A DNA stretch of 64,000 nucleotides, taken from assembly GCA_963716815.1 (NCBI GenBank), contig CAVQUM010000022.1, positions 42,111 to 106,110 on the forward strand, read 5' to 3'. The notes under the pieces were generated by a model. That model did no database searches. It saw only the letters and a program-made list of their open reading frames with translations, and had not been told where the DNA came from. A program made the translations under genes and the position numbers. Origin of the DNA: an uncultured Chloroflexia bacterium. Lineage in GTDB: Bacteria > Chloroflexota > Limnocylindria > Limnocylindrales > CSP1-4. Shown here in pieces: positions 1-64,000 of this stretch. How positions within the stretch are numbered: position 1 is the stretch's first letter; each line of letters starts with the position of its first letter.

Positions 1-33
1 AGGGCGAGCCCTGGTAGCGCCGCTGCGGGCAGG

Positions 34-681
34 TCAGGTGGGCTCCGGCCCCAGCACGGCACCGAGCTGCGCCAGCGCTCGGCCGGTGGCGCCCCACACG
101 CGGTGACCATCGACCGGGTAGTAGCCGTAGCGCAGGATCCAACCGCCGCGTTCCTCGTCCACCGTCTCCACGGGCGCGTCGGGCAGGAAGCGGCGCACGG
201 GCACGCTCAGGATCTCGGCCGTCTCCACGTCGTCGGCGGTGAAGGCCGGCGTGCGCTCGGCCACCGCCAGCACCGGCACCAGCCAGAAGCCCGACACGCG
301 CACGTCGACTGCCTCGAGCACGCCCATCACCCTGACGCCGGCCGCCTCGCTGTCGAGCCCGACCTCCTCGGCCGCCTCGCGCAGGGCCGTGCCCGCCGGG
401 AAGTCGTCCGCGGGTTCACGCTTGCCTCCCGGCAGGGCTACCTGTCCGGCGTGGATGTGGTCGCCACCCGGCCGCACCTGCAGCACGATGTGCGCCTCGC
501 CGGTGGCGTCGGGATAGAGCAGGGCCAGGGCTGCCGCGTCGCGCACGCCGGCCCCCGGGTCGGGCTGTGCCCACGGTGGCCGGGTGCCGCTGTCCACGAT
601 GCGAGCTTCGATCTCCGGTCGTGGTGGCGGAAGCGGGGAGGGCAGGTCGGCCAGACGCCGCCGAACGATCTCGATGTGCAC
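34..681 (-). CDS. Nudix hydrolase, CoA pyrophosphatase-like
   Basis: C-terminal part of ORF 34..1470 from GTG at 681; HAGQVALPGGKRE..TALREAAEEVGL Nudix box and VWGATG motif. Confidence 0.85.
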   Translation of the reverse strand: MHIEIVRRRLADLPSPLPPPRPEIEARIVDSGTRPPWAQPDPGAGVRDAAALALLYPDATGEAHIVLQVRPGGDHIHAGQVALPGGKREPADDFPAGTALREAAEEVGLDSEAAGVRVMGVLEAVDVRVSGFWLVPVLAVAERTPAFTADDVETAEILSVPVRRFLPDAPVETVDEERGGWILRYGYYPVDGHRVWGATGRALAQLGAVLGPEPT

Positions 682-691
682 GCCTCGAAGC

Positions 692-1762
692 CTAGGGCGT
701 GTCGCTGAAACCTGGGAGCGCGGGGGCGCCACCACTGCTGTCGGGCCGCCCCCAGGCCAACACGCGGTAGCCGCCGAGGTGTCGTGGGTCGAGCAGGCGC
801 GCCACTGCGGCGCGCGCCTCCACGTACGCGCGTGGGTCGACGTCGACGCGCCGTCCAAGCTGGGCCAACATGTCGCCCAACCCGAGGCGCGCCAGGAAGG
901 GCCCCTGCGTGGTGGAGCCGAGGAGCGTGAGCCCTGCCTCGGCCGCCGCCCGCTCGAGCGCGGTGATGTCGACATGCGCGGTGATGTCGGTGCGGCCGAC
1001 CTCGCGATAGGGGTCGTCGGAGACCTCGTGGCCGCGGTACGTGAGCAGGGAGCCTGCGGCGCGCTGCGGAGCGAAGAGCTCAGCCGCGTCGTGGCCGTAG
1101 TCGATGACCACCACGGCCCCACCGGGCACCAGCTCACGGGCCACATCCCGCACCCAGTCGGGCGCAGCCAGGCAGACCTCGGCGCGCTGACCCTCGCCCA
1201 GCTCCACGCCATCGGCCGCGAGGTAGGCGGCCAGGGCCGGCGTCGAGGGCGGACCGAGCGTCTCACGGAAGCCGTCGTCCCAGGCCACGTACACCTCGCG
1301 CAGCTCGCGCTCATGACGCAGCCGGTGGACCGGCAGGGCGTCGAGGTACTCGTTGGCCAGCACCAGGTCGGCCGGTCCAGTGGCCTCGTCGCTGCGATCG
1401 GGCAGGTCGGCCCGGACCCAGTCGACGTGGAAGCCGAGGCCGTCGGTCGCATCGTCGCGCAGCGTGCCACGCCCAGCCCCGAACTCGAGCACGCGGAACG
1501 GGGCGGAGCCGGAGGCGTCGGCGGCGGACGCGACCAGCCGGCCGATGCAGCGGCCGAAGAAGGGATGCAGCTCGGGGGCGGTGAGGAAGTCGCCCTCCCG
1601 CGTCGGGCGCGTGGCGCTGGTGGAGTAGTAGCCGAGCCCAGGCTCGGTGAGCGCGCGCTCCATGAAGCGGGCGAAGGTGATGCGTCCCCCAGGAGCGGCT
1701 CGGATCTCGTCGCGGATGGCCTCGACCAGTCGTGGCTCGCCGTCCGACCCGGAAGCGGCCAT
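692..1762 (-). CDS. SAM-dependent methyltransferase, MidA/NDUFAF7 family
   Basis: ITFARFMERAL..GYY, GDFLTAPE, EFGAGRG, ANEYLDALP, IDYG, DITAHVD motifs; start overlaps SDR stop. Confidence 0.9.
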   Translation of the reverse strand: MAASGSDGEPRLVEAIRDEIRAAPGGRITFARFMERALTEPGLGYYSTSATRPTREGDFLTAPELHPFFGRCIGRLVASAADASGSAPFRVLEFGAGRGTLRDDATDGLGFHVDWVRADLPDRSDEATGPADLVLANEYLDALPVHRLRHERELREVYVAWDDGFRETLGPPSTPALAAYLAADGVELGEGQRAEVCLAAPDWVRDVARELVPGGAVVVIDYGHDAAELFAPQRAAGSLLTYRGHEVSDDPYREVGRTDITAHVDITALERAAAEAGLTLLGSTTQGPFLARLGLGDMLAQLGRRVDVDPRAYVEARAAVARLLDPRHLGGYRVLAWGRPDSSGGAPALPGFSDTP

Positions 1763-2523
1763 CACGCGATGAAGCCACCGTCCACGGCCAGCAGCGCACC
1801 GGTGACCCACTTGCTCTCATCGGACATGAGATAGACCACGGCATGGCCGATGTCGTCGACCTCGCCCAGCCGGCCCAGGGGGGTGGCCGCCTCGATGCCC
1901 GCGGCGACACCGGCCTCGGCCAGGATCTGCCGGTTGATGTCGGTCTCGATCGTGCCCGGCATGACGGCGTTGACGGTGATGCCGTGTGGCCCCAGCGCCA
2001 GCGCCGCGGCCCGGGTGAACATGTTGACCGCGCCCTTGGAGGAGCAGTAGGGCACCTGCTGCGGGTTGGTCGCCTTCTGGCCGGAGATCGAGGTCACGTT
2101 GCAGATGCGGCCCGGCCTCGCGGTCTCGACCATGACCCGGGCGACCCGCTGCGTCATCAGGAACGGGCCCTTGGCATTGATGGCCATGACCGCGTCCCAC
2201 TGCTGCTCGGTCACCTCGAGGAAGTCGATGAAGGGACCGATGCCGGCGTTGTTGACCAGGCCGTCGAGCGGCCCCAGCGCGTGCACTGCTTCGGCCACGA
2301 TGCGTTCGACGTCAGCTGCGACCGAGACGTCGCCACTGACCGCGATCGCGCTCGCACCGGCGGCCTCGATGGCCGCGACCGTCTCTCGCAGGGCCGCACT
2401 CTCGGTGCGGCCGTGGACTGCCACCCGCGCCCCGGCTTGCGCGCAGCGCAGGGCACAGGCGCGGCCGATGCCGCGTGAGCTGCCGGTCACGATGATGTTC
2501 TTGCCCTTGAGTCGCTCGTCCAC
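1762..2523 (-). CDS. SDR family oxidoreductase
   Basis: TGSSRGIG, NNAG, YCSSK catalytic motif, VDGG terminus. Confidence 0.9.
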   Translation of the reverse strand: MDERLKGKNIIVTGSSRGIGRACALRCAQAGARVAVHGRTESAALRETVAAIEAAGASAIAVSGDVSVAADVERIVAEAVHALGPLDGLVNNAGIGPFIDFLEVTEQQWDAVMAINAKGPFLMTQRVARVMVETARPGRICNVTSISGQKATNPQQVPYCSSKGAVNMFTRAAALALGPHGITVNAVMPGTIETDINRQILAEAGVAAGIEAATPLGRLGEVDDIGHAVVYLMSDESKWVTGALLAVDGGFIA

Positions 2524-2592
2524 GCAGCCTCCTCCGTTCTTCGGCTCGCCCTATCATCGTCCTCATCAGCCGATCGAGGGAGGCGCATCGAC

Positions 2593-3551
2593 GTGGGTAG
2601 GTACGGTCTCGGCGACGCAGTCCCTACGCGGGCGGCCTACGGCGAGGCCCTGCGCGACCTTGGGGCACGTGAACGAACAGGTCGTCGTGCTCGAGGCCGA
2701 CATCGGCAAGTCCACGCGCAGCGTGCTCTTCGGTGAGGCCTACCCGGACCGCTACTTCAACGTCGGTATCGCGGAGCAGAACGAGATGGCCGTCGCGGCC
2801 GGGCTGTCGAGCTGCGGCAAGATCCCCTTCGTCTCCACCTACGCGGTCTTCGCCAGCATGCGCGCGTGCGAGCAGGTGCGCACCTTCGTGGCCTATCCCC
2901 GCGCCAACGTCAAGATCTGTCCCAGCCATGGGGGGCTCACTCCAGGCAACGACGGGCCCACGCACCAGGCCACCGAGGACCTTGGCATCATGCGTACGAT
3001 CCCCAACATGACCGTGTGCATGCCCACCGACGCGACCATGACCTACCGAGCGGTCTTCGCCGCGGCCGAGCTGGCGGGGCCGCTCTACCTGCGCCTGACC
3101 CGGGACCCGGTCCCGGTCATCTACGACGACGGGCTCGAGTTCGAGTTCGGCCGGGCCATCGTGCTGCGCACGGGCGCCGATGCCACCATCATCGCCAACG
3201 GGGACATGGTCAGCCAGGCGCTCGCGGCTGCCGACGGCCTGGCCTCGTCCGGCCTCGCCGTCACCGTCATCGACATGCACACGGTCAAGCCGCTCGACGA
3301 GGCCTGCCTCATGGAGCACTGCGCCCAGGCACGCCTTCGTGGTCACCGTCGAGGATCACCAGATCAACGGCGGCCTCGGTAGCGCCGTGGCCGAGTTCCT
3401 CGGCGAGCACTGTCCGGTGCCCATGAAGCGCATCGGCCTGCGTGACACCTTCGCCGAGTCGGGGCCCTACCCGCAACTGCTCGCGAAGTACGGCATGGAC
3501 GCCGCCGCGGTCGAGCGGGCGGTACTCGCCGGCCTCGCGGCGGACCGATGA
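2593..3551 (+). CDS. Transketolase C-terminal (pyrimidine-binding) subunit, frameshifted near 2670 and 3330
   Basis: GGGAGG RBS then GTG at 2593 (TRAAYGEAL); GIAEQN, DGPTHQ, VKPLD, then [15 protein letters not shown] in the next frame. Confidence 0.85.
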
Positions 3552-4297
3552 GCTTCGAGGGCCGGACCGTGTTGGTGACCGGGGCCGGACAGGGCATCGG
3601 CACGGCCATCGCCCGGGCCTTCGCCGAGCGTGGCGCGAGCGTGGCTCTCAACGACGTGGACGTGGCTGCCGCGAGCGCTCGCGCCGAGGAGCTGCGTCGC
3701 GGCCGGTCACGAGGCCGCCGGATTCGGCGCCGACGTGACTTCCGAGCCGGCCGTGCTGGCCATGCTCGAGCGCATCGGCGACGCTCTTCGGCGAGGTCGA
3801 CATCCTCGTCAACAACGCCGGCATCCTGGGCATCTCGCCGACCGAGGAGCTCGACGTGGAGGCCTGGGCACGCACGCTGTCGGTCAACCTCACCGGCACC
3901 TTCGTCTGCTGCAAGTCCGTGATGCCGAGATGAAGGCACGGCGCTGGGGCAAGATCGTGAACATCTCCTCGCTCGCCGGCGAGAGCGGTGGCATCAAGGT
4001 CGGCGCCGACTACGCCGCGTCGAAGGGCGGGATGCTGGCGCTGACCCGCAAGCTGGCGCTGGAGGTCGCTCCCTTCGACGTCAACGTGAACGCCGTCGCG
4101 CCGGGCACCACGCGGACACCCATGATCGAAGCGCTGCCCGAGGCAGGACCGGGCGGCCCTGGCTGGCGCGGATTCCGCTGCGGCGTTTCGGCCGGCCCGA
4201 GGACGTCGCCTACGCGGTCTGCTTCCTCGCGAGCGACGAGGCCTCGTTCATCACCGGCGCCACGCTCGACGTGAACGGCGGCCTGTTGATGCGCTAG
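3548..4297 (+). CDS. SDR family oxidoreductase (FabG-like), multiple frameshifts
   Basis: [22 protein letters not shown] and DVNGG segments spread across frames; TAG at 4295. Confidence 0.8.
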
Positions 4298-4333
4298 GCC
4301 GAGGCGGCCTCCGCGCCAGAGCGACGCCACAGA

Positions 4334-5164
4334 TCAGGCCGAGACCGCGTCGAGCTCGGCCATGGCCTGCTCGAACTGCTCGTCGGTGGGCACCTTTCCG
4401 TGCCACTCGACCTTGTCTTCCATGAACGAGACGCCCTTGCCCTTGACCGTGTGTGCCACGATCACGCTCGGCCGCCCTGCCGTGCTACGGGCCTCGGCCA
4501 GGGCAGCGCGGATGCTCTCGATGTCGTGCCCGTCACAGCGGATGACATGCCAATCGAACGAGCGCAGCTTGGCGGCCAGGTCGCCCATGGGCATGACCTC
4601 GTCGTTGTGGCCGTCGAGCTGCAGTTGGTTGTAGTCGACGATGGCGCAGAGGTTGTCGAAGCGGTACTTGGCTGCCGACATCATCGCCTCCCACACCAGG
4701 CCCTCCTGCATCTCACCGCAGCCGAGCATCACGTAGGTGCGGTAGTCGCGACCGTCGAGCCCCGCCGCCAGGGCCATGCCCACGCCGATCGAGAGCCCGG
4801 TGCCCAACGAGCCGGTGGTGTAGTCCACGCCAGGCGTCTTCTTCATGTCCGGATGGCCCTGCAGGATGCCGTCGATCTGGCGCAGCGTGCCCAGATGCTC
4901 CATCTCGAAGTAGCCCTTCATCGCCAGCACCGCGTAGAGCACCGGGCAGGCGTGGCCCTTGGACAGCAGGAAGCGGTCGCGCTCCGGCCAGGCGGGGTCG
5001 CTGGGATCGATGCGCATCTCGTCGTAGTAGAGCACGGTCACCAGGTCGGCCGACGAGAGGGAGGCACCGGGGTGGCCAGACCCGGCCGTCTGGATCATCT
5101 GCAGGATGTTCCGGCGCAGCTCGGTCGCGAGCGACCGCAAGTGGAGCGCTCGTGTCTCTTCCAT
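4334..5164 (-). CDS. Transketolase N-terminal (TPP-binding) subunit
   Basis: SGHPGASLS, RDRFLLSKGHA, LQGHP, TGSLG, GCGE..EG TPP motif, TVKGKG, WHGK. Confidence 0.92.
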   Translation of the reverse strand: MEETRALHLRSLATELRRNILQMIQTAGSGHPGASLSSADLVTVLYYDEMRIDPSDPAWPERDRFLLSKGHACPVLYAVLAMKGYFEMEHLGTLRQIDGILQGHPDMKKTPGVDYTTGSLGTGLSIGVGMALAAGLDGRDYRTYVMLGCGEMQEGLVWEAMMSAAKYRFDNLCAIVDYNQLQLDGHNDEVMPMGDLAAKLRSFDWHVIRCDGHDIESIRAALAEARSTAGRPSVIVAHTVKGKGVSFMEDKVEWHGKVPTDEQFEQAMAELDAVSA

Positions 5165-5281
5165 GTCCCCTCGTGGCTCGGTGGTCGACACCACTGTATC
5201 GGCCCGCGCGGCTGAGGTGGTCGCCGCCGCGACGGGTCGTCAGCTCCGCGTCCGCCGCCTCAGCCGCTTCGGCCGACGCGG

Positions 5282-8028
<2,747 letters not shown>

Positions 8029-8061
8029 GGGGGGTTCGTGCGTCCTCGTCGTTCAGCGTGT

Positions 8062-9129
8062 TCAGGGGCCGGGCGTCTGCCGCGGGTCGGACTGCTCGAT
8101 GTGGTCGATGAAGGCCTGCGCCCGGGCCCGTCCCTCGTCGTCGAGGTACGTCGGCAGCACGACCTTGGTGCGCACGCGCAGGTCACCCGCGCCATCGCCG
8201 CCGAAGCGGGGCAGGCCCTGGCCGGCGAGTCGGAAGACCCGTCCGTTCTGGGTGCCGGGCGGGATGGCCAGCGCCAGTTTCTTGCCCGCGAGCGTGACGA
8301 TGTGCACTTCCGCACCCAGGAGCGCCTCGCCCAGCGTGAGCGAGAGGTCCATGGTGAGGTCGGCGTTGTCGCGCGTGAACACGGCGTGCTTGCTGACGCG
8401 CACGGTGATGTAGACGTTGCCGCCACCTTCGGCCTTGCCGGTCAGGCGGATCTTCTGCCCGTCACGCACGCCGGGCGGGATCTTGACCTCCAGCGTCCTG
8501 CCTCCGACCTGGAGGTGTCGCTCCGTGCCGCGCATGACCTCTTCGAGGCTGATGGTGGCGTCGGCCGTCGCGTCCGGCGGCCGGGGCGGCGCGGGGCGAC
8601 GGCCCCGAGCGGAACCGGTGCCAAAGCCGGACGAGGCGTAGCCGGCTCCGGTGTCGCCACCGAGCCCGCCGAAGAACGGGTCGACGTCCACGTGGACGCC
8701 TCCACCCGCGCCGCCGACAGGCGCGGCGCCACCCATGCCACCGCCCGTGAAGAACGTGCGGAAGAAGTCGCTGAAGCCTGCGAGGTCCTCGGCGTTGCCG
8801 CGATACTCGAAGCGCATGCCACCGGGGAAGCCGCCACCGCTGCCCGCCCCGGCGCCGCCGAAGCCGGCGAAGGGGTTGCGCCCGCCAGCGCCGCCGGCCT
8901 GCTGGTAGGCACCCCAGTTGGCACCGAGCTGGTCGTACGCCTTGCGCTTCTCGGGATCAGAGAGGACCTCGTTGGCCTCGCTGATCTCCTTGAAGCGCTT
9001 CTCCGCGGCGTCGCCCTTGTTGACGTCCGGATGGTTCTCGCGGGCAAGGCGACGGAAGGCCTTCTTGATGTCGGCCTGACTGGCGCCCTTCTCTACACCG
9101 AGGGTGGCGTAGTAGTCGCGATACTCCAT
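8062..9129 (-). CDS. DnaJ-class co-chaperone lacking zinc finger (CbpA-like)
   Basis: [11 protein letters not shown] motif, G/F-rich linker, C-terminal DnaJ domain, no CxxCxGxG. Confidence 0.9.
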
Positions 9130-9145
9130 CCGTCTCCTGTGGCGG

Positions 9146-11644
<2,499 letters not shown>

Positions 11645-12082
11645 TCAGATCTCCTTGGGGGTCCGGTCAGGGTGCGCGCGGCGCATGTCGCGGGACGGCG
11701 GCGGTTCGGCGGCGGATGTCTCCGCCGCGTCATCGCCCTCATCGCCGTCGAAGCGGCGCATGGCTTCAGGTTCGCTGTAGAGCTGCTCGAGCAGGCGCGT
11801 GCCCGTTCGTGCCTCGAGCTGGAACAGGACGCGGACCCCGGCCAGGTTCACGCCCAGGTTCTGGGTCAGGTGCCGGATCCAGAGGATCCGGCGCAGGTCA
11901 TTCTCCGAGTAGAGCCGGATGTTGGTGGGGGTGCGGGCCGGGCTGACCAGCCCCTCACCCTCGTAGATGCGCAGCGTCCGGGGGTGGACGCTCACCAGCT
12001 CGGCGGCCACGCTGATGATGTAGACCGGCCGACTGGCGTCGGCGCCACTGGGACGCCGACGCGCTCCTGCTCCATCTCGCAC
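11645..12082 (-). CDS. hspR: HspR-like MerR-family heat-shock repressor
   Basis: YIISVAAEL..HPRTLRIYE..GLVSPART..RLYS..GVNLAGV signature, inside a chaperone operon; GTG start at 12082 is approximate. Confidence 0.8.
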   Translation of the reverse strand: MRDGAGARRRPSGADASRPVYIISVAAELVSVHPRTLRIYEGEGLVSPARTPTNIRLYSENDLRRILWIRHLTQNLGVNLAGVRVLFQLEARTGTRLLEQLYSEPEAMRRFDGDEGDDAAETSAAEPPPSRDMRRAHPDRTPKEI

Positions 12083-12086
12083 GGGC

Positions 12087-12605
12087 TCAGGCCTGCTCAG
12101 CCTTGTCCGTGTGCGCTGCATCCTGGCTCACCTGGGATCCGGCGGTGACCGCGACGGTCGCCTCCGAAACACCGGTCACCGGGATCTGGCGGGGCTTGGC
12201 CGCCTCGGCGCGCGGGATGCTCAGTCGAAGCAGGCCGTTCTCGAAGGTGGCCGTGGCGTTATCGGTGTCCATGCCCGAGGGGAGCGTCAGCGTGCGGGAG
12301 CCGGCGCTGCGGCGCAGCTCGCGGTACACACGCTCACCCTCCCTGGTCTCACGCTCGGCCTGCTCCTTGACACCGATGGTCAGGTTGTCCTGGTGGACGG
12401 TGATCTCGACGTCGTCGGGGCGGATGCCCGGGAGCGCGGCCTCGATGGTGACCGCGTCCTCGGTCGACGTGATGTCCAGTGGCAGGCGCGCCTCGGCCGT
12501 CCCGCCCCAGGCCAGCGGCCGGAAGGCGGCATCATCGAAGAGTTGGTCGACGGCGCGGCTGAGGCTCAGGAGTTCTCGCTGCGGGGCCCTGCGGATGATG
12601 GTCAT
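12087..12605 (-). CDS. Hsp20/alpha-crystallin small heat-shock protein
   Basis: LPLDI, ALPGI, RTLTLP, ATFENGLLRLSIPR, RQIPV; GGAGG RBS. Confidence 0.92.
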   Translation of the reverse strand: MTIIRRAPQRELLSLSRAVDQLFDDAAFRPLAWGGTAEARLPLDITSTEDAVTIEAALPGIRPDDVEITVHQDNLTIGVKEQAERETREGERVYRELRRSAGSRTLTLPSGMDTDNATATFENGLLRLSIPRAEAAKPRQIPVTGVSEATVAVTAGSQVSQDAAHTDKAEQA

Positions 12606-12690
12606 TTCTGTGGTCCTCCGTATCTCGGCGGTGCGCTTGCTCACTCGACTGGCAGCAAGGGGGTCGCGACCTCCGCCTTGTATGCGTCAG

Positions 12691-12721
12691 ATGCTAGAAC
12701 CTTGACAATGCCATTGTCAAG
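12691..12721 (-). promoter_or_regulatory. Sigma70-type promoter of the hsp20 operon overlapped by a perfect palindrome CTTGACA-N7-TGTCAAG (HAIR-like operator)
   Basis: Minus strand TTGACA-18nt-TAGCAT; palindrome CTTGACAATG-C-CATTGTCAAG at 12701-12721. Confidence 0.8.
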
Positions 12722-12993
12722 TCTGTTACCCAAGAGGGTGACACGCATGCTGACAACCACATGTTACGAAGGTTGCCGGTTTTCGGTAGGATGCGTGAGT
12801 GTCCCATGGATAGGGTCGGAGGGCAAGTGCGCCCGCTCCGCGGCACCGGCGCGGCTGTTCCGGAGGCACCGTCGTGGTCGCCCGGAGCCCTTGCACGCCA
12901 CCGACCGCCAGCCGTCATCGCCGTGTCGAGCGCAGATCCGGCCGACGTGACAGCCACGCTCTGTCCGGCGCCAGGCCCGCGGCCGCCCATGCT

Positions 12994-13236
12994 GGTCGAC
13001 ATACCGACCGATGCGGGTCCGTCGACCCCGCCGAGCCTATCACCTGGACCCGAGCCAAGCCCCCGCCGCCCCAGGTGGTCGACAAGTCGACCGATCCGGC
13101 TCCGTGGACGCCACCCGGACCCGAGCCGAGCCCGCCGCCGCCCCAGGTGGTCGACAAGTCGACCACCGTGCCGATGCGCGGCCGTTGGGTCGCCCGCGGA
13201 GCGCAGCAGCCGACGGCTTCGGTCGACCCGTCGACC
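12994..13236. repeat. Array of four GGTCGAC-NN-GTCGACC palindromes (spacing 83/72/72 bp)
   Basis: Copies start at 12994 (degenerate), 13077, 13149 and 13221; flanks of copies 2 and 3 are near-identical. Confidence 0.8.
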
Positions 13237-13316
13237 ATGCGAAGCGGCAGGGGGAGCGAGCACACACGGCTGGTGCACAAATCGGCGACCGTCAGTCGCG
13301 GGTCGCGTTCCCGCGT

Positions 13317-13373
13317 CCACGAGTGCCGGCAGGGCCCACGAGTGCCGGCAGGGCCCACGAGTGCCGGCAGGCC
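13317..13373. repeat. Tandem repeat 3 x 19 bp CCACGAGTGCCGGCAGGGC
   Basis: Read directly; one mismatch in the third copy. Confidence 0.9.
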
Positions 13374-13406
13374 CGACCGTGCCGACCGCGTCGGTCAGCC
13401 AGCCAC

Positions 13407-14093
13407 CTAGACCTCGATCGAAGCGATCTCCGGCGCGTCGCCGATGAGCTGCATGCGCAGGTCGTTCTCGCACTCGGTGCGCGAGATGGCGATGACCTTG
13501 TCGCCCTCCTCGAAGATCGTCTCCGGCCGGATCGACTGGGCCCGGTCGTCGCGGATGACCACGAAGAGCGTGCAGCCCTCGGGCAGGTCGATGTCGGCCG
13601 GGCGGCGGCCCAGCGCCGGGGAGTCGTCGGCGATCTGCGCCTCCAGCAGCTCCAGCTCTCCACCTTCGAGGTTGGCCAGGTGCAGCAGCTCATGGACGGG
13701 GATGTCCTGCTCGATGGCGGCCAGCACCATGCGCGTGGGACTGATGATCTCGTCCACGCCCAGCTCGCGGAAGAGCGGCTCGTTGCGCGGGTTGTTGACG
13801 CGCGCGATCGTGCGCGGCACGTCGAAGTGGTGCTTGGCCATCTGGCAGACCACGAGGTTGTCGGCGTCGTCGCCGGTCACGGCAGCGACGATGGTGGCGC
13901 GGTTGGCGCCGGCCTCGGCGAGGTGTGTGCCCTCGCAGCCGTCGCGGTTGACGACGACCGCGCCCAGTTCGTCACGGATGCGCTCCGCAGAACGCGGTTC
14001 CTTTTCCATGAGCACGATCTCGTGCCCTTCGGCGAGGAGCTCCTTGGTCAGGTAGAAGCCGATGCGGCCACCACCCACGACGATGACGAACAC
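13407..14093 (-). CDS. trkA: TrkA/KtrA-family RCK protein (RCK_N + RCK_C)
   Basis: GTG start; VGGGRIG, AVTGDDADNL, IARVNNPRN, C-terminal RCK_C (IRDD..P.T.FEEGD). Confidence 0.88.
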   Translation of the reverse strand: MFVIVVGGGRIGFYLTKELLAEGHEIVLMEKEPRSAERIRDELGAVVVNRDGCEGTHLAEAGANRATIVAAVTGDDADNLVVCQMAKHHFDVPRTIARVNNPRNEPLFRELGVDEIISPTRMVLAAIEQDIPVHELLHLANLEGGELELLEAQIADDSPALGRRPADIDLPEGCTLFVVIRDDRAQSIRPETIFEEGDKVIAISRTECENDLRMQLIGDAPEIASIEV

Positions 14094-14095
14094 GG

Positions 14096-14626
14096 CTAGC
14101 GGCCTCCGATACTGTCTGCGGCGGGCATGGGCTCGCTGGCGGCCAGCTCTGCCCGTGCCTCCGTTGTGACTGGCGCCGGCGCCGGCGGCACGACCGCGAC
14201 CGTGACGTCGCCGGCGCCCGGCACGGCCGGCTTGCCCATGTAGCGGCTGATGCTGTCGACCATCATTCCGGTGCGGTTGATGGTGTCGATGCCCAGCGTG
14301 GCATACGCCGCCGAGCGCACGGGGTCGTTGATCTTGCACAGGACGTGCGCGATGCCGAAGTCCTGCTTGGCCAGCTGTGCCGAGAGGATGTTGCGGTTGT
14401 CGCCGTTGGTCAGCGCGAAGAACCACTCGCACTCGCGCGCGCCGGCACGCTCGAGCACACTCGCGTCTGTGCCATCGCCGCGCAGGGCCTGGCCGGTGAA
14501 GCCCGGCGCCAGGCGTCGGAAGGCTTCGGTGTGGGTGTCGAGGATGACCACCTCGTGGCCCTCCTCGGCGAGTCGGCTCGCCATGCCGGCGCCGACACGC
14601 CCGCTACCGACGATGATCACGCGCAT
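14096..14626 (-). CDS. TrkA-family RCK_N-only protein
   Basis: IVGSGRVG, GDGTD, TNGDNRNI, KINDP; no RCK_C domain. Confidence 0.88.
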   Translation of the reverse strand: MRVIIVGSGRVGAGMASRLAEEGHEVVILDTHTEAFRRLAPGFTGQALRGDGTDASVLERAGARECEWFFALTNGDNRNILSAQLAKQDFGIAHVLCKINDPVRSAAYATLGIDTINRTGMMVDSISRYMGKPAVPGAGDVTVAVVPPAPAPVTTEARAELAASEPMPAADSIGGR

Positions 14627-14630
14627 CGTT

Positions 14631-15116
14631 TCAGATCCTCTTCATGCTCTCTTCGCGCTCCTCGCTGCTCGCGACCGGCTCGCGGACCACGATCACCCGG
14701 CAGGGCGCGTTCCTGAAGACGTACAGGATGGTGTGCCCGAGGGCGAAGTCACCGCCGAAGCGGACCACGTAGGGCAGGCCCATGACGATGGCGTCCGCCT
14801 GCAGGGCAACGGCCTCATCGACGAGGGCTGCACCGACGTCGCGTGCCTGCAGCAGCTGGGATGTGAGCTGCACCTTCTCCTTCTCGGCCATGCCCTCTGC
14901 GAGGTCGAGCGCACGCGAAGCCTCCTCGCGCTGCTCCTCGAGGTCGTCGTCGAGGTCGTGGCTCCAGTCGACCTCGAGCACGTAGACCGCGACCAGATCG
15001 CTGTCGTCCGCACGCGCGAGCTTGCAGCCGCACTCGATGACGAGCTCATCAGTGGGGCCGCCGTTGAGACTGAGAACGGCGCGCTTGACCGGCTTGCCGA
15101 GGGTTCCGTTGGGCAC
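14631..15116 (-). CDS. Universal stress protein
   Basis: AVYVLEV, ARDVGAALVDEA, ADAIVMG, LGHT..YVFRNAPCRVIV. Confidence 0.88.
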   Translation of the reverse strand: MPNGTLGKPVKRAVLSLNGGPTDELVIECGCKLARADDSDLVAVYVLEVDWSHDLDDDLEEQREEASRALDLAEGMAEKEKVQLTSQLLQARDVGAALVDEAVALQADAIVMGLPYVVRFGGDFALGHTILYVFRNAPCRVIVVREPVASSEEREESMKRI

Positions 15117-15229
15117 GCCCGAAGACTACCACCGCCCTGCGACGCTGACCGCGCACACAGGCTCCCGATCGGCCCGATTCGTCCACGGACGCGTCACGAG
15201 TGGCCCATGACCAGCTGCGCGGGTCACGC

Positions 15230-17394
15230 TCAGCGACGCCAGCCGAAGGAGCGCCGCCGCCGCGACGTGCCCTCGGCATCGGCATCGACGCTCGAGAGGC
15301 CGGGCCGGCCACCCGGGTCGGCATCGCTGGGCTTGTCGTGGCCGTTGCCCGACGAACGGCACCGTAGGGCACGTCGGCCACGACCGTGTTGGGCCGGCCG
15401 ACGAGGGCCTCGCGGATGCGATGCGCCTTCTGGTTGTGCAGGATCCTGTCCCACCAGTGGCGCGGCACATACTCCGGCAGGACCACCACCGTGATGGTGT
15501 TGGGCGGGGTCGGCGCCATCACGTCGAGGTAGTGCAGGAAGGGCAACACCAGCGAGCGATAGGGCGTCTCGATGATGACCAGCGGTACGTCCGGCAGCAT
15601 GTGCTCCCAGTCTCGGCGCAGCGCTTCGGCAGCCTCGCTATCGACGGTGATATGGACGGCGCGCACATCATCGGAGATGGTGCGTCCGAACTGCACCGAG
15701 CGGATGACCGCCTGAGACAGCGAGGGCACCGGGATGATCACGCGGCTCCTCTTGGTCGGCGCCCCGTAGACGCGGGTCTTGTCGACCCCCAGCTCCTCTT
15801 GGGCGGTGTCGTACTCGTGGTGGATGAACCACATGACCCCCACCAGGATCGGGATGAGTACCAGCACCAGCAGCGAGGCCGGAGCCTTGACCACGGCCAC
15901 GTCGATGGCCACCAGGCCGGTGATGACCGCGCCGACCGCGTTGACCGACAGCCGCCGTCGGAAGCCGGGCGGTCGCTCGCGCAGCCAGTGCCGGATCATG
16001 CCCGTCTGGCTGATGGTGAAGTCGATGAAGACGCCCACTGCATAGAGCGGGATGAGCGCGTGGGTGTCACCCCCGAAGACGACGATGAGGATCCCGGCCA
16101 GCAGGCCCAGCACCACGATGCCAGCCGTGAAGGCCAGGCGGTCGCCGCGGTAGGCGAAGCGGCGCGGCATGTAGTTGTCCTCGGCAAGCACCGCCGACAA
16201 CCGCGGGAAGGCCGAGAAGGAGGTGTTGGCCGCGAGCATGAGGATGACCGCCGCGAACGTGAGGAAGAGGTAGAAACCCACCGACTCCCAGCCGAAGACG
16301 CTGCCTGCCACCTGCGAGAGCACCGTCGCTTCCTCGTTGGGCACGATGGCGAAGCCCGAGGCCAGGAAGGTGATGCCGATGAAGAGCACGCCCAGCAGCA
16401 CGGCCATGACCGCGAGGGTGGAGGCGGCGTTCTTCGACTCCGGTGGCTCGAAGGCAGGCACGCCCGTGGCGATGGCTTCGGTGCCGGTGAGGGCCACGGC
16501 ACCGCTGGCGAAGGCGCGCATGGCCAGGAGCAGGATGGCGATGCTGGCGAGGTCGATCGAGTTCTCGCGCAGGTCCGGGTAGCTGGCGCCCTCGCCGCCG
16601 ACGATGATCTGCCAGGCGCCGAGCACGATCATGAGCAGGGCCGTGCCCACGAAGAGATAGGTGGGAACCGCGAAGATGTTGCCCGCTTCGCGCACACCGC
16701 GCAGGTTGGCCAAGGTGATGACCGCCACCACGACCACGGCGATGAGCACCTGCCAGGGGCCGAGTGAGGGCAGCGCCGCCACGATCTGTTCCGAGGCGGA
16801 CGAGATGGACACGGCCACGGTCAGGACGTAGTCGATGAGCAGTGCTGCCGCGGCCACCAGCGAGGCCAGGCGCCCGATGTTGGCCTTGGAGACCGAGTAG
16901 GAACCGCCGCCGGTGGGGTAGGCCACCACCACCTGGCGGTAGCTGATAGCGACCACGCCCAGCAGGAGGGCGATGCTGATGGCGACCGGCAGGGCCAGGG
17001 TCAGCGCGGCTAGGCCCACGCCCGCGAGCAACAGTGCGCGCAGGATCTCCTCGGTGGCGTAGGCGCTGGAGCTGATGGCGTCCGAGCTGAAGATGGCCAG
17101 CGCCTTCTTCTTGGACAGGCGCTCGCCGATCTCCTCGGCGCTGGCCAGCGGGCGGCCGAAGAGCGTGCGTCGCGCTGCCGCCATGAGGCGACCACGTGGG
17201 TGGACCTCCTCGTGTGCCTTCGGCCGCGCTTCGAGCGCGCCCGAGGGTGTGTAGCGGAAGTACTCGCTTCGCGTCCGCTCCACGCGGACACGCCGGTTGC
17301 CCGGCTTCTGGCCGGCCAGTCCGGCTGGTCTGGGTGTCTGGGTCGTGCGCTCGTGCGAAGCGTCCGGGCGCTTGTCGCCCTCGTCAGTCGTCAT
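15230..17394 (-). CDS. KimA/YdaO-like APC-superfamily K+ transporter, copy 1 (probable 3-prime frameshift near 15360)
   Basis: FSSDAISSSAYATEE, YPTGGGSY, LIDYVLTVAVS, TGTEAI, AANTSF, LIPLYAVGVF, cytosolic PYRSL..LPEY..LHNQ. Confidence 0.88.
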
Positions 17395-17617
17395 GGGTAT
17401 CCACGAACCGCCGGGGCGGTCCGCTCACGCGTGTCCTCGCGCGCAGGCACCAGGACGCGGTTATCGGGTTCCTTCATCGGAGCCGCCGTCGCGCCCTGCA
17501 CCAGTGGGGCGGATGCACGCAGACCGGCTTTCGCTTCGGGAGTATGCGCTTCCATGCGCAAGTCGGCAGGACTGGATGGGCACCCTCCAACGGGCCGGCT
17601 GGCGGTGCCCGATGTGC

Positions 17618-19799
17618 CTACTCGTCCTCACTCGCCGGCCCCTCCGGCGCGGCTGCACCGGCTTCGTCGCGCCGCCGCCAGAGCCCGCGGAAGCTGATGC
17701 CGGCGTGGCGGTGTGCGCTGCCGTAGGGCACGTCGGCCACCACCGTCTCGGGCCGGCCCACCAACGCGTTCTTCAGCTGGTCCGCGCTCTGGTTGTAGAG
17801 GATGCGGTCCCAGAAGTGGCGCGGCACGTACTCGGGCAGGACCACGATGGTGATGACGTCTGCCTCCGACGGGGCCATCACGTCGAGGTAGTGCAGGAAG
17901 GGCGTGACCAGCGAGCGGTAGGGCGTCTCCACGATGACCAGCGGCACGCCCGGCAGCGTCTTCTCCCACTCTGTGCGCACGGCCTCGCCTTCCTCGAGGT
18001 CGGAGCGTGATGAGCACGGCCTTGACGTCGTCGCCGAGCGAGCGGCCGAACTGCACCGACTGCACCGTCGCGCGCGACAGGTTCATGATCGGGATGATCA
18101 CGCGGTTGCGCTTGCGCGGCGCATCGAAGACCTGGTCGTCCTCGATGGCCAGGTCGGCGCCCACCGTGTCGTACTCCCGGCGGATGAACCACATGACCGC
18201 GACCTGCACGGGCAGCACCACCACCACCAGCAGTGACTCGGGCGCCTTGGAGATGATGACCGAGACGAGGATGATGCCGGTGATAACGGCGCCGACGGCG
18301 TTGACCGCCAGGCGGAACTGCCACCCCGGCGACTTGTTGCGCAGCCAGTGCCGGACCATGCCCGACTGGCTGATGGTGAAGTCGGTGAAGATGGCCGTGG
18401 CGTAGATGGGGATGAGCGTTTCGGTCTCCCCGCCGAAGGCCACGATGAGCACGGCCGCCAGCACGCCCAGGACGACGATGCCCAGGGTGTAGGCCAGACG
18501 TTCACCGCGAAAGGCGAACGAGCGCGGGAAGAAGCCGTCGTTGGCCAGCACCGAGGCCAGCACCGGGAAGGCCGCGAACGAGGTGTTGGCCGCGAGCATG
18601 AGGATGAGCGTGGTGAAGGTGAGGAAGAGGAAGAAGCCGACCGAGCCCGCGCCGAAGACCGCCTCGGCCGACTGGGCGATGATCGTGACCTCATCGTTGG
18701 GGATGAGGCCGTAGCCGTTGGCGAGGAAGGTGATGCCGATGAAGAGTGTGCCCAGGATGACCGACATCACGGCCAGGGTCGTGGCCGCGTTGCGGGCCTC
18801 GGGCGGCTTGAAGGCAGGCACGCCGGTGGCGATGGCCTCGGTGCCGGTGAGGCCGACCGAGCCGGCCGAGAAGGCGCGCACGGCCAGCAGCACCAACGCC
18901 AGGCTGCTCATGTCGGCGGTGGCCTGCGAGAGCGAGGGATAGGAGGCGTCCACCCCGACCACGATGATCTGGAAGGCGCCCAGGCCGATCATCAGCAGGG
19001 CCATGCCCAGGAAGAGGTAGGTGGGGATGGCGAAGATGTTGCCCGCCTCGCGCAGGCCGCGCAGGTTGCCGATGGTGATGAGGAAGACGGCGCCGACCGC
19101 GATGAGCTCCTTCCAGCCGGCCAGCGCCGGCACGGCAGAGGCGATCTGGTCCGAGGCGGAGGACACCGACACCGCCACCGTCAGCACATAGCCCACGAGC
19201 AGGGCGCTGGCGGCGACCAGCGAGGGCATCTTGCCGAACGTGGCCTTGGAGACCGAGTACGAGCCGCCGCCGGTGGGGTAGGCCAACACGATCATGCGGT
19301 AGGACAAGGCCACCACGCCCAGCAGGATGGCCAGGGCGACCGACACCGGCAGTGACAGCGCGAGGTAGCCGTATCCGACCCCCGCCGTCGCGCCCGCGAC
19401 CACCAGTGCGCGCAGGATTTCCTCGGTGGCGTAGGCGCTGGAGCTGATGGCGTCCGAGCTGAAGATGGCCAGCGCCTTCTTCTTGGGCAGGCGTTCCTCG
19501 CCCTCTTCCTCCGACGCCAGCGGGCGGCCGAAGAGGATGCGCCGGCCGGCGGCGAGCCCGCGCCCCATGGCCCGCTTCTCCTCGTGGGCCTTGGGTCGGG
19601 CCACCAGCGTGTCCTTGGCGGCGTAGCGGAAGTACTCCGCCTGCGGCCGCTCCACGCGCACGCGCCGATCGCCGATCTTGCGCCCGCGCAACTGGCCTGG
19701 CTGGCGCCCAGGGCTGGCGTGGGAGGACGCTTTCCGCCGGCGCTCGTCTCGCGGCTCGGCCTGCCCGCTGTCGCCGTTCCCGCCTGGCCTCTCGCCCAT
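17618..19799 (-). CDS. KimA/YdaO-like APC transporter, copy 2 (frameshift near 18000)
   Basis: Same motif set as copy 1; C-terminal domain continues in ORF 17618..17980. Confidence 0.88.
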
Positions 19800-19803
19800 C
19801 GCG

Positions 19804-20526
19804 CTAGACCCCCCTCCCGAGACGATCGGCCAGCCGCCGGGGCAGGGTCGTGGCGCGCATGTCGGTCTGCACGGCCTTGATGTCGTAGCGGAAGCGCAGC
19901 CAGCGCACGGTCCCGTTCTTGGTGTCGATGGTCATGGCGCAGCCCCGGGGGTCACCATCTCGCGGCTGACCCACCGAGCCCGGATTGAGGATGCAGCGGC
20001 GCTCGTCGAGCGTGAGCTCGTCGCCGTCCTCGGCCAGCAGCGCCTCGACCTGGCCCTTGTCATCGACGAAGGCGAGCTGGTGGTGGGTGTGGCCCACGAT
20101 GCAGTACGGCGTCTCGAACGCGCCCAGGTTGATGCGCGCAGCCGGGATGGTGAAGAGGTACTCCCAGATGGGATCGCGCGGGCTGCCGTGGGCCAGCGTG
20201 AAATCACCCTCCACGCGCAGCTCGGGCAGCTCGGCCAGCCAATCGAGGTTGCCCCCGTCCATCGTCTCCGCCGTCCATGCCACCGCCGCTCGGGCGAGGT
20301 CGTTGAAGGTGCCGGTGGGGATGCGCCCGAGCACGGCCGCGTCGTGGTTACCCTGCACGGCGACCGCGTTCGCTTCCCGCAGACGTGCCACGACCGCGTC
20401 GGGATGCGGGCCGTAGCCGACGATGTCACCGAGCACCCACAGTTGGTCGAACTCGCCGACGGCGTCGAGCGCAGCGTCGAGGGCGGGGGCGTTGGAGTGG
20501 ATGTCCGAGAGGACGGCGAGACGCAT
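19804..20526 (-). CDS. Calcineurin-like metallophosphoesterase
   Basis: SDIHSN, GDIVGYG, GNHD, HGSP, GHTH, NPGSVGQPRD. Confidence 0.92.
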   Translation of the reverse strand: MRLAVLSDIHSNAPALDAALDAVGEFDQLWVLGDIVGYGPHPDAVVARLREANAVAVQGNHDAAVLGRIPTGTFNDLARAAVAWTAETMDGGNLDWLAELPELRVEGDFTLAHGSPRDPIWEYLFTIPAARINLGAFETPYCIVGHTHHQLAFVDDKGQVEALLAEDGDELTLDERRCILNPGSVGQPRDGDPRGCAMTIDTKNGTVRWLRFRYDIKAVQTDMRATTLPRRLADRLGRGV

Positions 20527-20553
20527 CGGCGCGAGGGTAGCAGGGCGCGCTTG

Positions 20554-20620
20554 GCAGCGAGCCTCCGACCGGCAGCAGCGAGCCTCCGCCCGACAGCAGC
20601 GAGCCTCCGCCCGACAGCAG
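20554..20620. repeat. Tandem repeat 3 x 21 bp GCAGCGAGCCTCCG(A/C)CCG(G/A)CA
   Basis: Read directly in the intergenic gap between rsmG and the phosphoesterase. Confidence 0.85.
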
Positions 20621-20649
20621 GCCCCGCGAGCGTCCCGCCGCGCGGGCGA

Positions 20650-21510
20650 TCAGCGCTTCCGCCGCCGGCGGACCCCGGCCGGGCGGGGATAGGCGATGGG
20701 CGTGGTGCGCTCCTTGGGCACGACCACCAGGCGGTGGCCAAGGAGACCCGACGCCTCGACCGGGTACACCCGCGGACGCCCGCCGCCCGCGGCGCGGATG
20801 ACCGAACCCGCGCGCTGCAGCTCGACGCGTAGGCCGCCGCCTTCTTCCTCGTGCTTCCAGGCCACGACCGTGCCGCGCAGGCGCGCGAGCGGCAGGCTCA
20901 GCTCGAGCACCTCGGCCAGCGGTCCCACGGCCCGGCTGGTGACCACATCCCAGGCCTCGCGGTGCTCGTACTCTTCGGCCATGTCCTCCGCGCGCTCAGC
21001 GATGGCTTCGATGGAGATCGGTTCTCTCGCCCCCTCGACGCCCGCAGCCTCGTCGTCTCGGACCAGCAGCGCGGCCACGGCAGCGCCGGCCACGCCCAGG
21101 AAGCGCGCCTTCTTGCCGACCGAGTCGAGCAGGCCCACGCGTGACAACGGCAGCGCCGCGGCCAGGGGCAGGCCCGGGTAGCCCCCGCCACTCCCGATGT
21201 CGAGGAGTGTGGCCCCGGGTCTGATCAGCCCATCGAGCACGGGCACGGCGCTGAGCGAGTCGACGGTGTGCCGTCGGGCCACGTCGGCAGGCTCGCGGAT
21301 GGCGGTGAGGTTGATGGCGCGGTTCCAGTCGCGCAGCAGCCGCGCGTGGGCTTCGTAGCTCTCGCGAGCAGGAGCACCCGCAGCACGCGCGTCGAGCAGA
21401 CCCAGCTCGGTCAGACCGGCCTCGAGCGCTTCGTCGAAGGCCGGGCCCATAGGCTCGAGCGACTCCGGGTCGGAGGGCAGTTCAGGGCGGGGCCCGGCGG
21501 CTTCGGTCAC
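20650..21510 (-). CDS. rsmG: 16S rRNA m7G527 methyltransferase RsmG
   Basis: WNRAINLTAI, HTVDSL, LDIGSGGGYPG, DSVGKK, RAE, SRAV, TPIAYPR. Confidence 0.92.
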   Translation of the reverse strand: MTEAAGPRPELPSDPESLEPMGPAFDEALEAGLTELGLLDARAAGAPARESYEAHARLLRDWNRAINLTAIREPADVARRHTVDSLSAVPVLDGLIRPGATLLDIGSGGGYPGLPLAAALPLSRVGLLDSVGKKARFLGVAGAAVAALLVRDDEAAGVEGAREPISIEAIAERAEDMAEEYEHREAWDVVTSRAVGPLAEVLELSLPLARLRGTVVAWKHEEEGGGLRVELQRAGSVIRAAGGGRPRVYPVEASGLLGHRLVVVPKERTTPIAYPRPAGVRRRRKR

Positions 21511-21584
21511 GGTCGATCTCCCCCGCTGCGTACGCCTGGGATGACGAGAGCGCCGCGCCACGCCGGGGCACCGCCCGACCAGGA

Positions 21585-21821
21585 CAAGGAAGTGCGCCGG
21601 AAGCGACCCTCCTCATGGCCGGTTCGCGGTCGTCGTCGCGAACACGTTACCCGGGCCAAAGCCGCTCCCGGCGCTGGAACGTTCCTCGCACCCGTCGGCG
21701 TTTCGGTCTTCCGACACCCGGACGGTCGTCGCGTACGGATCTCTCCGTACAACGTCACGGGCGGCGTTACCGTACTCCGCCGCTGCACGACACCACGTAG
21801 GGCACCGCGTGGTGCAGGAAC
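21585..21821 (-). ncRNA. Candidate structured ncRNA or long leader (6S-like rod plus a second 14-bp stem)
   Basis: Closing stem GUUCCUGCACC/GGUGCGAGGAAC, GAGA-capped terminal hairpin, 14-bp stem with G-U pairs only on the minus strand, upstream TTGACG-17-GACACT. Confidence 0.45.
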
Positions 21822-21858
21822 GGCAGTGTCCGCAGTGGCCGGGGCCGCGTCAAGGAGG

Positions 21859-21959
21859 TTATCCACGAATCGTGGTGCCCCCACGCACCGTTGTGGAAAA
21901 CAAGCCCGATTCGGTGGATAAGCCCACGCGATGGTGGACAGGCATGGTGTTTCCCCACC
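21859..21959. promoter_or_regulatory. Cluster of DnaA boxes
   Basis: TTATCCACG 21859, TGTGGAAAA 21892 (fits TTWTNCACA), GGTGGATAA 21913, weaker GGTGGACAG 21933 and TTCCCCACC 21951. Confidence 0.7.
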
Positions 21960-21984
21960 GGCGGCGACTCGTCCCAGCCGGACG

Positions 21985-22365
21985 TCAGGCTTCCGCGGTG
22001 CCGCGAGGGCCGCGTGCGGGGCGACCCATGCCTCGGCGCACGACCTCCATGACCTCCTCGGTGAGCGTCGCGGTGTCGCCGCTCTCCACGGCTGCGTTGA
22101 CGCAACCCTGGACGTGATCCTCCATCAGCAGCATCGAGACAGCATCGACCGCAGCCCGCAGGGCAGCCGTCTGCTGCAGGACGTCCACGCAGTCCTCGTC
22201 ACGCTCGATCATACGGGCCACGCCGCGGACCTGGCCCTCCATACGGGCCAGGCGCCGAAGGACCTGTTCCCGTGACCCGCCATACGGTCGCGGTATCGGA
22301 GTGGCCTTGTGCCGACCCGACTTGCTGGTGGTGCCTGCGCCCACGTCGCCTCCGTCACTCGTCAC
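21985..22365 (-). CDS. csoR: CsoR/RcnR-family metal-sensing repressor (x-C-H-C type)
   Basis: RLARMEGQVRGV, C..VLQQ, H...C ligand set; start uncertain. Confidence 0.85.
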   Translation of the reverse strand: MTSDGGDVGAGTTSKSGRHKATPIPRPYGGSREQVLRRLARMEGQVRGVARMIERDEDCVDVLQQTAALRAAVDAVSMLLMEDHVQGCVNAAVESGDTATLTEEVMEVVRRGMGRPARGPRGTAEA

Positions 22366-22386
22366 CGGGGACGGGATGCTCCCCGG

Positions 22387-22404
22387 ATACTGGGTGGGAG
22401 TATA
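22387..22404 (-). promoter_or_regulatory. CsoR/RcnR-type operator ATACT-GGGTGGG-AGTAT overlapping -10 TATACT
   Basis: Inverted TACT/AGTA arms around a G-tract, directly upstream of csoR. Confidence 0.75.
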
Positions 22405-22422
22405 GCCGGGCTCAGCTCCGAC

Positions 22423-22842
22423 CTACGGCGGAGGCGGCTTCTCGGCGATGAGCTCGAGCACGCCCCAGGTGGTGATGGCCATGGCCACGATGGCCAGCCA
22501 CAGGCCGGGGGCGTCGAGCGGCGTCAGGCTGTAGTCCTCTTCGCCGCCGATGAGGTCGGTGACCGCGAGGGCCAATCCGGCGATGCCCACGACCAGCAGG
22601 ATCGGCGTACGAGAGCGGGCGGTCGAGCGCGACCTGCCGCGTCTCGGTGGTGAAGGGCAGCACGATGAGCACGAGCATGGCCGCCGCCGCGAGGAACATG
22701 ACCAGGCCGGTACCGGCGAAGCCCCAGTCCGTGGACACGGGCAAGACGATGCCGCCGGCCTTCTGCCAGGCGAGCGGCATGGAGATGACCGCGAGGACCG
22801 CACCGACCGCGATGAGCGAGCGTCCCCGGCCGAGGCCCCGTC

Positions 22843-22846
<4 letters not shown>
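22423..22846 (-). CDS. Hypothetical membrane protein (about 4 TM), frameshift near 22610
   Basis: Hydrophobic segments joined from ORFs 22412..22846 and 22423..22803; start overlaps hpt stop. Confidence 0.65.
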
Positions 22847-23400
<554 letters not shown>

Positions 23401-23459
23401 GCGCTCGGCTCCTCTTCTTGGTGTGGTTCCGGGTCGGTGTCGGATCGAGTCGTGGCCGG

Positions 23460-23870
23460 TCAGTCGGCGGCGGGCCCGGTCTCAGCCGTGACCGCGACTT
23501 TCTTGGGTGGCGGCTGGCCTTCGATGCCGATGAGCGAGGCAGCCGCGTCGAGGCGACCGTACTTGAGCATCAGGGCCTTGAAGTCGCGCGCGTAGAAGAG
23601 CTTGATACGGATCATGGGATAGAGCTCGCGCAGGTGCCGCAGCTTGCGGTTCTTCTTGCGCACCAGGCTCTGCTTGAGCGTCGTCAACTCCACGTACATG
23701 TCCAGATCGGGCAGATAGAAGTCGGGTGCGAACGACTCGGTGACCATGCCCTCGGCGTTCCAGCGGATGGGGAAGGTGCGCGGCTCGTAGCGCCACTCGA
23801 CCTTGTAGTAGTCGAGGATGCGGGCCAGCTCGGCCTCGCTGGCGTGGGCGAAACGGGGAGACTCGCTCAA
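23460..23870 (-). CDS. Conserved hypothetical protein, PD-(D/E)XK-like fold
   Basis: FAHASE, WRYEP, FAPDFYLP..YVELTT; translationally coupled to the upstream gene. Confidence 0.75.
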   Translation of the reverse strand: MSESPRFAHASEAELARILDYYKVEWRYEPRTFPIRWNAEGMVTESFAPDFYLPDLDMYVELTTLKQSLVRKKNRKLRHLRELYPMIRIKLFYARDFKALMLKYGRLDAAASLIGIEGQPPPKKVAVTAETGPAAD

Positions 23871-24226
23871 CGCGCCTCCCCGTCCAAGCGGGCGATGAGC
23901 CGATGCACGTCGCCATCGAAGTCATCGAGCAGGCGGTGGGCGTCGAGCACGTCGTCGGCACTCACAGGCGGGCCCTCGGGCGCCACATCGAGGTCGACAT
24001 CCTCTGCGCGCACGAACTCGCCGCCCTCGAGCCGGACCGTCTGGCCATCGACCGCGATGGTGACGATGGCTACGGCCTGGGAGCCGCAGTGATCGCACGA
24101 GAGGTCGACGAAGAACAGCTCCTCACGCTGGGCGATGAGCTCGATGTGTCCCCGCCCGTAGGCCTGTCCGCAAGCCGCGCAGCCGAAGGACGCCAGCTCG
24201 CTCGTTAACCAGCTCTCAGCGTCCAT
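23867..24226 (-). CDS. Hypothetical zinc-ribbon protein
   Basis: CAAC and CDHC pairs; GGAGG RBS. Confidence 0.75.
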   Translation of the reverse strand: MDAESWLTSELASFGCAACGQAYGRGHIELIAQREELFFVDLSCDHCGSQAVAIVTIAVDGQTVRLEGGEFVRAEDVDLDVAPEGPPVSADDVLDAHRLLDDFDGDVHRLIARLDGEAR

Positions 24227-24376
24227 GCCTCCAGTCTATCGGGAGTGTCATGCAGGCACGTCGCAGGCGCGTTTCGGTCGGACGCATCGAGGGTCGCGCT
24301 GCGGAACGGGGTCGATTCTGCTTGCCACCCGTGGTAAAACGGGGCGACCCAACCACCAGAGGAGGAACCACTGTCA

Positions 24377-25267
24377 ATGGGTTCAAGCAGTAGGCGAGCG
24401 ATCGTCGTTTCCGCGGCAGCCGTCCTGGCGTTGACCGCTGCAGCTCCAGCCTTTGCTCAGGATGCCGAGCCGGACATGCTCGCGCGCGTCCAGGAAGCGG
24501 GTGTCATCCGCATGTCCACCGACCCGGCCTACCCGCCGCAGTCGGAGTTGGTCGGCGGTGAGATCGTCGGCTTCGACATCGACGTCGGGCGAGAGATCGC
24601 CACGCGTCTCGGTGTCGAGCTCGCGCTCGAGACGCCGGACTGGGCACTCATCACAGCGGGTTCATGGGGAGATCGCTGGGATTTCAGTGTCGGCTCCATG
24701 ACCATCACCAGCAAGCGCCAGGAGGTCCTCGACTTCACTCAGCCCTACTACTTCACGCCAGCGCAGATGGCCGCGCACGCGGACGCCGGCATCGAGACGC
24801 TCGACGACCTCGCGGGCAAGTCCGTGTGCATGGGTGAGGCCACGACCTACCTCGAGTGGATGAACGGCACGCTCGACTTCGGCACCGAGACGCCGGACAT
24901 CGCCCCGCCAGAGGGCTCGATCGCGGTGACCCGCACCACTGACCGCGACTGTGCCCAGGAGTGGGGCCTCGGCCGTACCGACTTCGAGGGCTGGCTGACC
25001 GCAGCCCCCACCGTCGAGGCCGCCATCGCCGACGGCATCCCGGCCGTCAAGGTCGGCGACCCCGTCTTCTACGAGCCGTTGGCGGCAGCCTTCGACAACA
25101 CGGTCGAGGACAACGACTCGCTGGTGGAGGCGGTTGACGCCATCATCGGCGAGATGCATGCTGACGGGACCCTGTCCGAGCTCAGCAACAAGTGGTACGG
25201 CTACGACCTGTCCATGAGGGTGGGCGAGGCCGACGACATGGGCATGGAGGAGGAAAGCGGGGAGTAG
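24377..25267 (+). CDS. Polar amino-acid ABC transporter substrate-binding protein
   Basis: Signal peptide, YPP, GFDIDV, SMTIT..R, DFTQPYY, DGTL..LS.KW; GGAGG RBS. Confidence 0.92.
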   Translation: MGSSSRRAIVVSAAAVLALTAAAPAFAQDAEPDMLARVQEAGVIRMSTDPAYPPQSELVGGEIVGFDIDVGREIATRLGVELALETPDWALITAGSWGDRWDFSVGSMTITSKRQEVLDFTQPYYFTPAQMAAHADAGIETLDDLAGKSVCMGEATTYLEWMNGTLDFGTETPDIAPPEGSIAVTRTTDRDCAQEWGLGRTDFEGWLTAAPTVEAAIADGIPAVKVGDPVFYEPLAAAFDNTVEDNDSLVEAVDAIIGEMHADGTLSELSNKWYGYDLSMRVGEADDMGMEEESGE

Positions 25268-25385
25268 CCCACATCCACAGATCAATGGTTCTGGGGCGCT
25301 CCGGCGCCCCGGAACCGAAGATCACCAAGCTTGTGGCTGTCACGGCTGAGGGCTCTTCCGGCGGATACAGGGAGGGTCTTCACGC

Positions 25386-26210
25386 ATGACTGCCACCGCC
25401 GACCAGGACAGCGTCAGCAACGACCCCATCGTCGCCGCGGTCGCTGAAGCCAACCGCCGCCGGCGCCTGGGCTTCCGCGCCACCTTCGTCATCACCTGGG
25501 TCGTCGTCATCGGGCTGGCCGTCTACTGGATGCTCAGCATCGAGCGCTTCCAGCCCGGGTTCATCTTCGACAACGCCGAATACGTCCTCGGCGGCGCGAC
25601 GACGACCATCTTCATCTCCATCGTCTCGATCATCCTGGCCATCTTCTTCGCGCTCATCGGCGCCATCGGGCGCATCTCGAAGATGGCACCGGTGTACGCG
25701 GTGGCCACGCTGTATGTCTCGATCGTGCGTGGTACGCCCCTCATCGTCCAGATCCTGTTCATCTTCTGGGCGCTGCCCCAGTTGCTGCCCGAGGCATCAC
25801 GCGTACCCGCTATCTGGATGGGCATCTTCGCGCTCGCCTTCAACTACGGCGCCTACATGACCGAGATCTTCCGCGCCGGCATCCAGGCGGTGCCGCAGGG
25901 ACAGCGGGAGGCGGCCATGGCCCTGGGCCTGGGCGAGCGCCGCATCATGATCAAGGTCGTGCTGCCGCAGGCAGTGCGCATCGTCACCCCGGCCATCGGC
26001 AACGAGTTCATCGCCATGATCAAGGACTCCGCGCTGGTCTACATCGTCGGCGTGCAGGAGCTCCTGTGGCGGGCCAAGACCATCGGCTACGCCAACTTCC
26101 GCACGCTGGAGATGCTCATCCTCGCGGCCGCGGTCTACTGGGTGCTGACGATGATCCTGTCCTACTTCCAGGACCGCCTGGAGAAGCGCATGGCACGAGG
26201 TGACCGATGA
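25386..26210 (+). CDS. Polar amino-acid ABC transporter permease
   Basis: RGTPL, AY..EIFRAGI..VP.GQ.EAA.ALG loop, IKDSAL. Confidence 0.93.
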   Translation: MTATADQDSVSNDPIVAAVAEANRRRRLGFRATFVITWVVVIGLAVYWMLSIERFQPGFIFDNAEYVLGGATTTIFISIVSIILAIFFALIGAIGRISKMAPVYAVATLYVSIVRGTPLIVQILFIFWALPQLLPEASRVPAIWMGIFALAFNYGAYMTEIFRAGIQAVPQGQREAAMALGLGERRIMIKVVLPQAVRIVTPAIGNEFIAMIKDSALVYIVGVQELLWRAKTIGYANFRTLEMLILAAAVYWVLTMILSYFQDRLEKRMARGDR

Positions 26211-27016
26211 GCGTCCCCCTGGGTGATGTCGTCCTCGAGGCGACCGACATCGAGAAGTTCTTCGGCGCCCACCACGTGCTCCGTGGTATGAGCCTGGCCG
26301 TACGCAAGCACGAGACGGTCATGCTCATCGGCCGCTCGGGCTCGGGTAAGACGACGTTCCTGCGCTGCCTCAATTTCCTCGAAGCGCCGACCAGAGGCAC
26401 GGTGGCCATGGGTGACCTGGTCATCGACGCCGACCCGCTGCAGAAGGCCGGCCGCAAACGCCGCAGCGACATCCGACAGTTGCGCCAGCAGACCGGCATG
26501 GTCTTCCAGGAGTTCAATCTCTTCCCGCACATGAGCGTGCTCGACAACTGCATCGAGGCGCCGGTCCACGTCAAGGGTGTGGGCAAGGACGAAGCCATCG
26601 CCACCGCCGAGCGCTACCTCGAGAAGGTGCAGATGCTCGACAAGCGGGACGAGTTCCCGGCGCGCCTGTCGGGTGGCCAGAAGCAGCGCGCGGCCATCGC
26701 CCGCGCGCTGTCCATGGAGCCCGAAGTGCTGCTCTTCGATGAGCCCACCAGTGCTCTCGATCCCGAGCTCATCGGCGAGGTCATCCTGGTCATGGCGCAA
26801 CTCGCCCATGAGGGCTCGACCATGATCGTGGTCAGCCACGAGATGGCCTTCGCACGCGAAGCAGCGGACCGCGTGCTCTATCTCGAAGGTGGCGTGGTGG
26901 TGGAGGAGGGTCCACCCGAGCAGGTCCTCGACGATCCCCAGCAGGAAGCCACGCAGCTGTTCCTCAAGCGCTTCCTCACCGAGGGCGCAACGGTCCCGAC
27001 CGAGACGGCACCGTAG
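26207..27016 (+). CDS. Polar amino-acid ABC transporter ATPase (GlnQ-like)
   Basis: GRSGSGKT, LSGGQKQR, LFDEPTSALDPE, SHEM. Confidence 0.95.
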   Translation: MSVPLGDVVLEATDIEKFFGAHHVLRGMSLAVRKHETVMLIGRSGSGKTTFLRCLNFLEAPTRGTVAMGDLVIDADPLQKAGRKRRSDIRQLRQQTGMVFQEFNLFPHMSVLDNCIEAPVHVKGVGKDEAIATAERYLEKVQMLDKRDEFPARLSGGQKQRAAIARALSMEPEVLLFDEPTSALDPELIGEVILVMAQLAHEGSTMIVVSHEMAFAREAADRVLYLEGGVVVEEGPPEQVLDDPQQEATQLFLKRFLTEGATVPTETAP

Positions 27017-27085
27017 CGGCAGGCGCCCTTCGACAGGGCCCCGGGCACGGCTGACCTCGACGCCACGGAGGCCGCCGACGAGGGG

Positions 27086-27799
27086 CTAGATCTCGCCCAG
27101 GTAGGAGCGGCGGACGTCCTCGTTGCTGGCCAGGGCCGCGGCCGAATCAGCCATCAGGATCCGGCCCGACTGGAGCACGTAGCCGCGGCTGGCCACGGTC
27201 AGGGCGGTGGCTGCGTTCTGCTCCACCAGCAGGATCGAGGTGCCCTCCGCGTGGATGCGCTGGACCGTCTCGAAGATGTACTCGACCAGGTTCGGCGCGA
27301 GGCCCATCGAGGGCTCGTCCATGAGCAGGATGCGCGGCTTGGTCATGAGCGCCCGGCCCATGGCCAGCATCTGCTGCTCACCACCACTGAGCGTGCCCGC
27401 CACCTGCGCGCGTCGCTCCTTCAGGCGCGGGAACATCTCGAAGGCGTTCTCCACGCCCTCTGCCACGAGCTTGGGGTCGTCGACCGTGAAGGCACCCATG
27501 TGCAGGTTCTCTTCGACGGTCAGCTGGGCGAAGATGCGCCGGCCTTCGGGCACTTGCACCACGCCGCGCGTGACCATCTCGTGTGGTGGCACGTGCGTCA
27601 CATCCTCGCCATCGAAGCGGACGTCGCCCTGCTTGGGCACGAGCAGGCCGCTGACCGTGTTGAGGGTGGTCGTCTTGCCTGCGCCGTTGGCACCGATGAG
27701 CGTGACGATCTCGCCCTCGTCGACGGTCAGGCTGACCCCGCGCAGGGCGTGGATCTTGCCGTAGAACGTGTGCAGGTCGTTGATCTCGAGAAGGGGCAT
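27086..27799 (-). CDS. livF: Branched-chain amino-acid ABC ATPase LivF
   Basis: GANGAGKTT, VPEGRRIF, LSGGEQQM, DEPSMGLAP, VEQN. Confidence 0.93.
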   Translation of the reverse strand: MPLLEINDLHTFYGKIHALRGVSLTVDEGEIVTLIGANGAGKTTTLNTVSGLLVPKQGDVRFDGEDVTHVPPHEMVTRGVVQVPEGRRIFAQLTVEENLHMGAFTVDDPKLVAEGVENAFEMFPRLKERRAQVAGTLSGGEQQMLAMGRALMTKPRILLMDEPSMGLAPNLVEYIFETVQRIHAEGTSILLVEQNAATALTVASRGYVLQSGRILMADSAAALASNEDVRRSYLGEI

Positions 27800-27801
27800 G
27801 G

Positions 27802-28630
27802 TCAGTCCTCCCGCACCAGCGCGGCGACGCCGGCCTCGGCCTTGACCCGCTCAGCCTCGGCCTTGGCCGCGGCCTTGCCCAGGTAGGCCTCGATGACTCG
27901 CTGGTCGCTCTGGATCTCGGAGGGCGTGCCCTCGGCGATGCGCTGGCCGTAGTCGAGCACCGTGATGCGCTCGCTGATGTCCATGACCACGCGCATCTCA
28001 TGCTCGATGAGCAGGATGGTGATGCCCAGTTCGTCTCGGAGTTGGCGGATGAGACCGGTCATCTCGCGGGTCTCGGCAGGGTTCATGCCCGCGGTCGGCT
28101 CATCCAGGAGCAGGATGCGCGGGCTGGTGCCCAGGGCGCGGGCGATCTCCAGGCGCCGCTGGTCGCCGTAGGGCATGTTGCTCGCCAGCAGGTCGTAGCT
28201 CCCCTCCAGGCCCACGTAGTCCAGCAGGCGCTGCGCTTCCTCCAGCGCCTCGGCCTCCTCCTGCTGCTGTGAGGGCGCGTGCAGGACGGCCTGGACCCAG
28301 GTCGAAGCCAGATGCTGGTGCTGGCCCACGAGCACGTTCTCGGTCGCGGTCATGCCGCCGAAGAGCCGGATGTTCTGGTATGTCCGCGACAGGCCCAGCC
28401 GGGCGATCTTGTCGGGCCGCAGCTCGTGGATCTCGACGCCGTCGAGGATGATGCTGCCCTCGTCGATCTGGTAGAAGCCGGCGATGCAGTTGAAGAACGT
28501 CGTCTTGCCCGCGCCGTTGGGGCCGATGACGCTGACGATGGCCCCCTCATCGAGGTCGAAGGTCGAGGTCGTTGACCGCCGTCAGGCCGCCGAAGCGCTT
28601 GGTCGCGTTGCGGGTCTCGAGCAGGGCCAT
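27802..28630 (-). CDS. livG: Branched-chain amino-acid ABC ATPase LivG (frameshifted)
   Basis: [48 protein letters not shown]. Confidence 0.88.
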
Positions 28631-28633
28631 GGC

Positions 28634-30459
28634 TCAGGCGCCCCCGCTCGTGCTCGACGCCGGCTCAGCGTCGCTCGCATCGGCCGGCGGCGGACCTTCG
28701 CCCTCGATCGGTGTCTCCTCCGCGTGCATCTCCTGACGACCGACCTTGGAGGGCATCAGGCCCTCTGGGCGCCAGCGCACCACCAGGATGAGGGCGATGC
28801 CGTAGAGCAGGAAGCGGTACTCGGCGAACTCGCGGAAGAGCTCGGGCAGGCCGATGATGACGATCGCTCCCAGCACCACGCCGGGGATGCTGCCCATGCC
28901 GCCGATGATGATGATGGTCACGACGAGGATGGACACCTGGATGTTGATGGAGCTGGGCTGGACGGAGCCGAAGAGCGACGGCGAAGACGGCGCCTCCGAG
29001 GCCCGCGAAGGCCGCGCCCAGCATGTAGGCCAGCGACTTGGTCTGGACCAGGTTGATGCCCAGCGCCTCGGCCACGTCCTCGTCCTCGCGGATGGCGATC
29101 CAGGCCCGGCCGAGGCGTGAATCTCGCAGCCTCACGGCGATGAAGGCGATGACCCCCATGGCGATGAGCGAGATGATGTAGATCTGGTTGGGTCCGGCCA
29201 GCCAGTCCCGGCGCCGGTCTCGATGCCGATCGACGCGAGCGGCTTGGGGATGCCGGTGATGCCGGCCGGGCCGCCGATGAGCGGCTTCATCAGGTTGGAG
29301 CGGGCGAGGATGGCGATGATCTCGCCGAAGCCCAGGGTGGCGATGGCCAGGTAGTCGCCGCGGATGCCCAGGATGGGCAGGCCCAGCAGCAGGCCGAAGC
29401 CCATGGCCGCGAGGATGGCGATGGGCATGGCCACGAAGAAGGGCAGCGCGGCGATGCTGACATCGCCGGTCCCGGTCAGCAGCGCCACCGTGTAGGCGCC
29501 GACGGCGAAGAAGGCCACGAAGCCCAGGTCCAGCAGGCCCGCCAGGCCGAGCGTGATGTTGAGGCCCAGGCCCATCAGGGCATAGAGCGCGACCAGGGCG
29601 ATGACCGAGGGCACGAGGCCGGTGAAGACCAGCGGCAGCAGCAGCACGAAGAGCAGTGCCACGGCACCGGCCGGCAGGACCACGGCCGGATGCTGCCGCG
29701 TCTCCTCGGGCACCTTCTGCCAACGCTCACGGGGTTTGATCAGCACCCATGCCAGGTAGAGCAGGAGGACCAGGCCCAGGATGAGCAGGACGCCCGGCAT
29801 GCGCAGGCCGTTGGAGGCGAAGAGCTCGCGGGCCACCCCCGAGGTGAGCCCGTTCTGCAGCATCGGGGAGCGCAGGATGCCCGAGAACAGGCCCATGAAC
29901 ACGAGCACGACGACGCCGATGAGGATGAGGTCTCGCGCCACGCGCGGCAGCAGCGACAGCAGGCCGCCGAGTGCGCCCAGGCTGGTGCCGATCAGCGCCG
30001 GGAACCAGAACGTGTGGGGGAACGCCTCGCCGAGCCACATCGCCCGCGTCTCCTCCACGCCCAGGATGTCCGCTCCGGAAAGAAGGTCGTAGAGATCACG
30101 TGAGGCGTTGGGCAGGTACTGGCCGATGTCGAGAACGGGCCCGAGCAGGATGAGCAGCGAGAGCGCGGCCCCGGACATGAGCCCGGCCACGGCCGAGCCG
30201 ACGATCCTGTTGATGGCGCCCTGGGGCGCCCTCACGGCCCCCACGTAGCCAGCCATGATGGCCGTCAGCAGCAGCACCAACTGGCCGACAGTGACGACGT
30301 CGTCGATGATGGCCCGCTCCTCGAACGTGCCCACGATGCCCACCAGCGTCACGTACAGGGCGGCGCCACCGAAGACGAGGCCGGCGAGGAAGACCTGCTT
30401 CCAGGCCGCAGGGTTGCGCTCGAACGTCGCGCGCTCGCTCGTGCTGGTCGGTCCGGCGG

Positions 30460-30463
<4 letters not shown>
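28634..30463 (-). CDS. livM: Branched-chain amino-acid ABC permease LivM with extended N-terminal membrane region (frameshifted)
   Basis: GLNI..G.AGLLDLG, RGDYLAIATLGFGEI, GRAWIAIREDE, GGMGSIPG, RPEGL. Confidence 0.85.
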
Positions 30464-31571
<1,108 letters not shown>

Positions 31572-31615
31572 GGCTGCTTGGTCGGTCGCTCACATGTGAT
31601 GGGGGAAGGGAACAT

Positions 31616-31649
31616 GGTCGAGCCGGGCGCCATGACGCCCGGCTCGACC
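31616..31649 (-). terminator. GC-rich hairpin after the binding-protein gene (attenuator or stabiliser)
   Basis: GGTCGAGCCGGGCG-CCATGA-CGCCCGGCTCGACC. Confidence 0.6.
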
Positions 31650-31679
31650 TTCAGGTCCGGTGTATCCGGGTGGTTGGCC

Positions 31680-32894
31680 CTACTTGATGAGCTTGGGCGG
31701 GAAGACACCCTCCTCGACGGTCTCCGGGCCGACCTGGTAGATGCCGATGATGGAGGCACCACAGTCACCGTTCTCGGAGCAGCTCAGCGTGCCCGTCACG
31801 CCGGGGTGATCGGTGGTCGCGTAGATGGCCGAGCGCAGCTCACCGAGGTCGATGGTGACCGAGCCGTCATCGTTGACCACGCCGACCTTCTCGACCGCGT
31901 TGAAGATGATGTTGGCGGCATCGTAGGTGTGCCCGTGGAACGTCGCCAGCGGCTGCTCGATGTTGCCGACTTCGAGGTAGCGCTCGAGCATCGCCGGATA
32001 CGTGTCCGCGAGCAGGTCGAAGTTGGAGGCCGAGAGGTACATGCCCTCGACGTTCGGGCCCGGCAGCCTCGATGAACTTCGGTGCGAACAGGCCGTCACT
32101 GCCGAAGAGGATGACGTCCTCCATGCCGGCTACGTCGGCAGCCTGGTCGACGATGAAGCCACCCTCGTCGATGAAGATCGGGAAGTACAGCAGCTCAGGG
32201 CCGCTCTCAGCCACGTTGGTCAGGACCTGGATCATGTCGGTCTGGCCGTCGTTCACGGCCGTGGCCAGCGTGATCTCACCACCGATCTTCTCGAACTCGT
32301 CGGCGAAGACGCCCACCAGCGACTCCGCGTAGATGGAGCCGTCGTGGATGGTCGCGGCCTTGGTCAGGCCCAGGTCGTTGGCCACGAACTCGGCCACGAC
32401 CTTGCCCTGGAAGGCGTCGTTCCAGGCCGTGCGCAGGAAGCCGTCGAAGCGAGCCTCGCGATCGGGGAAGGTCAGGGTCGGCGAGGTGGCCGACCCCGAG
32501 ATGTGCGTCAGGCCTGCTTCGGTGATGATCTGGCGCGCCGCCGTCGACGGCACCGGAGCAGGTCGGGCCGACGATGCCGATGATGTCCGGGTCGGACGCC
32601 AGGGCCTGGGCCGCCAGGGCCCCGCCCTCGACGGTGCATAGTGAGTCCTGAAGGACCAGCTCGAGGTCGTGGCCCGAGCAGCTGACCACGGTCTAGCGCC
32701 GCGACCTCGACGCCGATGGCCTGGTCCTCACCGAGCGCGGCGTTGGCGCCCGAGATCACGAACATCATGCCCAGCTTGATGGGCTCGCCGGCCGGGATGG
32801 TCACGACGCGCGAGTCCTGGGCCGTCGCGGGCGCTGCCGCAGCCGTGGCCAGCAGGCCGGTCGCCGCGAGGATGCCGAGGCTCTTTCTCATCAT
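31680..32894 (-). CDS. livK: Branched-chain amino-acid ABC substrate-binding protein (frameshifted)
   Basis: Signal MRKSLGILAA, GPTCSG, ISGSATSP, D..QG, HDGSIY, TYDAA; GAGGAG RBS. Confidence 0.85.
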
Positions 32895-33228
32895 CTCTCT
32901 GGTACTCCTCCTATGGGTATGGCGGTCCGGCCCGGTAACGTGCCGGTCCCGCCTGGCCGGTCGCTGCGACGTCGGCTCCACAGCGACGTCAGTGGTTCCG
33001 TCGGCGGGTGTCACCACCCGCTCCGAGTCCCCTCTTCTGTCACGCGAGACATGCGCGCACAGCCACCATGGCCGCTCAAGCGTGGCGACATTCTAGACGG
33101 GTCCAGCCTCGTTGCAAGGTCACGGCGCGGCAGCGACACGGTTACGAGAGCCGGAGTGCGCTCGGCTGACGGCAAGGAACGTTGACACGACGCACCGCCC
33201 GCGACCGCTGCGGCCTGCTGAATCCGAA

Positions 33229-33255
33229 ACGGCCGGGGCGTGAACCCCGACCGTT
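33229..33255 (-). terminator. Intrinsic terminator of the small lipoprotein gene
   Basis: Minus strand ACGGUCGGGG-UUCACG-CCCCGGCCGU followed by UUC. Confidence 0.55.
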
Positions 33256-33290
33256 CGTCGGTCTGGTCCCGGCTCGGGCCGGGTGGTCGG

Positions 33291-33419
33291 CTACTCCGCG
33301 GCTTCGGCGGAGGCAGCGGGCGAATCGGCCGGCGCCTCGGTCGCGTCGTCGTCGCCGTCGCACGCGGCAACGGCGAAGGCGAACAGGAGCGCAGCGAACA
33401 GTGCGGTGATCTTCTTCAT
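33291..33419 (-). CDS. 42-aa small lipoprotein
   Basis: MKKITALFAALLFAFAVAA-C lipobox, acidic tail, GAGGAGG RBS, own promoter TTGCAT-16-TATGAT and terminator. Confidence 0.8.
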   Translation of the reverse strand: MKKITALFAALLFAFAVAACDGDDDATEAPADSPAASAEAAE

Positions 33420-33934
33420 GGTCCTTGATCCCTCCTCGGGTGGGTCGTGTGGGCCGGCATCAGCGCCGGTGGTCGTTCGTCGGTCCCTCTTCTGCCGCCA
33501 CGGCACAGGCAGCGTCGTCGATAGGAACCGAGCACGGCACACCCACACGAAAGGGACACGCTCACGGCAAGCGCACCGTGGAGTATCATAGTCTTCAGCG
33601 TTCCAAATGCAAGACGCCTCCGAGCGCCCCGGGCGTGTGCGGACAGTGACCCCTCACGGCGGTCCTGTGAACACCCGGTGCGGCGCGCTCCGAGGCCAGC
33701 TCCGACGCCACCTTGGCGGGCAGAGCACTTCCATCATGGCGCGCAGCCAGTCGTGATCAGACAGACCTTCGATGCCCACCGGGCCGGTCGTCACCAGGAG
33801 ATCGACACATCAGCAACGACCGGACACAGCACCCTCGACGCGCGCATGGGCAACACCCCGAGACGCGACCGTCGCCCCGAGTGTCCCCCCGCGCAGAGCC
33901 GCCGGACGCGGCTCGCACCACACAGGAGTCCTGC

Positions 33935-35776
33935 GTGAGCAAGAACGTCGCCGTCTTCGTAGACGTCGCGAACATCTTCTATGCGGCCAAGGCCGCTGGG
34001 ATCGATATCGACTACATCACCCTCTTGAAGTCGGCTACGGCCAACCGCGACTTCGTGCGCGCGTACGCCTACACCGGCCTCGACCCGGAGAACGAGAACC
34101 AGCGCCAGTTCCACGCCTTCCTCGCCCGCTCGGGCTACAAGGTCGTGAGCAAGGACATCCGCAAGTACGGCGATGGCCGCATGAAGGCCAACCTCGACAT
34201 CGAGCTCGTCGTCGACATGATGCGCCTGGCCGAGAAGCTGGACGTCGCCGTGGTCGTCTCCGGCGACGGTGATTTCGCACCAGCCATCGCAGCTGTCCAG
34301 CAGAAGGGCGTGCGCGTGGAGGTCATCAGCTTCCGCGGCAACACCAGCAGCGACCTCATGGACGTGGCCGACGTGTTCATCGACATCACCAGCGTGGCCA
34401 AGGTCGAGAAGGGTGTCCGCAGCGGGCGCCGGGTGGCCACCGACGGCGACCTCTCCATGACCGCGGTGCCGGAGAAGGAGTCGGGGGTCAAGCCGCGCCG
34501 ACGCCGTGGCGCTACATCCGATGACACCTCCGAGCGGACCGAGCGGGGGACCCGTACCCGCCGCCGTGGCGGCCGCAAGGTCGAGGCCGAGCCCGCCTCG
34601 GTCGAGGCAGAGGCGCCCGTCGCCTCCGGGGGCGCCGGGCTCGTGGCCCTGCCGGGCGAGAAGCTCTCGCGCGGAGCAGAGGCAGGCGAGGCCTTCGAGG
34701 CTCCTGTCGAGGCCGAGGACCCCGTCGTCGAATCGTCCGAGGAGCAGCCCGCCGACGACGGCAGCGGCAAGCGTCGCCGACGTCGCCGTGGCGGCCGTGG
34801 TCGCGGCCGTGGCGGCCGCAGCGCCGAGACCGGCGACGAGACGGCCGACGAGTTCGGCGACGAGTCCGCGACCGAGGAGATGCCGGTCGTGGCTGTGCAG
34901 GCCGACGAGGTGCCCACACTGCCCCAGCACTCAGGCTTCGGCTCTGTCTGGGACAGCCAGATCGGCGTCCCGGCCGACACCGCACCCGTTGTCTCGGCCT
35001 CGATCGATGCCGCCGGGGATCTCGACGAGCTCGAGGATGAGCCGGCGGTGCCCGAGTACCTGCTGGCCGAGAAGAAGGGTGGCCGCAGTGGCCGCGGTGG
35101 CCGTGGCGGTGGCCGCGGTGCCCGTGGCGGTGGTGGCTATCGTTCCGCGCTCGATCGCGAGCGTTACGGCATGGGTGGCGGCTCCAGCTACGCTCGCGGC
35201 GCCGGCCGCGGCAGGAGTCGCTCCGCCAGCACCCCGCGTGCGTCGGCCCACTCGATGGAGCCGATCGAGCAGACGCGCGGTGGTGATCCCTGGAGCGAGG
35301 TCCCACCCGAGGTGCAGGAGCTGCTGATGGCCGAGCTGGCCCGCCGCGACACCGCCGCGCCACCGGCCAAGGAGGTCGCCGAGGCCCCGGCCGAGGAGAA
35401 GCCGAAGCGCAAGACGACGACGCGCAAGCGCACGACCAAGCAGGCCGCCGAGGCCGAGGCTCCGGCCGAGGAGGTCGCCGAGGCTCCGGCCGAGGAGAAG
35501 CCGAAGCGCAAGACGACGACGCGCAAGCGCACGACCAAGCAGGCCGCCGAGGCCGAGGCTCCGGCCGAGGAGGTCGCCGAGGCTCCGGCCGAGGAGAAGC
35601 CGAAGCGCAAGACGACGACGCGCAAGCGCACGACCAAGCAGGCCGCCGAGGCCAAGGCTCCGGCCGAGGAGGTCGCCGAGGCTCCGGCCGAGGAGAAGCC
35701 GAAGCGCAAGACGACGACGCGCAAGCGCACGACCAAGCAGGCCGCCGAGGCCGAGGCCCCGGCCGAGGAGGCCTAG
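33935..35776 (+). CDS. NYN (LabA/DUF88, PIN-like) ribonuclease with long disordered C-terminal region
   Basis: AGGAG RBS plus GTG; FVDVAN, KANLDIELVVD and SGDGDF catalytic Asp motifs; about 440-aa low-complexity tail. Confidence 0.9.
   Translation: MSKNVAVFVDVANIFYAAKAAGIDIDYITLLKSATANRDFVRAYAYTGLDPENENQRQFHAFLARSGYKVVSKDIRKYGDGRMKANLDIELVVDMMRLAEKLDVAVVVSGDGDFAPAIAAVQQKGVRVEVISFRGNTSSDLMDVADVFIDITSVAKVEKGVRSGRRVATDGDLSMTAVPEKESGVKPRRRRGATSDDTSERTERGTRTRRRGGRKVEAEPASVEAEAPVASGGAGLVALPGEKLSRGAEAGEAFEAPVEAEDPVVESSEEQPADDGSGKRRRRRRGGRGRGRGGRSAETGDETADEFGDESATEEMPVVAVQADEVPTLPQHSGFGSVWDSQIGVPADTAPVVSASIDAAGDLDELEDEPAVPEYLLAEKKGGRSGRGGRGGGRGARGGGGYRSALDRERYGMGGGSSYARGAGRGRSRSASTPRASAHSMEPIEQTRGGDPWSEVPPEVQELLMAELARRDTAAPPAKEVAEAPAEEKPKRKTTTRKRTTKQAAEAEAPAEEVAEAPAEEKPKRKTTTRKRTTKQAAEAEAPAEEVAEAPAEEKPKRKTTTRKRTTKQAAEAKAPAEEVAEAPAEEKPKRKTTTRKRTTKQAAEAEAPAEEA
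35372..35770 (+). repeat. 4 x 99-bp in-frame tandem repeat (EVAEAPAEEKPKRKTTTRKRTTKQAAEAEAPAE)
   Basis: GAGGAGAAGCCGAAG anchors at 35393, 35492, 35591 and 35690. Confidence 0.95.
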
Positions 35777-35785
35777 GCACCGGCC

Positions 35786-36901
35786 ATGGACCGCGCCGCC
35801 GCGCCGACCACGCCCGGCGGCACATTCCTGACCCGCGGCCACGACGCGGCACTCGCAGTCGTGGCCCGGGCCATCGAGGGCGAGTGCCCGCCGCACGCCT
35901 TGCTGCTGGTCGGCCCACACGGTGTGGGCAAGGCTACGCTCGCGCTCGATCTCGCAGCCGGCTTGCTTTGTCTGGCCGGTGAACCGGCGCTGCGTCCCTG
36001 CCGTGACTGCAGCGCCTGCCGCAAGGTCGCGGCCGATGGTCACCCTGACCTGCATCTCGTCGAGCCGGAGGGCGCGGGCGAGCAGATCCGCATCGGGCAG
36101 GTCCAACAGCTGGTTACCGACCTGTCGCTCACGGCCATGGAGGGGCGTTTCCGCGTCGCGGTCATCAGCGCCGCCCAGCGGCTGAACCTCGACGCGCAGA
36201 ACGCCCTGCTCAAGACGCTCGAGGAACCAGGCCCGGCCACCTGCCTCGTCCTCTGCGCGGACGACGCCGCGCCGCTGCTGCCGACCGTGCTTTCGCGTTC
36301 CGCGCGGCTGCGCCTGGCGCCCCTCCCGATCGAGACCCTGACCACGCAGCTGGTCGATGGTGGCCACGCCGAGCCGTCCCAGGCTCGGGCGCTGGCCATC
36401 GCTGCTGCCGGTTGTCCCGGCCTGGCAATCCGACTGGCCTCCCGACCGGAGGCCGTGATAGCGCGCGCACGCATCAGCCGGACGTTGCTCGAGCTGGCCG
36501 CGGCTGACCGCCGCACCCGCCTCGGCGCCGCCGCGGAACTCATCGGCGACGCGGCTGCGCTCGATGCCGCCCTGCGCGGGGAGGTAGCGCCTACGGCGTC
36601 CCGCCTGCAGCCGGTCGAGCGGCGACGGGCGGTCCATCTCATCATCGAGGTCTGGCGCGGCGTCGGCCGTGACCTCGCGCTCGCAGCACGTGGTCAGGGA
36701 CGGGGCGTCCGCGACCTCGATCAGCTCGAGGACCTGCTGGCCCTGGGTTCGCGCCTCGACCCCGTAGCGCTGCATCGCTTCTTCGATCGCCTCGATCGCC
36801 TGACCGTGGCCGTGGAGGGCTACGCCAGCCCCGAGCTCACGCTCGACGTCCTGCTCCTGACCTGGCCGCGACCGAGCCGATCGAAGGCGCGCGTGGCATG
36901 A
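35786..36901 (+). CDS. holB: DNA polymerase III subunit delta-prime
   Basis: HALLLVGPHGVGK, CxxCxxC zinc module, HPD, QNALLKTLEEP, LLPTVLSR. Confidence 0.88.
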   Translation: MDRAAAPTTPGGTFLTRGHDAALAVVARAIEGECPPHALLLVGPHGVGKATLALDLAAGLLCLAGEPALRPCRDCSACRKVAADGHPDLHLVEPEGAGEQIRIGQVQQLVTDLSLTAMEGRFRVAVISAAQRLNLDAQNALLKTLEEPGPATCLVLCADDAAPLLPTVLSRSARLRLAPLPIETLTTQLVDGGHAEPSQARALAIAAAGCPGLAIRLASRPEAVIARARISRTLLELAAADRRTRLGAAAELIGDAAALDAALRGEVAPTASRLQPVERRRAVHLIIEVWRGVGRDLALAARGQGRGVRDLDQLEDLLALGSRLDPVALHRFFDRLDRLTVAVEGYASPELTLDVLLLTWPRPSRSKARVA

Positions 36902-37200
36902 ACTCCGCGGACACCCGCCTGGTAGCGGTCGTACGCGGCTACGTGCAGGGAGTCGGCTACCGCTGGTTCGTCGAGCGCGAAGCCGCCCGCCTCGGGCTCG
37001 CCGGCTGGGTGGCCAACCGCGCCGACGGTTCGGTCGAGGTCGTGGCCGAGGGACCCGACGATGCGCTCAGCCAGCTGGTGCTCGAGCTGTGGGAGGGACC
37101 CGCGGGCTCGTCCGTCAGCGAGGTCGAGGTCCGCCATGAGCCGGCCCGCGGCAACATCATCGGCTTCACCATCCGCAGCGGTGCCCATCGCGGCGACTGA
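36898..37200 (+). CDS. acyP: Acylphosphatase
   Basis: GYVQGVGYR, GWVANRADGSVE, GP. Confidence 0.93.
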   Translation: MNSADTRLVAVVRGYVQGVGYRWFVEREAARLGLAGWVANRADGSVEVVAEGPDDALSQLVLELWEGPAGSSVSEVEVRHEPARGNIIGFTIRSGAHRGD

Positions 37201-37251
37201 CCCGGCGGCGGCCTGTTAGATTCGGCCACCCCAAGTTCCCGAGGAGACCCC

Positions 37252-37680
37252 ATGGCGCTCACGACACAGGAGAAGCGGGCCAAGCTCGAGGCCGTGCCGC
37301 TCTTTCGCGGCTGCAGCAGCGAAGTCCTCGACCAGCTCGCCCTGGTCACGGCCGAGTACGAGTTCCCCGATGCCGCGCCCATCGTGCAGCAGGGCCAGGT
37401 CGGCAACGGCCTCTACCTCGTCTTCTCGGGCGGCGTGCGCATCGTGGCCGGCGTGGAGGAGCTGGCGCGCTTCGGTCCCGGCGACTTCTTCGGTGAGCTC
37501 TCGGTCATCGACCAGCAGCCACGGACGGCTTCGGCCTTCGCCCTCGGCCCGACGGTCTGTCTCGCGTTGGCTTCCTGGGATCTGATGGCGGTCCTCGAGC
37601 GGGAGCCGCAGACCGCCATGAACATGCTCCGGGAGCTGGCCAGTCGCCTGCGTCAGGCCGACAGCCAACTGCGGCACTAG
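37252..37680 (+). CDS. Stand-alone cyclic-nucleotide-binding domain protein
   Basis: VPLF, QGQVG, GDFFGELS..PRTASA; no HTH. Confidence 0.9.
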   Translation: MALTTQEKRAKLEAVPLFRGCSSEVLDQLALVTAEYEFPDAAPIVQQGQVGNGLYLVFSGGVRIVAGVEELARFGPGDFFGELSVIDQQPRTASAFALGPTVCLALASWDLMAVLEREPQTAMNMLRELASRLRQADSQLRH

Positions 37681-37706
37681 CACTACGGACCGGAGGACGT
37701 GACGGC

Positions 37707-38123
37707 ATGAACCAGGCACCGGTCCTCGACGCCCTCGCTGGCTTGGCGCTCTTCTCGGACCTCGACCGACCCCAGTTGCAGGCGATCGCCCACACCATGT
37801 CGGAGGAGTCCTTCCCCGCGGGCCAGCGCATCCTGCGCCAGGGTTTCTCCGGCGGCGGCTTCTTCATCATCCTCGAGGGCGAGGTCGCGGTCCGCGTCGA
37901 CGGCGACGACGTGGCCGGTCTGGGCAAGGGCGACTTCTTCGGTGAGATCTCGCTGCTGCTGGGTGAATCGCCCATCGCCGACGTGGTCGCGACCACGTCG
38001 GTGCGGGCGTTGCAGCTGGCCGGTCCCGACCTGCGCGACTTCCTGCTGGCCTACCCCACGGTGATGTACCGCATGCTGCAAGCGGTGAGCCGTCGGCTCG
38101 ACCGCGCCAACCGCCGCAGCTAG
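37707..38123 (+). CDS. Stand-alone cyclic-nucleotide-binding domain protein, degenerate phosphate-binding cassette
   Basis: LF..L, GDFFGEISLLLGESPIADV (no Arg). Confidence 0.88.
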   Translation: MNQAPVLDALAGLALFSDLDRPQLQAIAHTMSEESFPAGQRILRQGFSGGGFFIILEGEVAVRVDGDDVAGLGKGDFFGEISLLLGESPIADVVATTSVRALQLAGPDLRDFLLAYPTVMYRMLQAVSRRLDRANRRS

Positions 38124-38127
38124 GGCC

Positions 38128-39642
38128 ATGAGCACACAGCGCGATCGCGCGGGTCGGCCCTGCGGGCCGGGTGAGTACGGCGCGGTCGTCGTCGGCTCGG
38201 GACCCGGTGGCCTGCAGGTCTCCTACTACCTCTCTCGCCTGGGCATCGACCACGCGGTCATCTCGGCCGATCCGGCTCCCGGAGGCATGTTCCGCCAGTT
38301 CCCGTTCTTCCAGCGGCTGCTGTCGTGGACCAAGCCGCATGCGGGCCACGTCCACGGCTCACGCGAGTACGAGCGCTACGACTTCAACAGCCTCGTCGCC
38401 TTCGAGCCGGAGAACCGGGCGGTGATGCCCGGGCTCATGGACGGCAGCTCGGAGTTCCCCTCGCGCGCGGAGATGGAAGCGGGCCTGGTCGAGTTCGTCG
38501 GGCGCACCGGCCTGCGTGTGCGCTACGAGACGCCCTGGCAGGGCACCTCGCGCGACGGCGAGCTGTTCGTGCTGCACACGCCCGCGGGCGAGTACCGCAC
38601 GCGCGTACCGATCTTCTCGGTGGGCATCGCCGAGCCGAGCACGCCCGACGACATCCCCGGCATCGAGCACGCGGCGCACTACGTCGACACGCGCGAGGCT
38701 TCCACCTACGCGGGTGCGCGGCTCTTCATCATGGGCAAGGCCAACTCCGGCTTCGAGCTGGCCAGCGGCCTGCTGCAGTGGGCCAGCCCCATCATCCTGG
38801 CCTCGCCCCGGCCGGCCCAGCTCTCGGTCAACCTGCATTCGCTCGGGGGCGTGCGGGCTCGCTACCTGCAGCCCTGGGAGGACGCCGACCTGGGCGGCGG
38901 TGTCTTCATCCTCGACGCTGCCATCGAGCGGCTGGAGCGGCACGAGCGCGGGATCGCCGTGCACACGCGGCGCTCGGACAACGCCGAGCCGTTCGTGGCC
39001 GAGGTCGACGAGGTCATCGCCGCCACGGGCTTCACCGCACCCCTCGGCGATCTGCCCGAGTTGGGCTTGAGCACCTTCGGACGGAGCGGCCTGCCCGCCA
39101 TGACCAACCACTACGAATCGGCCACGCTGCCGGGCGTCTTCTTCGCGGGCACCATCACGCAGGGCGTGTCGGGTCTCAAGAAGTACGGCATCCCGGCCAA
39201 CTCCGGTGCCGTCCATGGGCACCGCTACAACGCGCGCCTGGCCGTGGACGAGATCGCGGCCCGCTACTTCGGGATCGCCCGTCCGCGCCCGGAGGTGGCA
39301 CCCGACGACGTCGTGGAGCGGCTGCTGACGTCGGCCTCGGCGGCCCCGGAGCTGTGGCATCAGAAGTCGTATCTGGCCCACGCGCTCTCGCGCGACCCTG
39401 ATGGCCGCATCCGTGATGACGGCATCGTCTCGCTGGCCGAGTACGTGGATACCGAGGGGCCCGATGGCGTGGCCATCACCGTCGAGGCGGACGACCGGGG
39501 CAGCATCCATCCCGCCGTCTACGTCCGTCGCCGCGGGCGCGTCGACGCTGATGCCGTGCTCGACCCTGGCCCGCTGACGGAGTACCGCACGGCCGGGCAC
39601 CGGAGCCAACTGCGGGCGCTCGTAGGAGACGTGCTGGGGTAG
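38128..39642 (+). CDS. FAD/NAD(P)-dependent oxidoreductase
   Basis: VGSGPGGLQ FAD motif, MGKANSGFE second dinucleotide motif, ATGF, FFAGT. Confidence 0.88.
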   Translation: MSTQRDRAGRPCGPGEYGAVVVGSGPGGLQVSYYLSRLGIDHAVISADPAPGGMFRQFPFFQRLLSWTKPHAGHVHGSREYERYDFNSLVAFEPENRAVMPGLMDGSSEFPSRAEMEAGLVEFVGRTGLRVRYETPWQGTSRDGELFVLHTPAGEYRTRVPIFSVGIAEPSTPDDIPGIEHAAHYVDTREASTYAGARLFIMGKANSGFELASGLLQWASPIILASPRPAQLSVNLHSLGGVRARYLQPWEDADLGGGVFILDAAIERLERHERGIAVHTRRSDNAEPFVAEVDEVIAATGFTAPLGDLPELGLSTFGRSGLPAMTNHYESATLPGVFFAGTITQGVSGLKKYGIPANSGAVHGHRYNARLAVDEIAARYFGIARPRPEVAPDDVVERLLTSASAAPELWHQKSYLAHALSRDPDGRIRDDGIVSLAEYVDTEGPDGVAITVEADDRGSIHPAVYVRRRGRVDADAVLDPGPLTEYRTAGHRSQLRALVGDVLG

Positions 39643-39689
39643 CGTCGGCCGCGTCGGCTTGACCCGGCCACTGCTATCGTTCGACCCCG

Positions 39690-42600
39690 ATGGACTTCCG
39701 AATCGCGCGTCCCGCTCGTGACCGGTATGGGTTCGAGGAGAGCCTCTTCTCGAGCGACGGTGACGCGGTCGTCTTTGATCCCACACGTGCCTTGGCCCTG
39801 GCTGAGCGCTTCGTCGACGATGACGTCGACCGCGCCCGCGTCGCCTCGGAGGTCGCCGCGATCGGACTCATCCACGAGCTCGGACACCGGGCCGTGGCCG
39901 TGGAGCGCCGGGCCGACCCGAGTGGCGGGGGCCCCATGGCGCGCGGACTCGGCGCTCTCGACACGCGCATCGGCGCCGACGAGGTCGACCGTGGGCTCAT
40001 CGCCTACGAGGACGCCTTTCCGGCCCTGCCGGTCTACCGCGACGAGGTCGAGCCCGACGAGTGGTTGGCGCGGGCCAAGGGCCAGGTTCCCGGCCGCGAG
40101 GCGGCGCTCGAGGAGTTGGCGCTCACCGGCATCGCCGCGCGCAACCCCGCGGCCGCGGCCTATCGCGAACTGACCTCGCACCGCTCCCTCGACGAAGCCG
40201 CGCAGAAGCAACTGCTCGACGGACTCTCCGGCCGCGACCTCGAGCCCGACGATCCCGCGCTCGCAGAGCAAGGCTCCCGCACGCACCCTCTGGCAGCGCC
40301 TGGCCGAGCCCATGGAGGCCGCACCGCAGTCGCTCGCGGCCCAGCTGCGCTGGATCCGTGTCCACTGGGCCGGCTGGCTCGATGATGCCGACCTGCTGCA
40401 CATCGATCGACAGCTGGGCGTGCTCGACGAGATCGACCGCGCCGCCTGGCTGCGAGCGCAAGGTGCCGGAGGGGCCGGTGGCCAGGCCGATCCGGCCGCG
40501 CTCTCGGGCTTCGGTGGCCTCGATGACGAGCCCGAGGCCTTCAGCGCCGACCGCGACTGGATGGCCGAGCTCGTGCTGGTGGCCAAGTCGACCTACGTCT
40601 GGCTCTCGCAGCTCTCGCGTGACTACGGACGCGAGATCAATCGCCTCGACCAGATCCCCGACGAGGAGCTCGACCAGTTGCGCGCCCGTGGCTTCACCGG
40701 CCTGTGGCTCATCGGCCTGTGGGAGCGCAGCGCGGCCTCGCAGAAGATCAAGCAATGGCGCGGCAATCCCGACGCCATGGCCTCGGCCTACTCGGTGGCC
40801 GACTACCGCATCGCCAACGAGCTCGGTGGCGATGCCGCCTGGGAGAACCTGCGTGACCGGGCCTTGGCGCGCGGCATCCGCCTCGCGGCCGACATGGTGC
40901 CCAACCACATGGGCATCGATTCGACCTGGGTGGTGGAGCGGCCCGATCTCTTCATCTCCTCGCCTTTTCCACCGTTCCCGGCCTACTCCTTCACCGGCGC
41001 CGACCTCTCGAGCGACGATCGCGTGGCCATCCAGCTCGAGGACCACTACTGGGATGCGTCCGACGCAGCCGTGGTCTTCAAGCGTACCGACAAGGCGTCT
41101 GGAGAGGAGCGCTACATCTATCACGGCAACGACGGCACCAGCTTCCCGTGGAACGACACAGCCCAGCTCGACTACGTGCGGGCGGAGGTGCGCGAGGCCG
41201 TCATCGGTCAGATCCTGGAGGTCGCCCGCCGCTTCCATGTCATCCGTTTCGACGCTGCCATGGTCCTCGCTCGGCGGCACATCCAGCGCTTGTGGTATCC
41301 ACAGCCGGGTCACGAAGCCGGCATCCCCTCGCGCTCGAGCGCGGCCGTTCCGGCTGACGAGCTGCGCCGCCTGATGCCCCAGGAGTTCTGGCGGGAGGTC
41401 GTCGACCGGGTGGCCCAGGAAGTGCCGGACACGCTCCTGCTGGCCGAGGCCTTCTGGCTGATGGAGGGCTACTTCGTGCGCACGCTGGGTATGCACCGCG
41501 TGTACAACAGCGCCTTCATGCACATGCTGCGTGACGAGAAGAACGCGCAGTACCAGCAGGTCATCCGCGAGACCGTGAGCTTCGACGCGCGCATCCTCGG
41601 CCGCTACGTGAACTTCATGAACAACCCGGACGAGCGCTCAGCGGTGGATCAGTTCGGTAGCGATGATAAGTACTTCGGCGTGGCCACGCTGCTGGCGACA
41701 CTGCCGGGCTTGCCCATGTTCGGCCACGGCCAGTTCGAGGGCTACAGCGAGCAGTACGGCATGGAGTTCCGCCGGCCCCAGCGCGATGAGTGGCCGGTTG
41801 ACTGGCTGGTCGACCGGCACCGCCGCGAGATCAGCCCCCTGCTGCACGAGCGCTGGCGCTTCTCCGGTGCCGCCGGCTTCCGGCAGTTGACCGCACTCGA
41901 GGGCGGCGGGCTCACGCACGACGTCTTCGCCTTCGCCAACCACGCTGAGCAGGCACCGCGGGGTGCGTCCGAACGCCGCTCGCTGGTGATCTACCTCAAC
42001 CGCTACCCCCGAGCCCACGTGCGCATCCCAGGGGTGGCCGAGGCGCTGAGGCTCGGCCACGACCCCGACGGCTTCGTCATCCTGCGCGATCGACGTACCG
42101 GCCTCGACTTCCTGCGCCAGTTGCGAGATCTGCGCGAGAACGGTCTGGAGATGTCGCTCGACGGCTACGGTTGCCACGTCTTCCTCGCCTTCGAGGAGGT
42201 CAGCGATGCCGGTGGCGTCGGCTGGAGTGAACTGGCTGGGCGGGCGGGCCTGTCCGGGATGCCCGATGCCCACCTGGCCCTTCGGCGCATGCGCGATGAG
42301 CCCCTGCGCGAGGCCGTGGCCGTGGTCTTCGCCACGCAGGCCGCGGGCGAGGCCTTCCTGCCCGAGCTGCGCAGCGATCCGGACACACAGGCCGGTGCCG
42401 ACGCTGCCCGTGCCAGTTTGGCGGCCGCTCTCCACCGGCTGGCCGTCGTCGCTGGGTCCGACGAAGATACCGTTAGTGTGGCTTACGATGTTTCACGCCT
42501 GGTCGCGCGAGTTCGCGCCGTGCGACCGCGGCTGCTGGCGCAGGCCCTGGCCGGCTGGTCGCTCTTTGACACGGTCGGTCATCTCGCATGCGGGGACGAT

Positions 42601-43008
42601 ACCGAACGCACCGTGGCTGCCTTCGTCGAGTGGGACGGGGCCGCGGCTGTGGGCGACCTGGCCCGTCGCGCCGGTACCACTGATGCCCAGGCCTGGCGTG
42701 CCGCCGAGCTGGCCCGCGCGCTGCTGGGCGTGGCGCCCGGGGCACTCATCGAGGCCGTGGACGCGCCTGGCCTGCCGCTGCCCTGGTTCGAGTCCGAGGC
42801 CGTGCGCGCAGCCTGTGGCTGGAACGAGTGGGAAGGCCACACCTTCCTCTCGGCCGAGGCCTGGGACGAGTTCGTCGACGCCGTGGCGGAGCGCGAGATG
42901 CTGCTCGATCTGCCCGGCGCCAGCAGCGCCGCGGCCGAGCTCCGCCGTCGCGCGGCCGAGGCCGGCTATCGTCTGGACCCCCAGGACGAGCCCGCGCCCC
43001 ACGCATGA
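39690..43008 (+). CDS. Large GH13 alpha-amylase-family protein (frameshift near 40290)
   Basis: DMVPNH, IRFDAAM, LAEAFW and NNPDE conserved regions; N-terminal part in ORF 39690..40385. Confidence 0.85.
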
Positions 43009-43709
43009 GCGCCGATCGCCTGGGCGATCTGGTCGCTGACATCACCACCTGCCGCCGCTGTCCGCGGCTGGTCGCGTGGCGCGAACAGGTGGCCCGCACC
43101 AAGGTCGCGCGCTACCGCGACTCCGTCTACTGGGGACGGCCGGTGCCGGGGTTCGGCGGTCCGGATGCGCGCCTGCTGCTGGTCGGGCTGGCTCCGGCCG
43201 CTCACGGCGGCAACCGCAGCGGCCGCGTCTTCACCGGCGACAGCCGCGGCGTCTCGGGTGAACTGCTATTCGCGGCCCTGTACCGCGTGGGCTACTCACC
43301 GCGGCCACGTTCGGTCAGCGCAGGCGACGACCTGCGCCTTGACGACTGCTACATCACGGCCGTGAACCGTTGCGCGCCCCCGGCCAACAAGCCGACCACG
43401 GCCGAACGAGACGCCTGCCTGCCCTTCCTCGTGCGGGAGCTGCGGTTACTTCGCTCCGTCACGGTCATCCTGGCCCTGGGCGGCCTTGCCTGGGACGCGG
43501 CCTTGCGCGCGCTGGCCCATGAGGGCCACACCACCGCGCCCAAGCCCCGCTTCGGCCATGGCGCCGAGACCATGGTCGGTCCCTACGCGCTGCTCGGGTG
43601 CTACCACCCCAGCCAGCAGAACACCTTCACCGGGCGGCTCAGCCAGGGCATGGTCGATGAGGTGCTCCTCCGGGCGCGCACCCTGACCGCGCAGCTCGCT
43701 GCCGAATGA
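43005..43709 (+). CDS. Uracil-DNA glycosylase family 5 (UdgB-like)
   Basis: CRRCPRL, GLAPAAHGGNRSGRVFTGD, RCAPPANKP, YHPSQQN. Confidence 0.92.
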   Translation: MSADRLGDLVADITTCRRCPRLVAWREQVARTKVARYRDSVYWGRPVPGFGGPDARLLLVGLAPAAHGGNRSGRVFTGDSRGVSGELLFAALYRVGYSPRPRSVSAGDDLRLDDCYITAVNRCAPPANKPTTAERDACLPFLVRELRLLRSVTVILALGGLAWDAALRALAHEGHTTAPKPRFGHGAETMVGPYALLGCYHPSQQNTFTGRLSQGMVDEVLLRARTLTAQLAAE

Positions 43710-43821
43710 CTCCGGATGACATTCGGACACCATTGCGCTATACATAGCGCTCCGGTCGCAAGAGGGACGGCGAAGGACCATCTGGGGGCCCGACCGACAG
43801 ATCCCCGAGGAGGGCATCCAG

Positions 43822-45028
43822 ATGATTCCGAGGAAGTTCAGCACGCTCATCGGTGGCGTGGCCCTGACCGTGGCGCTGGCCGCTCCGGCGTTGGCCCAGG
43901 ACGCGACCGTCGAGGTGGTCGCCGATGGGCTCAACAACCCACGTGGTGTGAAGATCGCCGACGATGGCAGCGTCTATGTCGTCGAGGCCGGCACCGCCGG
44001 CGATGAGTGCATCGGTGAGGGCGACGAGGCCTTCTGCTTCGGGCTCACCGGGGCCGTCACCCGCGTCAGCGACGATGGCTCGGAGCGGGTCCTCGAGGGC
44101 CTGCCATCTGCCGGCATGGGGCCTGAGACCGGGGGCGTGTCCGACGTGGCGATGACGGCCGACGGATCGATGTACCTGATCATGAATCTGGGGGCGGACC
44201 CGGCCGAACGAGCCGGTATGCCGGAGGGCATGGCCAACGCCGGCTGGCTGATGAGGGTCGCCGACGATGGCACGCTCGAGCCGGTCGCTGATGTCGCCGC
44301 CTTCGAGAGTACGAACGACCCCGACGCGGAGATGGGCGGCGAGCTCGACTCCAACCCCTACGGCATCACCGCCACGGACGGAGGCATCGCCGTCGCGGAT
44401 GCAGGCGGCAACGACGTGCTGTTGGTCGGCGACGACGGCAGTGTCTCGCTCCTCGCCGTGATCGCGCCGACCTTGCACGAGTTCTCGGCCGAAGCGCTCG
44501 CGGCCATGGGTCCGCCGCCCGAAGGCGAGGGCGAGGCTCCGCCTGCCGAAGGCGAAGGCGAGGCCGCGCCGGCCGACGGCATGGTGCCGATCCCCGTGCA
44601 GGCGGTCCCGACCTCGATCACCGTCGGCCCGGACGATGCGCTCTACGTCGGCCAGCTGACGGGCGGACCATTCCCCGTCGGCGGTGCGAACGTGTACCGG
44701 ATCGTCGCCGGCGCCGAGCCCGAGGTCTACGCCAGCGGCTTCACCAACATCATGGGTCTTGGCTTCGGTCCCGACGGCACGCTGTACGTGGCCGAGATGG
44801 TGCACGACGGACTGATGACCGTCTTCGCCGGGGGCGAGGATGGCCCGCCGCCCGTCGGCGCCGTCCTGAGCGTCGCGCCGGGAGGCGGCGAGCCCACGCT
44901 GGTGGCCAGTGGCGATCGACTCATGGCACTCGGTGGCCTGGCGGTCGATGCCGACGGTGCGGTCTACGTCTCCACCGGCGCGATCATGGGCCCCGGCGGC
45001 GGCACGCTCGTCAAGATCGACCCCGTAA
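43822..45028 (+). CDS. Secreted ScyD/ScyE-family beta-propeller protein
   Basis: Signal peptide, GLNNPRG, DSNPY, DAGGN, QAVPT..GPD.ALYVG.LTG.PF; true stop probably TAA 45026 after a 1-nt error, since a terminator follows. Confidence 0.8.
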
Positions 45029-45064
45029 CCACGCCCGGCGAACGACCGGGGCCGACAAGAGGAA

Positions 45065-45096
45065 CGACGGCCCGCCCCTTGAGGCGGGCCGTCGTC
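45065..45096. terminator. Bidirectional hairpin between convergent genes
   Basis: GACGGCCCGCC-CCTTGA-GGCGGGCCGTC. Confidence 0.6.
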
Positions 45097-45110
45097 CTGT
45101 GTCCCGGGGT

Positions 45111-45965
45111 TCAGCGCTGCAGGTGGCGGAAGTTGGGCCAGAGCGAGAGATCGAGGTCGGGAGCGTAGGTGAGCAGCTCGCGCACGTCGACCTCGAGCGT
45201 CTCGACCAGGTCGGCCGGTTCGTCGAGCGCGGCCGGGGAAGGGCGCCTGGTCGAGACGTTGTAGGCCTTGCCCAGGATCTCCGGTGGTGGGGTCCAGGCC
45301 GGCAGGCCCAGGAAGTCGAGCGTACGCTGGTATTGACCCGCGGGGTCCTGCAGGCACTGCTCGAACTGCAGGATGAGTATCTGCTCGCGGCCGAACGCCT
45401 CCACGTACGGGCGCAGGGCGAAGCCGTAGAAGGAGCGGGCGTAGGCATCCTTGCGGCCGGCCCACAGGTTCAGCCGCTTGCCGCGCCGCTCCTTGTGCTT
45501 CTGCCACTGGCCCACGCCGGAGCGATAGCGCTCTACCGGGTCGCGCAGCAGCACCAGCAGCTTGGCCTCCGGGGCCAGCGCCTTCATGGCCTCGACCACG
45601 CCAGGCACGTTCATGTAGCGCGGCGTCCACTCGCCGATCATCTTCCCCTGCGGCCGCGGGAAGTAGCGGTAGTAGGCCTCACGGTCGGCGTCGAACAGCG
45701 GCCGCCAGCCGAAGCGACTCAACTGGTGCGTCTCCTTGAGCCGCCAGCCGGCGACGTCGGGGTGCTTGACGATGAGCTTCCACCAGCGGGTGGTGCCGGC
45801 CTTCTGCACGCCGATGCCGATGTAGTCGGGCGGACCGGTGACCCAGCCTTCCTTCATCGGCGGAGGCGGGGTGCCGTGCTCGTCCCGAGGCACGCCGGTG
45901 GCGTTGGGTGCAGCCCCCGAACCTCGGGGGCGCAGGAGGCGTCGCAGGCGTCGCTTGATGCTCAT
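45111..45965 (-). CDS. PAPS-dependent sulfotransferase
   Basis: PDYIGIGVQKAGTT (5-prime PSB), KETH, GEWTPRY, LLRDPVERYRS (3-prime PB). Confidence 0.88.
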   Translation of the reverse strand: MSIKRRLRRLLRPRGSGAAPNATGVPRDEHGTPPPPMKEGWVTGPPDYIGIGVQKAGTTRWWKLIVKHPDVAGWRLKETHQLSRFGWRPLFDADREAYYRYFPRPQGKMIGEWTPRYMNVPGVVEAMKALAPEAKLLVLLRDPVERYRSGVGQWQKHKERRGKRLNLWAGRKDAYARSFYGFALRPYVEAFGREQILILQFEQCLQDPAGQYQRTLDFLGLPAWTPPPEILGKAYNVSTRRPSPAALDEPADLVETLEVDVRELLTYAPDLDLSLWPNFRHLQR

Positions 45966-46022
45966 CGTCCGCGAGTGTGCCACGACCGACGCCCGACGCG
46001 TCACAGCCTAGACTCGGGCTGC

Positions 46023-47324
46023 ATGCACCGGTTCCGATCGATGGCCGCGCTACTGCGGCGCAATCCCGACTTCGCGCGCCTGTACCTGGCCCTGCTCATC
46101 GCCTTCGCTGCCGACTGGTTCGCCACCGTGGCGCTCATCGACCTCGTCCTCGAGACGACCGATTCGACGGCCGCGGCCTCGCTCATCCTGGTGCTGCAGA
46201 TGGCGCCGTTCCTGCTGGCCACGCCGATCGCCGGCATGCTCGCCGACCGCTTCGACCGGCGCTACATGCTCGCCGGCGCCAACGTCGCCCGGGGCATCAT
46301 CTGTATCGGCCTGCTCTTCGCGGTCGACGCCGAGACCGTCCCGGTCGCCTTCGCGGTGGTGGGCCTGCTGGCCTTCGGTGCGGCCTTCTTCGAGCCCACC
46401 GTCAGCGCCTCGCTGCCCAACCTCGTGGACCGCGCGGACCTGCCCACGGCCAACGCCCTCATCGGCTCGGCCTGGGGCACGATGGTCGCCTTCGGCGCCG
46501 CGCTCGGTGGGATCGTGGCCGCTACGGTCGGGCGCGAGGTCACCTTCCTCATGTACCCGCTGCTGTTCTTCGCCTCGGGTGCCCTGGTGTGGTCGGTCAA
46601 GCGCTCCATGCGCGAGGAGCACGCGGCCGCGCCCGAAGACGCACCGCACGGTCTCGCTGGCCTCGTCTCCACGGTCACCGAGACGGTCGCTCTCGCGCGG
46701 CGGGACCACGCGGTGGCATCGCTGTTGCTGACCAAGCCGACCTTCGGCGTGGCCACCGGCATCGTGCACATGCTGGCCATCACCAGCGACGACATCTGGG
46801 GTGCGGGGCAACTGGGCGTGGGACTCCTCTTCGCCGCGCGCGGCCTGGGCGCGCTGGTGGGGCCGTTCGCGGCGCGCACCTTCGCGGTCGACGACATGAC
46901 ACGCCTGCTGCGGGGCATCAGCCTCTCCTTCGTCATCTACCTCGTGGGCTATGCGCTCCTGCCGCTCTCACCCTTCATCTGGGCTGCCGCGGTATTCGTC
47001 TTCGTCGGGCATCTCGGTGGGGGAGCCCAGTGGACGCTTTCCTCGTTCGGTCTGCAGCGGACCACGCCGGACCGCGTGCGCGGTCGTGTCTTCGCGGTCG
47101 ACTTCGGCCTGGCCTTGGCCATCTCTTCGATCTCGACCTTGACCGCAGGTTGGCTGGCCGGGGTCATCGGCCCGCTGCCCACGCTCTACGTGATGCTCGG
47201 CGCCATGGCCGTCACCGTGGCGGTCTGGTTCTGGTGGACGGCACCCGTGCGGCGCGGCCGCAGCGTGCCCCAGCAGGAGGTGGACGAGCCGACGCCGCAC
47301 GCAGCGCCGGAGCCACCGCTCTGA
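46023..47324 (+). CDS. MFS transporter
   Basis: About 12 TM segments, GMLADRFDRR motif A, RGRVFA. Confidence 0.9.
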   Translation: MHRFRSMAALLRRNPDFARLYLALLIAFAADWFATVALIDLVLETTDSTAAASLILVLQMAPFLLATPIAGMLADRFDRRYMLAGANVARGIICIGLLFAVDAETVPVAFAVVGLLAFGAAFFEPTVSASLPNLVDRADLPTANALIGSAWGTMVAFGAALGGIVAATVGREVTFLMYPLLFFASGALVWSVKRSMREEHAAAPEDAPHGLAGLVSTVTETVALARRDHAVASLLLTKPTFGVATGIVHMLAITSDDIWGAGQLGVGLLFAARGLGALVGPFAARTFAVDDMTRLLRGISLSFVIYLVGYALLPLSPFIWAAAVFVFVGHLGGGAQWTLSSFGLQRTTPDRVRGRVFAVDFGLALAISSISTLTAGWLAGVIGPLPTLYVMLGAMAVTVAVWFWWTAPVRRGRSVPQQEVDEPTPHAAPEPPL

Positions 47325-47331
47325 GTCGGGC

Positions 47332-47803
47332 CTACTCCGCCACCCTCGTCTCGATGGGGACCCGCGACGAGATGCTCTTGTAGGCCGCACAGCTGGCGGC
47401 CCGCATGAGCTTATGCCGCTCGAGCTCGGTGAGCGCGTCGCCGTGGAGGGTGATGGTGCGGGTGATGCGATCGGCTTGTCCGCCCTCCTCGGCGGGCGGA
47501 CAGCGCTCGAAGGTGACGTCGACCTCCGCTCGTTCGAGGGGCAATCCCTTGGCCTCGGCCGAGAGGCGGATGGAGATGAGGGTGCAGGCGGCCACGCGCG
47601 CGAGGATGTAGTCGTTAGGGGTCGGGGTGGGCGTCGGTGCTGTCGTAGCGAGGCGGCGCCTCGTCGACACCGAAGCGGTGATGACGAACCACGACGTCGG
47701 TGGCCAGCGTGCCCGGTTCCATGCCCAGCGAGGCCCTGACGGTCTTGGGCTGGCCCTGGCTCATCCCGTGCTCGTCCCCCGGCGGCGGTCCTTCTTGCGC
47801 CAT
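47332..47803 (-). CDS. OsmC-family protein (frameshift near 47640)
   Basis: DEAPP..TD...TP.DY, AAC and a second Cys (ASC); AGGAGG RBS. Confidence 0.75.
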
Positions 47804-47820
47804 GGTCACACGCCTCCTGC

Positions 47821-47873
47821 TTGACGGTATGGTCAATGATATGTAGACTATCGTGTGATGTTTGACTATCACA
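47821..47873 (+). promoter_or_regulatory. Promoter TTGACG-17-TAGACT with palindromes TTGAC-N6-GTCAA and TGTGAT-N8-ATCACA (probable MarR operators)
   Basis: AT-rich divergent intergenic region between the osmC-like gene and marR. Confidence 0.7.
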
Positions 47874-48380
47874 TGCGAAACGAGACCGATCGGGATGAGC
47901 CAGCCCACGGCCGACAGCCCCACGCCAGCGGCTGGGCGCGCTCATGCACCAGCTGCGTGGCGTCGCTGGGCCCGTCGCCCGAGGACCTCGTCGACATCGA
48001 CCTGCCGCGCCACCAGCTGCGCGCGCTGCTTCATCGTGGCCACGCACGGACCCCTCTCGGTGAGCGCCCTGGCCACGGCCACGGAGGCCAGCCTCGCGAG
48101 CACCTCGTCCCTGGCCGAGCGCTTGGTCAAGTCCGGCCACCTGCGGCGCGAGACCGTGCCCCAGGACCGCCGCGTCGTCCTGCTGGTCGCGACCGAGCAG
48201 GGCGAGCGCATCGTGGGCCAATTGCAGTCGAGCTACCGCGCCCGCTTCGACCGGCTCGTCGAGGCCATGAGCCCAGAGGGGCGGGCGGCTCTGGAGGCCG
48301 GCCTCATCGACATGATTCGCGCAGCCGAGGACATCGGCCTGCGCGCCGACCACGACCCGCATCACGGAGATCATCCATGA
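47874..48380 (+). CDS. MarR-family regulator (frameshifted N-terminus)
   Basis: LSVSALA..SLASTSSLAERLVKSG..DRR; ATGA overlap with the ABC ATPase; start uncertain. Confidence 0.8.
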   Translation, partial: CETRPIGMSQPTADSPTPAAGRAHAPAAWRRWARRPRTSSTSTCRATSCARCFIVATHGPLSVSALATATEASLASTSSLAERLVKSGHLRRETVPQDRRVVLLVATEQGERIVGQLQSSYRARFDRLVEAMSPEGRAALEAGLIDMIRAAEDIGLRADHDPHHGDHP

Positions 48381-49369
48381 CCCAGCCCCGAGGGGGTGCC
48401 ATGGTCCAGGTTGACGGGCTCTCACGCAGCTTCGGCAAGCTCGAAGCCGTCAAGGGGGTCTCGTTCGATATCGCCGAAGGCGAGATCTTCGGCTTCCTGG
48501 GCCCCAACGGCGCCGGCAAGTCCACCACCATCAACATGCTTTGCACGCTGCTGCGGCCCACGGCCGGGGCGGCCCAGCTCAACGGCTTCGACGTGCAGCG
48601 CGAACGCAGCGACGTGCGTCGCTCGATCGGCCTCGTCTTCCAGCAGCCGACGCTCGACGAGTACCTCACCGCGGAGCAGAACCTGCGCTTCCACGCGTTC
48701 GCGTACGCGGTGCCCAAGGATGTGCGTGAACAGCGCACCCGCGAGCTGCTGGAGATGGTGGAGCTGTGGGATCGGCGTACGTCGGCCGTGCGCACCTACT
48801 CGGGCGGCATGAAGCGTCGGCTCGAGATCGCCCGCGGTCTGCTGCATCACCCGCGTGTGCTCTTCCTCGACGAGCCCACGCTGGGCCTCGACCCGCAGAC
48901 ACGGCGCAGCATCTGGAACTACCTGCTCGACCTGCGCGAGCGAGAGAACCTGACCATCTTCCTCACCACCCACTACATGGATGAGGCGGAGAACGCCGAT
49001 CGCATCGCGGTCATCGACCACGGCGAGATCCAGGCGCTCGACACCCCGGCCGGCCTCAAGGCCATGGTCGGCGGCGACCTGGTGACCGTCGGTGCCGAGG
49101 ACCTCGATGCTGCTGTCGCGGAGGTCAGGGAGCGCTTCGGTCTGGAGGCCACTCGGGGCGACGAGACCATCACCTTCCACGTCGAGGGGGGAGAGTCGTT
49201 CCTGCCCGAATTCGTGCGCGGCTTCAGCCAGCCGGTCACCTCGATCGGGCTGCGCAAGCCCACGCTCGATGACGTCTTCCTCGAGGTCACCGGCCACGAG
49301 ATCCGCGACGAGGAGGTCAGCGAGTACGACCAGATGGTCCAGGGTATGGGCCGGGGGCCGCGACACTGA
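48377..49369 (+). CDS. ABC exporter ATPase (DrrA-like)
   Basis: GPNGAGKST, YSGGMKRR, DEPT.GLDP, TTHYMDEA, TLDDVF. Confidence 0.93.
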   Translation: MTQPRGGAMVQVDGLSRSFGKLEAVKGVSFDIAEGEIFGFLGPNGAGKSTTINMLCTLLRPTAGAAQLNGFDVQRERSDVRRSIGLVFQQPTLDEYLTAEQNLRFHAFAYAVPKDVREQRTRELLEMVELWDRRTSAVRTYSGGMKRRLEIARGLLHHPRVLFLDEPTLGLDPQTRRSIWNYLLDLRERENLTIFLTTHYMDEAENADRIAVIDHGEIQALDTPAGLKAMVGGDLVTVGAEDLDAAVAEVRERFGLEATRGDETITFHVEGGESFLPEFVRGFSQPVTSIGLRKPTLDDVFLEVTGHEIRDEEVSEYDQMVQGMGRGPRH

Positions 49370-50170
49370 TGCGCCAGTCAGAGACCATCCGCGGCACCTG
49401 GGTCGTGGCCTACCGCGAGCTCCTGCGCTACGTCACCGAGCGCTCACGCATCGTCAGCTCGCTGGCCATGCCGCTGCTCCTGCTCGTCGTCTTCGGCGCG
49501 GGCTTCACCAACGTCATCGGCGGCATGGCGCCGGGCATCGACTACCTCCAGTTCATGTACCCGGGCATCATCGCCATCACCGTGCTCACGACCTCGCTCT
49601 TCGCCGGCATCTCGGTCGTCTGGGACCGCGAGTACGGCTTCCTGCGCGAGATCCTGGTGGCGCCCATCTCGCGCACCGGCATCGTCCTGGGCAAGGCCAT
49701 CGGGGCCACGCTCCAGGCCTCGATCCAGGTCGCGCTGATGCTGGTGCTCGCTCCCGTTGCTGGGCGTCGACTCTGAACCTCGGGCATCATCCTGGGCCTG
49801 ATCCCCATGATCATCATCCTCTCGCTCGGCCTCGCCGGGCTGGGCATCTTCTGGCCTCGTTCATGCGCTCACAGCAGGGCTTCCAGACGATGATGCAGAT
49901 GATCATCTTCCCGCTCATCTTCCTCGCCGGCGTGTTCTTCCCGGTCAACCAGGTGCCGGTCTGGATGGAGGTCATCAGCAAGGTCAACCCGCTGACCTAC
50001 GGCGTCGATGCGATCCGCCAGGTCTTCCTCGGCGCCGAGGCCAGCGCGATGGGCTTGGGCGTGACCATCGGCGACCACACGTTCACGATGGCGCAGGACG
50101 TCATCGTCGTGGCGTCATGAGCACGATCTCGCTCGCCGCGGCCATCTGGGCCTTCAACCGCCAGGAGTAG
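49369..50170 (+). CDS. ABC-2 permease (DrrB-like), frameshifted
   Basis: DREYGFLREILVAP, FLAGVFFP, NPLTYGVDAIR. Confidence 0.85.
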
Positions 50171-50300
50171 TGGGGCCGCGCGCCGCGGCGACCGCGCTTG
50201 CCCGGCGCGGGCGAACACGACCGACCTGCAGGCGTGCGGCCCCAGCGGTCGGCAGGCGTGGTCCCGACCGAGTCCACCATCACCCGCCGCGCGGCAAGGA

Positions 50301-50340
50301 GTGACCACGCTGCTCGTCAGGCGGCAAGCAGCGTGGTCAC
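50301..50340. repeat. Perfect 14-bp inverted repeat between convergent operons
   Basis: GTGACCACGCTGCT-N12-AGCAGCGTGGTCAC. Confidence 0.75.
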
Positions 50341-50432
50341 GATGGCCGCGGTGGTCAGGTTTGCCCGTTGGGCGGCAAGGCAGCCCGGTCGGCCGCGTCG
50401 GCCGTGGAGCCGCAGCGGGACCGGCTCCAGGC

Positions 50433-51271
50433 CTATGCGGGGATGTCCCGCCGCTTGAAGAGGTACACGCTCACGACCAGCGGGATCGTCGCCAGGATCG
50501 ACCAGCAGCGCCGCCGAGGCCCAGTCGATGCCGCTGCCCAGCGGGTCGGTGCCGATGTAGTGGTGCCATGGCGACGAGCCAGGCGAGGTCGGCGATGGCG
50601 TCGGCCATGGGCACGAAGCTCGACCAGGCGTACATCGCGACCGCCACGAGCATGCCGACGAGGATGGCCAGGGTGCCACGGCCGGTGACGATCGAGATGA
50701 CCATGGCCAGGCCGCCGACGGAGACAGACAGCAGCGTCACCATGAGCGTGATGGCCACGATGTTGCCGGTGCTGATGTCGATGCCGGCGACGACGATGCC
50801 GAGCACAGGCCCAGGCCCATGATCGCCGCCGCCATGAGCGACGTGGACGACCATGGCCACGACCTTGTCGGTGGCGAGACGCGTGCGGCGGGTGGGCGTG
50901 GACATCACCAGGCCGATGGTGCGGTTCTCGACCTCGCCCCCGAAGGCGCGGGCGGCCGACGAGACGGCCACGAAGATGACCGCGAAGGGCACCATGATGG
51001 AGTACATCTCGCCGGTGTACCAGCCTGATGGCGGTGGCCATGTCGGCGCCGCCGGCGATGGCCATGATGCCCTCCGGCACTGGCTCCATCATCTCCGCGA
51101 TGGCGTCCTCGAGGGCCAGGAACATGGGCCCCATCATGACGTTCAAGGCGCCCATGGCCGAGGCCGGCGATGAGCACCAGCAGCAGTCGATCGGCGACGG
51201 CCTTGGTGAAGGTGTTGGTGAGTGCGAGGCGCTGGTAGCCGCGCACGCCCGTTCAGGGTGGTGCTGGTCAT
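50433..51271 (-). CDS. ABC-2 permease (frameshifted)
   Basis: GEVENRTIGLVMSTP.RR, PWHHY, FKRRDI across frames. Confidence 0.8.
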
Positions 51272-51275
51272 GCCG

Positions 51276-52084
51276 CTATCCCTTCAGGTCGCGGCGTTCG
51301 AGTGTGTAGATGGCCCCGCCGAACAGGGCGACCGCGAGGACGACCGCGATGGCCAGCAGGATCAGGTCGAGGCCCTCGGTCAGGGACTCGGCGCCGCTGA
51401 AGAGGTACCAGGGCGTGAGCCTGGCCACATCCGCGAGCTCCTCGACCACCGGCAGCATGCGTGGTGATGAAGTACGAGAGCACCGCGAGGCCCGCCGCGA
51501 CGCCGATGCCCAGCGCGGACGAGACCCGCGCCAGGCGCTGACGCCCAGCGACGAGCGCGCCGAAGAGGAAGCACCATGCCCAGCAACTGGACGCTGGTCT
51601 CCGAGGACGTCCTGGTCGGACGAGGTCCATGCCGAAGATGACCGCCGAAGACCTCCACGCCCAGCCAGGTCAGGTCGATGATGATGACGAGGCCGAGGAC
51701 AGCGACGCTGGTCTTGGCGAGCAGGACGGACCGTCGCCGCAGCGGGCTGGAGAGCAGGATGGGCAGCGTCCGGGCCTCCTCCTCGCCGACCGCCGCGCTG
51801 GAGCCCAGGCCGATGGCGTAGGCCAGCAGGACGAGCGGGCCCATGACGGAGAAGATGCCGCTCATGGCGAGGCCGGCGGCGGTGCCGTCGTGCTGGCCGT
51901 AGATGTTGGTCAGGGCCTCGGGCATGTCCTCCATCAGGGTCATGTACTCGTCGCCGGCGATGCCCATGATCCCGACGTACATGAGCGCCATGGCCCACAG
52001 CGCGACGACCGCGATGACGGTCCAGAGCAGCCAGTCGCGGATGGTCTTGGTGAAGACGTTGCCGAGCAGCCGGTCACGCAACAT
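51276..52084 (-). CDS. ABC-2 permease (frameshifted)
   Basis: [36 protein letters not shown]. Confidence 0.8.
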
Positions 52085-52996
52085 CGTCGCCGTTCCCGTG
52101 GTAGTACTCGAGGAAGATCTGCTCGAGGTCGGCCTCGCGGCTGTTGACGTTGACGACATCGTGCTCGATGGCCGATGCGCAGCAGCGCGTTGACCGAGCC
52201 TTCGAACGAGACCACGACGCTGTTGCCGCGGGCCTCGGCCGAGCGCACGCCGTCGACGCTGCTCGAACGCGGCTCGCCTCGACCGGCTCGTCGAACTCGA
52301 GGTCGATGCGCCGGATGGCCTTGCGCTTGAGCGGCGTCGACCCGCTCGACCACGACCAGGTGACCGTGGCGCAGGATGCCCACGCGGTCGGCCACGCGCT
52401 CGACCTCGGCGAGGCTGTGGCTGGAGAGGAAGACGGTGCGGCCGTCCTCGCGGACCTCGCGGATCATCTGCTGCAGCTCCTGCTGCATGAGCGGGTCGAG
52501 CCCGGTGCTGGGCTCGTCGAGGATGACCAGCTCGGACTTGTTCATGAAGGCCTGGATGAGCCCGACCTTCTGCTTGTTGCCGGTGGAGAGGTCGGAGACC
52601 TTGCGGATCAGGTCGACCTCCAGGCGCTCGGCCAGCGGGTTCACGTAGGCCAGGTCCACGCCGCCGCGCAGGTTGGCCAGGTAGGCCAGGTTCTCGGCGC
52701 CGGTGAGCTTCGGGTACATCGAGTACTCCGAGGGCATGTAGGAGACGCGGCTGCGGATCGCGACCGCGTCGGTGGCCACGTCCATGCCCAGGACGGAGGC
52801 GCGAGCCTGCGGTCGGGAAGATGAAGTGCAGCAGGCTGCGGATGGTGGTCGTCTTGCCGGCGCCGTTGGGTCCGAGGAAGCCGAAGACCTCGCCCTGCTG
52901 GACCTCGAGGTCAAGGTCGACGAGCGCCTTGACGTCCCCGTAGTGCTTGGTCAGCCCCTCCGTCTTGATGGGGGCCGCTCCGTCGGTCGTGGTCAT
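52074..52996 (-). CDS. ABC exporter ATPase (frameshifted)
   Basis: [41 protein letters not shown]. Confidence 0.88.
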
Positions 52997-53479
52997 CGTC
53001 CCTCTTTCTGTGCCGTGTCGTCGCGTTCCCAGCGTTCGCGCAGCTTCGGGATCTCGGTCGTCCAGAACTCGGAGAACTCGATCAGCTCGTCGAGGCCGTC
53101 GGTGCGGGTCACGCCACCGGCGGCCCGGATACGTCTGGCCACGCTCGGCCAGCTGGTCGAAGCCGGCCATCTTGGTCGTGGCCATCTCGATCCACCAGTC
53201 CGGGCGGAGGCGGTAGTAGGTCTTGCGGTCACCGACCCGGTGTCGCTCCTCGAGGGCCTCCATCTGGAGCAGCATCCGTGCGCTCGAGCTGATCGAGGCG
53301 CGGCTCATGCCGGTGCCCTTGGCGATGTCGCCAGCCGACTGCTCGGCCGGGTCGCAGGCCATCAGGTAGCCGAACATCTGGCCCGCGGCGCGCGGAGCTC
53401 CGACGGAGGAGAACCAGACGCCGATCCGCTCCACGACCTCGGCCACGGCCGCGTCGCTCCGTGTGCCATTTTCAGTCAT
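52993..53479 (-). CDS. GbsR/MarR-family regulator (frameshift near 53140)
   Basis: [31 protein letters not shown]. Confidence 0.85.
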
Positions 53480-53487
53480 TACTGAAA
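53470..53487. promoter_or_regulatory. Palindrome TTTCAGT-N4-ACTGAAA centred on the regulator start codon
   Basis: Perfect 7-bp arms spanning the ATG at 53477-53479. Confidence 0.75.
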
Positions 53488-53617
53488 GTTCGGTTCATAC
53501 AGTGATTAGAGTACCAGTACGTCCGACGGCCACCAGAGCCATTCGGCCCGACCGAACCGAGCCCGTCCGACCGACGCGCGGGTCCCGACATTGGTTCGCC
53601 GTCGAGCCCGGGCTGCA

Positions 53618-54722
53618 TCAGGTGCTGCGCCAGGACTTCGCGTCGCCACGCAGCAGTCCGAAGACGATGAAGACGCCGTAGAGCACGATCGCCACGCCGG
53701 TCCAGACGCCTGCGGCCTGGCGCAGCTTCTGGCTCGACGGCGATGTCGGCGAGGATGCGCAGCGCCACCGAGATGTGCAGCAGCACCAGCGGCATGTAGG
53801 CCAACGGGTGGAAGCCGATGGGCCGATCGACGATGGCCGGGAAGATGATGGGTGCGTGGCCGAAGACCATGGAGAAGACGAAGCCGAGCAGGATCGCGTG
53901 CAGGTAGGCGTCATAGCTGAAGCCGGCGAAGGCGGGCTCGTTGACGAGCACGACGGCACCCGCGATGCCCAGCCACACGTAGCCCGACAACAGGCACGCG
54001 GCCACGAAGCGCGGCAGGCCCTCGCGCCGGATGGTCAGGGTGGCGATGTCGAAGCGCAGCAGCCAGGCTGCCAGCGCCATCAGGCCCAGGCCCGAGAGGC
54101 GCATCCCCAGGCCTTCGTCGACCACCATCAGCAGCAGCGCGCCGACGTAGATCGCGACGGCCAGGCCGAAGGCCAGATAGGCTGCGCGCCCGTGGGCCCG
54201 CAGCTTCGCCAACTCGAGCCGCTCGCCGACCACGGTCAGGACCAGGAAGGCTGCCCACCAGGGCGTGAGGAAGGGCACCGGCCGCTCGGCCAGCCAGGCC
54301 ACGTTGGCCAGCAGCAGGAAGCCCGCGCCGACCACCATCGTGAGCACGTCCAGTGTGGGTGCACGTCGCAGGAAGAAGAGGTTGACGCCCACGAGCACCG
54401 CCGCACCCGCGCTCAGCAGGATGATGGCCGGCACGGTCGCGCCGCTGACCAGCAGGAGCACGAGGCCCGCCGCGCTCAGCACCGGAGCGGCGTCGGCGAA
54501 GGTCCAAGTCCGACCCAGGAGCGTCTTCATGGCCACCGCACGTTCGAGCGCGATGAGCGTGCCGAAGACACCCGCGATGAGGATCGGGCCGTGCAGCATC
54601 ACCCGCTCCGACGCCATCGCCGGCAGCTCGAAGCCCAGTCGCCCCAAGCCCGTGACGACCCCCATGGCCATGCCCGCCACGATGAGCGCAAACAACGGCA
54701 ACTGGAGCACTGACCGTTTCAT
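53618..54722 (-). CDS. Polytopic membrane protein, NnrS-like (frameshift near 53730)
   Basis: About 12 TM; HG..GTLIALERAVA, GERLELA, YDA.LH..LGF..SM.FGHAP conserved His motifs. Confidence 0.65.
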
Positions 54723-54816
54723 GCGTTCAGCCTAGAGCGGAGACCGGTCAGCCCCAACGTGCGATGGTCCCGCGATGACGTGACATCCAGCCCGCTGCCA
54801 CATCCGCCGGCAGGGC

Positions 54817-55266
54817 TCAGAAGCCGAGCTGTGCGATCGCTCTCCGCTCGCCGGTGCGCAGCATCTCGAGCGCGATCGCGTCGACCGGAACCAGCGGCTC
54901 CGGCAGCTCCGACAGCGAGGCCCAGCGCAACCCGCCGTTGCGTTCGGGCTCCCTCACCGCCGGCTCTCCCTCCCAGGCGGAGGCGGAGAAGAAGAAGTCC
55001 ACGCGCTGGCCACCATCCCGCTCGCTCTGCCGCCGGTGGACGGTGCAGAGGGGCTGGAGATCGGCTTGCCTGATGCGCACCCCGAGCTCCTCGTAGGCTT
55101 CCCTGACCGCGGCGGCATGGACGGACTCGCCGCGCTCGACATGGCCCGCGGCGCTGCACGACCAGTGGCCGTCCATGTAGCCGGTGTTCTGGCGCTGCTG
55201 CAGCAGGACCTGACCGTCCCGTAGCAGCAGGACGTAGGCCGCGGGCACGAGCGAGAAACGGTGCAT
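54817..55266 (-). CDS. Nudix hydrolase
   Basis: RQNTGYMDG.W..AGHVERGES..AAVREAYEELG. Confidence 0.9.
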   Translation of the reverse strand: MHRFSLVPAAYVLLLRDGQVLLQQRQNTGYMDGHWSCSAAGHVERGESVHAAAVREAYEELGVRIRQADLQPLCTVHRRQSERDGGQRVDFFFSASAWEGEPAVREPERNGGLRWASLSELPEPLVPVDAIALEMLRTGERRAIAQLGF

Positions 55267-55357
55267 GCGACCACGGTACACGGAGCCGGTCCCGGCCAAT
55301 TCGCGGTCGGTCAGCGTCCGCGGTCAGGGACGGTGGCGCCCGGCCAACCTCTGCGCG

Positions 55358-55768
55358 TCAACAACTGGAGCCGAGCGCCAGGATGTTGCCTTCCGAGTCC
55401 TTGAACCAGGCCGTCTTCTCGCCATCGGGCGAGACGAGCACACCATCGACGGTGCGAAAGTCGTCCCCGAGGTCGTAGTCTTCGAAGATCACGCCCCTCG
55501 AACGCAGCTCGGTGTAGGCGGCGTCGAAGTCCTCTACCACCAGGCGCGCGGCGGTGGCCTGGTTGCGCCCTGCGTGCGGGGAGCGGTAGACCCCGAACTT
55601 GGCGCTGTCCGTCTCATACAGCAACTCGGTCTCGGAATCGATCGGCTCGCCGGGCGCGAGGGGTTCGCCATTGGCGGTGACCGGCGCCAGCCCGAGCTTC
55701 TGTGAGTACCAGGTCCTGGCACGCGCGACGTCCGTTGCGGGTAGCTCAGGGTGGATCGTGAAGCGCAC
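55358..55768 (-). CDS. VOC/glyoxalase family protein
   Basis: LPATDVARAR.WY..LG, LRSRGV.FEDYD, AWFKDSEGNIL; GAGG RBS plus GTG. Confidence 0.88.
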   Translation of the reverse strand: MRFTIHPELPATDVARARTWYSQKLGLAPVTANGEPLAPGEPIDSETELLYETDSAKFGVYRSPHAGRNQATAARLVVEDFDAAYTELRSRGVIFEDYDLGDDFRTVDGVLVSPDGEKTAWFKDSEGNILALGSSC

Positions 55769-55862
55769 GGCACACCTCGCTGTCTTGGCCCGGCGAGGTA
55801 GCGTGGTGGCTCGCCGGGCGCCGCGCCAGCACGCCATCAGGCAGGGGTGGTGCGCCCGACAG

Positions 55863-55938
55863 TGGCGCGCCCGGCGGGACTCGAACCCACGGCCTTCTGC
55901 TCCGGAGGCAGACGCTCTATCCACTGAGCTACGGGCGC
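55863..55938 (-). tRNA. tRNA-Arg(CCG)
   Basis: GCGCCCG/CGGGCGC acceptor stem, anticodon loop CTCCGGA, GTTCGAG T-loop, encoded CCA. Confidence 0.97.
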
Positions 55939-56031
55939 CGCGAGCCCCATTAGACCACAGCGTCCTCATCTCGCGGCCCCGACGGCGTATCTTCGAGCGG
56001 TCATCGGCATCGACCCCCGGAGGTACACGTC

Positions 56032-56385
56032 TTGGAGCCCGCCCCCATCAAGCCAGTCATCCCGTTCTCGCAGCTCGAGGCCATCGACGTCCGGGTCGGG
56101 ACGATCCTGAGCGTCGCTGATGTGCCCGACTCGCGGAAGCTCGCCCGCTTCGTGGTCGACTTCGGTGACCATACCCGGACCGTGCTCGCGGGCATGAAGC
56201 AGGAGCGGGAGGACCTCGGTGCCCTCGTCGGGGTCCAGACGCTGTTCGTGGTCAACGTGGAACCTCGCGAGATGGCCGGTGAGGTCTCGGAGGCGATGTT
56301 CTTCGACCTCGGCTACGCCGACGGCATCGAACCGGCGCTGGCAGTGCCGGAGCGACCGCTGCCCAACGGCGTCAGAGCCGGCTGA
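56032..56385 (+). CDS. tRNA-binding OB-fold protein (CsaA/Trbp111-like)
   Basis: DVRVGTI, SRKL..VDFG, FVVNVEPR.M.G..SE. Confidence 0.85.
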   Translation: MEPAPIKPVIPFSQLEAIDVRVGTILSVADVPDSRKLARFVVDFGDHTRTVLAGMKQEREDLGALVGVQTLFVVNVEPREMAGEVSEAMFFDLGYADGIEPALAVPERPLPNGVRAG

Positions 56386-56450
56386 CGGGGAGCTCCAGCG
56401 TGTCGGCGGACGTCCCGGGACGCTCTTGCCTTACAGTGTAAACTCGAGAG

Positions 56451-56925
56451 ATGGGAACAATCATCGCGCTCCTCGGAGCACTCCTACTCGGCCTGGTCGC
56501 ATTCGTGGGCGTCTTCTTGGGTGGCATGCGCGCCAAGTGGCCACCCGTGGTCAACGCCGTGCGTCGGCTGAACCTGAAGGTCATGAACCCGCGCCAGATG
56601 GCGACCGCGGGTCAGCCCGGCGCCTACGCCCAGATCCTGCGCCACACCGGCCGGACGTCGGGCAAGACCTACGAGACACCTCTTGGCATCGAGCCCACCG
56701 AGGACGGCTTCGTCATCGCCCTCGTCTACGGCAACGACACCCAGTGGCTGCGCAACGTGCTCGCGGCCGGCCGCGCGGAGGTCGTGCGTGACGACGTCAG
56801 CTACGCCGTCGATCGCCCCGAGGTCGTGCCTGTGGCCGACGTCGTCGACTACTTCAGGTCCTCGGATCGGCGCTTGTTCGGCCTCTTCGGCGTGGAGAAG
56901 TGCCTCCGGCTCTACCATGCCGAGC

Positions 56926-56933
<8 letters not shown>
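56451..56933 (+). CDS. Deazaflavin (F420)-dependent nitroreductase-family protein
   Basis: N-terminal TM; [23 protein letters not shown]. Confidence 0.8.
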
Positions 56934-58332
<1,399 letters not shown>

Positions 58333-58391
58333 CCGGGTCCGCGCCGCAGGCCTGTGCAGGGGCAGCACCCCGCGCGGTCCCCAGAATCGAG

Positions 58392-58418
58392 GCGACCCCG
58401 TCGAAACGGGGTCGCTTT
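58392..58418. terminator. Hairpin terminator for fumC, probably bidirectional
   Basis: GCGACCCCGT-CGAA-ACGGGGTCGC-TTT. Confidence 0.75.
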
Positions 58419-58559
58419 AACTGTCCCGGCCGAACCGGAGCGAACTCCGGATCTTCTGCCACGTCGCAAGGGCATCTATGACGCCGGCTTCACCGGCTAC
58501 CCTAACCCAACCTACCCATGACCTTGCGTCTAGGCCAGTAGTGCTGTCGAGCAGCACGG
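58392..58559 (-). ncRNA. Candidate ~170-nt structured small RNA
   Basis: Own promoter TTGAGT-18-TACTAT with AT-rich upstream DNA; five helices; two UUCG tetraloops on the minus strand; no ORF with an RBS. Confidence 0.6.
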
Positions 58560-58672
58560 GGGTGATAGTAACGGCACCTCGGTCAGAAACTCAAGGGTTT
58601 ATTCACATTGCATAGATGAAGGTTCCATAACATTTCGCACCGGACGATGCATTGCAGCGTACTGAAGTGCGC

Positions 58673-59375
58673 TCAGGTGGCTGTCGCGATGGCCTCGCCG
58701 CAGGTCGATGGAGCCGGTGAAGAGGACCTCGCCCAGGATGACCCCGGCCGCGCCCGCGGCACGCAGGGTGCGCACTTGCTCGAGCGTGTCGATGCCGCCG
58801 GCGACGAGCACTTCGGCATCGAGGTCCGCGGCAGCCCGGCCGACCAGCTCGACGCCATCCTCGCCGCGGACGTGTGAGAAGACGAAGCGACGCACGCCGG
58901 CGCGGTGGAGCTCAGCGATGAGCTCGTCGAGCGTCGGTTCGGCCCCTTGCCAGGGGTAGCCGTGCAGGCTGTCGGGCCGGGCGTCGAGGCCGATCGCCAG
59001 CCAGTCGCCGCCGATGCGCAGGCTGTCCGCGAGCAACTCGGCGTCCTCGGCCACGGCCCAGAGTGGCATGACCACACGCGTGGCTCCCGCGGCATAGGCG
59101 ATCTCGATCTGCTCGGGCCCATCGACCCCGCCCGCCAGCTGCAGTGGCTTGGCCACGGCCCGGGCGATGGCGCCGATGGCGTCGAGGTTGGCCGGCCGGC
59201 CTGCCGCCGCTCCGTCGAGGTCGACCACGTGGATGGCCGGAGCGCCACAGGCAGCGAAGACCTCCGCGATCGCAGCCGGCCGATCGGTGGGTGTCCCGCT
59301 GCCCGCAGCGGCCCCCGGCCACCACACCAGCCGGGAGCGGCCGGCCGCGACGTCGATGCTGGGGATGACGTACAT
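58673..59375 (-). CDS. Divergent HisA/HisF-family TIM-barrel protein (3-prime frameshift near 58700)
   Basis: IPSID, HVVDLDGA, LQLAGG, GLDAR, AGGI, GVILG. Confidence 0.75.
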
Positions 59376-61063
59376 CAGGCCTCGAGCGGGCCCGGCGGGG
59401 TTGGGCCGCCGCCCTCGCCCGCGAGCAGTCGGCGGTGGAAGGAGATCGGCAGGCTGCCCGAGTAGAGCAGCGCGTCGTGGAAGCCCTTGAGCGAGAAGGC
59501 CGCGCCCAAGCGCGCCCGCTCGTCCTCGCGCAGTCGCAGCAGTAGCTGCCTGCCCAGCAGGTACGAGAGGTTGTAGCTGGGGGTCATGGTGTAGCGCTGG
59601 ACCTCTGCCCGCGCCACCGCCCGCTCGAAGCCGGTGTGCTCCACGAGGAAGTCGACGCCCTCGTCCACGCCGATCTGCCCACGGTGCAGGCGGATGTCGA
59701 GGATGATGCGGGCAGCCCGCCAGATGGCGTCGGTGGCCACGATGACGCGGCGCTCCGGGCTGTCTTCGAAGCCCTCCTCCAGCATCATCTGCTCGCAGTA
59801 CATGCCCCAGCCCTCGATGAACTCGGGCGCCTCCACCATCAGCCGTGCCGGCGTGGGCGTGGACAGCGCGGCCGACAACTGCAGGTGGTGCCCCGGGTAG
59901 GCCTCGTGCACGCTGGTATTCACGATCGAGGACCAGTTGTGCTCGAGCATGGCGCCCGGGTCGTCGTCGACCGAGGGCGTGACCACGTAGGTGCCGCGGA
60001 TGGGCCGGTCGAAGGCGGCGGGGTTGAAGTAGGCCGCCAGCGGCAGGGTGTTGCGCATGTGCACGGGCGTGGGCACGACCTCGAGCACGTCGCCCTCCGG
60101 CAGGGTGGCCAAGTCACGCTCGGCGATGTACGCCCGGGCACGCAGCATGGCTTCGCGGTATGCGCGCAGTGCGCTCTCGAAGTCGGGCGGTCCCTGCGCC
60201 TTCACGCGTGCGACGACCTCGGCCTCGCGGAGCGCCGGGTCGATGGCTCGTCCCGCGACCCTGCGCGCCTCGTGCTGGACCTCCAGTTGCTCGAGGCCCA
60301 CGGCCAGGATGTCGTCGGTGCTGAGACCGTCGAAGGCGCGGGCAGCGATGAGCTCGTCGAGCGCGGCCGCGCCCAGCGCGGTGTGCTCGCCGGCCTGCTC
60401 CGACCGTGCTCCGATCCAGGCCCCATAGTCCGCGAGCGCAGCTTCGGCCGCCTGTGCCGCAGCCTGCAGCCGGCTCATCTCGGGGCTGCCCTCCGGCCAG
60501 GCCGTCGCAGCGCTCGTGACGATCTCGCGCACGAGTATCGGCAGGTCTGCCGCCGCCGCCCGTTCCTGCTCCAGCCACAGCCGCACCCCATCGGAGCCCA
60601 GCCGGTCGCGGACCGCCAGCAACGCGGCAGGGACGCCCTCGATGCGCTCGGTGATCGAGACCAGCCGCTCCTCGAGCGGGGCGAACTCACGCGCCAGCAG
60701 CAGGAACAGTGCCTCCCCGATCTCCTCGGTCGCGTTGCTCGTGCGCTCCCACACGCGCACGACCTCGTCCTCGATCAGGCGCAGGCGGGCGCCGTGCAGG
60801 GCCAGCTCGCGTTCGAAGGCGACGGGTCCGCTGAGCGTGGCTGGGTCCACCGCCTCGAGCCGACGCACGAAGGCGTGCTCGGCAGCGATGTCGGCCTCCT
60901 TGGCGGCCCGCGAGAGGTCGGGCAGGCGGCCATCGTGCTGATGCAGGCCCAAGCGCGTCGCGTGGCCGGGCCAGGTCTCCACCCACGCTTCGAAGCGTGA
61001 CTCGATGAGCACGCCTGCGAGCGCGTCGGGGGTCGTCTGCACCGCGGTCTCCGCGGCGCTCAA
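59375..61063 (-). CDS. DUF885-family protein (putative metallopeptidase)
   Basis: HEAYPGHHLQ, FIEGWGMYCE, WRAARIILD, SYLLG, FHDALL..G.LP. Confidence 0.9.
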   Translation of the reverse strand: MSAAETAVQTTPDALAGVLIESRFEAWVETWPGHATRLGLHQHDGRLPDLSRAAKEADIAAEHAFVRRLEAVDPATLSGPVAFERELALHGARLRLIEDEVVRVWERTSNATEEIGEALFLLLAREFAPLEERLVSITERIEGVPAALLAVRDRLGSDGVRLWLEQERAAAADLPILVREIVTSAATAWPEGSPEMSRLQAAAQAAEAALADYGAWIGARSEQAGEHTALGAAALDELIAARAFDGLSTDDILAVGLEQLEVQHEARRVAGRAIDPALREAEVVARVKAQGPPDFESALRAYREAMLRARAYIAERDLATLPEGDVLEVVPTPVHMRNTLPLAAYFNPAAFDRPIRGTYVVTPSVDDDPGAMLEHNWSSIVNTSVHEAYPGHHLQLSAALSTPTPARLMVEAPEFIEGWGMYCEQMMLEEGFEDSPERRVIVATDAIWRAARIILDIRLHRGQIGVDEGVDFLVEHTGFERAVARAEVQRYTMTPSYNLSYLLGRQLLLRLREDERARLGAAFSLKGFHDALLYSGSLPISFHRRLLAGEGGGPTPPGPLEA

Positions 61064-62151
61064 GCCGCGACCGAGAGGCCGGTGGCAGCCAGCGCCGCGC
61101 GCGTGATGTCCAGGGCACGCTCGATGTCGGCACGCTCGATGCCGTAGTGGGTGAGTGCGCGCACCCGACCGCCGGGGTACTCGATATAGGCCAGTCCGCG
61201 TGACCGGGTCTCGGCCATGAAGGCGGCCCGGGCCTCGAGCGGGTCCTGACCTGGGCGCGGCTGCACGCCGAAGACGATGTAGTTGGTCGTGACCCGCGCA
61301 GGATCGAGTCCCACGACCCCATCCATGTTCGCCAGCCCCTGCGCCAGGACGGCGGCGTTGACGTGATCGTCGGCGAGCCGCGTGATCATCCCGTCCGGCC
61401 CGTCACTGAGCGCGACCAGCCCGGCTGCGGCGATGATCCCGGCCTGGCGCATGGCGCCGCCCACGAGCTTGCGCGCGCGATGGGCGCGCCTGATGAAGTC
61501 GTGCGGCCCGACCACGATGGAGCCCACCGGGCAGGCCAGCCCCTTGGAGAGGCAGAAGGTGGCGGTGTCGGCTGGCGCCAGCAGGTCTGCCGCCGTGGTG
61601 CCCAGGGCGACCACGGCGTTGAACAGCCGCGCGCCGTCGATGTGGAGCGGCACGCCGCCCTCGTGGGCCACGTCCGCCAGCCGCGCGGTGTACTCGGCGC
61701 CGACGGGCTGCCCGAGGGTGGGGGAGTGCGTGTTCTCCAGGGTCACCAGTGCCGTCGGCGGCTGGTGGGCGTCGTCCGGTCGGAAGGCCGCGCGGACCTC
61801 GTCAAGATCCATCGTGCCGTCGGCTCGGGCGGTGATGGCCCGGGCTGTGGCGCCCGTGATGACGGCGTAGCCGCCCGCCTCCATCTGCAGCAGGTGGGCG
61901 CCGGCGTCGACGATGATCTCGCCGCCGCGTGGCACGTGGGCGATGTGCGAGACGAGGTTGCCCATGGTGCCGCTGGCGACGAAGAGGGCGCCCGGCTTGC
62001 CGGTCAGCTCGGCGGCGCGCTCCTGCAGCGCGATGACCGTGGGGTCGTCGCCAAAGACGTCGTCACCGACCTGCGCCCCTGCCATGGCCCGGCGCATGGC
62101 AGGGGTGGGCTGGGTCACGGTGTCGGAACGGAGGTCGATGAAGTCGGGCAT
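61060..62151 (-). CDS. ltaE: Low-specificity L-threonine aldolase
   Basis: [42 protein letters not shown] lysine. Confidence 0.93.
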
Positions 62152-62220
62152 ATCGAACGAGCATATCCTCGAGCGCGACCCGGCGTACTCGGCCACTCTC
62201 TGCTACATTTCGTCTCCGCG

Positions 62221-62297
62221 GGACCCGTAGTGTAGTGGCCCAACACGCCAGCCTGTCACGCTGGAGATCGCCGGTTCGAATCCGGTCGGGTCCGCCA
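62221..62297 (+). tRNA. tRNA-Asp(GTC)
   Basis: GGACCCG/CGGGTCC acceptor stem, anticodon loop CTGTCAC, GTTCGAA, CCA. Confidence 0.97.
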
Positions 62298-62359
62298 GTC
62301 CCTGCTTCGCACCGGCCGCATCCTGTTGTGCCCGCCATGAGTGGAGGCGAGTAGGCCCG

Positions 62360-64000
62360 ATGAGCGACACGTCGAACGAAACGCGCCGAGCCGAGCGAGG
62401 CTCGAAGCTGCTCGTCATCGTCCTGGTGGGCATCTTCGTCTTTGGCATGTTCGGCTTCGCCGTGGCCGTCTTCGATGCGCGAGGCGAGCCCGGGCCGACC
62501 GCCCTGCCCGCACCCTCCCTGCCGGCCCTGCCCGCGCTGGCAGCGGACGAGCCGAGGCCCACGCCCGGGCCGACCGAACGCGCCGCCGGACGCATCCTGC
62601 TCGCCCTCGCCGAGATCGAGCCCTCGCCCGCCGCGAGCCCGAGTGCCGCATCCTCACCCACGGTCCGACTCTCGCCCGAGCCGAGCCTGAGCCCCGCTCC
62701 GGTGCCGTCGGCCGGCCCATCGGCGGACTCCACACTCGCGTCGGCCGACGCCACCGCGTCGCTGATGCCCGTCGTGCCGGTGACGGGGTTCTGGTCCAAG
62801 CGCGACCGGGTCAAGCGCGGCGCGGTCGTGCGTGCGCTCGAGTCGGGCAGGCTCAGCGGCTTCAAGCGTGTGGTCGTGGAGGAGGGCATCGCCGACGCCC
62901 TTGCCGCCGAGCTCGGGATCACCTTCCACGAGCGGGTCCGACGCCTGTCTCCCGAACAAGTCGCCCGGGCCGCGAGCAAGGGCGCATTGGGCCTGATGGC
63001 AGCGAGGAGCGTGCGCCCGTCCGTGCGCACCCTGGAGCTCGGCGGGACCTCGCTCACCGGCGTCGAGCGCGTGAAGCGCACCGAGGAGTGGCCGCTCACC
63101 GTCACGCTCACGATGCCGGCGGCCGAGTCATGGGACCAGAAGCACACCTGGACGCTGGTCGCTGGTGGCGACTCATTCACCGACCGCGGCGTCTACGACA
63201 CCGTCGTGCGCAAGGGCAAGGGCGTGGACTACCCCTTCGACGGCGGCACCGCGGAGGTCACCGGGCACGGTTGCTGCGACCCGGTCTTCAACGACAACAT
63301 CGTGCCGCGCTACAGGCTCACCGGCCACAAGGGCGCCGTGCGCCGGCTGTTCAAGCGGGCCGACCTGGCCGTGGCCAACCACGAGCAGCCGGTGACCGAG
63401 TCGGCCCAGGTCCACCGCAAGGGCACCCGTTTCAGCGGGAAGCCGGCGCTGACGCGCATCTTCACGCGCGCCGGCATCGACTTCCTGTCGCTGGCCAACA
63501 ACCACATCGGGGACTACGGCGCGGATGGTATCCGCGACACACGCCGCATCCTGCGTGAGCACGACATCGCCTTCGGGGGTGCGGGGAAGGACCTCGAGCA
63601 GGCGCGGGCGGTCAAGTTCCTCGACGCGCGTGGGACCAGGGTCGCGATCATCCCCTGCCTCGACATCGTGCGTGTCTACTGGGCCGGGGAGGGCAAGGCC
63701 GGGGCCACGCCGTGCGTCGACCAACTCATCAAGAAGGACATCCGCAAGGCCAAGCGCGCCGGAGCGGGCGTCATCATCGTCTTCCCGCACTGGGGCGTGG
63801 AGTACACGCGCCAGCCGCTCGATGCGATGCGGAAGCACGCGGCTCGCTGGGTCGATGCCGGCGCGGACCTGGTGCTCGGCGCTCACAGCCACGTGGCCGG
63901 TTCGATCGAGGAGATCGACGGCGTGCCCGTGCTCTATTCGCTGGGCAACCTCATCTTCGACCAGCACTGGTCCACCAACACCATGGAATCGGCCATGCTG
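62360..64000 (+). CDS. Membrane-anchored CapA-family metallophosphatase, truncated by window end (absent from ORF track)
   Basis: ATG 62360 after GGAGG; TM plus Pro/Ser linker; AGGD, ANHE, LANNHIGDYG, PHWGVEY, GAHSHV, YSLGN. Confidence 0.88.
   Translation, partial: MSDTSNETRRAERGSKLLVIVLVGIFVFGMFGFAVAVFDARGEPGPTALPAPSLPALPALAADEPRPTPGPTERAAGRILLALAEIEPSPAASPSAASSPTVRLSPEPSLSPAPVPSAGPSADSTLASADATASLMPVVPVTGFWSKRDRVKRGAVVRALESGRLSGFKRVVVEEGIADALAAELGITFHERVRRLSPEQVARAASKGALGLMAARSVRPSVRTLELGGTSLTGVERVKRTEEWPLTVTLTMPAAESWDQKHTWTLVAGGDSFTDRGVYDTVVRKGKGVDYPFDGGTAEVTGHGCCDPVFNDNIVPRYRLTGHKGAVRRLFKRADLAVANHEQPVTESAQVHRKGTRFSGKPALTRIFTRAGIDFLSLANNHIGDYGADGIRDTRRILREHDIAFGGAGKDLEQARAVKFLDARGTRVAIIPCLDIVRVYWAGEGKAGATPCVDQLIKKDIRKAKRAGAGVIIVFPHWGVEYTRQPLDAMRKHAARWVDAGADLVLGAHSHVAGSIEEIDGVPVLYSLGNLIFDQHWSTNTMESAML

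Follow-up and report, generated by a model that had tools for sequence, protein, structure and literature searches.

Within the window, the whole 64,000-nucleotide stretch of DNA analysed here, a plus-strand open frame (33713-35776) contains a gene for a predicted NYN nuclease with a long disordered tail, followed by the DNA polymerase III delta prime gene holB (Table 1). The GTG codon was taken as the start because of the AGGAG element ahead of it and a matching start in 14 orthologous loci, where the start residue is the same (V/M/L-(S/G/T)-(K/R)-N-V). Eight orthologous loci carry AAGGAG at the corresponding position. A conserved 5′ leader of the kind known from rne autoregulation was considered and discarded, given that the upstream regions of nine loci have only the ribosome-binding site in common. 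In relatives, a different coding gene occupies the region upstream of the nuclease, and an Rfam scan returned no match close to the nuclease gene.

Table 1. Features of the nuclease gene and its downstream neighbor (positions in the window)
Feature	Position	Strand	Residues	Remarks
Shine-Dalgarno-like AGGAG	33924..33928	+		6 nt upstream of GTG start
CDS	33935..35776	+	613 aa + stop	start codon GTG 33935
NYN domain (LabA-like, PF01936)	33944..34387	+	4-151	mean conservation 0.94
Conserved post-NYN extension, VEKGVRSGRRVA..DLSMTAVPEKE	34388..34489	+	152-185	conservation 0.85
First basic block, KPRRRR ... RTRRRGGRK	34490..34579	+	186-215
Island 1, LVALPGEKLSR	34640..34672	+	236-246	conservation 0.83
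Acidic block	34685..34765	+	251-277	from charge profile
Poly-Arg/RG block, KRRRRRRGGRGRGRGG	34769..34816	+	279-294	conservation 0.95
Island 2, LPQHSGFGSVWDSQIGVP	34916..34969	+	328-345	conservation 0.84
Island 3, EDEPAVPEYLLAEKKG	35030..35080	+	366-382	conservation 0.81
RGG box, then island 4, YRSALDRERYG	35081..35170	+	383-412
Island 5, DPWSEVPPEVQELLMAELARR	35285..35347	+	451-471	conservation 0.85
99-bp tandem repeat	35363..35771	+	last ~135	4.1 copies, 98% identity
holB (DNA polymerase III delta prime)	35786..36901	+		starts 10 nt past the nuclease stop

A conserved NYN head and a disordered tail

The head matches Pfam PF01936 at E 3e-36, scoring 125.5 bits where the cut-off is 24.2, and the match covers profile positions 1-144 of 145. 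An initial sequence-only reading had described an intact NYN/PIN Asp set, and this full-length match bears the description out, as does the invariance of D10, D88, D94, D111, and D113 in 92 aligned sequences from three families. These residues, which we take to be the catalytic cluster of a PIN-like active site, align with Asp residues of 2QIP (VPA0982 of Vibrio parahaemolyticus; match E 1.4e-18). The protein thus resembles LabA-like NYN proteins (PF01936, NYN.COG1432) in both the full-length domain and its Asp positions. The difference lies beyond the head: LabA-like members are described in the available text of PMC5499597 as short or fused to OST-HTH or other folded domains, whereas a disordered tail with conserved short motifs is found here. 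Conservation of the NYN part is pronounced, at 83-87% identity versus 38-49% for the adjacent holB in the same nine genomes. Residues 152-185 form a conserved extension past both the Pfam model and the 2QIP match. With the whole protein scanned against Pfam (E up to 0.01), NYN alone was matched, and neither RNase_E_G (PF10150) nor NYN_YacP (PF05991) was recovered; no OST-HTH/LOTUS domain was detected by Pfam next to NYN.

The tail (residues 186-613, ~430 residues) is 37% charged with a net charge of about 0 and only 11.7% hydrophobic, values that the charge-hydropathy boundary assigns to disordered sequences. Arg/Gly blocks, acidic blocks, and short hydrophobic islands had been noted in the sequence-only reading, and all could be located: three Arg/Gly blocks at residues 186-192, 279-294, and 382-401 and five islands at residues 236-246, 335-344, 372-379, 402-412, and 451-471, with charge segregation at z = 8.8 (0 of 1000 shuffles as high). 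Its expectation that islands would be kept while linkers drift also held among 84 orthologues, in which the five islands are conserved at 0.83-0.92 versus 0.38 for the linkers. Across 11 tails, invariant positions comprise F, G, S, W, D, S, and Q of island 2, EP..PEYL.AE of island 3, and WSEVPPE of island 5. Islands 3 and 5 were also considered as amphipathic helices, a candidate set aside since their hydrophobic moment is not above that of shuffles. The poly-Arg/RG block is the sole tail element retained across all three families (f2 and f4 orthologues included), with R283 and R290 unchanged in all 92 aligned sequences. The tandem repeat, absent from the sequence-only reading, encodes four acidic/Ala-rich spacers plus basic units KPKRKTTTRKRTTKQ, which number from 0 to 8 (median 3) in 69 homologues.

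Orthologues lacking the tail, which that reading had named as evidence against its proposal, were not seen: among close homologues on long contigs, the 33 short ones inspected all retain the tail start, and several of them finish in frame-shifted reads of the tail. A tail-only profile yielded 217 matches among 1.84 billion representatives. In 20 checked profile matches, no second enzyme domain was found on the tail, barring read-through into holB and acylphosphatase. A search of all six frames of the genome for RG-rich stretches returned mostly wrong-frame artefacts from high G+C.

Distribution, genomic neighborhood, and decay enzymes

The family is restricted to three families (f1, f2, and f4) within a single class of Chloroflexota, which some source names label Limnocylindrales; the lineage is uncultured. 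The nuclease gene is single copy, displays fixed synteny, and occurs in 17/17, 3/3, and 20/20 sampled genomes of the three families (40/40), including genomes as small as 1.1-1.2 Mb. In two other families of the class (f3 and f5), the gene was found in 0-1 of 20 genomes, and a different NYN protein is present instead; the two proteins are mutually exclusive in the 61 sampled genomes. Both the f3/f5 protein and MARF1-type NYN plus winged-helix (LOTUS/OST-HTH) proteins share with the nuclease described here an NYN head, an RNA-binding appendage, and RGG boxes, but their appendage is folded and helical while the nuclease tail is disordered. The f3/f5 NYN domain is also much more divergent (E about 1e-14 versus 1e-37), and its gene lies beside holB in 0/5 cases. 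By comparison, holB adjoins the tailed nuclease gene in 9/9 f1 loci and in the 1/1 f2 genome. In f4, holB is ~1 kb away in 4/4 genomes, and the intervening gene is oppositely oriented, so a common operon with holB does not exist there. No rRNA, tRNA, or ribosomal-protein genes adjoin the nuclease gene, the closest tRNAs being ~20 kb off, and no mobile or defence genes were found near it.

Whether the RNase E, J, or Y of the genome might carry disordered regions was a further point raised by the sequence-only reading. RNase E/G (PF10150) was detected in 0/61 class genomes, and RNase J, RNase Y, and PNPase of the nuclease's own genome are all without a long tail. Across the class, RNase Y (61/61) and RNase J (60/61) occur in ordinary forms. 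With RNase Y, RNase J, and PNPase in place, no endonuclease or decay role is left vacant for the NYN protein to fill. The absence of RNase E was examined as the reason for the nuclease, but families f3 and f5 are without both and the simple rule fails; a tie to an insertion in PNPase was likewise rejected, as that insertion occurs throughout the class regardless of the nuclease. That f3 and f5 live without the nuclease also speaks against the degradosome-like role proposed below.

A motif shared with an RhlE-like helicase

In an RhlE-like DEAD-box helicase with a disordered tail, the island 1 motif recurs towards the C-terminus of that tail, in the form hydrophobic-x-LPGE(K/R)LS(R/K). It was detected in 11/12 long-tailed helicase orthologues, and for each of the 11, 0/1000 shuffles attain the score. 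The motif lies 0-19 residues from the C-terminus in 10/11 matching helicase tails; in the own genome's helicase, the frame continues 122 residues past it. A six-frame search of that genome with LPGE[KR]L[SA] retrieved the nuclease and the RhlE-like helicase alone, and across 25 genomes the DNA pattern of the motif gave 35 matches versus 5 for a control. No copies of the other islands were found in the own genome outside the nuclease gene. The motif is limited to one family: nuclease orthologues of f2 and f4 are without it, and a partial copy was seen in 1/3 f4 helicases. We found no literature description of a motif common to helicase and nuclease tails.

Because island 1 is also present in an RhlE-like helicase, the nuclease is tied to RNA metabolism, in line with the role in RNA decay that the sequence-only reading had suggested. 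The shared motif is equally compatible with a hub and with a client role for the nuclease. Its occurrence in two proteins favors a third protein as receptor and weakens the idea that the nuclease itself is the scaffold; that nuclease and helicase are both clients of a third protein is indicated at least as well as a nuclease scaffold. Third carriers of the LPGE motif were sought, but only 4/30 loci were neither nuclease nor helicase, too weak a signal to count. At one such locus, the motif lies in a disordered part of a PTPase-like protein with an R3H domain, for which just a looser phi-PGERF form recurs in 3/4 orthologues in view.

Proposed role and alternatives

A strongly conserved, predicted RNA-cutting enzyme with a long disordered tail in an uncultured Chloroflexota group suggests, judging from its sequence, an RNA-processing hub. 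We found no paper describing a family that joins NYN to such a tail. The best explanation of the whole, to which we assign a probability of roughly 0.5, is a degradosome-like node in which the protein acts as hub or client, with an NYN head and a docking tail. The protein would be a LabA-like NYN endoribonuclease with a housekeeping function, encoded in single copy and inherited vertically, whose head most likely cleaves single-stranded RNA via the metal-binding Asp cluster usual in NYN/PIN nucleases. Judging from composition, the poly-Arg/RGG blocks and tandem basic repeats, interspersed with acidic blocks, may bind RNA non-specifically and multivalently, and the roughly five conserved short motifs may act as protein docking sites. 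Since the LPGE motif is also used by the RhlE-like helicase of the lineage, nuclease and helicase are probably drawn by it to one site or partner. The resulting network of RNA processing and decay would operate alongside RNase Y, RNase J, and PNPase in this RNase E/G-free class, and condensate formation by the tail is plausible.

Among bacterial nucleases, RNase E is the classic example of a disordered tail that builds both a machine for RNA decay and a condensate. The layout described here resembles the C-terminal scaffold of RNase E (degradosome, BR-bodies): both combine a catalytic head with a disordered tail containing Arg-rich segments, charge blocks, microdomains, and variable linkers. 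Of the features of a degradosome-type scaffold, a long disordered tail with conserved microdomains in variable linkers, Arg-rich segments that may bind RNA, and segregated charge were found, and one tail motif is common with the degradosome-type helicase family RhlE. The catalytic fold, however, is unrelated, PF10150 is present in neither the protein nor the class, RNase Y, RNase J, and PNPase occur alongside the nuclease, and its tail partners are putative. RhlE helicases, for their part, possess a disordered Arg/Gly-rich C-terminal tail (PMC8266600), and contacts of such tails with the decay machinery are described in the available text of two sources (PMC8266600; PMC12767347). Their head is a helicase rather than a nuclease, and in this lineage the end of the helicase tail bears the island 1 motif.

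The stronger proposal, with which the sequence-only reading had begun, is that the nuclease is itself the organizing scaffold of an RNase E-independent degradosome or BR-body analogue, with motifs recruiting an RhlE-like helicase network and PNPase and a tail, patterned by charge blocks and tuned by its repeats, condensing RNA; we regard this as doubtful. Very short motifs, Arg-rich or with Trp, suffice to recruit PNPase elsewhere: RRRRRRSSA in cyanobacteria and EKPRRGWWRR in Caulobacter, according to the available text of PMC3964918 and PMC3376730, respectively. By analogy with the cyanobacterial site, the poly-Arg block might bind PNPase.

An unlikely alternative to a degradosome-like node is a nuclease for ribosome and rRNA maturation and quality control, with a tail that binds rRNA or pre-ribosomes in the manner of eukaryotic nucleolar GAR/acidic proteins and the RhlE-like helicase as ribosome-assembly partner. 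RNase E/G matures rRNA in other bacteria and is missing from this class (0/61), RhlE-type helicases also serve as ribosome-assembly factors, and extreme conservation in single copy suits housekeeping. Gene neighborhood has also tied bacterial NYN genes to tRNA and rRNA processing, in the available text of PMC5499597. The locus itself, however, has no rRNA, tRNA, or ribosomal-protein neighbors, and two families of the class are without the nuclease. Rae1/YacP (PF05991), a ribosome-dependent endoribonuclease of Bacillus, is likewise a bacterial NYN-type RNase whose host employs RNase Y and RNase J; its Pfam family is a different one, with no match here, and it is without a long tail.

It is improbable that the protein is a non-catalytic, regulatory RNA-binding protein in which the NYN fold serves as RNA-binding module, as may hold for the cyanobacterial clock-output protein LabA, while the tail is functional. 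According to the available text of PMC5499597, none of the PF01936 NYN.COG1432 members had been investigated for nuclease function, LabA is known as a regulator alone, and nuclease function is undemonstrated for most LabA-like NYN proteins. The invariance of every Asp position in 92 sequences of three families is nevertheless difficult to reconcile with a protein that neither catalyzes a reaction nor binds metal. Quite improbable is a nucleoid- or replication-linked nuclease, with AT-hook-like basic repeats binding DNA and a replisome role marked by the place beside holB. With their basic, P-K/R-rich sequence, the repeats are similar to DNA-binding tails, and holB is adjacent or within ~1 kb at the sampled loci of all three families. 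Against this stand the opposite-strand gene between nuclease and holB in f4, an RNA helicase as the sole motif partner, and the action of characterized NYN domains on RNA, as described in the available text of PMC6217404 and 10.1101/2024.04.08.588522. A defence or toxin-type nuclease from a mobile element is very improbable: NYN domains are known in CRISPR-associated and toxin contexts (10.1101/2024.04.08.588522, available text), but the gene is single copy in fixed synteny, free of mobile or defence neighbors, universal in 40/40 genomes of three families, and conserved far beyond holB.

If the scaffold reading is true, the design of a nuclease head with a disordered scaffold arose at least twice in bacteria, on unrelated folds; the same layout on a second, unrelated nuclease fold would mark a convergent solution, not a one-family peculiarity. 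For the LabA-like NYN proteins, to our knowledge a very large and biochemically almost uncharacterized family, such a layout would also supply an initial concrete functional context. The motif common to nuclease and helicase is a directly testable handle on the receptor.

Searches of sequencing runs gave small shares, at most 0.34. RNA-library contigs from 3 runs in 2 studies mainly cover the NYN part at 85-99% likeness and are compatible with transcription of relatives, with DNA carry-over as an alternative source.

The predicted nuclease and its tail

The NYN-tail protein is read here, at a probability of roughly one half, as a predicted housekeeping NYN endoribonuclease whose tail would bind RNA and offer docking sites within an RNA processing and decay network that would also include an RhlE-like helicase. 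On the forward strand its frame is open from 33713 to 35776, and the true start is a GTG at 33935, preceded by AGGAG at 33924–33928 and specifying a start residue common to 14 orthologous loci. The 613-aa product contains a single Pfam family, NYN (PF01936, residues 4–151, entire profile, E 3e-36), has no match in NCBIfam, and by sequence has one solved relative, VPA0982 of Vibrio parahaemolyticus (2QIP, E 1.4e-18).

The tail of ∼430 residues is 88% disorder-promoting and 11.7% hydrophobic, and relative to the charge-hydropathy boundary it falls with disordered proteins. Its charged residues (37%) sum to a net charge of ∼0 and are strongly segregated (z = 8.8; 0 of 1000 shuffles as high). The sequence-only reading had singled out five short hydrophobic islands, fixed before any alignment was made, as candidate docking motifs. 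In the 84 f1-type rows (f1 being the window's family) of a 92-sequence alignment, these islands score 0.83–0.92 compared with 0.38 for the other residues between 186 and 475, as expected of motifs set in drifting linkers; the poly-Arg/RG block averages 0.95 and the repeat region 0.40. At greater depth (NYN about 66–80% identical), orthologues of families f2 and f4 keep the tail plan of poly-Arg/RG block, acidic linkers, and tandem basic repeats, with most islands altered (EIGWxELDDISQ, REYxFEEADAATLAELGL, and a C-terminal EGIWQRFRGAR).

Among 606 short close homologues, all 33 inspected, on long contigs, retain the tail start and end inside the tail, several of them in a poly-Arg/RG block visibly read in another frame; they amount to frameshifted gene calls, with no tail-less orthologue among them. 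A tail-only profile (residues 323–475, 11 sequences) matches just 217 of 1.84 billion representatives, and 20 matches checked carry no enzyme domains other than NYN, the downstream holB, and acylphosphatase, the latter two joins looking like read-through or fragment calls. Gene calls P0024, P0135, P0175, P0229, P0243, and P0264 from public protein sets fuse the tail to holB, and in one case to acylphosphatase. One genus has four genomes in which the NYN-tail gene and holB share a single frame with a lone TAG between them. Such fusions most likely arise where G+C-rich repeats cause read-through or frameshifted calling.

The last ∼135 residues are encoded by a 99-bp tandem repeat that the sequence-only reading had not mentioned. 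Basic units number 0 to 8 across 69 homologues, which suggests rapid expansion and contraction. Unit sequence and copy number vary among orthologues, suggesting that each lineage has expanded the repeat recently.

Coordinates and loci of the features discussed (G000, own genome; other G, sampled genomes; C, contigs; L, fetched loci)
Feature	Position	Strand	Locus or genomes
99-bp tandem repeat, 4.1 copies, 98% identity, within 3′ end of NYN-tail gene	window 35363–35771	+	
Own-genome PNPase, 867 aa	G000:C1:75861–78461	+	L005:142–2742
Own-genome RhlE-like helicase	G000:C3:57784–59784	+	L061/L065
Own-genome PTPase-like/R3H protein	G000:C11:8544–9011 region		
NYN protein of families f3 and f5			L055–L059; G025, G016, G001, G013, G055

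A motif shared with an RhlE-like helicase

Searching the own genome in six frames for LPGE[KR]L[SA] retrieved two proteins only: the NYN-tail protein, at island 1, and a DEAD-box helicase, in its disordered tail. The helicase is RhlE-like, an orthologue at locus L069 scoring 587 bits to NF007882, below the model cut-off of 743. Of 24 helicase loci examined in f1, 12 have tails of at least 100 aa, and 11 of these tails contain the motif (e.g., RPVALPGERLSRSA). Scored with a position matrix derived from the island in the nuclease, each of the 11 exceeds all 1000 of its own shuffles. In 10 of them, 0–19 residues separate the match from the C-terminus; the own-genome copy continues in a frame that is suspect. 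That frame looks disturbed, with a stretch resembling another frame near the N-terminus and passage beyond the usual C-terminal motif into an apparent next gene, and may reflect an assembly error.

Across 25 genomes, the back-translated motif pattern occurs 35 times compared with 5 for a control; 30 fetched loci comprised 23 nucleases, 3 helicases, and 4 others. The motif belongs to f1: nucleases of f2 and f4 lack it, and helicases from three f4, one f2, and one f3 genome yielded a single partial copy, in one f4. Separately, a conserved PTPase-like (PF25516) and R3H protein (loci L124/L128, L146, L147, and L151) has a long disordered region in which phi-PGERF-GG follows GGVHRSQARPRP in three of the four orthologues in view, possibly a loose relative of LPGE(K/R)L.

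A motif common to nuclease and helicase implies a third protein as its putative receptor. The tail would provide multivalent RNA binding, and its docking motifs would tie both enzymes into the proposed network. Published parallels exist: very short motifs recruit PNPase to RNase E in cyanobacteria (RRRRRRSSA, PMC3964918) and Caulobacter (EKPRRGWWRR, PMC3376730), mycobacterial PNPase binds RhlE1 as well as RNase E and RNase J (PMC12767347), and Pseudomonas RhlE2 contacts RNase E through its tail in an RNA-dependent manner (PMC8266600). The resemblance of the cyanobacterial site to the conserved poly-Arg block may serve as a lead, the likeness being superficial. Our search of article texts found no published description of a NYN protein with such a tail.

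RNA enzymes of the class and competing roles

In the sampled class (61 genomes, five families), RNase Y is encoded by all 61 genomes, of which 55 are at least 90% complete, RNase J by 60, and RNase E/G (PF10150) by none. The class thus relies on a Bacillus-like enzyme set, which the NYN-tail protein supplements, substituting for no missing enzyme. The own genome (78% complete) has no long disordered tail on RNase Y (529-aa frame) or RNase J (560 aa), nor on Rho or PNPase. Within the proposed network the NYN-tail protein could act as scaffold or as client; the larger proposal of the sequence-only reading, RNA decay scaffolded by this protein, we consider unlikely.

The own-genome PNPase has an RNase_T/DEDDh exonuclease (PF00929, E 1.6e-30, residues 255–406) between both RNase PH modules, making it an unusual two-exonuclease PNPase. 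The insert recurs in 120 of 120 best homologues and is matched in 55 of the 61 class genomes, in all five families and mostly in frames of about 860–990 aa.

A role in ribosome maturation, in place of the proposed decay network, is likewise doubtful. A noncatalytic regulator is less probable still: the active-site Asp set, described as intact in the sequence-only reading, is invariant in 92 aligned sequences (D10, D88, D94, D111, and D113), residues which we take to be a PIN-like metal site. The 2017 PIN-like domain classification states that none of the PF01936 members had been examined as nucleases (PMC5499597).

Genomic context and distribution

The gene's neighbor might suggest a DNA or replication role. 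holB begins 10 nt past the stop, with no terminator-like site between the genes, and adjoins in 9 of 9 f1 loci and in f2. Because a gene of opposite orientation separates the two in f4, the linkage is positional only; such a role is quite improbable. The genes past holB (36898–38123), encoding an acylphosphatase, two small cyclic-nucleotide-binding proteins, and a Pyr_redox_3 oxidoreductase, are all ordinary.

Orthologues occur in 17 of 17 f1, 3 of 3 f2 (1.1–1.2 Mb), and 20 of 20 f4 genomes of the sample, with one weak match among 19 in f3 and none in the single f5 genome. Within f1 the NYN part is 83–87% identical across genera, compared with 38–49% for adjacent holB in the same nine genomes. 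A defense nuclease is very improbable. A homologue search limited to proteins of 337–1073 aa gave 2295 matches, the best 120 with NYN parts 84–99% identical and named sources mostly Limnocylindrales or Chloroflexota.

Families f3 and f5 encode a different NYN protein, mutually exclusive with the NYN-tail protein in the 61-genome sample, in open frames of 552–718 aa with a divergent NYN (LIDWENVYY...SGDRD) followed by a folded helical part and, at the C-terminus, an RGG stretch (RRGRRGGRGR); its gene adjoins holB in none of five loci. Outside the class, related NYN domains in long frames sit at the C-terminus or are fused to TPR repeats, architectures unlike that of the NYN-tail protein. RNA-library contigs from three runs of two studies map to the NYN part at 85–99% likeness, compatible with transcription of relatives.

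Follow-up and report, generated by a model that had tools for sequence, protein, structure and literature searches.

The stretch of DNA analysed here, 64 kb long and called the window throughout, comes from a member of the Chloroflexota. On its minus strand, a block of about 175-179 nt (58381-58559) constitutes an RNA gene that is conserved with sharp edges. The gene lies between a class II fumarase gene (56683-58332, plus strand), which is convergent with it, and its upstream neighbour, a hisA-like gene of the His_biosynth family (58599-59375, minus strand); these are the flanking genes that the initial annotation of this DNA had named. In distant members of the genus, conservation starts at 58557 and stops at 58381, and the block 58381-58557 is sharply bounded in 34 of 36 other genus genomes. 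A second family keeps the core of the RNA in all 24 of its genomes studied. The 5' end of the RNA is predicted to lie at 58557-58559, and the 3' end probably lies just past a terminal hairpin.

Among the 131 loci with enough flanking sequence, 55 carry a tRNA-Arg(CCG) gene downstream on the same strand at a distance of at most 450 nt, and no other type of tRNA was seen downstream of the RNA in this set. The tRNA-Arg(CCG) gene of the window and of close relatives lies 2.4 kb away, beyond the convergent fumarase gene, and the RNA there is unchanged. Of 13 loci examined, 12 have a cyclophilin gene upstream in the same orientation. The lineage of the window has no cyclophilin gene at the locus and retains the RNA. 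At loci where the spacer before the tRNA is short, -10-like hexamers can be read in this spacer by eye.

The RNA gene has its own promoter. The hexamers TTGAGT (58589-58594) and TACTAT (58565-58570), separated by an 18-nt spacer, are read on the minus strand exactly as first annotated. Upstream of the -35 hexamer, an AT-rich, UP-element-like patch (58595-58640) overlaps the last codons of the His_biosynth-family reading frame. Its GC content is 38% over 50 nt, the value for the window being 69.4%, and it was correctly described as one of the most AT-rich patches; only three places in the 64 kb are equally AT-rich over 50 nt. In homologs, GC content averages 54% over the 22 nt that precede the -35 hexamer and 68% over the spacer. 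The -35 hexamer is conserved across homologs, and TTGAG is kept in 30 of 30 genus loci, in which the spacer is variable. Of 77 non-redundant homologs, 56 have the pattern TTGnnn-17/18-TAnnnT at a fixed distance; 200 shuffles give a mean of 2.1 (maximum 9), and the reverse complement gives 2. Under relaxed hexamer rules, a -35/-10 pair is present in 71 of the 77, and five of the six misses belong to the small-genome family, in which TTGGAA-17-TATCCT lay outside the scanned stretch. Agreement with the sigma-70 consensus extends to only 8 of 12 positions, and a simple promoter/terminator scanner reported neither a promoter nor a terminator at the RNA locus. The earlier claim of an own, strong promoter is therefore upheld as to its existence, and its strength has to be argued from conservation and the AT-rich patch rather than from the consensus match.

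At the other end of the gene, a 10-bp GC hairpin with a UUCG loop (58392-58415) is followed by the U-poor tail CUCGAUUCUGG (58381-58391). Seven of its ten pairs change on both sides among homologs, and a hairpin of 10-14 bp occupies this position in 141 of 142 distinct homologs. The hairpin and its tail are likely an intrinsic terminator. A strict terminator scan did not list the hairpin because its U run is weak; tails in the family f2 are better than that of the window, AUCUAUUUU being an example. Direct support for transcription comes from assembled contigs of four RNA libraries, a source that may include DNA and from which strand, level and true ends are not readable. Contigs from three studies end 0-8 nt from 58559, a weak hint for the 5' end, one contig continues through the promoter, and two extend 41-95 nt beyond the hairpin.

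The boundaries and neighbours of the gene bear on a possible role in cis, in which the RNA would be a leader that regulates tRNA-Arg(CCG) through termination, or an element at the 3' end of the mRNA that precedes it, the cyclophilin or the hisA-like one. The recurrence of the tRNA downstream and of the cyclophilin gene upstream, both on the same strand, speaks for such a role. However, the RNA has a conserved promoter of its own, the hairpin varies on its own, apart from the conserved core, and -10-like hexamers, read by eye, stand just before the tRNA. Moreover, the RNA is maintained where the tRNA lies past the fumarase gene and in the lineage that has no cyclophilin gene there. We consider a cis element very improbable.

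On the minus strand, the sequence folds into helices that are recovered among homologs. The first is the 5' hairpin P0, GUGCUG-CUCGA-CAGCAC (58541-58557), in which five of six pairs change on both sides and 86.2% of alignment cells are paired. Helix P1 joins ACUG-g-CC (58533-58539) to GG-a-CAGU (58420-58426), and both arms covary; the first pair is G-C in 27 sequences, A-U in 19 and G-U in 10. The 20-21 alignment rows that are unpaired in P1 are f3-type sequences, which have a different P1 (GAUUC/GAAUC, read by eye). P2 is formed by CUAG-a-CGCAAGG-u-CAU (58518-58533) and AUG-c-CCUUGCG-a-C-g-UGG (58459-58475), again with covariation on both arms. Nine of its 14 pairs have changed on both sides, and 95.8-96.6% of cells are paired. 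The helix that encloses the G-rich tract reads CGCAAGGUCAU/AUGCCCUUGCG. Hairpin P3, GCCGG-UGAAG-CCGGC (58483-58497), has three of five pairs that change on both sides; its variants include GUCGG/CCGAC and GUCGC/GCGAC, and GUGCGG-GAAA-CCGCGC in the family f3. The variable hairpin P4, GAUCCGGAG-UUCG-CUCCGGUUC (58432-58453), contains CCGGAG-UUCG-CUCCGG (58450-58435) and shows two-sided changes in seven of eight pairs. P4 is missing from f3; elsewhere its length and sequence depend on the lineage, and its indels are not multiples of three.

Taken by itself, the sequence of the window folds only moderately better than its shuffles (z = -2.67; 4 of 200 shuffles are as good). The comparative data are stronger. 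In the core alignment, 93.9% of cells are paired; shuffles reach 84.0%, and sliding the partner column lowers the value to 32-39%. Of the 19 core pairs, 12 show compensatory, two-sided changes. For the full-length fold, the corresponding value is 87.2% against 76.4%, and 33 of 48 pairs have changed on both sides. The hairpins, UUCG loops, enclosing helix and unpaired tract drawn in the initial annotation can all be read in the minus strand at the same positions. Conserved, covarying homologs are present, and each of the helices drawn is backed by their covariation. Many of the pairs also discriminate between strands, since a G-U pair would be an A-C mismatch on the other strand. Examples are found at columns 54/128 (GU 21), 58/122 (GU 17, UG 8) and 202/216 (UG 21). 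Together with the promoter and the likely terminator, they fix the strand of the RNA as minus.

The same alignment argues against a small protein gene. Two frames are open in the window: a 55-aa frame on the plus strand (58354-58521), whose last 19 codons are GC-rich at third positions in the manner typical of local genes, and a leaderless 46-aa frame on the minus strand, whose GTG (58557) coincides with the predicted transcription start. In relatives, however, both frames are shifted by indels of 1 and 2 nt, which lie in the variable hairpin, in P3 and in the second spacer of the G tracts, and because these indels are not multiples of three, coding is excluded on both strands. Past the indels, the plus frame offers no conserved start codon. 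The minus frame is rich in A/U-ending codons, an unusual choice for a genome with 69% GC, and it gave no Pfam match in a scan that covered the minus-strand frame. Substitutions are compensatory in helices and not periodic. The probability that either frame is a gene is negligible.

The RNA matches no described family. At gathering thresholds, Rfam models found only two tRNAs in the whole window. At E values up to 10, the region 58250-58750 gave three chance matches, two of them on the plus strand; the sole listing on the minus strand was isrG (8.4 bits, E 5.8), which covers the terminal hairpin only. Ten diverse homologs yielded tRNAs and sub-threshold matches (E at least 0.05), several of them confined to the end with the terminal hairpin. 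A diverged SRP RNA, RNase P RNA or tmRNA was also considered and rejected, because each of these is found elsewhere in all five genomes: RF00169, RF01854, RF00010 and RF00023 match other loci in five of five, RF01854 above its cut-off in four of five. In those parts of the literature on Limnocylindria RNAs and on the loop motif strings that could be consulted, nothing on this RNA was found. An unannotated small RNA of about 170 nt with its own promoter had been proposed; the gene is non-coding, measures about 175 nt and carries a promoter and a likely terminator. Since no Rfam family matches the RNA of the window or the ten homologs, its designation as a new class holds. We are highly confident that it is a real gene for a structured, independently transcribed RNA of an undescribed family.

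Homologs are present in 96 of 151 sampled genomes of the uncultured Chloroflexota class Limnocylindria, with one copy per genome, and none were found in 135 other Chloroflexota genomes. By family, the RNA occurs in 42 of 44 f1 genomes, 6 of 6 f2 genomes, 47 of 50 f3 genomes and 0 of 49 f47 genomes. The f2 genomes measure only 1.0-1.4 Mb and have kept the RNA. The retention of one copy per genome in f1, f2 and f3 looks like that of a housekeeping gene. A phage or other mobile origin was rejected, as viral contigs gave 0 matches.

Some of the absences have been followed up. The RNA that is "missing" from one genome (G010) corresponds to a contig break inside the neighbouring tRNA, and three genomes of 81-95% completeness (G024, G143, G161) contain no convincing copy. 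In G161, a look-alike of 58 nt (E 0.02 for 21 kb, or about 2 for the whole genome) resembles the start of a reading frame and was dropped. For f47, relaxed thresholds in five genomes returned chance-level matches only, with a best E of 1.06, and a diverged copy in this family was rejected on that basis. The syntenic place in f47 was sought through the tRNA and through cyclophilin. The tRNA query gave other arginine tRNAs and the tRNA pattern had 0 matches in three genomes; cyclophilin had 0 matches in five genomes at E 1e-20, a threshold that is possibly too strict. Since f47 is without the RNA, the RNA is not indispensable to the whole lineage.

At the centre of the molecule lies the internal loop that P2 encloses together with P3. 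Its 5' strand, GGG-UA-GG-UU-GGG-UUA-GGG-UA (58498-58517, minus strand), is unpaired and C-free, and its 3' strand is GUCAUAG (58476-58482), with the consensus G-U-n-A-n-A-G. The loop consensus is GGGUAGGU(n)GGGUnAGGGUA on the 5' side and GUnAnAG on the 3' side. Across homologs, the 5' strand is 20-23 nt long and contains four G tracts and not a single C. None of the 11 tract Gs varies in any of the 56 distinct cores, and the G, both As and the final G of the 3' strand are likewise constant. These 56 cores were found without the motif as a search pattern; the seeds of the search model were motif-selected, which favours G invariance, yet no intermediate-score match occurred among the 151 genomes. 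The spacers behave differently from the tracts. The second spacer is 1-3 nt long, and the third reads UUA, UAA or UCA, with U as the middle base in 28 cores, A in 18 and C in 10.

The tract pattern G3-UA-G2-U(0-2 n)-G3-UnA-G3, present in all 56 cores, provides the four tracts of at least two Gs and the short spacers that a G-quadruplex requires. Its tract Gs are constrained and its spacers are free in both length and sequence, as a quadruplex would also demand. The loop could form a two-tier G-quadruplex, a reading of the sequence that fits the combination of invariant Gs and variable spacers. ViennaRNA, run with quadruplexes allowed on six homologs and on the isolated loop, left the fold unchanged and predicted no G-quadruplex; its energy model disfavours two-tier quadruplexes.

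A resemblance to 6S RNA or Ms1, as proposed in the initial annotation, is supported by neither the covariance model nor the shape, synteny or distribution of the RNA. As a functional analogue, the RNA would bind RNA polymerase, through open-promoter mimicry or otherwise, and tune transcription. Like 6S RNA (SsrS; RF00013), which is about 180 nt long, it is a standalone single-copy gene of 150-180 nt with its own promoter, and its helices are separated by a large internal loop; the AT-rich patch fits as well. The Rfam 6S model has no match among the genomes of the class (0/31; 0/13; 0/151) and matches 30 of 108 other Chloroflexota genomes, and other universal small RNAs are accounted for at other loci. 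This model is insensitive, detecting 6S in only 4-5 of 14 control genomes, and its silence in the class therefore says little.

Against such an analogue, the 6S model gives no score to the RNA even at E values up to 10 (58250-58750). 6S RNA is an extended rod, in which a central bubble lies between long helices on both sides. Here, in contrast, P3, the helix beyond the loop, has 5-6 bp and a loop of 4-5 nt in place of a long stem, opposite about 20 bp of P1 and P2, and the RNA is branched in most lineages. The 6S bubble is only loosely conserved in sequence, whereas the loop of this RNA is invariant and C-free. Gene neighbourhoods also differ. Three canonical Chloroflexota 6S loci have no tRNA within 1.5 kb, and one scanned 6S locus adjoins genes for an Ada-type methyltransferase and a GH25 lysozyme and not for cyclophilin; positional homology with canonical 6S was rejected. 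A complementary distribution was rejected as well, because f47 has neither this RNA nor canonical 6S. Ms1 of mycobacteria is an abundant RNA of about 300 nt that binds the RNA polymerase core and is, as far as is known, confined to the Actinobacteria. The present RNA shares with it a small size, a standalone gene and a lineage without recognisable 6S. It differs in belonging to the Chloroflexota, and no Rfam family matches the minus strand meaningfully; Rfam presumably includes an Ms1 model, and we take the negative result to cover Ms1. A 6S or Ms1 analogue is, in our judgement, unlikely.

The G-rich strand of the loop had also been suggested to pair with C-rich targets. In a base-pairing regulatory RNA, this exposed G/U-rich strand would be a seed for C-rich stretches of mRNA. 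The standalone promoter and the likely terminator would suit such an RNA, as would the long stretch that is single-stranded under standard pairing, and the G/U content permits wobble pairing with many C/A-rich sites. Yet the organism's own genome (78% complete) contains, outside the gene, one complementary 11-mer and 12 complementary 10-mers, fewer than the 61 +/- 44 for composition-matched shuffled targets, so that targets are not in excess among perfect 10- and 11-mers. A shorter seed of 6-8 nt is compatible with the data. In addition, a spacer within the would-be seed varies between 1 and 3 nt and the flanking Gs are constant; such a change in length would break the register with a conserved target. 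About 30 invariant loop nucleotides over three families are, moreover, atypical for antisense small RNAs. Seed pairing is accordingly about as doubtful as the polymerase-binding analogue.

Alternatively, the invariant loop could be the ligand pocket of an orphan aptamer or the active site of a ribozyme rather than a protein site. Invariant nucleotides concentrated in an internal loop between covarying helices are typical of riboswitch aptamers and ribozymes, and the same concentration is seen here. The four G tracts could also form a quadruplex platform, and such platforms bind planar ligands in synthetic aptamers. However, the RNA has no expression platform and no regulated downstream gene of the kind that marks a riboswitch or attenuation leader: the next gene in the window is convergent, and the only recurrent neighbour on the same strand is the tRNA. 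The sequence of the terminator is freely variable and the strands on the aptamer side are constant, which makes a conserved alternative pairing unlikely. Unlike many self-cleaving ribozymes, the RNA is present in a single copy per genome and is absent from viral contigs. An aptamer or ribozyme is improbable, if marginally less so than a seed-pairing RNA.

The explanation that we favour, tentatively and as a whole with a chance somewhat below even, is an undescribed lineage-specific structured RNA that acts in trans as a scaffold or decoy through its G-rich loop. The RNA is transcribed on the minus strand from its own sigma-70-type promoter, with a predicted start at about 58557-58559 and an end after the hairpin at 58392-58415. 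The transcript folds into P0, a long arm consisting of P1, P2, the internal loop and P3, and the terminator hairpin, with P4 branching off in most lineages. The functional part would be the internal loop, in which a C-free 5' strand with four G tracts faces a purine-rich 3' strand of 7 nt, clamped by two covarying helices. In this model, the loop would take up a definite fold outside Watson-Crick pairing, for which the simplest candidate is a two-tier G-quadruplex that stacks between P2 and P3. A conserved partner in the cell, more plausibly a protein than a small molecule, would bind to this fold, and the RNA would serve as a stable, probably abundant scaffold or decoy. We do not think that it works through an antisense seed or has a cis-regulatory role. 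A more specific version of this scaffold model is possible, though less probable. In it, the core would be a naturally occurring helix-quadruplex-helix junction. A two-tier quadruplex, stacked between P2 and P3 and capped by the extra Gs together with the invariant purines on the 3' side, would serve as the recognition element of a housekeeping-type RNA-protein or RNA-ligand complex.

Several known RNAs resemble parts of this model. The raiA motif RNA and OLE RNA are orphan structured non-coding RNAs, whose function cannot be deduced from gene context. Like the present RNA, they are lineage-restricted and mostly single-copy, with covarying helices and conserved loops. In contrast to them, it is smaller, comes from a different phylum, has one G-rich loop as its core, and resembles them in neither sequence nor structure, no Rfam model matching it. 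Domain IV of SRP RNA (4.5S-type) shares a long irregular hairpin with conserved loops near the apex, and the f3 apex carries a GAAA tetraloop; its loop sequences are, however, unrelated, and true SRP RNA is found elsewhere in the same genomes. The synthetic Spinach- and Mango-type quadruplex aptamers have an architecture of a helix, a G-rich junction and a second helix, which is also the arrangement here, with four tracts and spacers of 1-3 nt. Those aptamers were selected in the laboratory, whereas the quadruplex of the present junction is putative and is not predicted by ViennaRNA.

The novelty of this RNA is at the level of the RNA family. It fits no described family, and we claim no new kind of mechanism. 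If the quadruplex reading is true, this would be the first class of bacterial non-coding RNA with a function built on an RNA G-quadruplex; we know of no earlier bacterial class with a quadruplex-based function. With its invariant tracts, variable spacers and two transplantable flanking helices, the loop offers a natural test case for bacterial RNA G-quadruplex modules. The covariance model from this analysis allows the RNA to be annotated in metagenomes. Soils and lakes harbour abundant Limnocylindria (formerly CSP1-4/Ellin6529), which have hardly been brought into culture, and for this reason nothing is, to our knowledge, known of their RNA biology. A single-copy RNA with about 30 unchanging loop nucleotides in three families, including one with genomes of 1.0-1.4 Mb, points to a conserved role in these bacteria that annotation has missed.

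The minus strand very probably carries a genuine RNA gene, structured and transcribed on its own, whose family has no description in Rfam. When this strand was re-read, every sequence feature of the initial annotation was present at the positions it had assigned, neighboring genes included. An AT-rich patch (38% GC over 50 nt versus 69.4% window-wide), one of three such places in the 64 kb, is found with a -35 hexamer TTGAGT (58594-58589), an 18-nt spacer and a -10 hexamer TACTAT (58570-58565). The RNA opens with the P0 hairpin GUGCUG/CAGCAC (58557-58541). A long helix encloses the G-rich tract GGGUAGGUUGGGUUAGGGUA (58517-58498) and the short GCCGG hairpin P3 (58497-58483), and a CCGGAG-UUCG-CUCCGG hairpin and a terminal 10-bp GC hairpin with a UUCG loop (58415-58392) are also present. 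A class II fumarase gene (56683-58332, plus strand) is convergent to the RNA, a hisA-like gene of the His_biosynth family (58599-59375, minus strand) lies upstream, and a DUF885 gene is found farther upstream, beyond it. Of the other AT-rich places, 47820-47880 resembles a divergent, operator-bearing promoter: GACTATC-type half-sites recur there, alongside hexamers similar to TTGAC/TAGACT. The third, 53461-53520, contains the inverted repeat TTTCAGTCATTACTGAAA and may be a bidirectional promoter region or an operator.

The promoter hexamers agree with the sigma-70 consensus at only 8 of 12 positions; a simple promoter and terminator scanner lists neither element at the locus. Among relatives in the genus, the two hexamers alone are constant upstream of the conserved block, and the spacer changes. 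In 77 homologs with mutual identity below 93%, TTGnnn-17/18-TAnnnT occurs in 56, compared with a mean of 2.1 in shuffled sequences (maximum 9 in 200) and 2 in the reverse complement. The distance from the -10 end to the G-rich motif is 38-56 nt (38-50 nt in 55 of the 56, with a mode of 43-45). Relaxed hexamers (TT[G/C/T]nnn, [T/C]AnnnT) qualify 71 of the 77, and five of the six misses belong to the small-genome family, whose TTGGAA-17-TATCCT lies outside the scanned stretch. Of 142 distinct homologs, all but one carry a 3'-terminal GC hairpin of 10-14 bp. Many helix pairs are G-U in part of the homologs, where the opposite strand would give A-C mismatches. The promoter, the likely terminator and these G-U pairs thus assign the RNA to the minus strand. 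Contigs covering the RNA were present in all four RNA libraries examined, each from a different study. One contig begins exactly at 58559, one stops 2 nt and another 8 nt beyond it, and the fourth reads through the promoter; two extend 41-95 nt beyond the hairpin. These contigs are uninformative on strand, level and true ends and may include DNA, and they provide weak evidence that the RNA is expressed.

The fold of the single sequence is only moderately better than that of shuffles (z = -2.67). From 77 sequences, RNAalifold predicted the long helix, lengthened to 14 pairs; of the 25 pairs it proposed in all, 18 show two-sided changes. In the core (P2 and P3), 93.9% of cells are paired versus 84.0% in shuffles, none of 500 reaching that value, and sliding the partner columns leaves 32-39%; both partners vary in 12 of 19 pairs. 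For the full-length structure (P0, P1, P2, P3, P4 and terminator), 87.2% of cells are paired versus 76.4%, and 33 of 48 pairs carry compensatory changes. The molecule thus consists of a 5' hairpin, a long arm (P1-P2-loop-P3) and a likely terminator, with a variable side hairpin, P4, in most lineages. In family f3, P4 is absent, P1 is different as read by eye, and P3 is capped by GAAA.

Two open reading frames overlap the RNA: a 46-aa frame on the minus strand, starting at GTG 58557, and an antisense 55-aa frame on the plus strand (58354-58521), whose last 19 codons have gene-like GC-rich third positions. Indels of 1 and 2 nt among relatives, in the variable hairpin, the spacer between G tracts 2 and 3, and P3, shift both frames, and helix substitutions are compensatory and without periodicity. 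A protein-coding reading was therefore rejected, and the chance of a small protein gene is negligible. The 55-aa frame is not conserved, and its coding look is a by-product of RNA base composition. It illustrates that the strand opposite a structured RNA can carry a spurious coding signal.

A DNA search with 241 nt matched 59 of 61 genomes: the organism's own, where the RNA is single-copy, 34 of 36 others of the genus, and all 24 from a second family, whose genomes span 1.0-1.4 Mb. In distant genus members, similarity begins at 58557, where the RNA is predicted to start, and stops at 58381, the end of the tail past the last hairpin. Scanning one genome per species for an exact pattern gave at least 116 matching stretches. 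Almost all of the 80 matches listed come from organisms recorded as Chloroflexi, Chloroflexota, Chloroflexia, Limnocylindria or Limnocylindrales; three carry the label Steroidobacteraceae and another three Anaerolineaceae. Run on 151 Chloroflexota genomes of 80% completeness or more, the covariance model of the core, R1, detected a single copy in each of 14, all in three Limnocylindria families, and no match in 135 Chloroflexota genomes of other families. The RNA-bearing organisms are Chloroflexota of the class Limnocylindria. Conserved homologs, which the initial annotation had proposed to seek, occur in 96 of 151 genomes of the class: 42/44 in family f1, 6/6 in f2, 47/50 in f3, 0/49 in f47 and 0/1 in f48. 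The f3 count includes the unpublished genomes G317 and G291, without which f3 becomes 45/48 and the total 94/149; nothing else depends on them. Under relaxed thresholds, five f47 genomes yielded chance-level matches only. In genome G010, a contig end falls inside the neighboring tRNA; in G024, G143 and G161 a copy was searched for and none found. Viral contigs gave no match.

Of 13 loci examined, 12 have a cyclophilin-type isomerase gene directly upstream in the same orientation; only the window differs, its hisA-like gene adjoining the RNA promoter. Downstream, 55 of the 131 loci whose flank is long enough have a same-strand tRNA-Arg(CCG) no more than 450 nt away, a count that includes near-duplicates and the 28 genus loci of sufficient flank, none with a tRNA there. 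In the window, this tRNA (55866-55938, minus strand) is separated from the RNA by the fumarase gene. Because these neighbors recur and the genes farther downstream vary from locus to locus, the ancestral order is cyclophilin, RNA, tRNA-Arg(CCG). The RNA is unchanged at loci where either neighbor has moved, and a cis element is very improbable. In those 12 loci (among L023, L026, L167 and L170-L180), the RNA is separated from the hisA-like or DUF885 genes by one or two cyclophilin-type genes. In the window (58599-58700, minus strand), the hisA-like frame runs about 35 codons beyond its Pfam domain into the AT-rich patch and stops 4 nt before the -35 hexamer. It looks like a deletion fused the gene end to the promoter region. 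At locus L190 (G143:C72, 1498-1573, minus strand), ARAGORN calls a tRNA-Arg with anticodon GCG, adjoining tRNA-Ser(GCU) and 90% identical to the window tRNA-Arg(CCG). This anticodon, unusual for arginine, may reflect a calling error or a genuine variant. A second window tRNA gene (62221-62294, plus strand; Rfam tRNA, 69 bits) lies close to the window end.

No Rfam family matched the RNA in the window or in ten diverse homologs, which upholds, at the Rfam level, the proposal of a new class. SRP RNA, RNase P RNA and tmRNA were each located elsewhere in five of five genomes. The literature searched held no account of the RNA; most subscription journals and all bioRxiv supplements fell outside its scope, and a description there is possible. 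A 6S-like polymerase binder had also been suggested. The 6S model matches nothing in class Limnocylindria and 30 of 108 other Chloroflexota genomes, which leaves room for an analogue. However, the RNA has no score against that model, the helix past its loop is just 5-6 bp, canonical Chloroflexota 6S genes sit in a different neighborhood, and f47 (e.g. G215, G216, G217, G219, G232) lacks both RNAs (canonical 6S, 0/49). This identity is therefore quite unlikely.

The G-rich loop was compared in 65 homologs (56 distinct cores) found by similarity or covariance-model searches without the motif pattern. The four tracts hold 11 Gs, none of which varies; CAU ahead of the G-rich stretch, UAG behind it and G, A, A, G on the 3' strand are likewise constant. 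A caveat is that pattern-selected sequences served as seeds for the covariance model. A spacer of 1-3 nt follows the second tract, and the middle base of the third spacer is U in 28, A in 18 and C in 10. No model match fell between the threshold and 71.6 bits among 151 class genomes, so intermediate variants were not merely missed. C is absent from the approximately 30 loop nucleotides, in a genome whose GC content is 69%. Since a C-free strand of 20-23 nt can hardly fold on itself save by G-quartets or G-U pairs, the simplest model would place a two-tier quadruplex between P2 and P3, a structure that ViennaRNA does not predict.

The initial annotation also envisaged pairing with C-rich targets, and the organism's genome shows no excess of sites complementary to the loop strand. 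Because of this, and because the Gs are invariant, spacer length is free and two covarying helices clamp the loop, a structured binding site fits better than an antisense seed. A base-pairing small RNA is thus about as improbable as the 6S analogue, and a small-molecule-binding or catalytic RNA is unlikely, if slightly less so. The conservation pattern fits a structured binding site, and for this reason we tentatively prefer, at a little under an even chance, a trans-acting RNA. It would serve as a scaffold or decoy, its loop binding a putative conserved partner.
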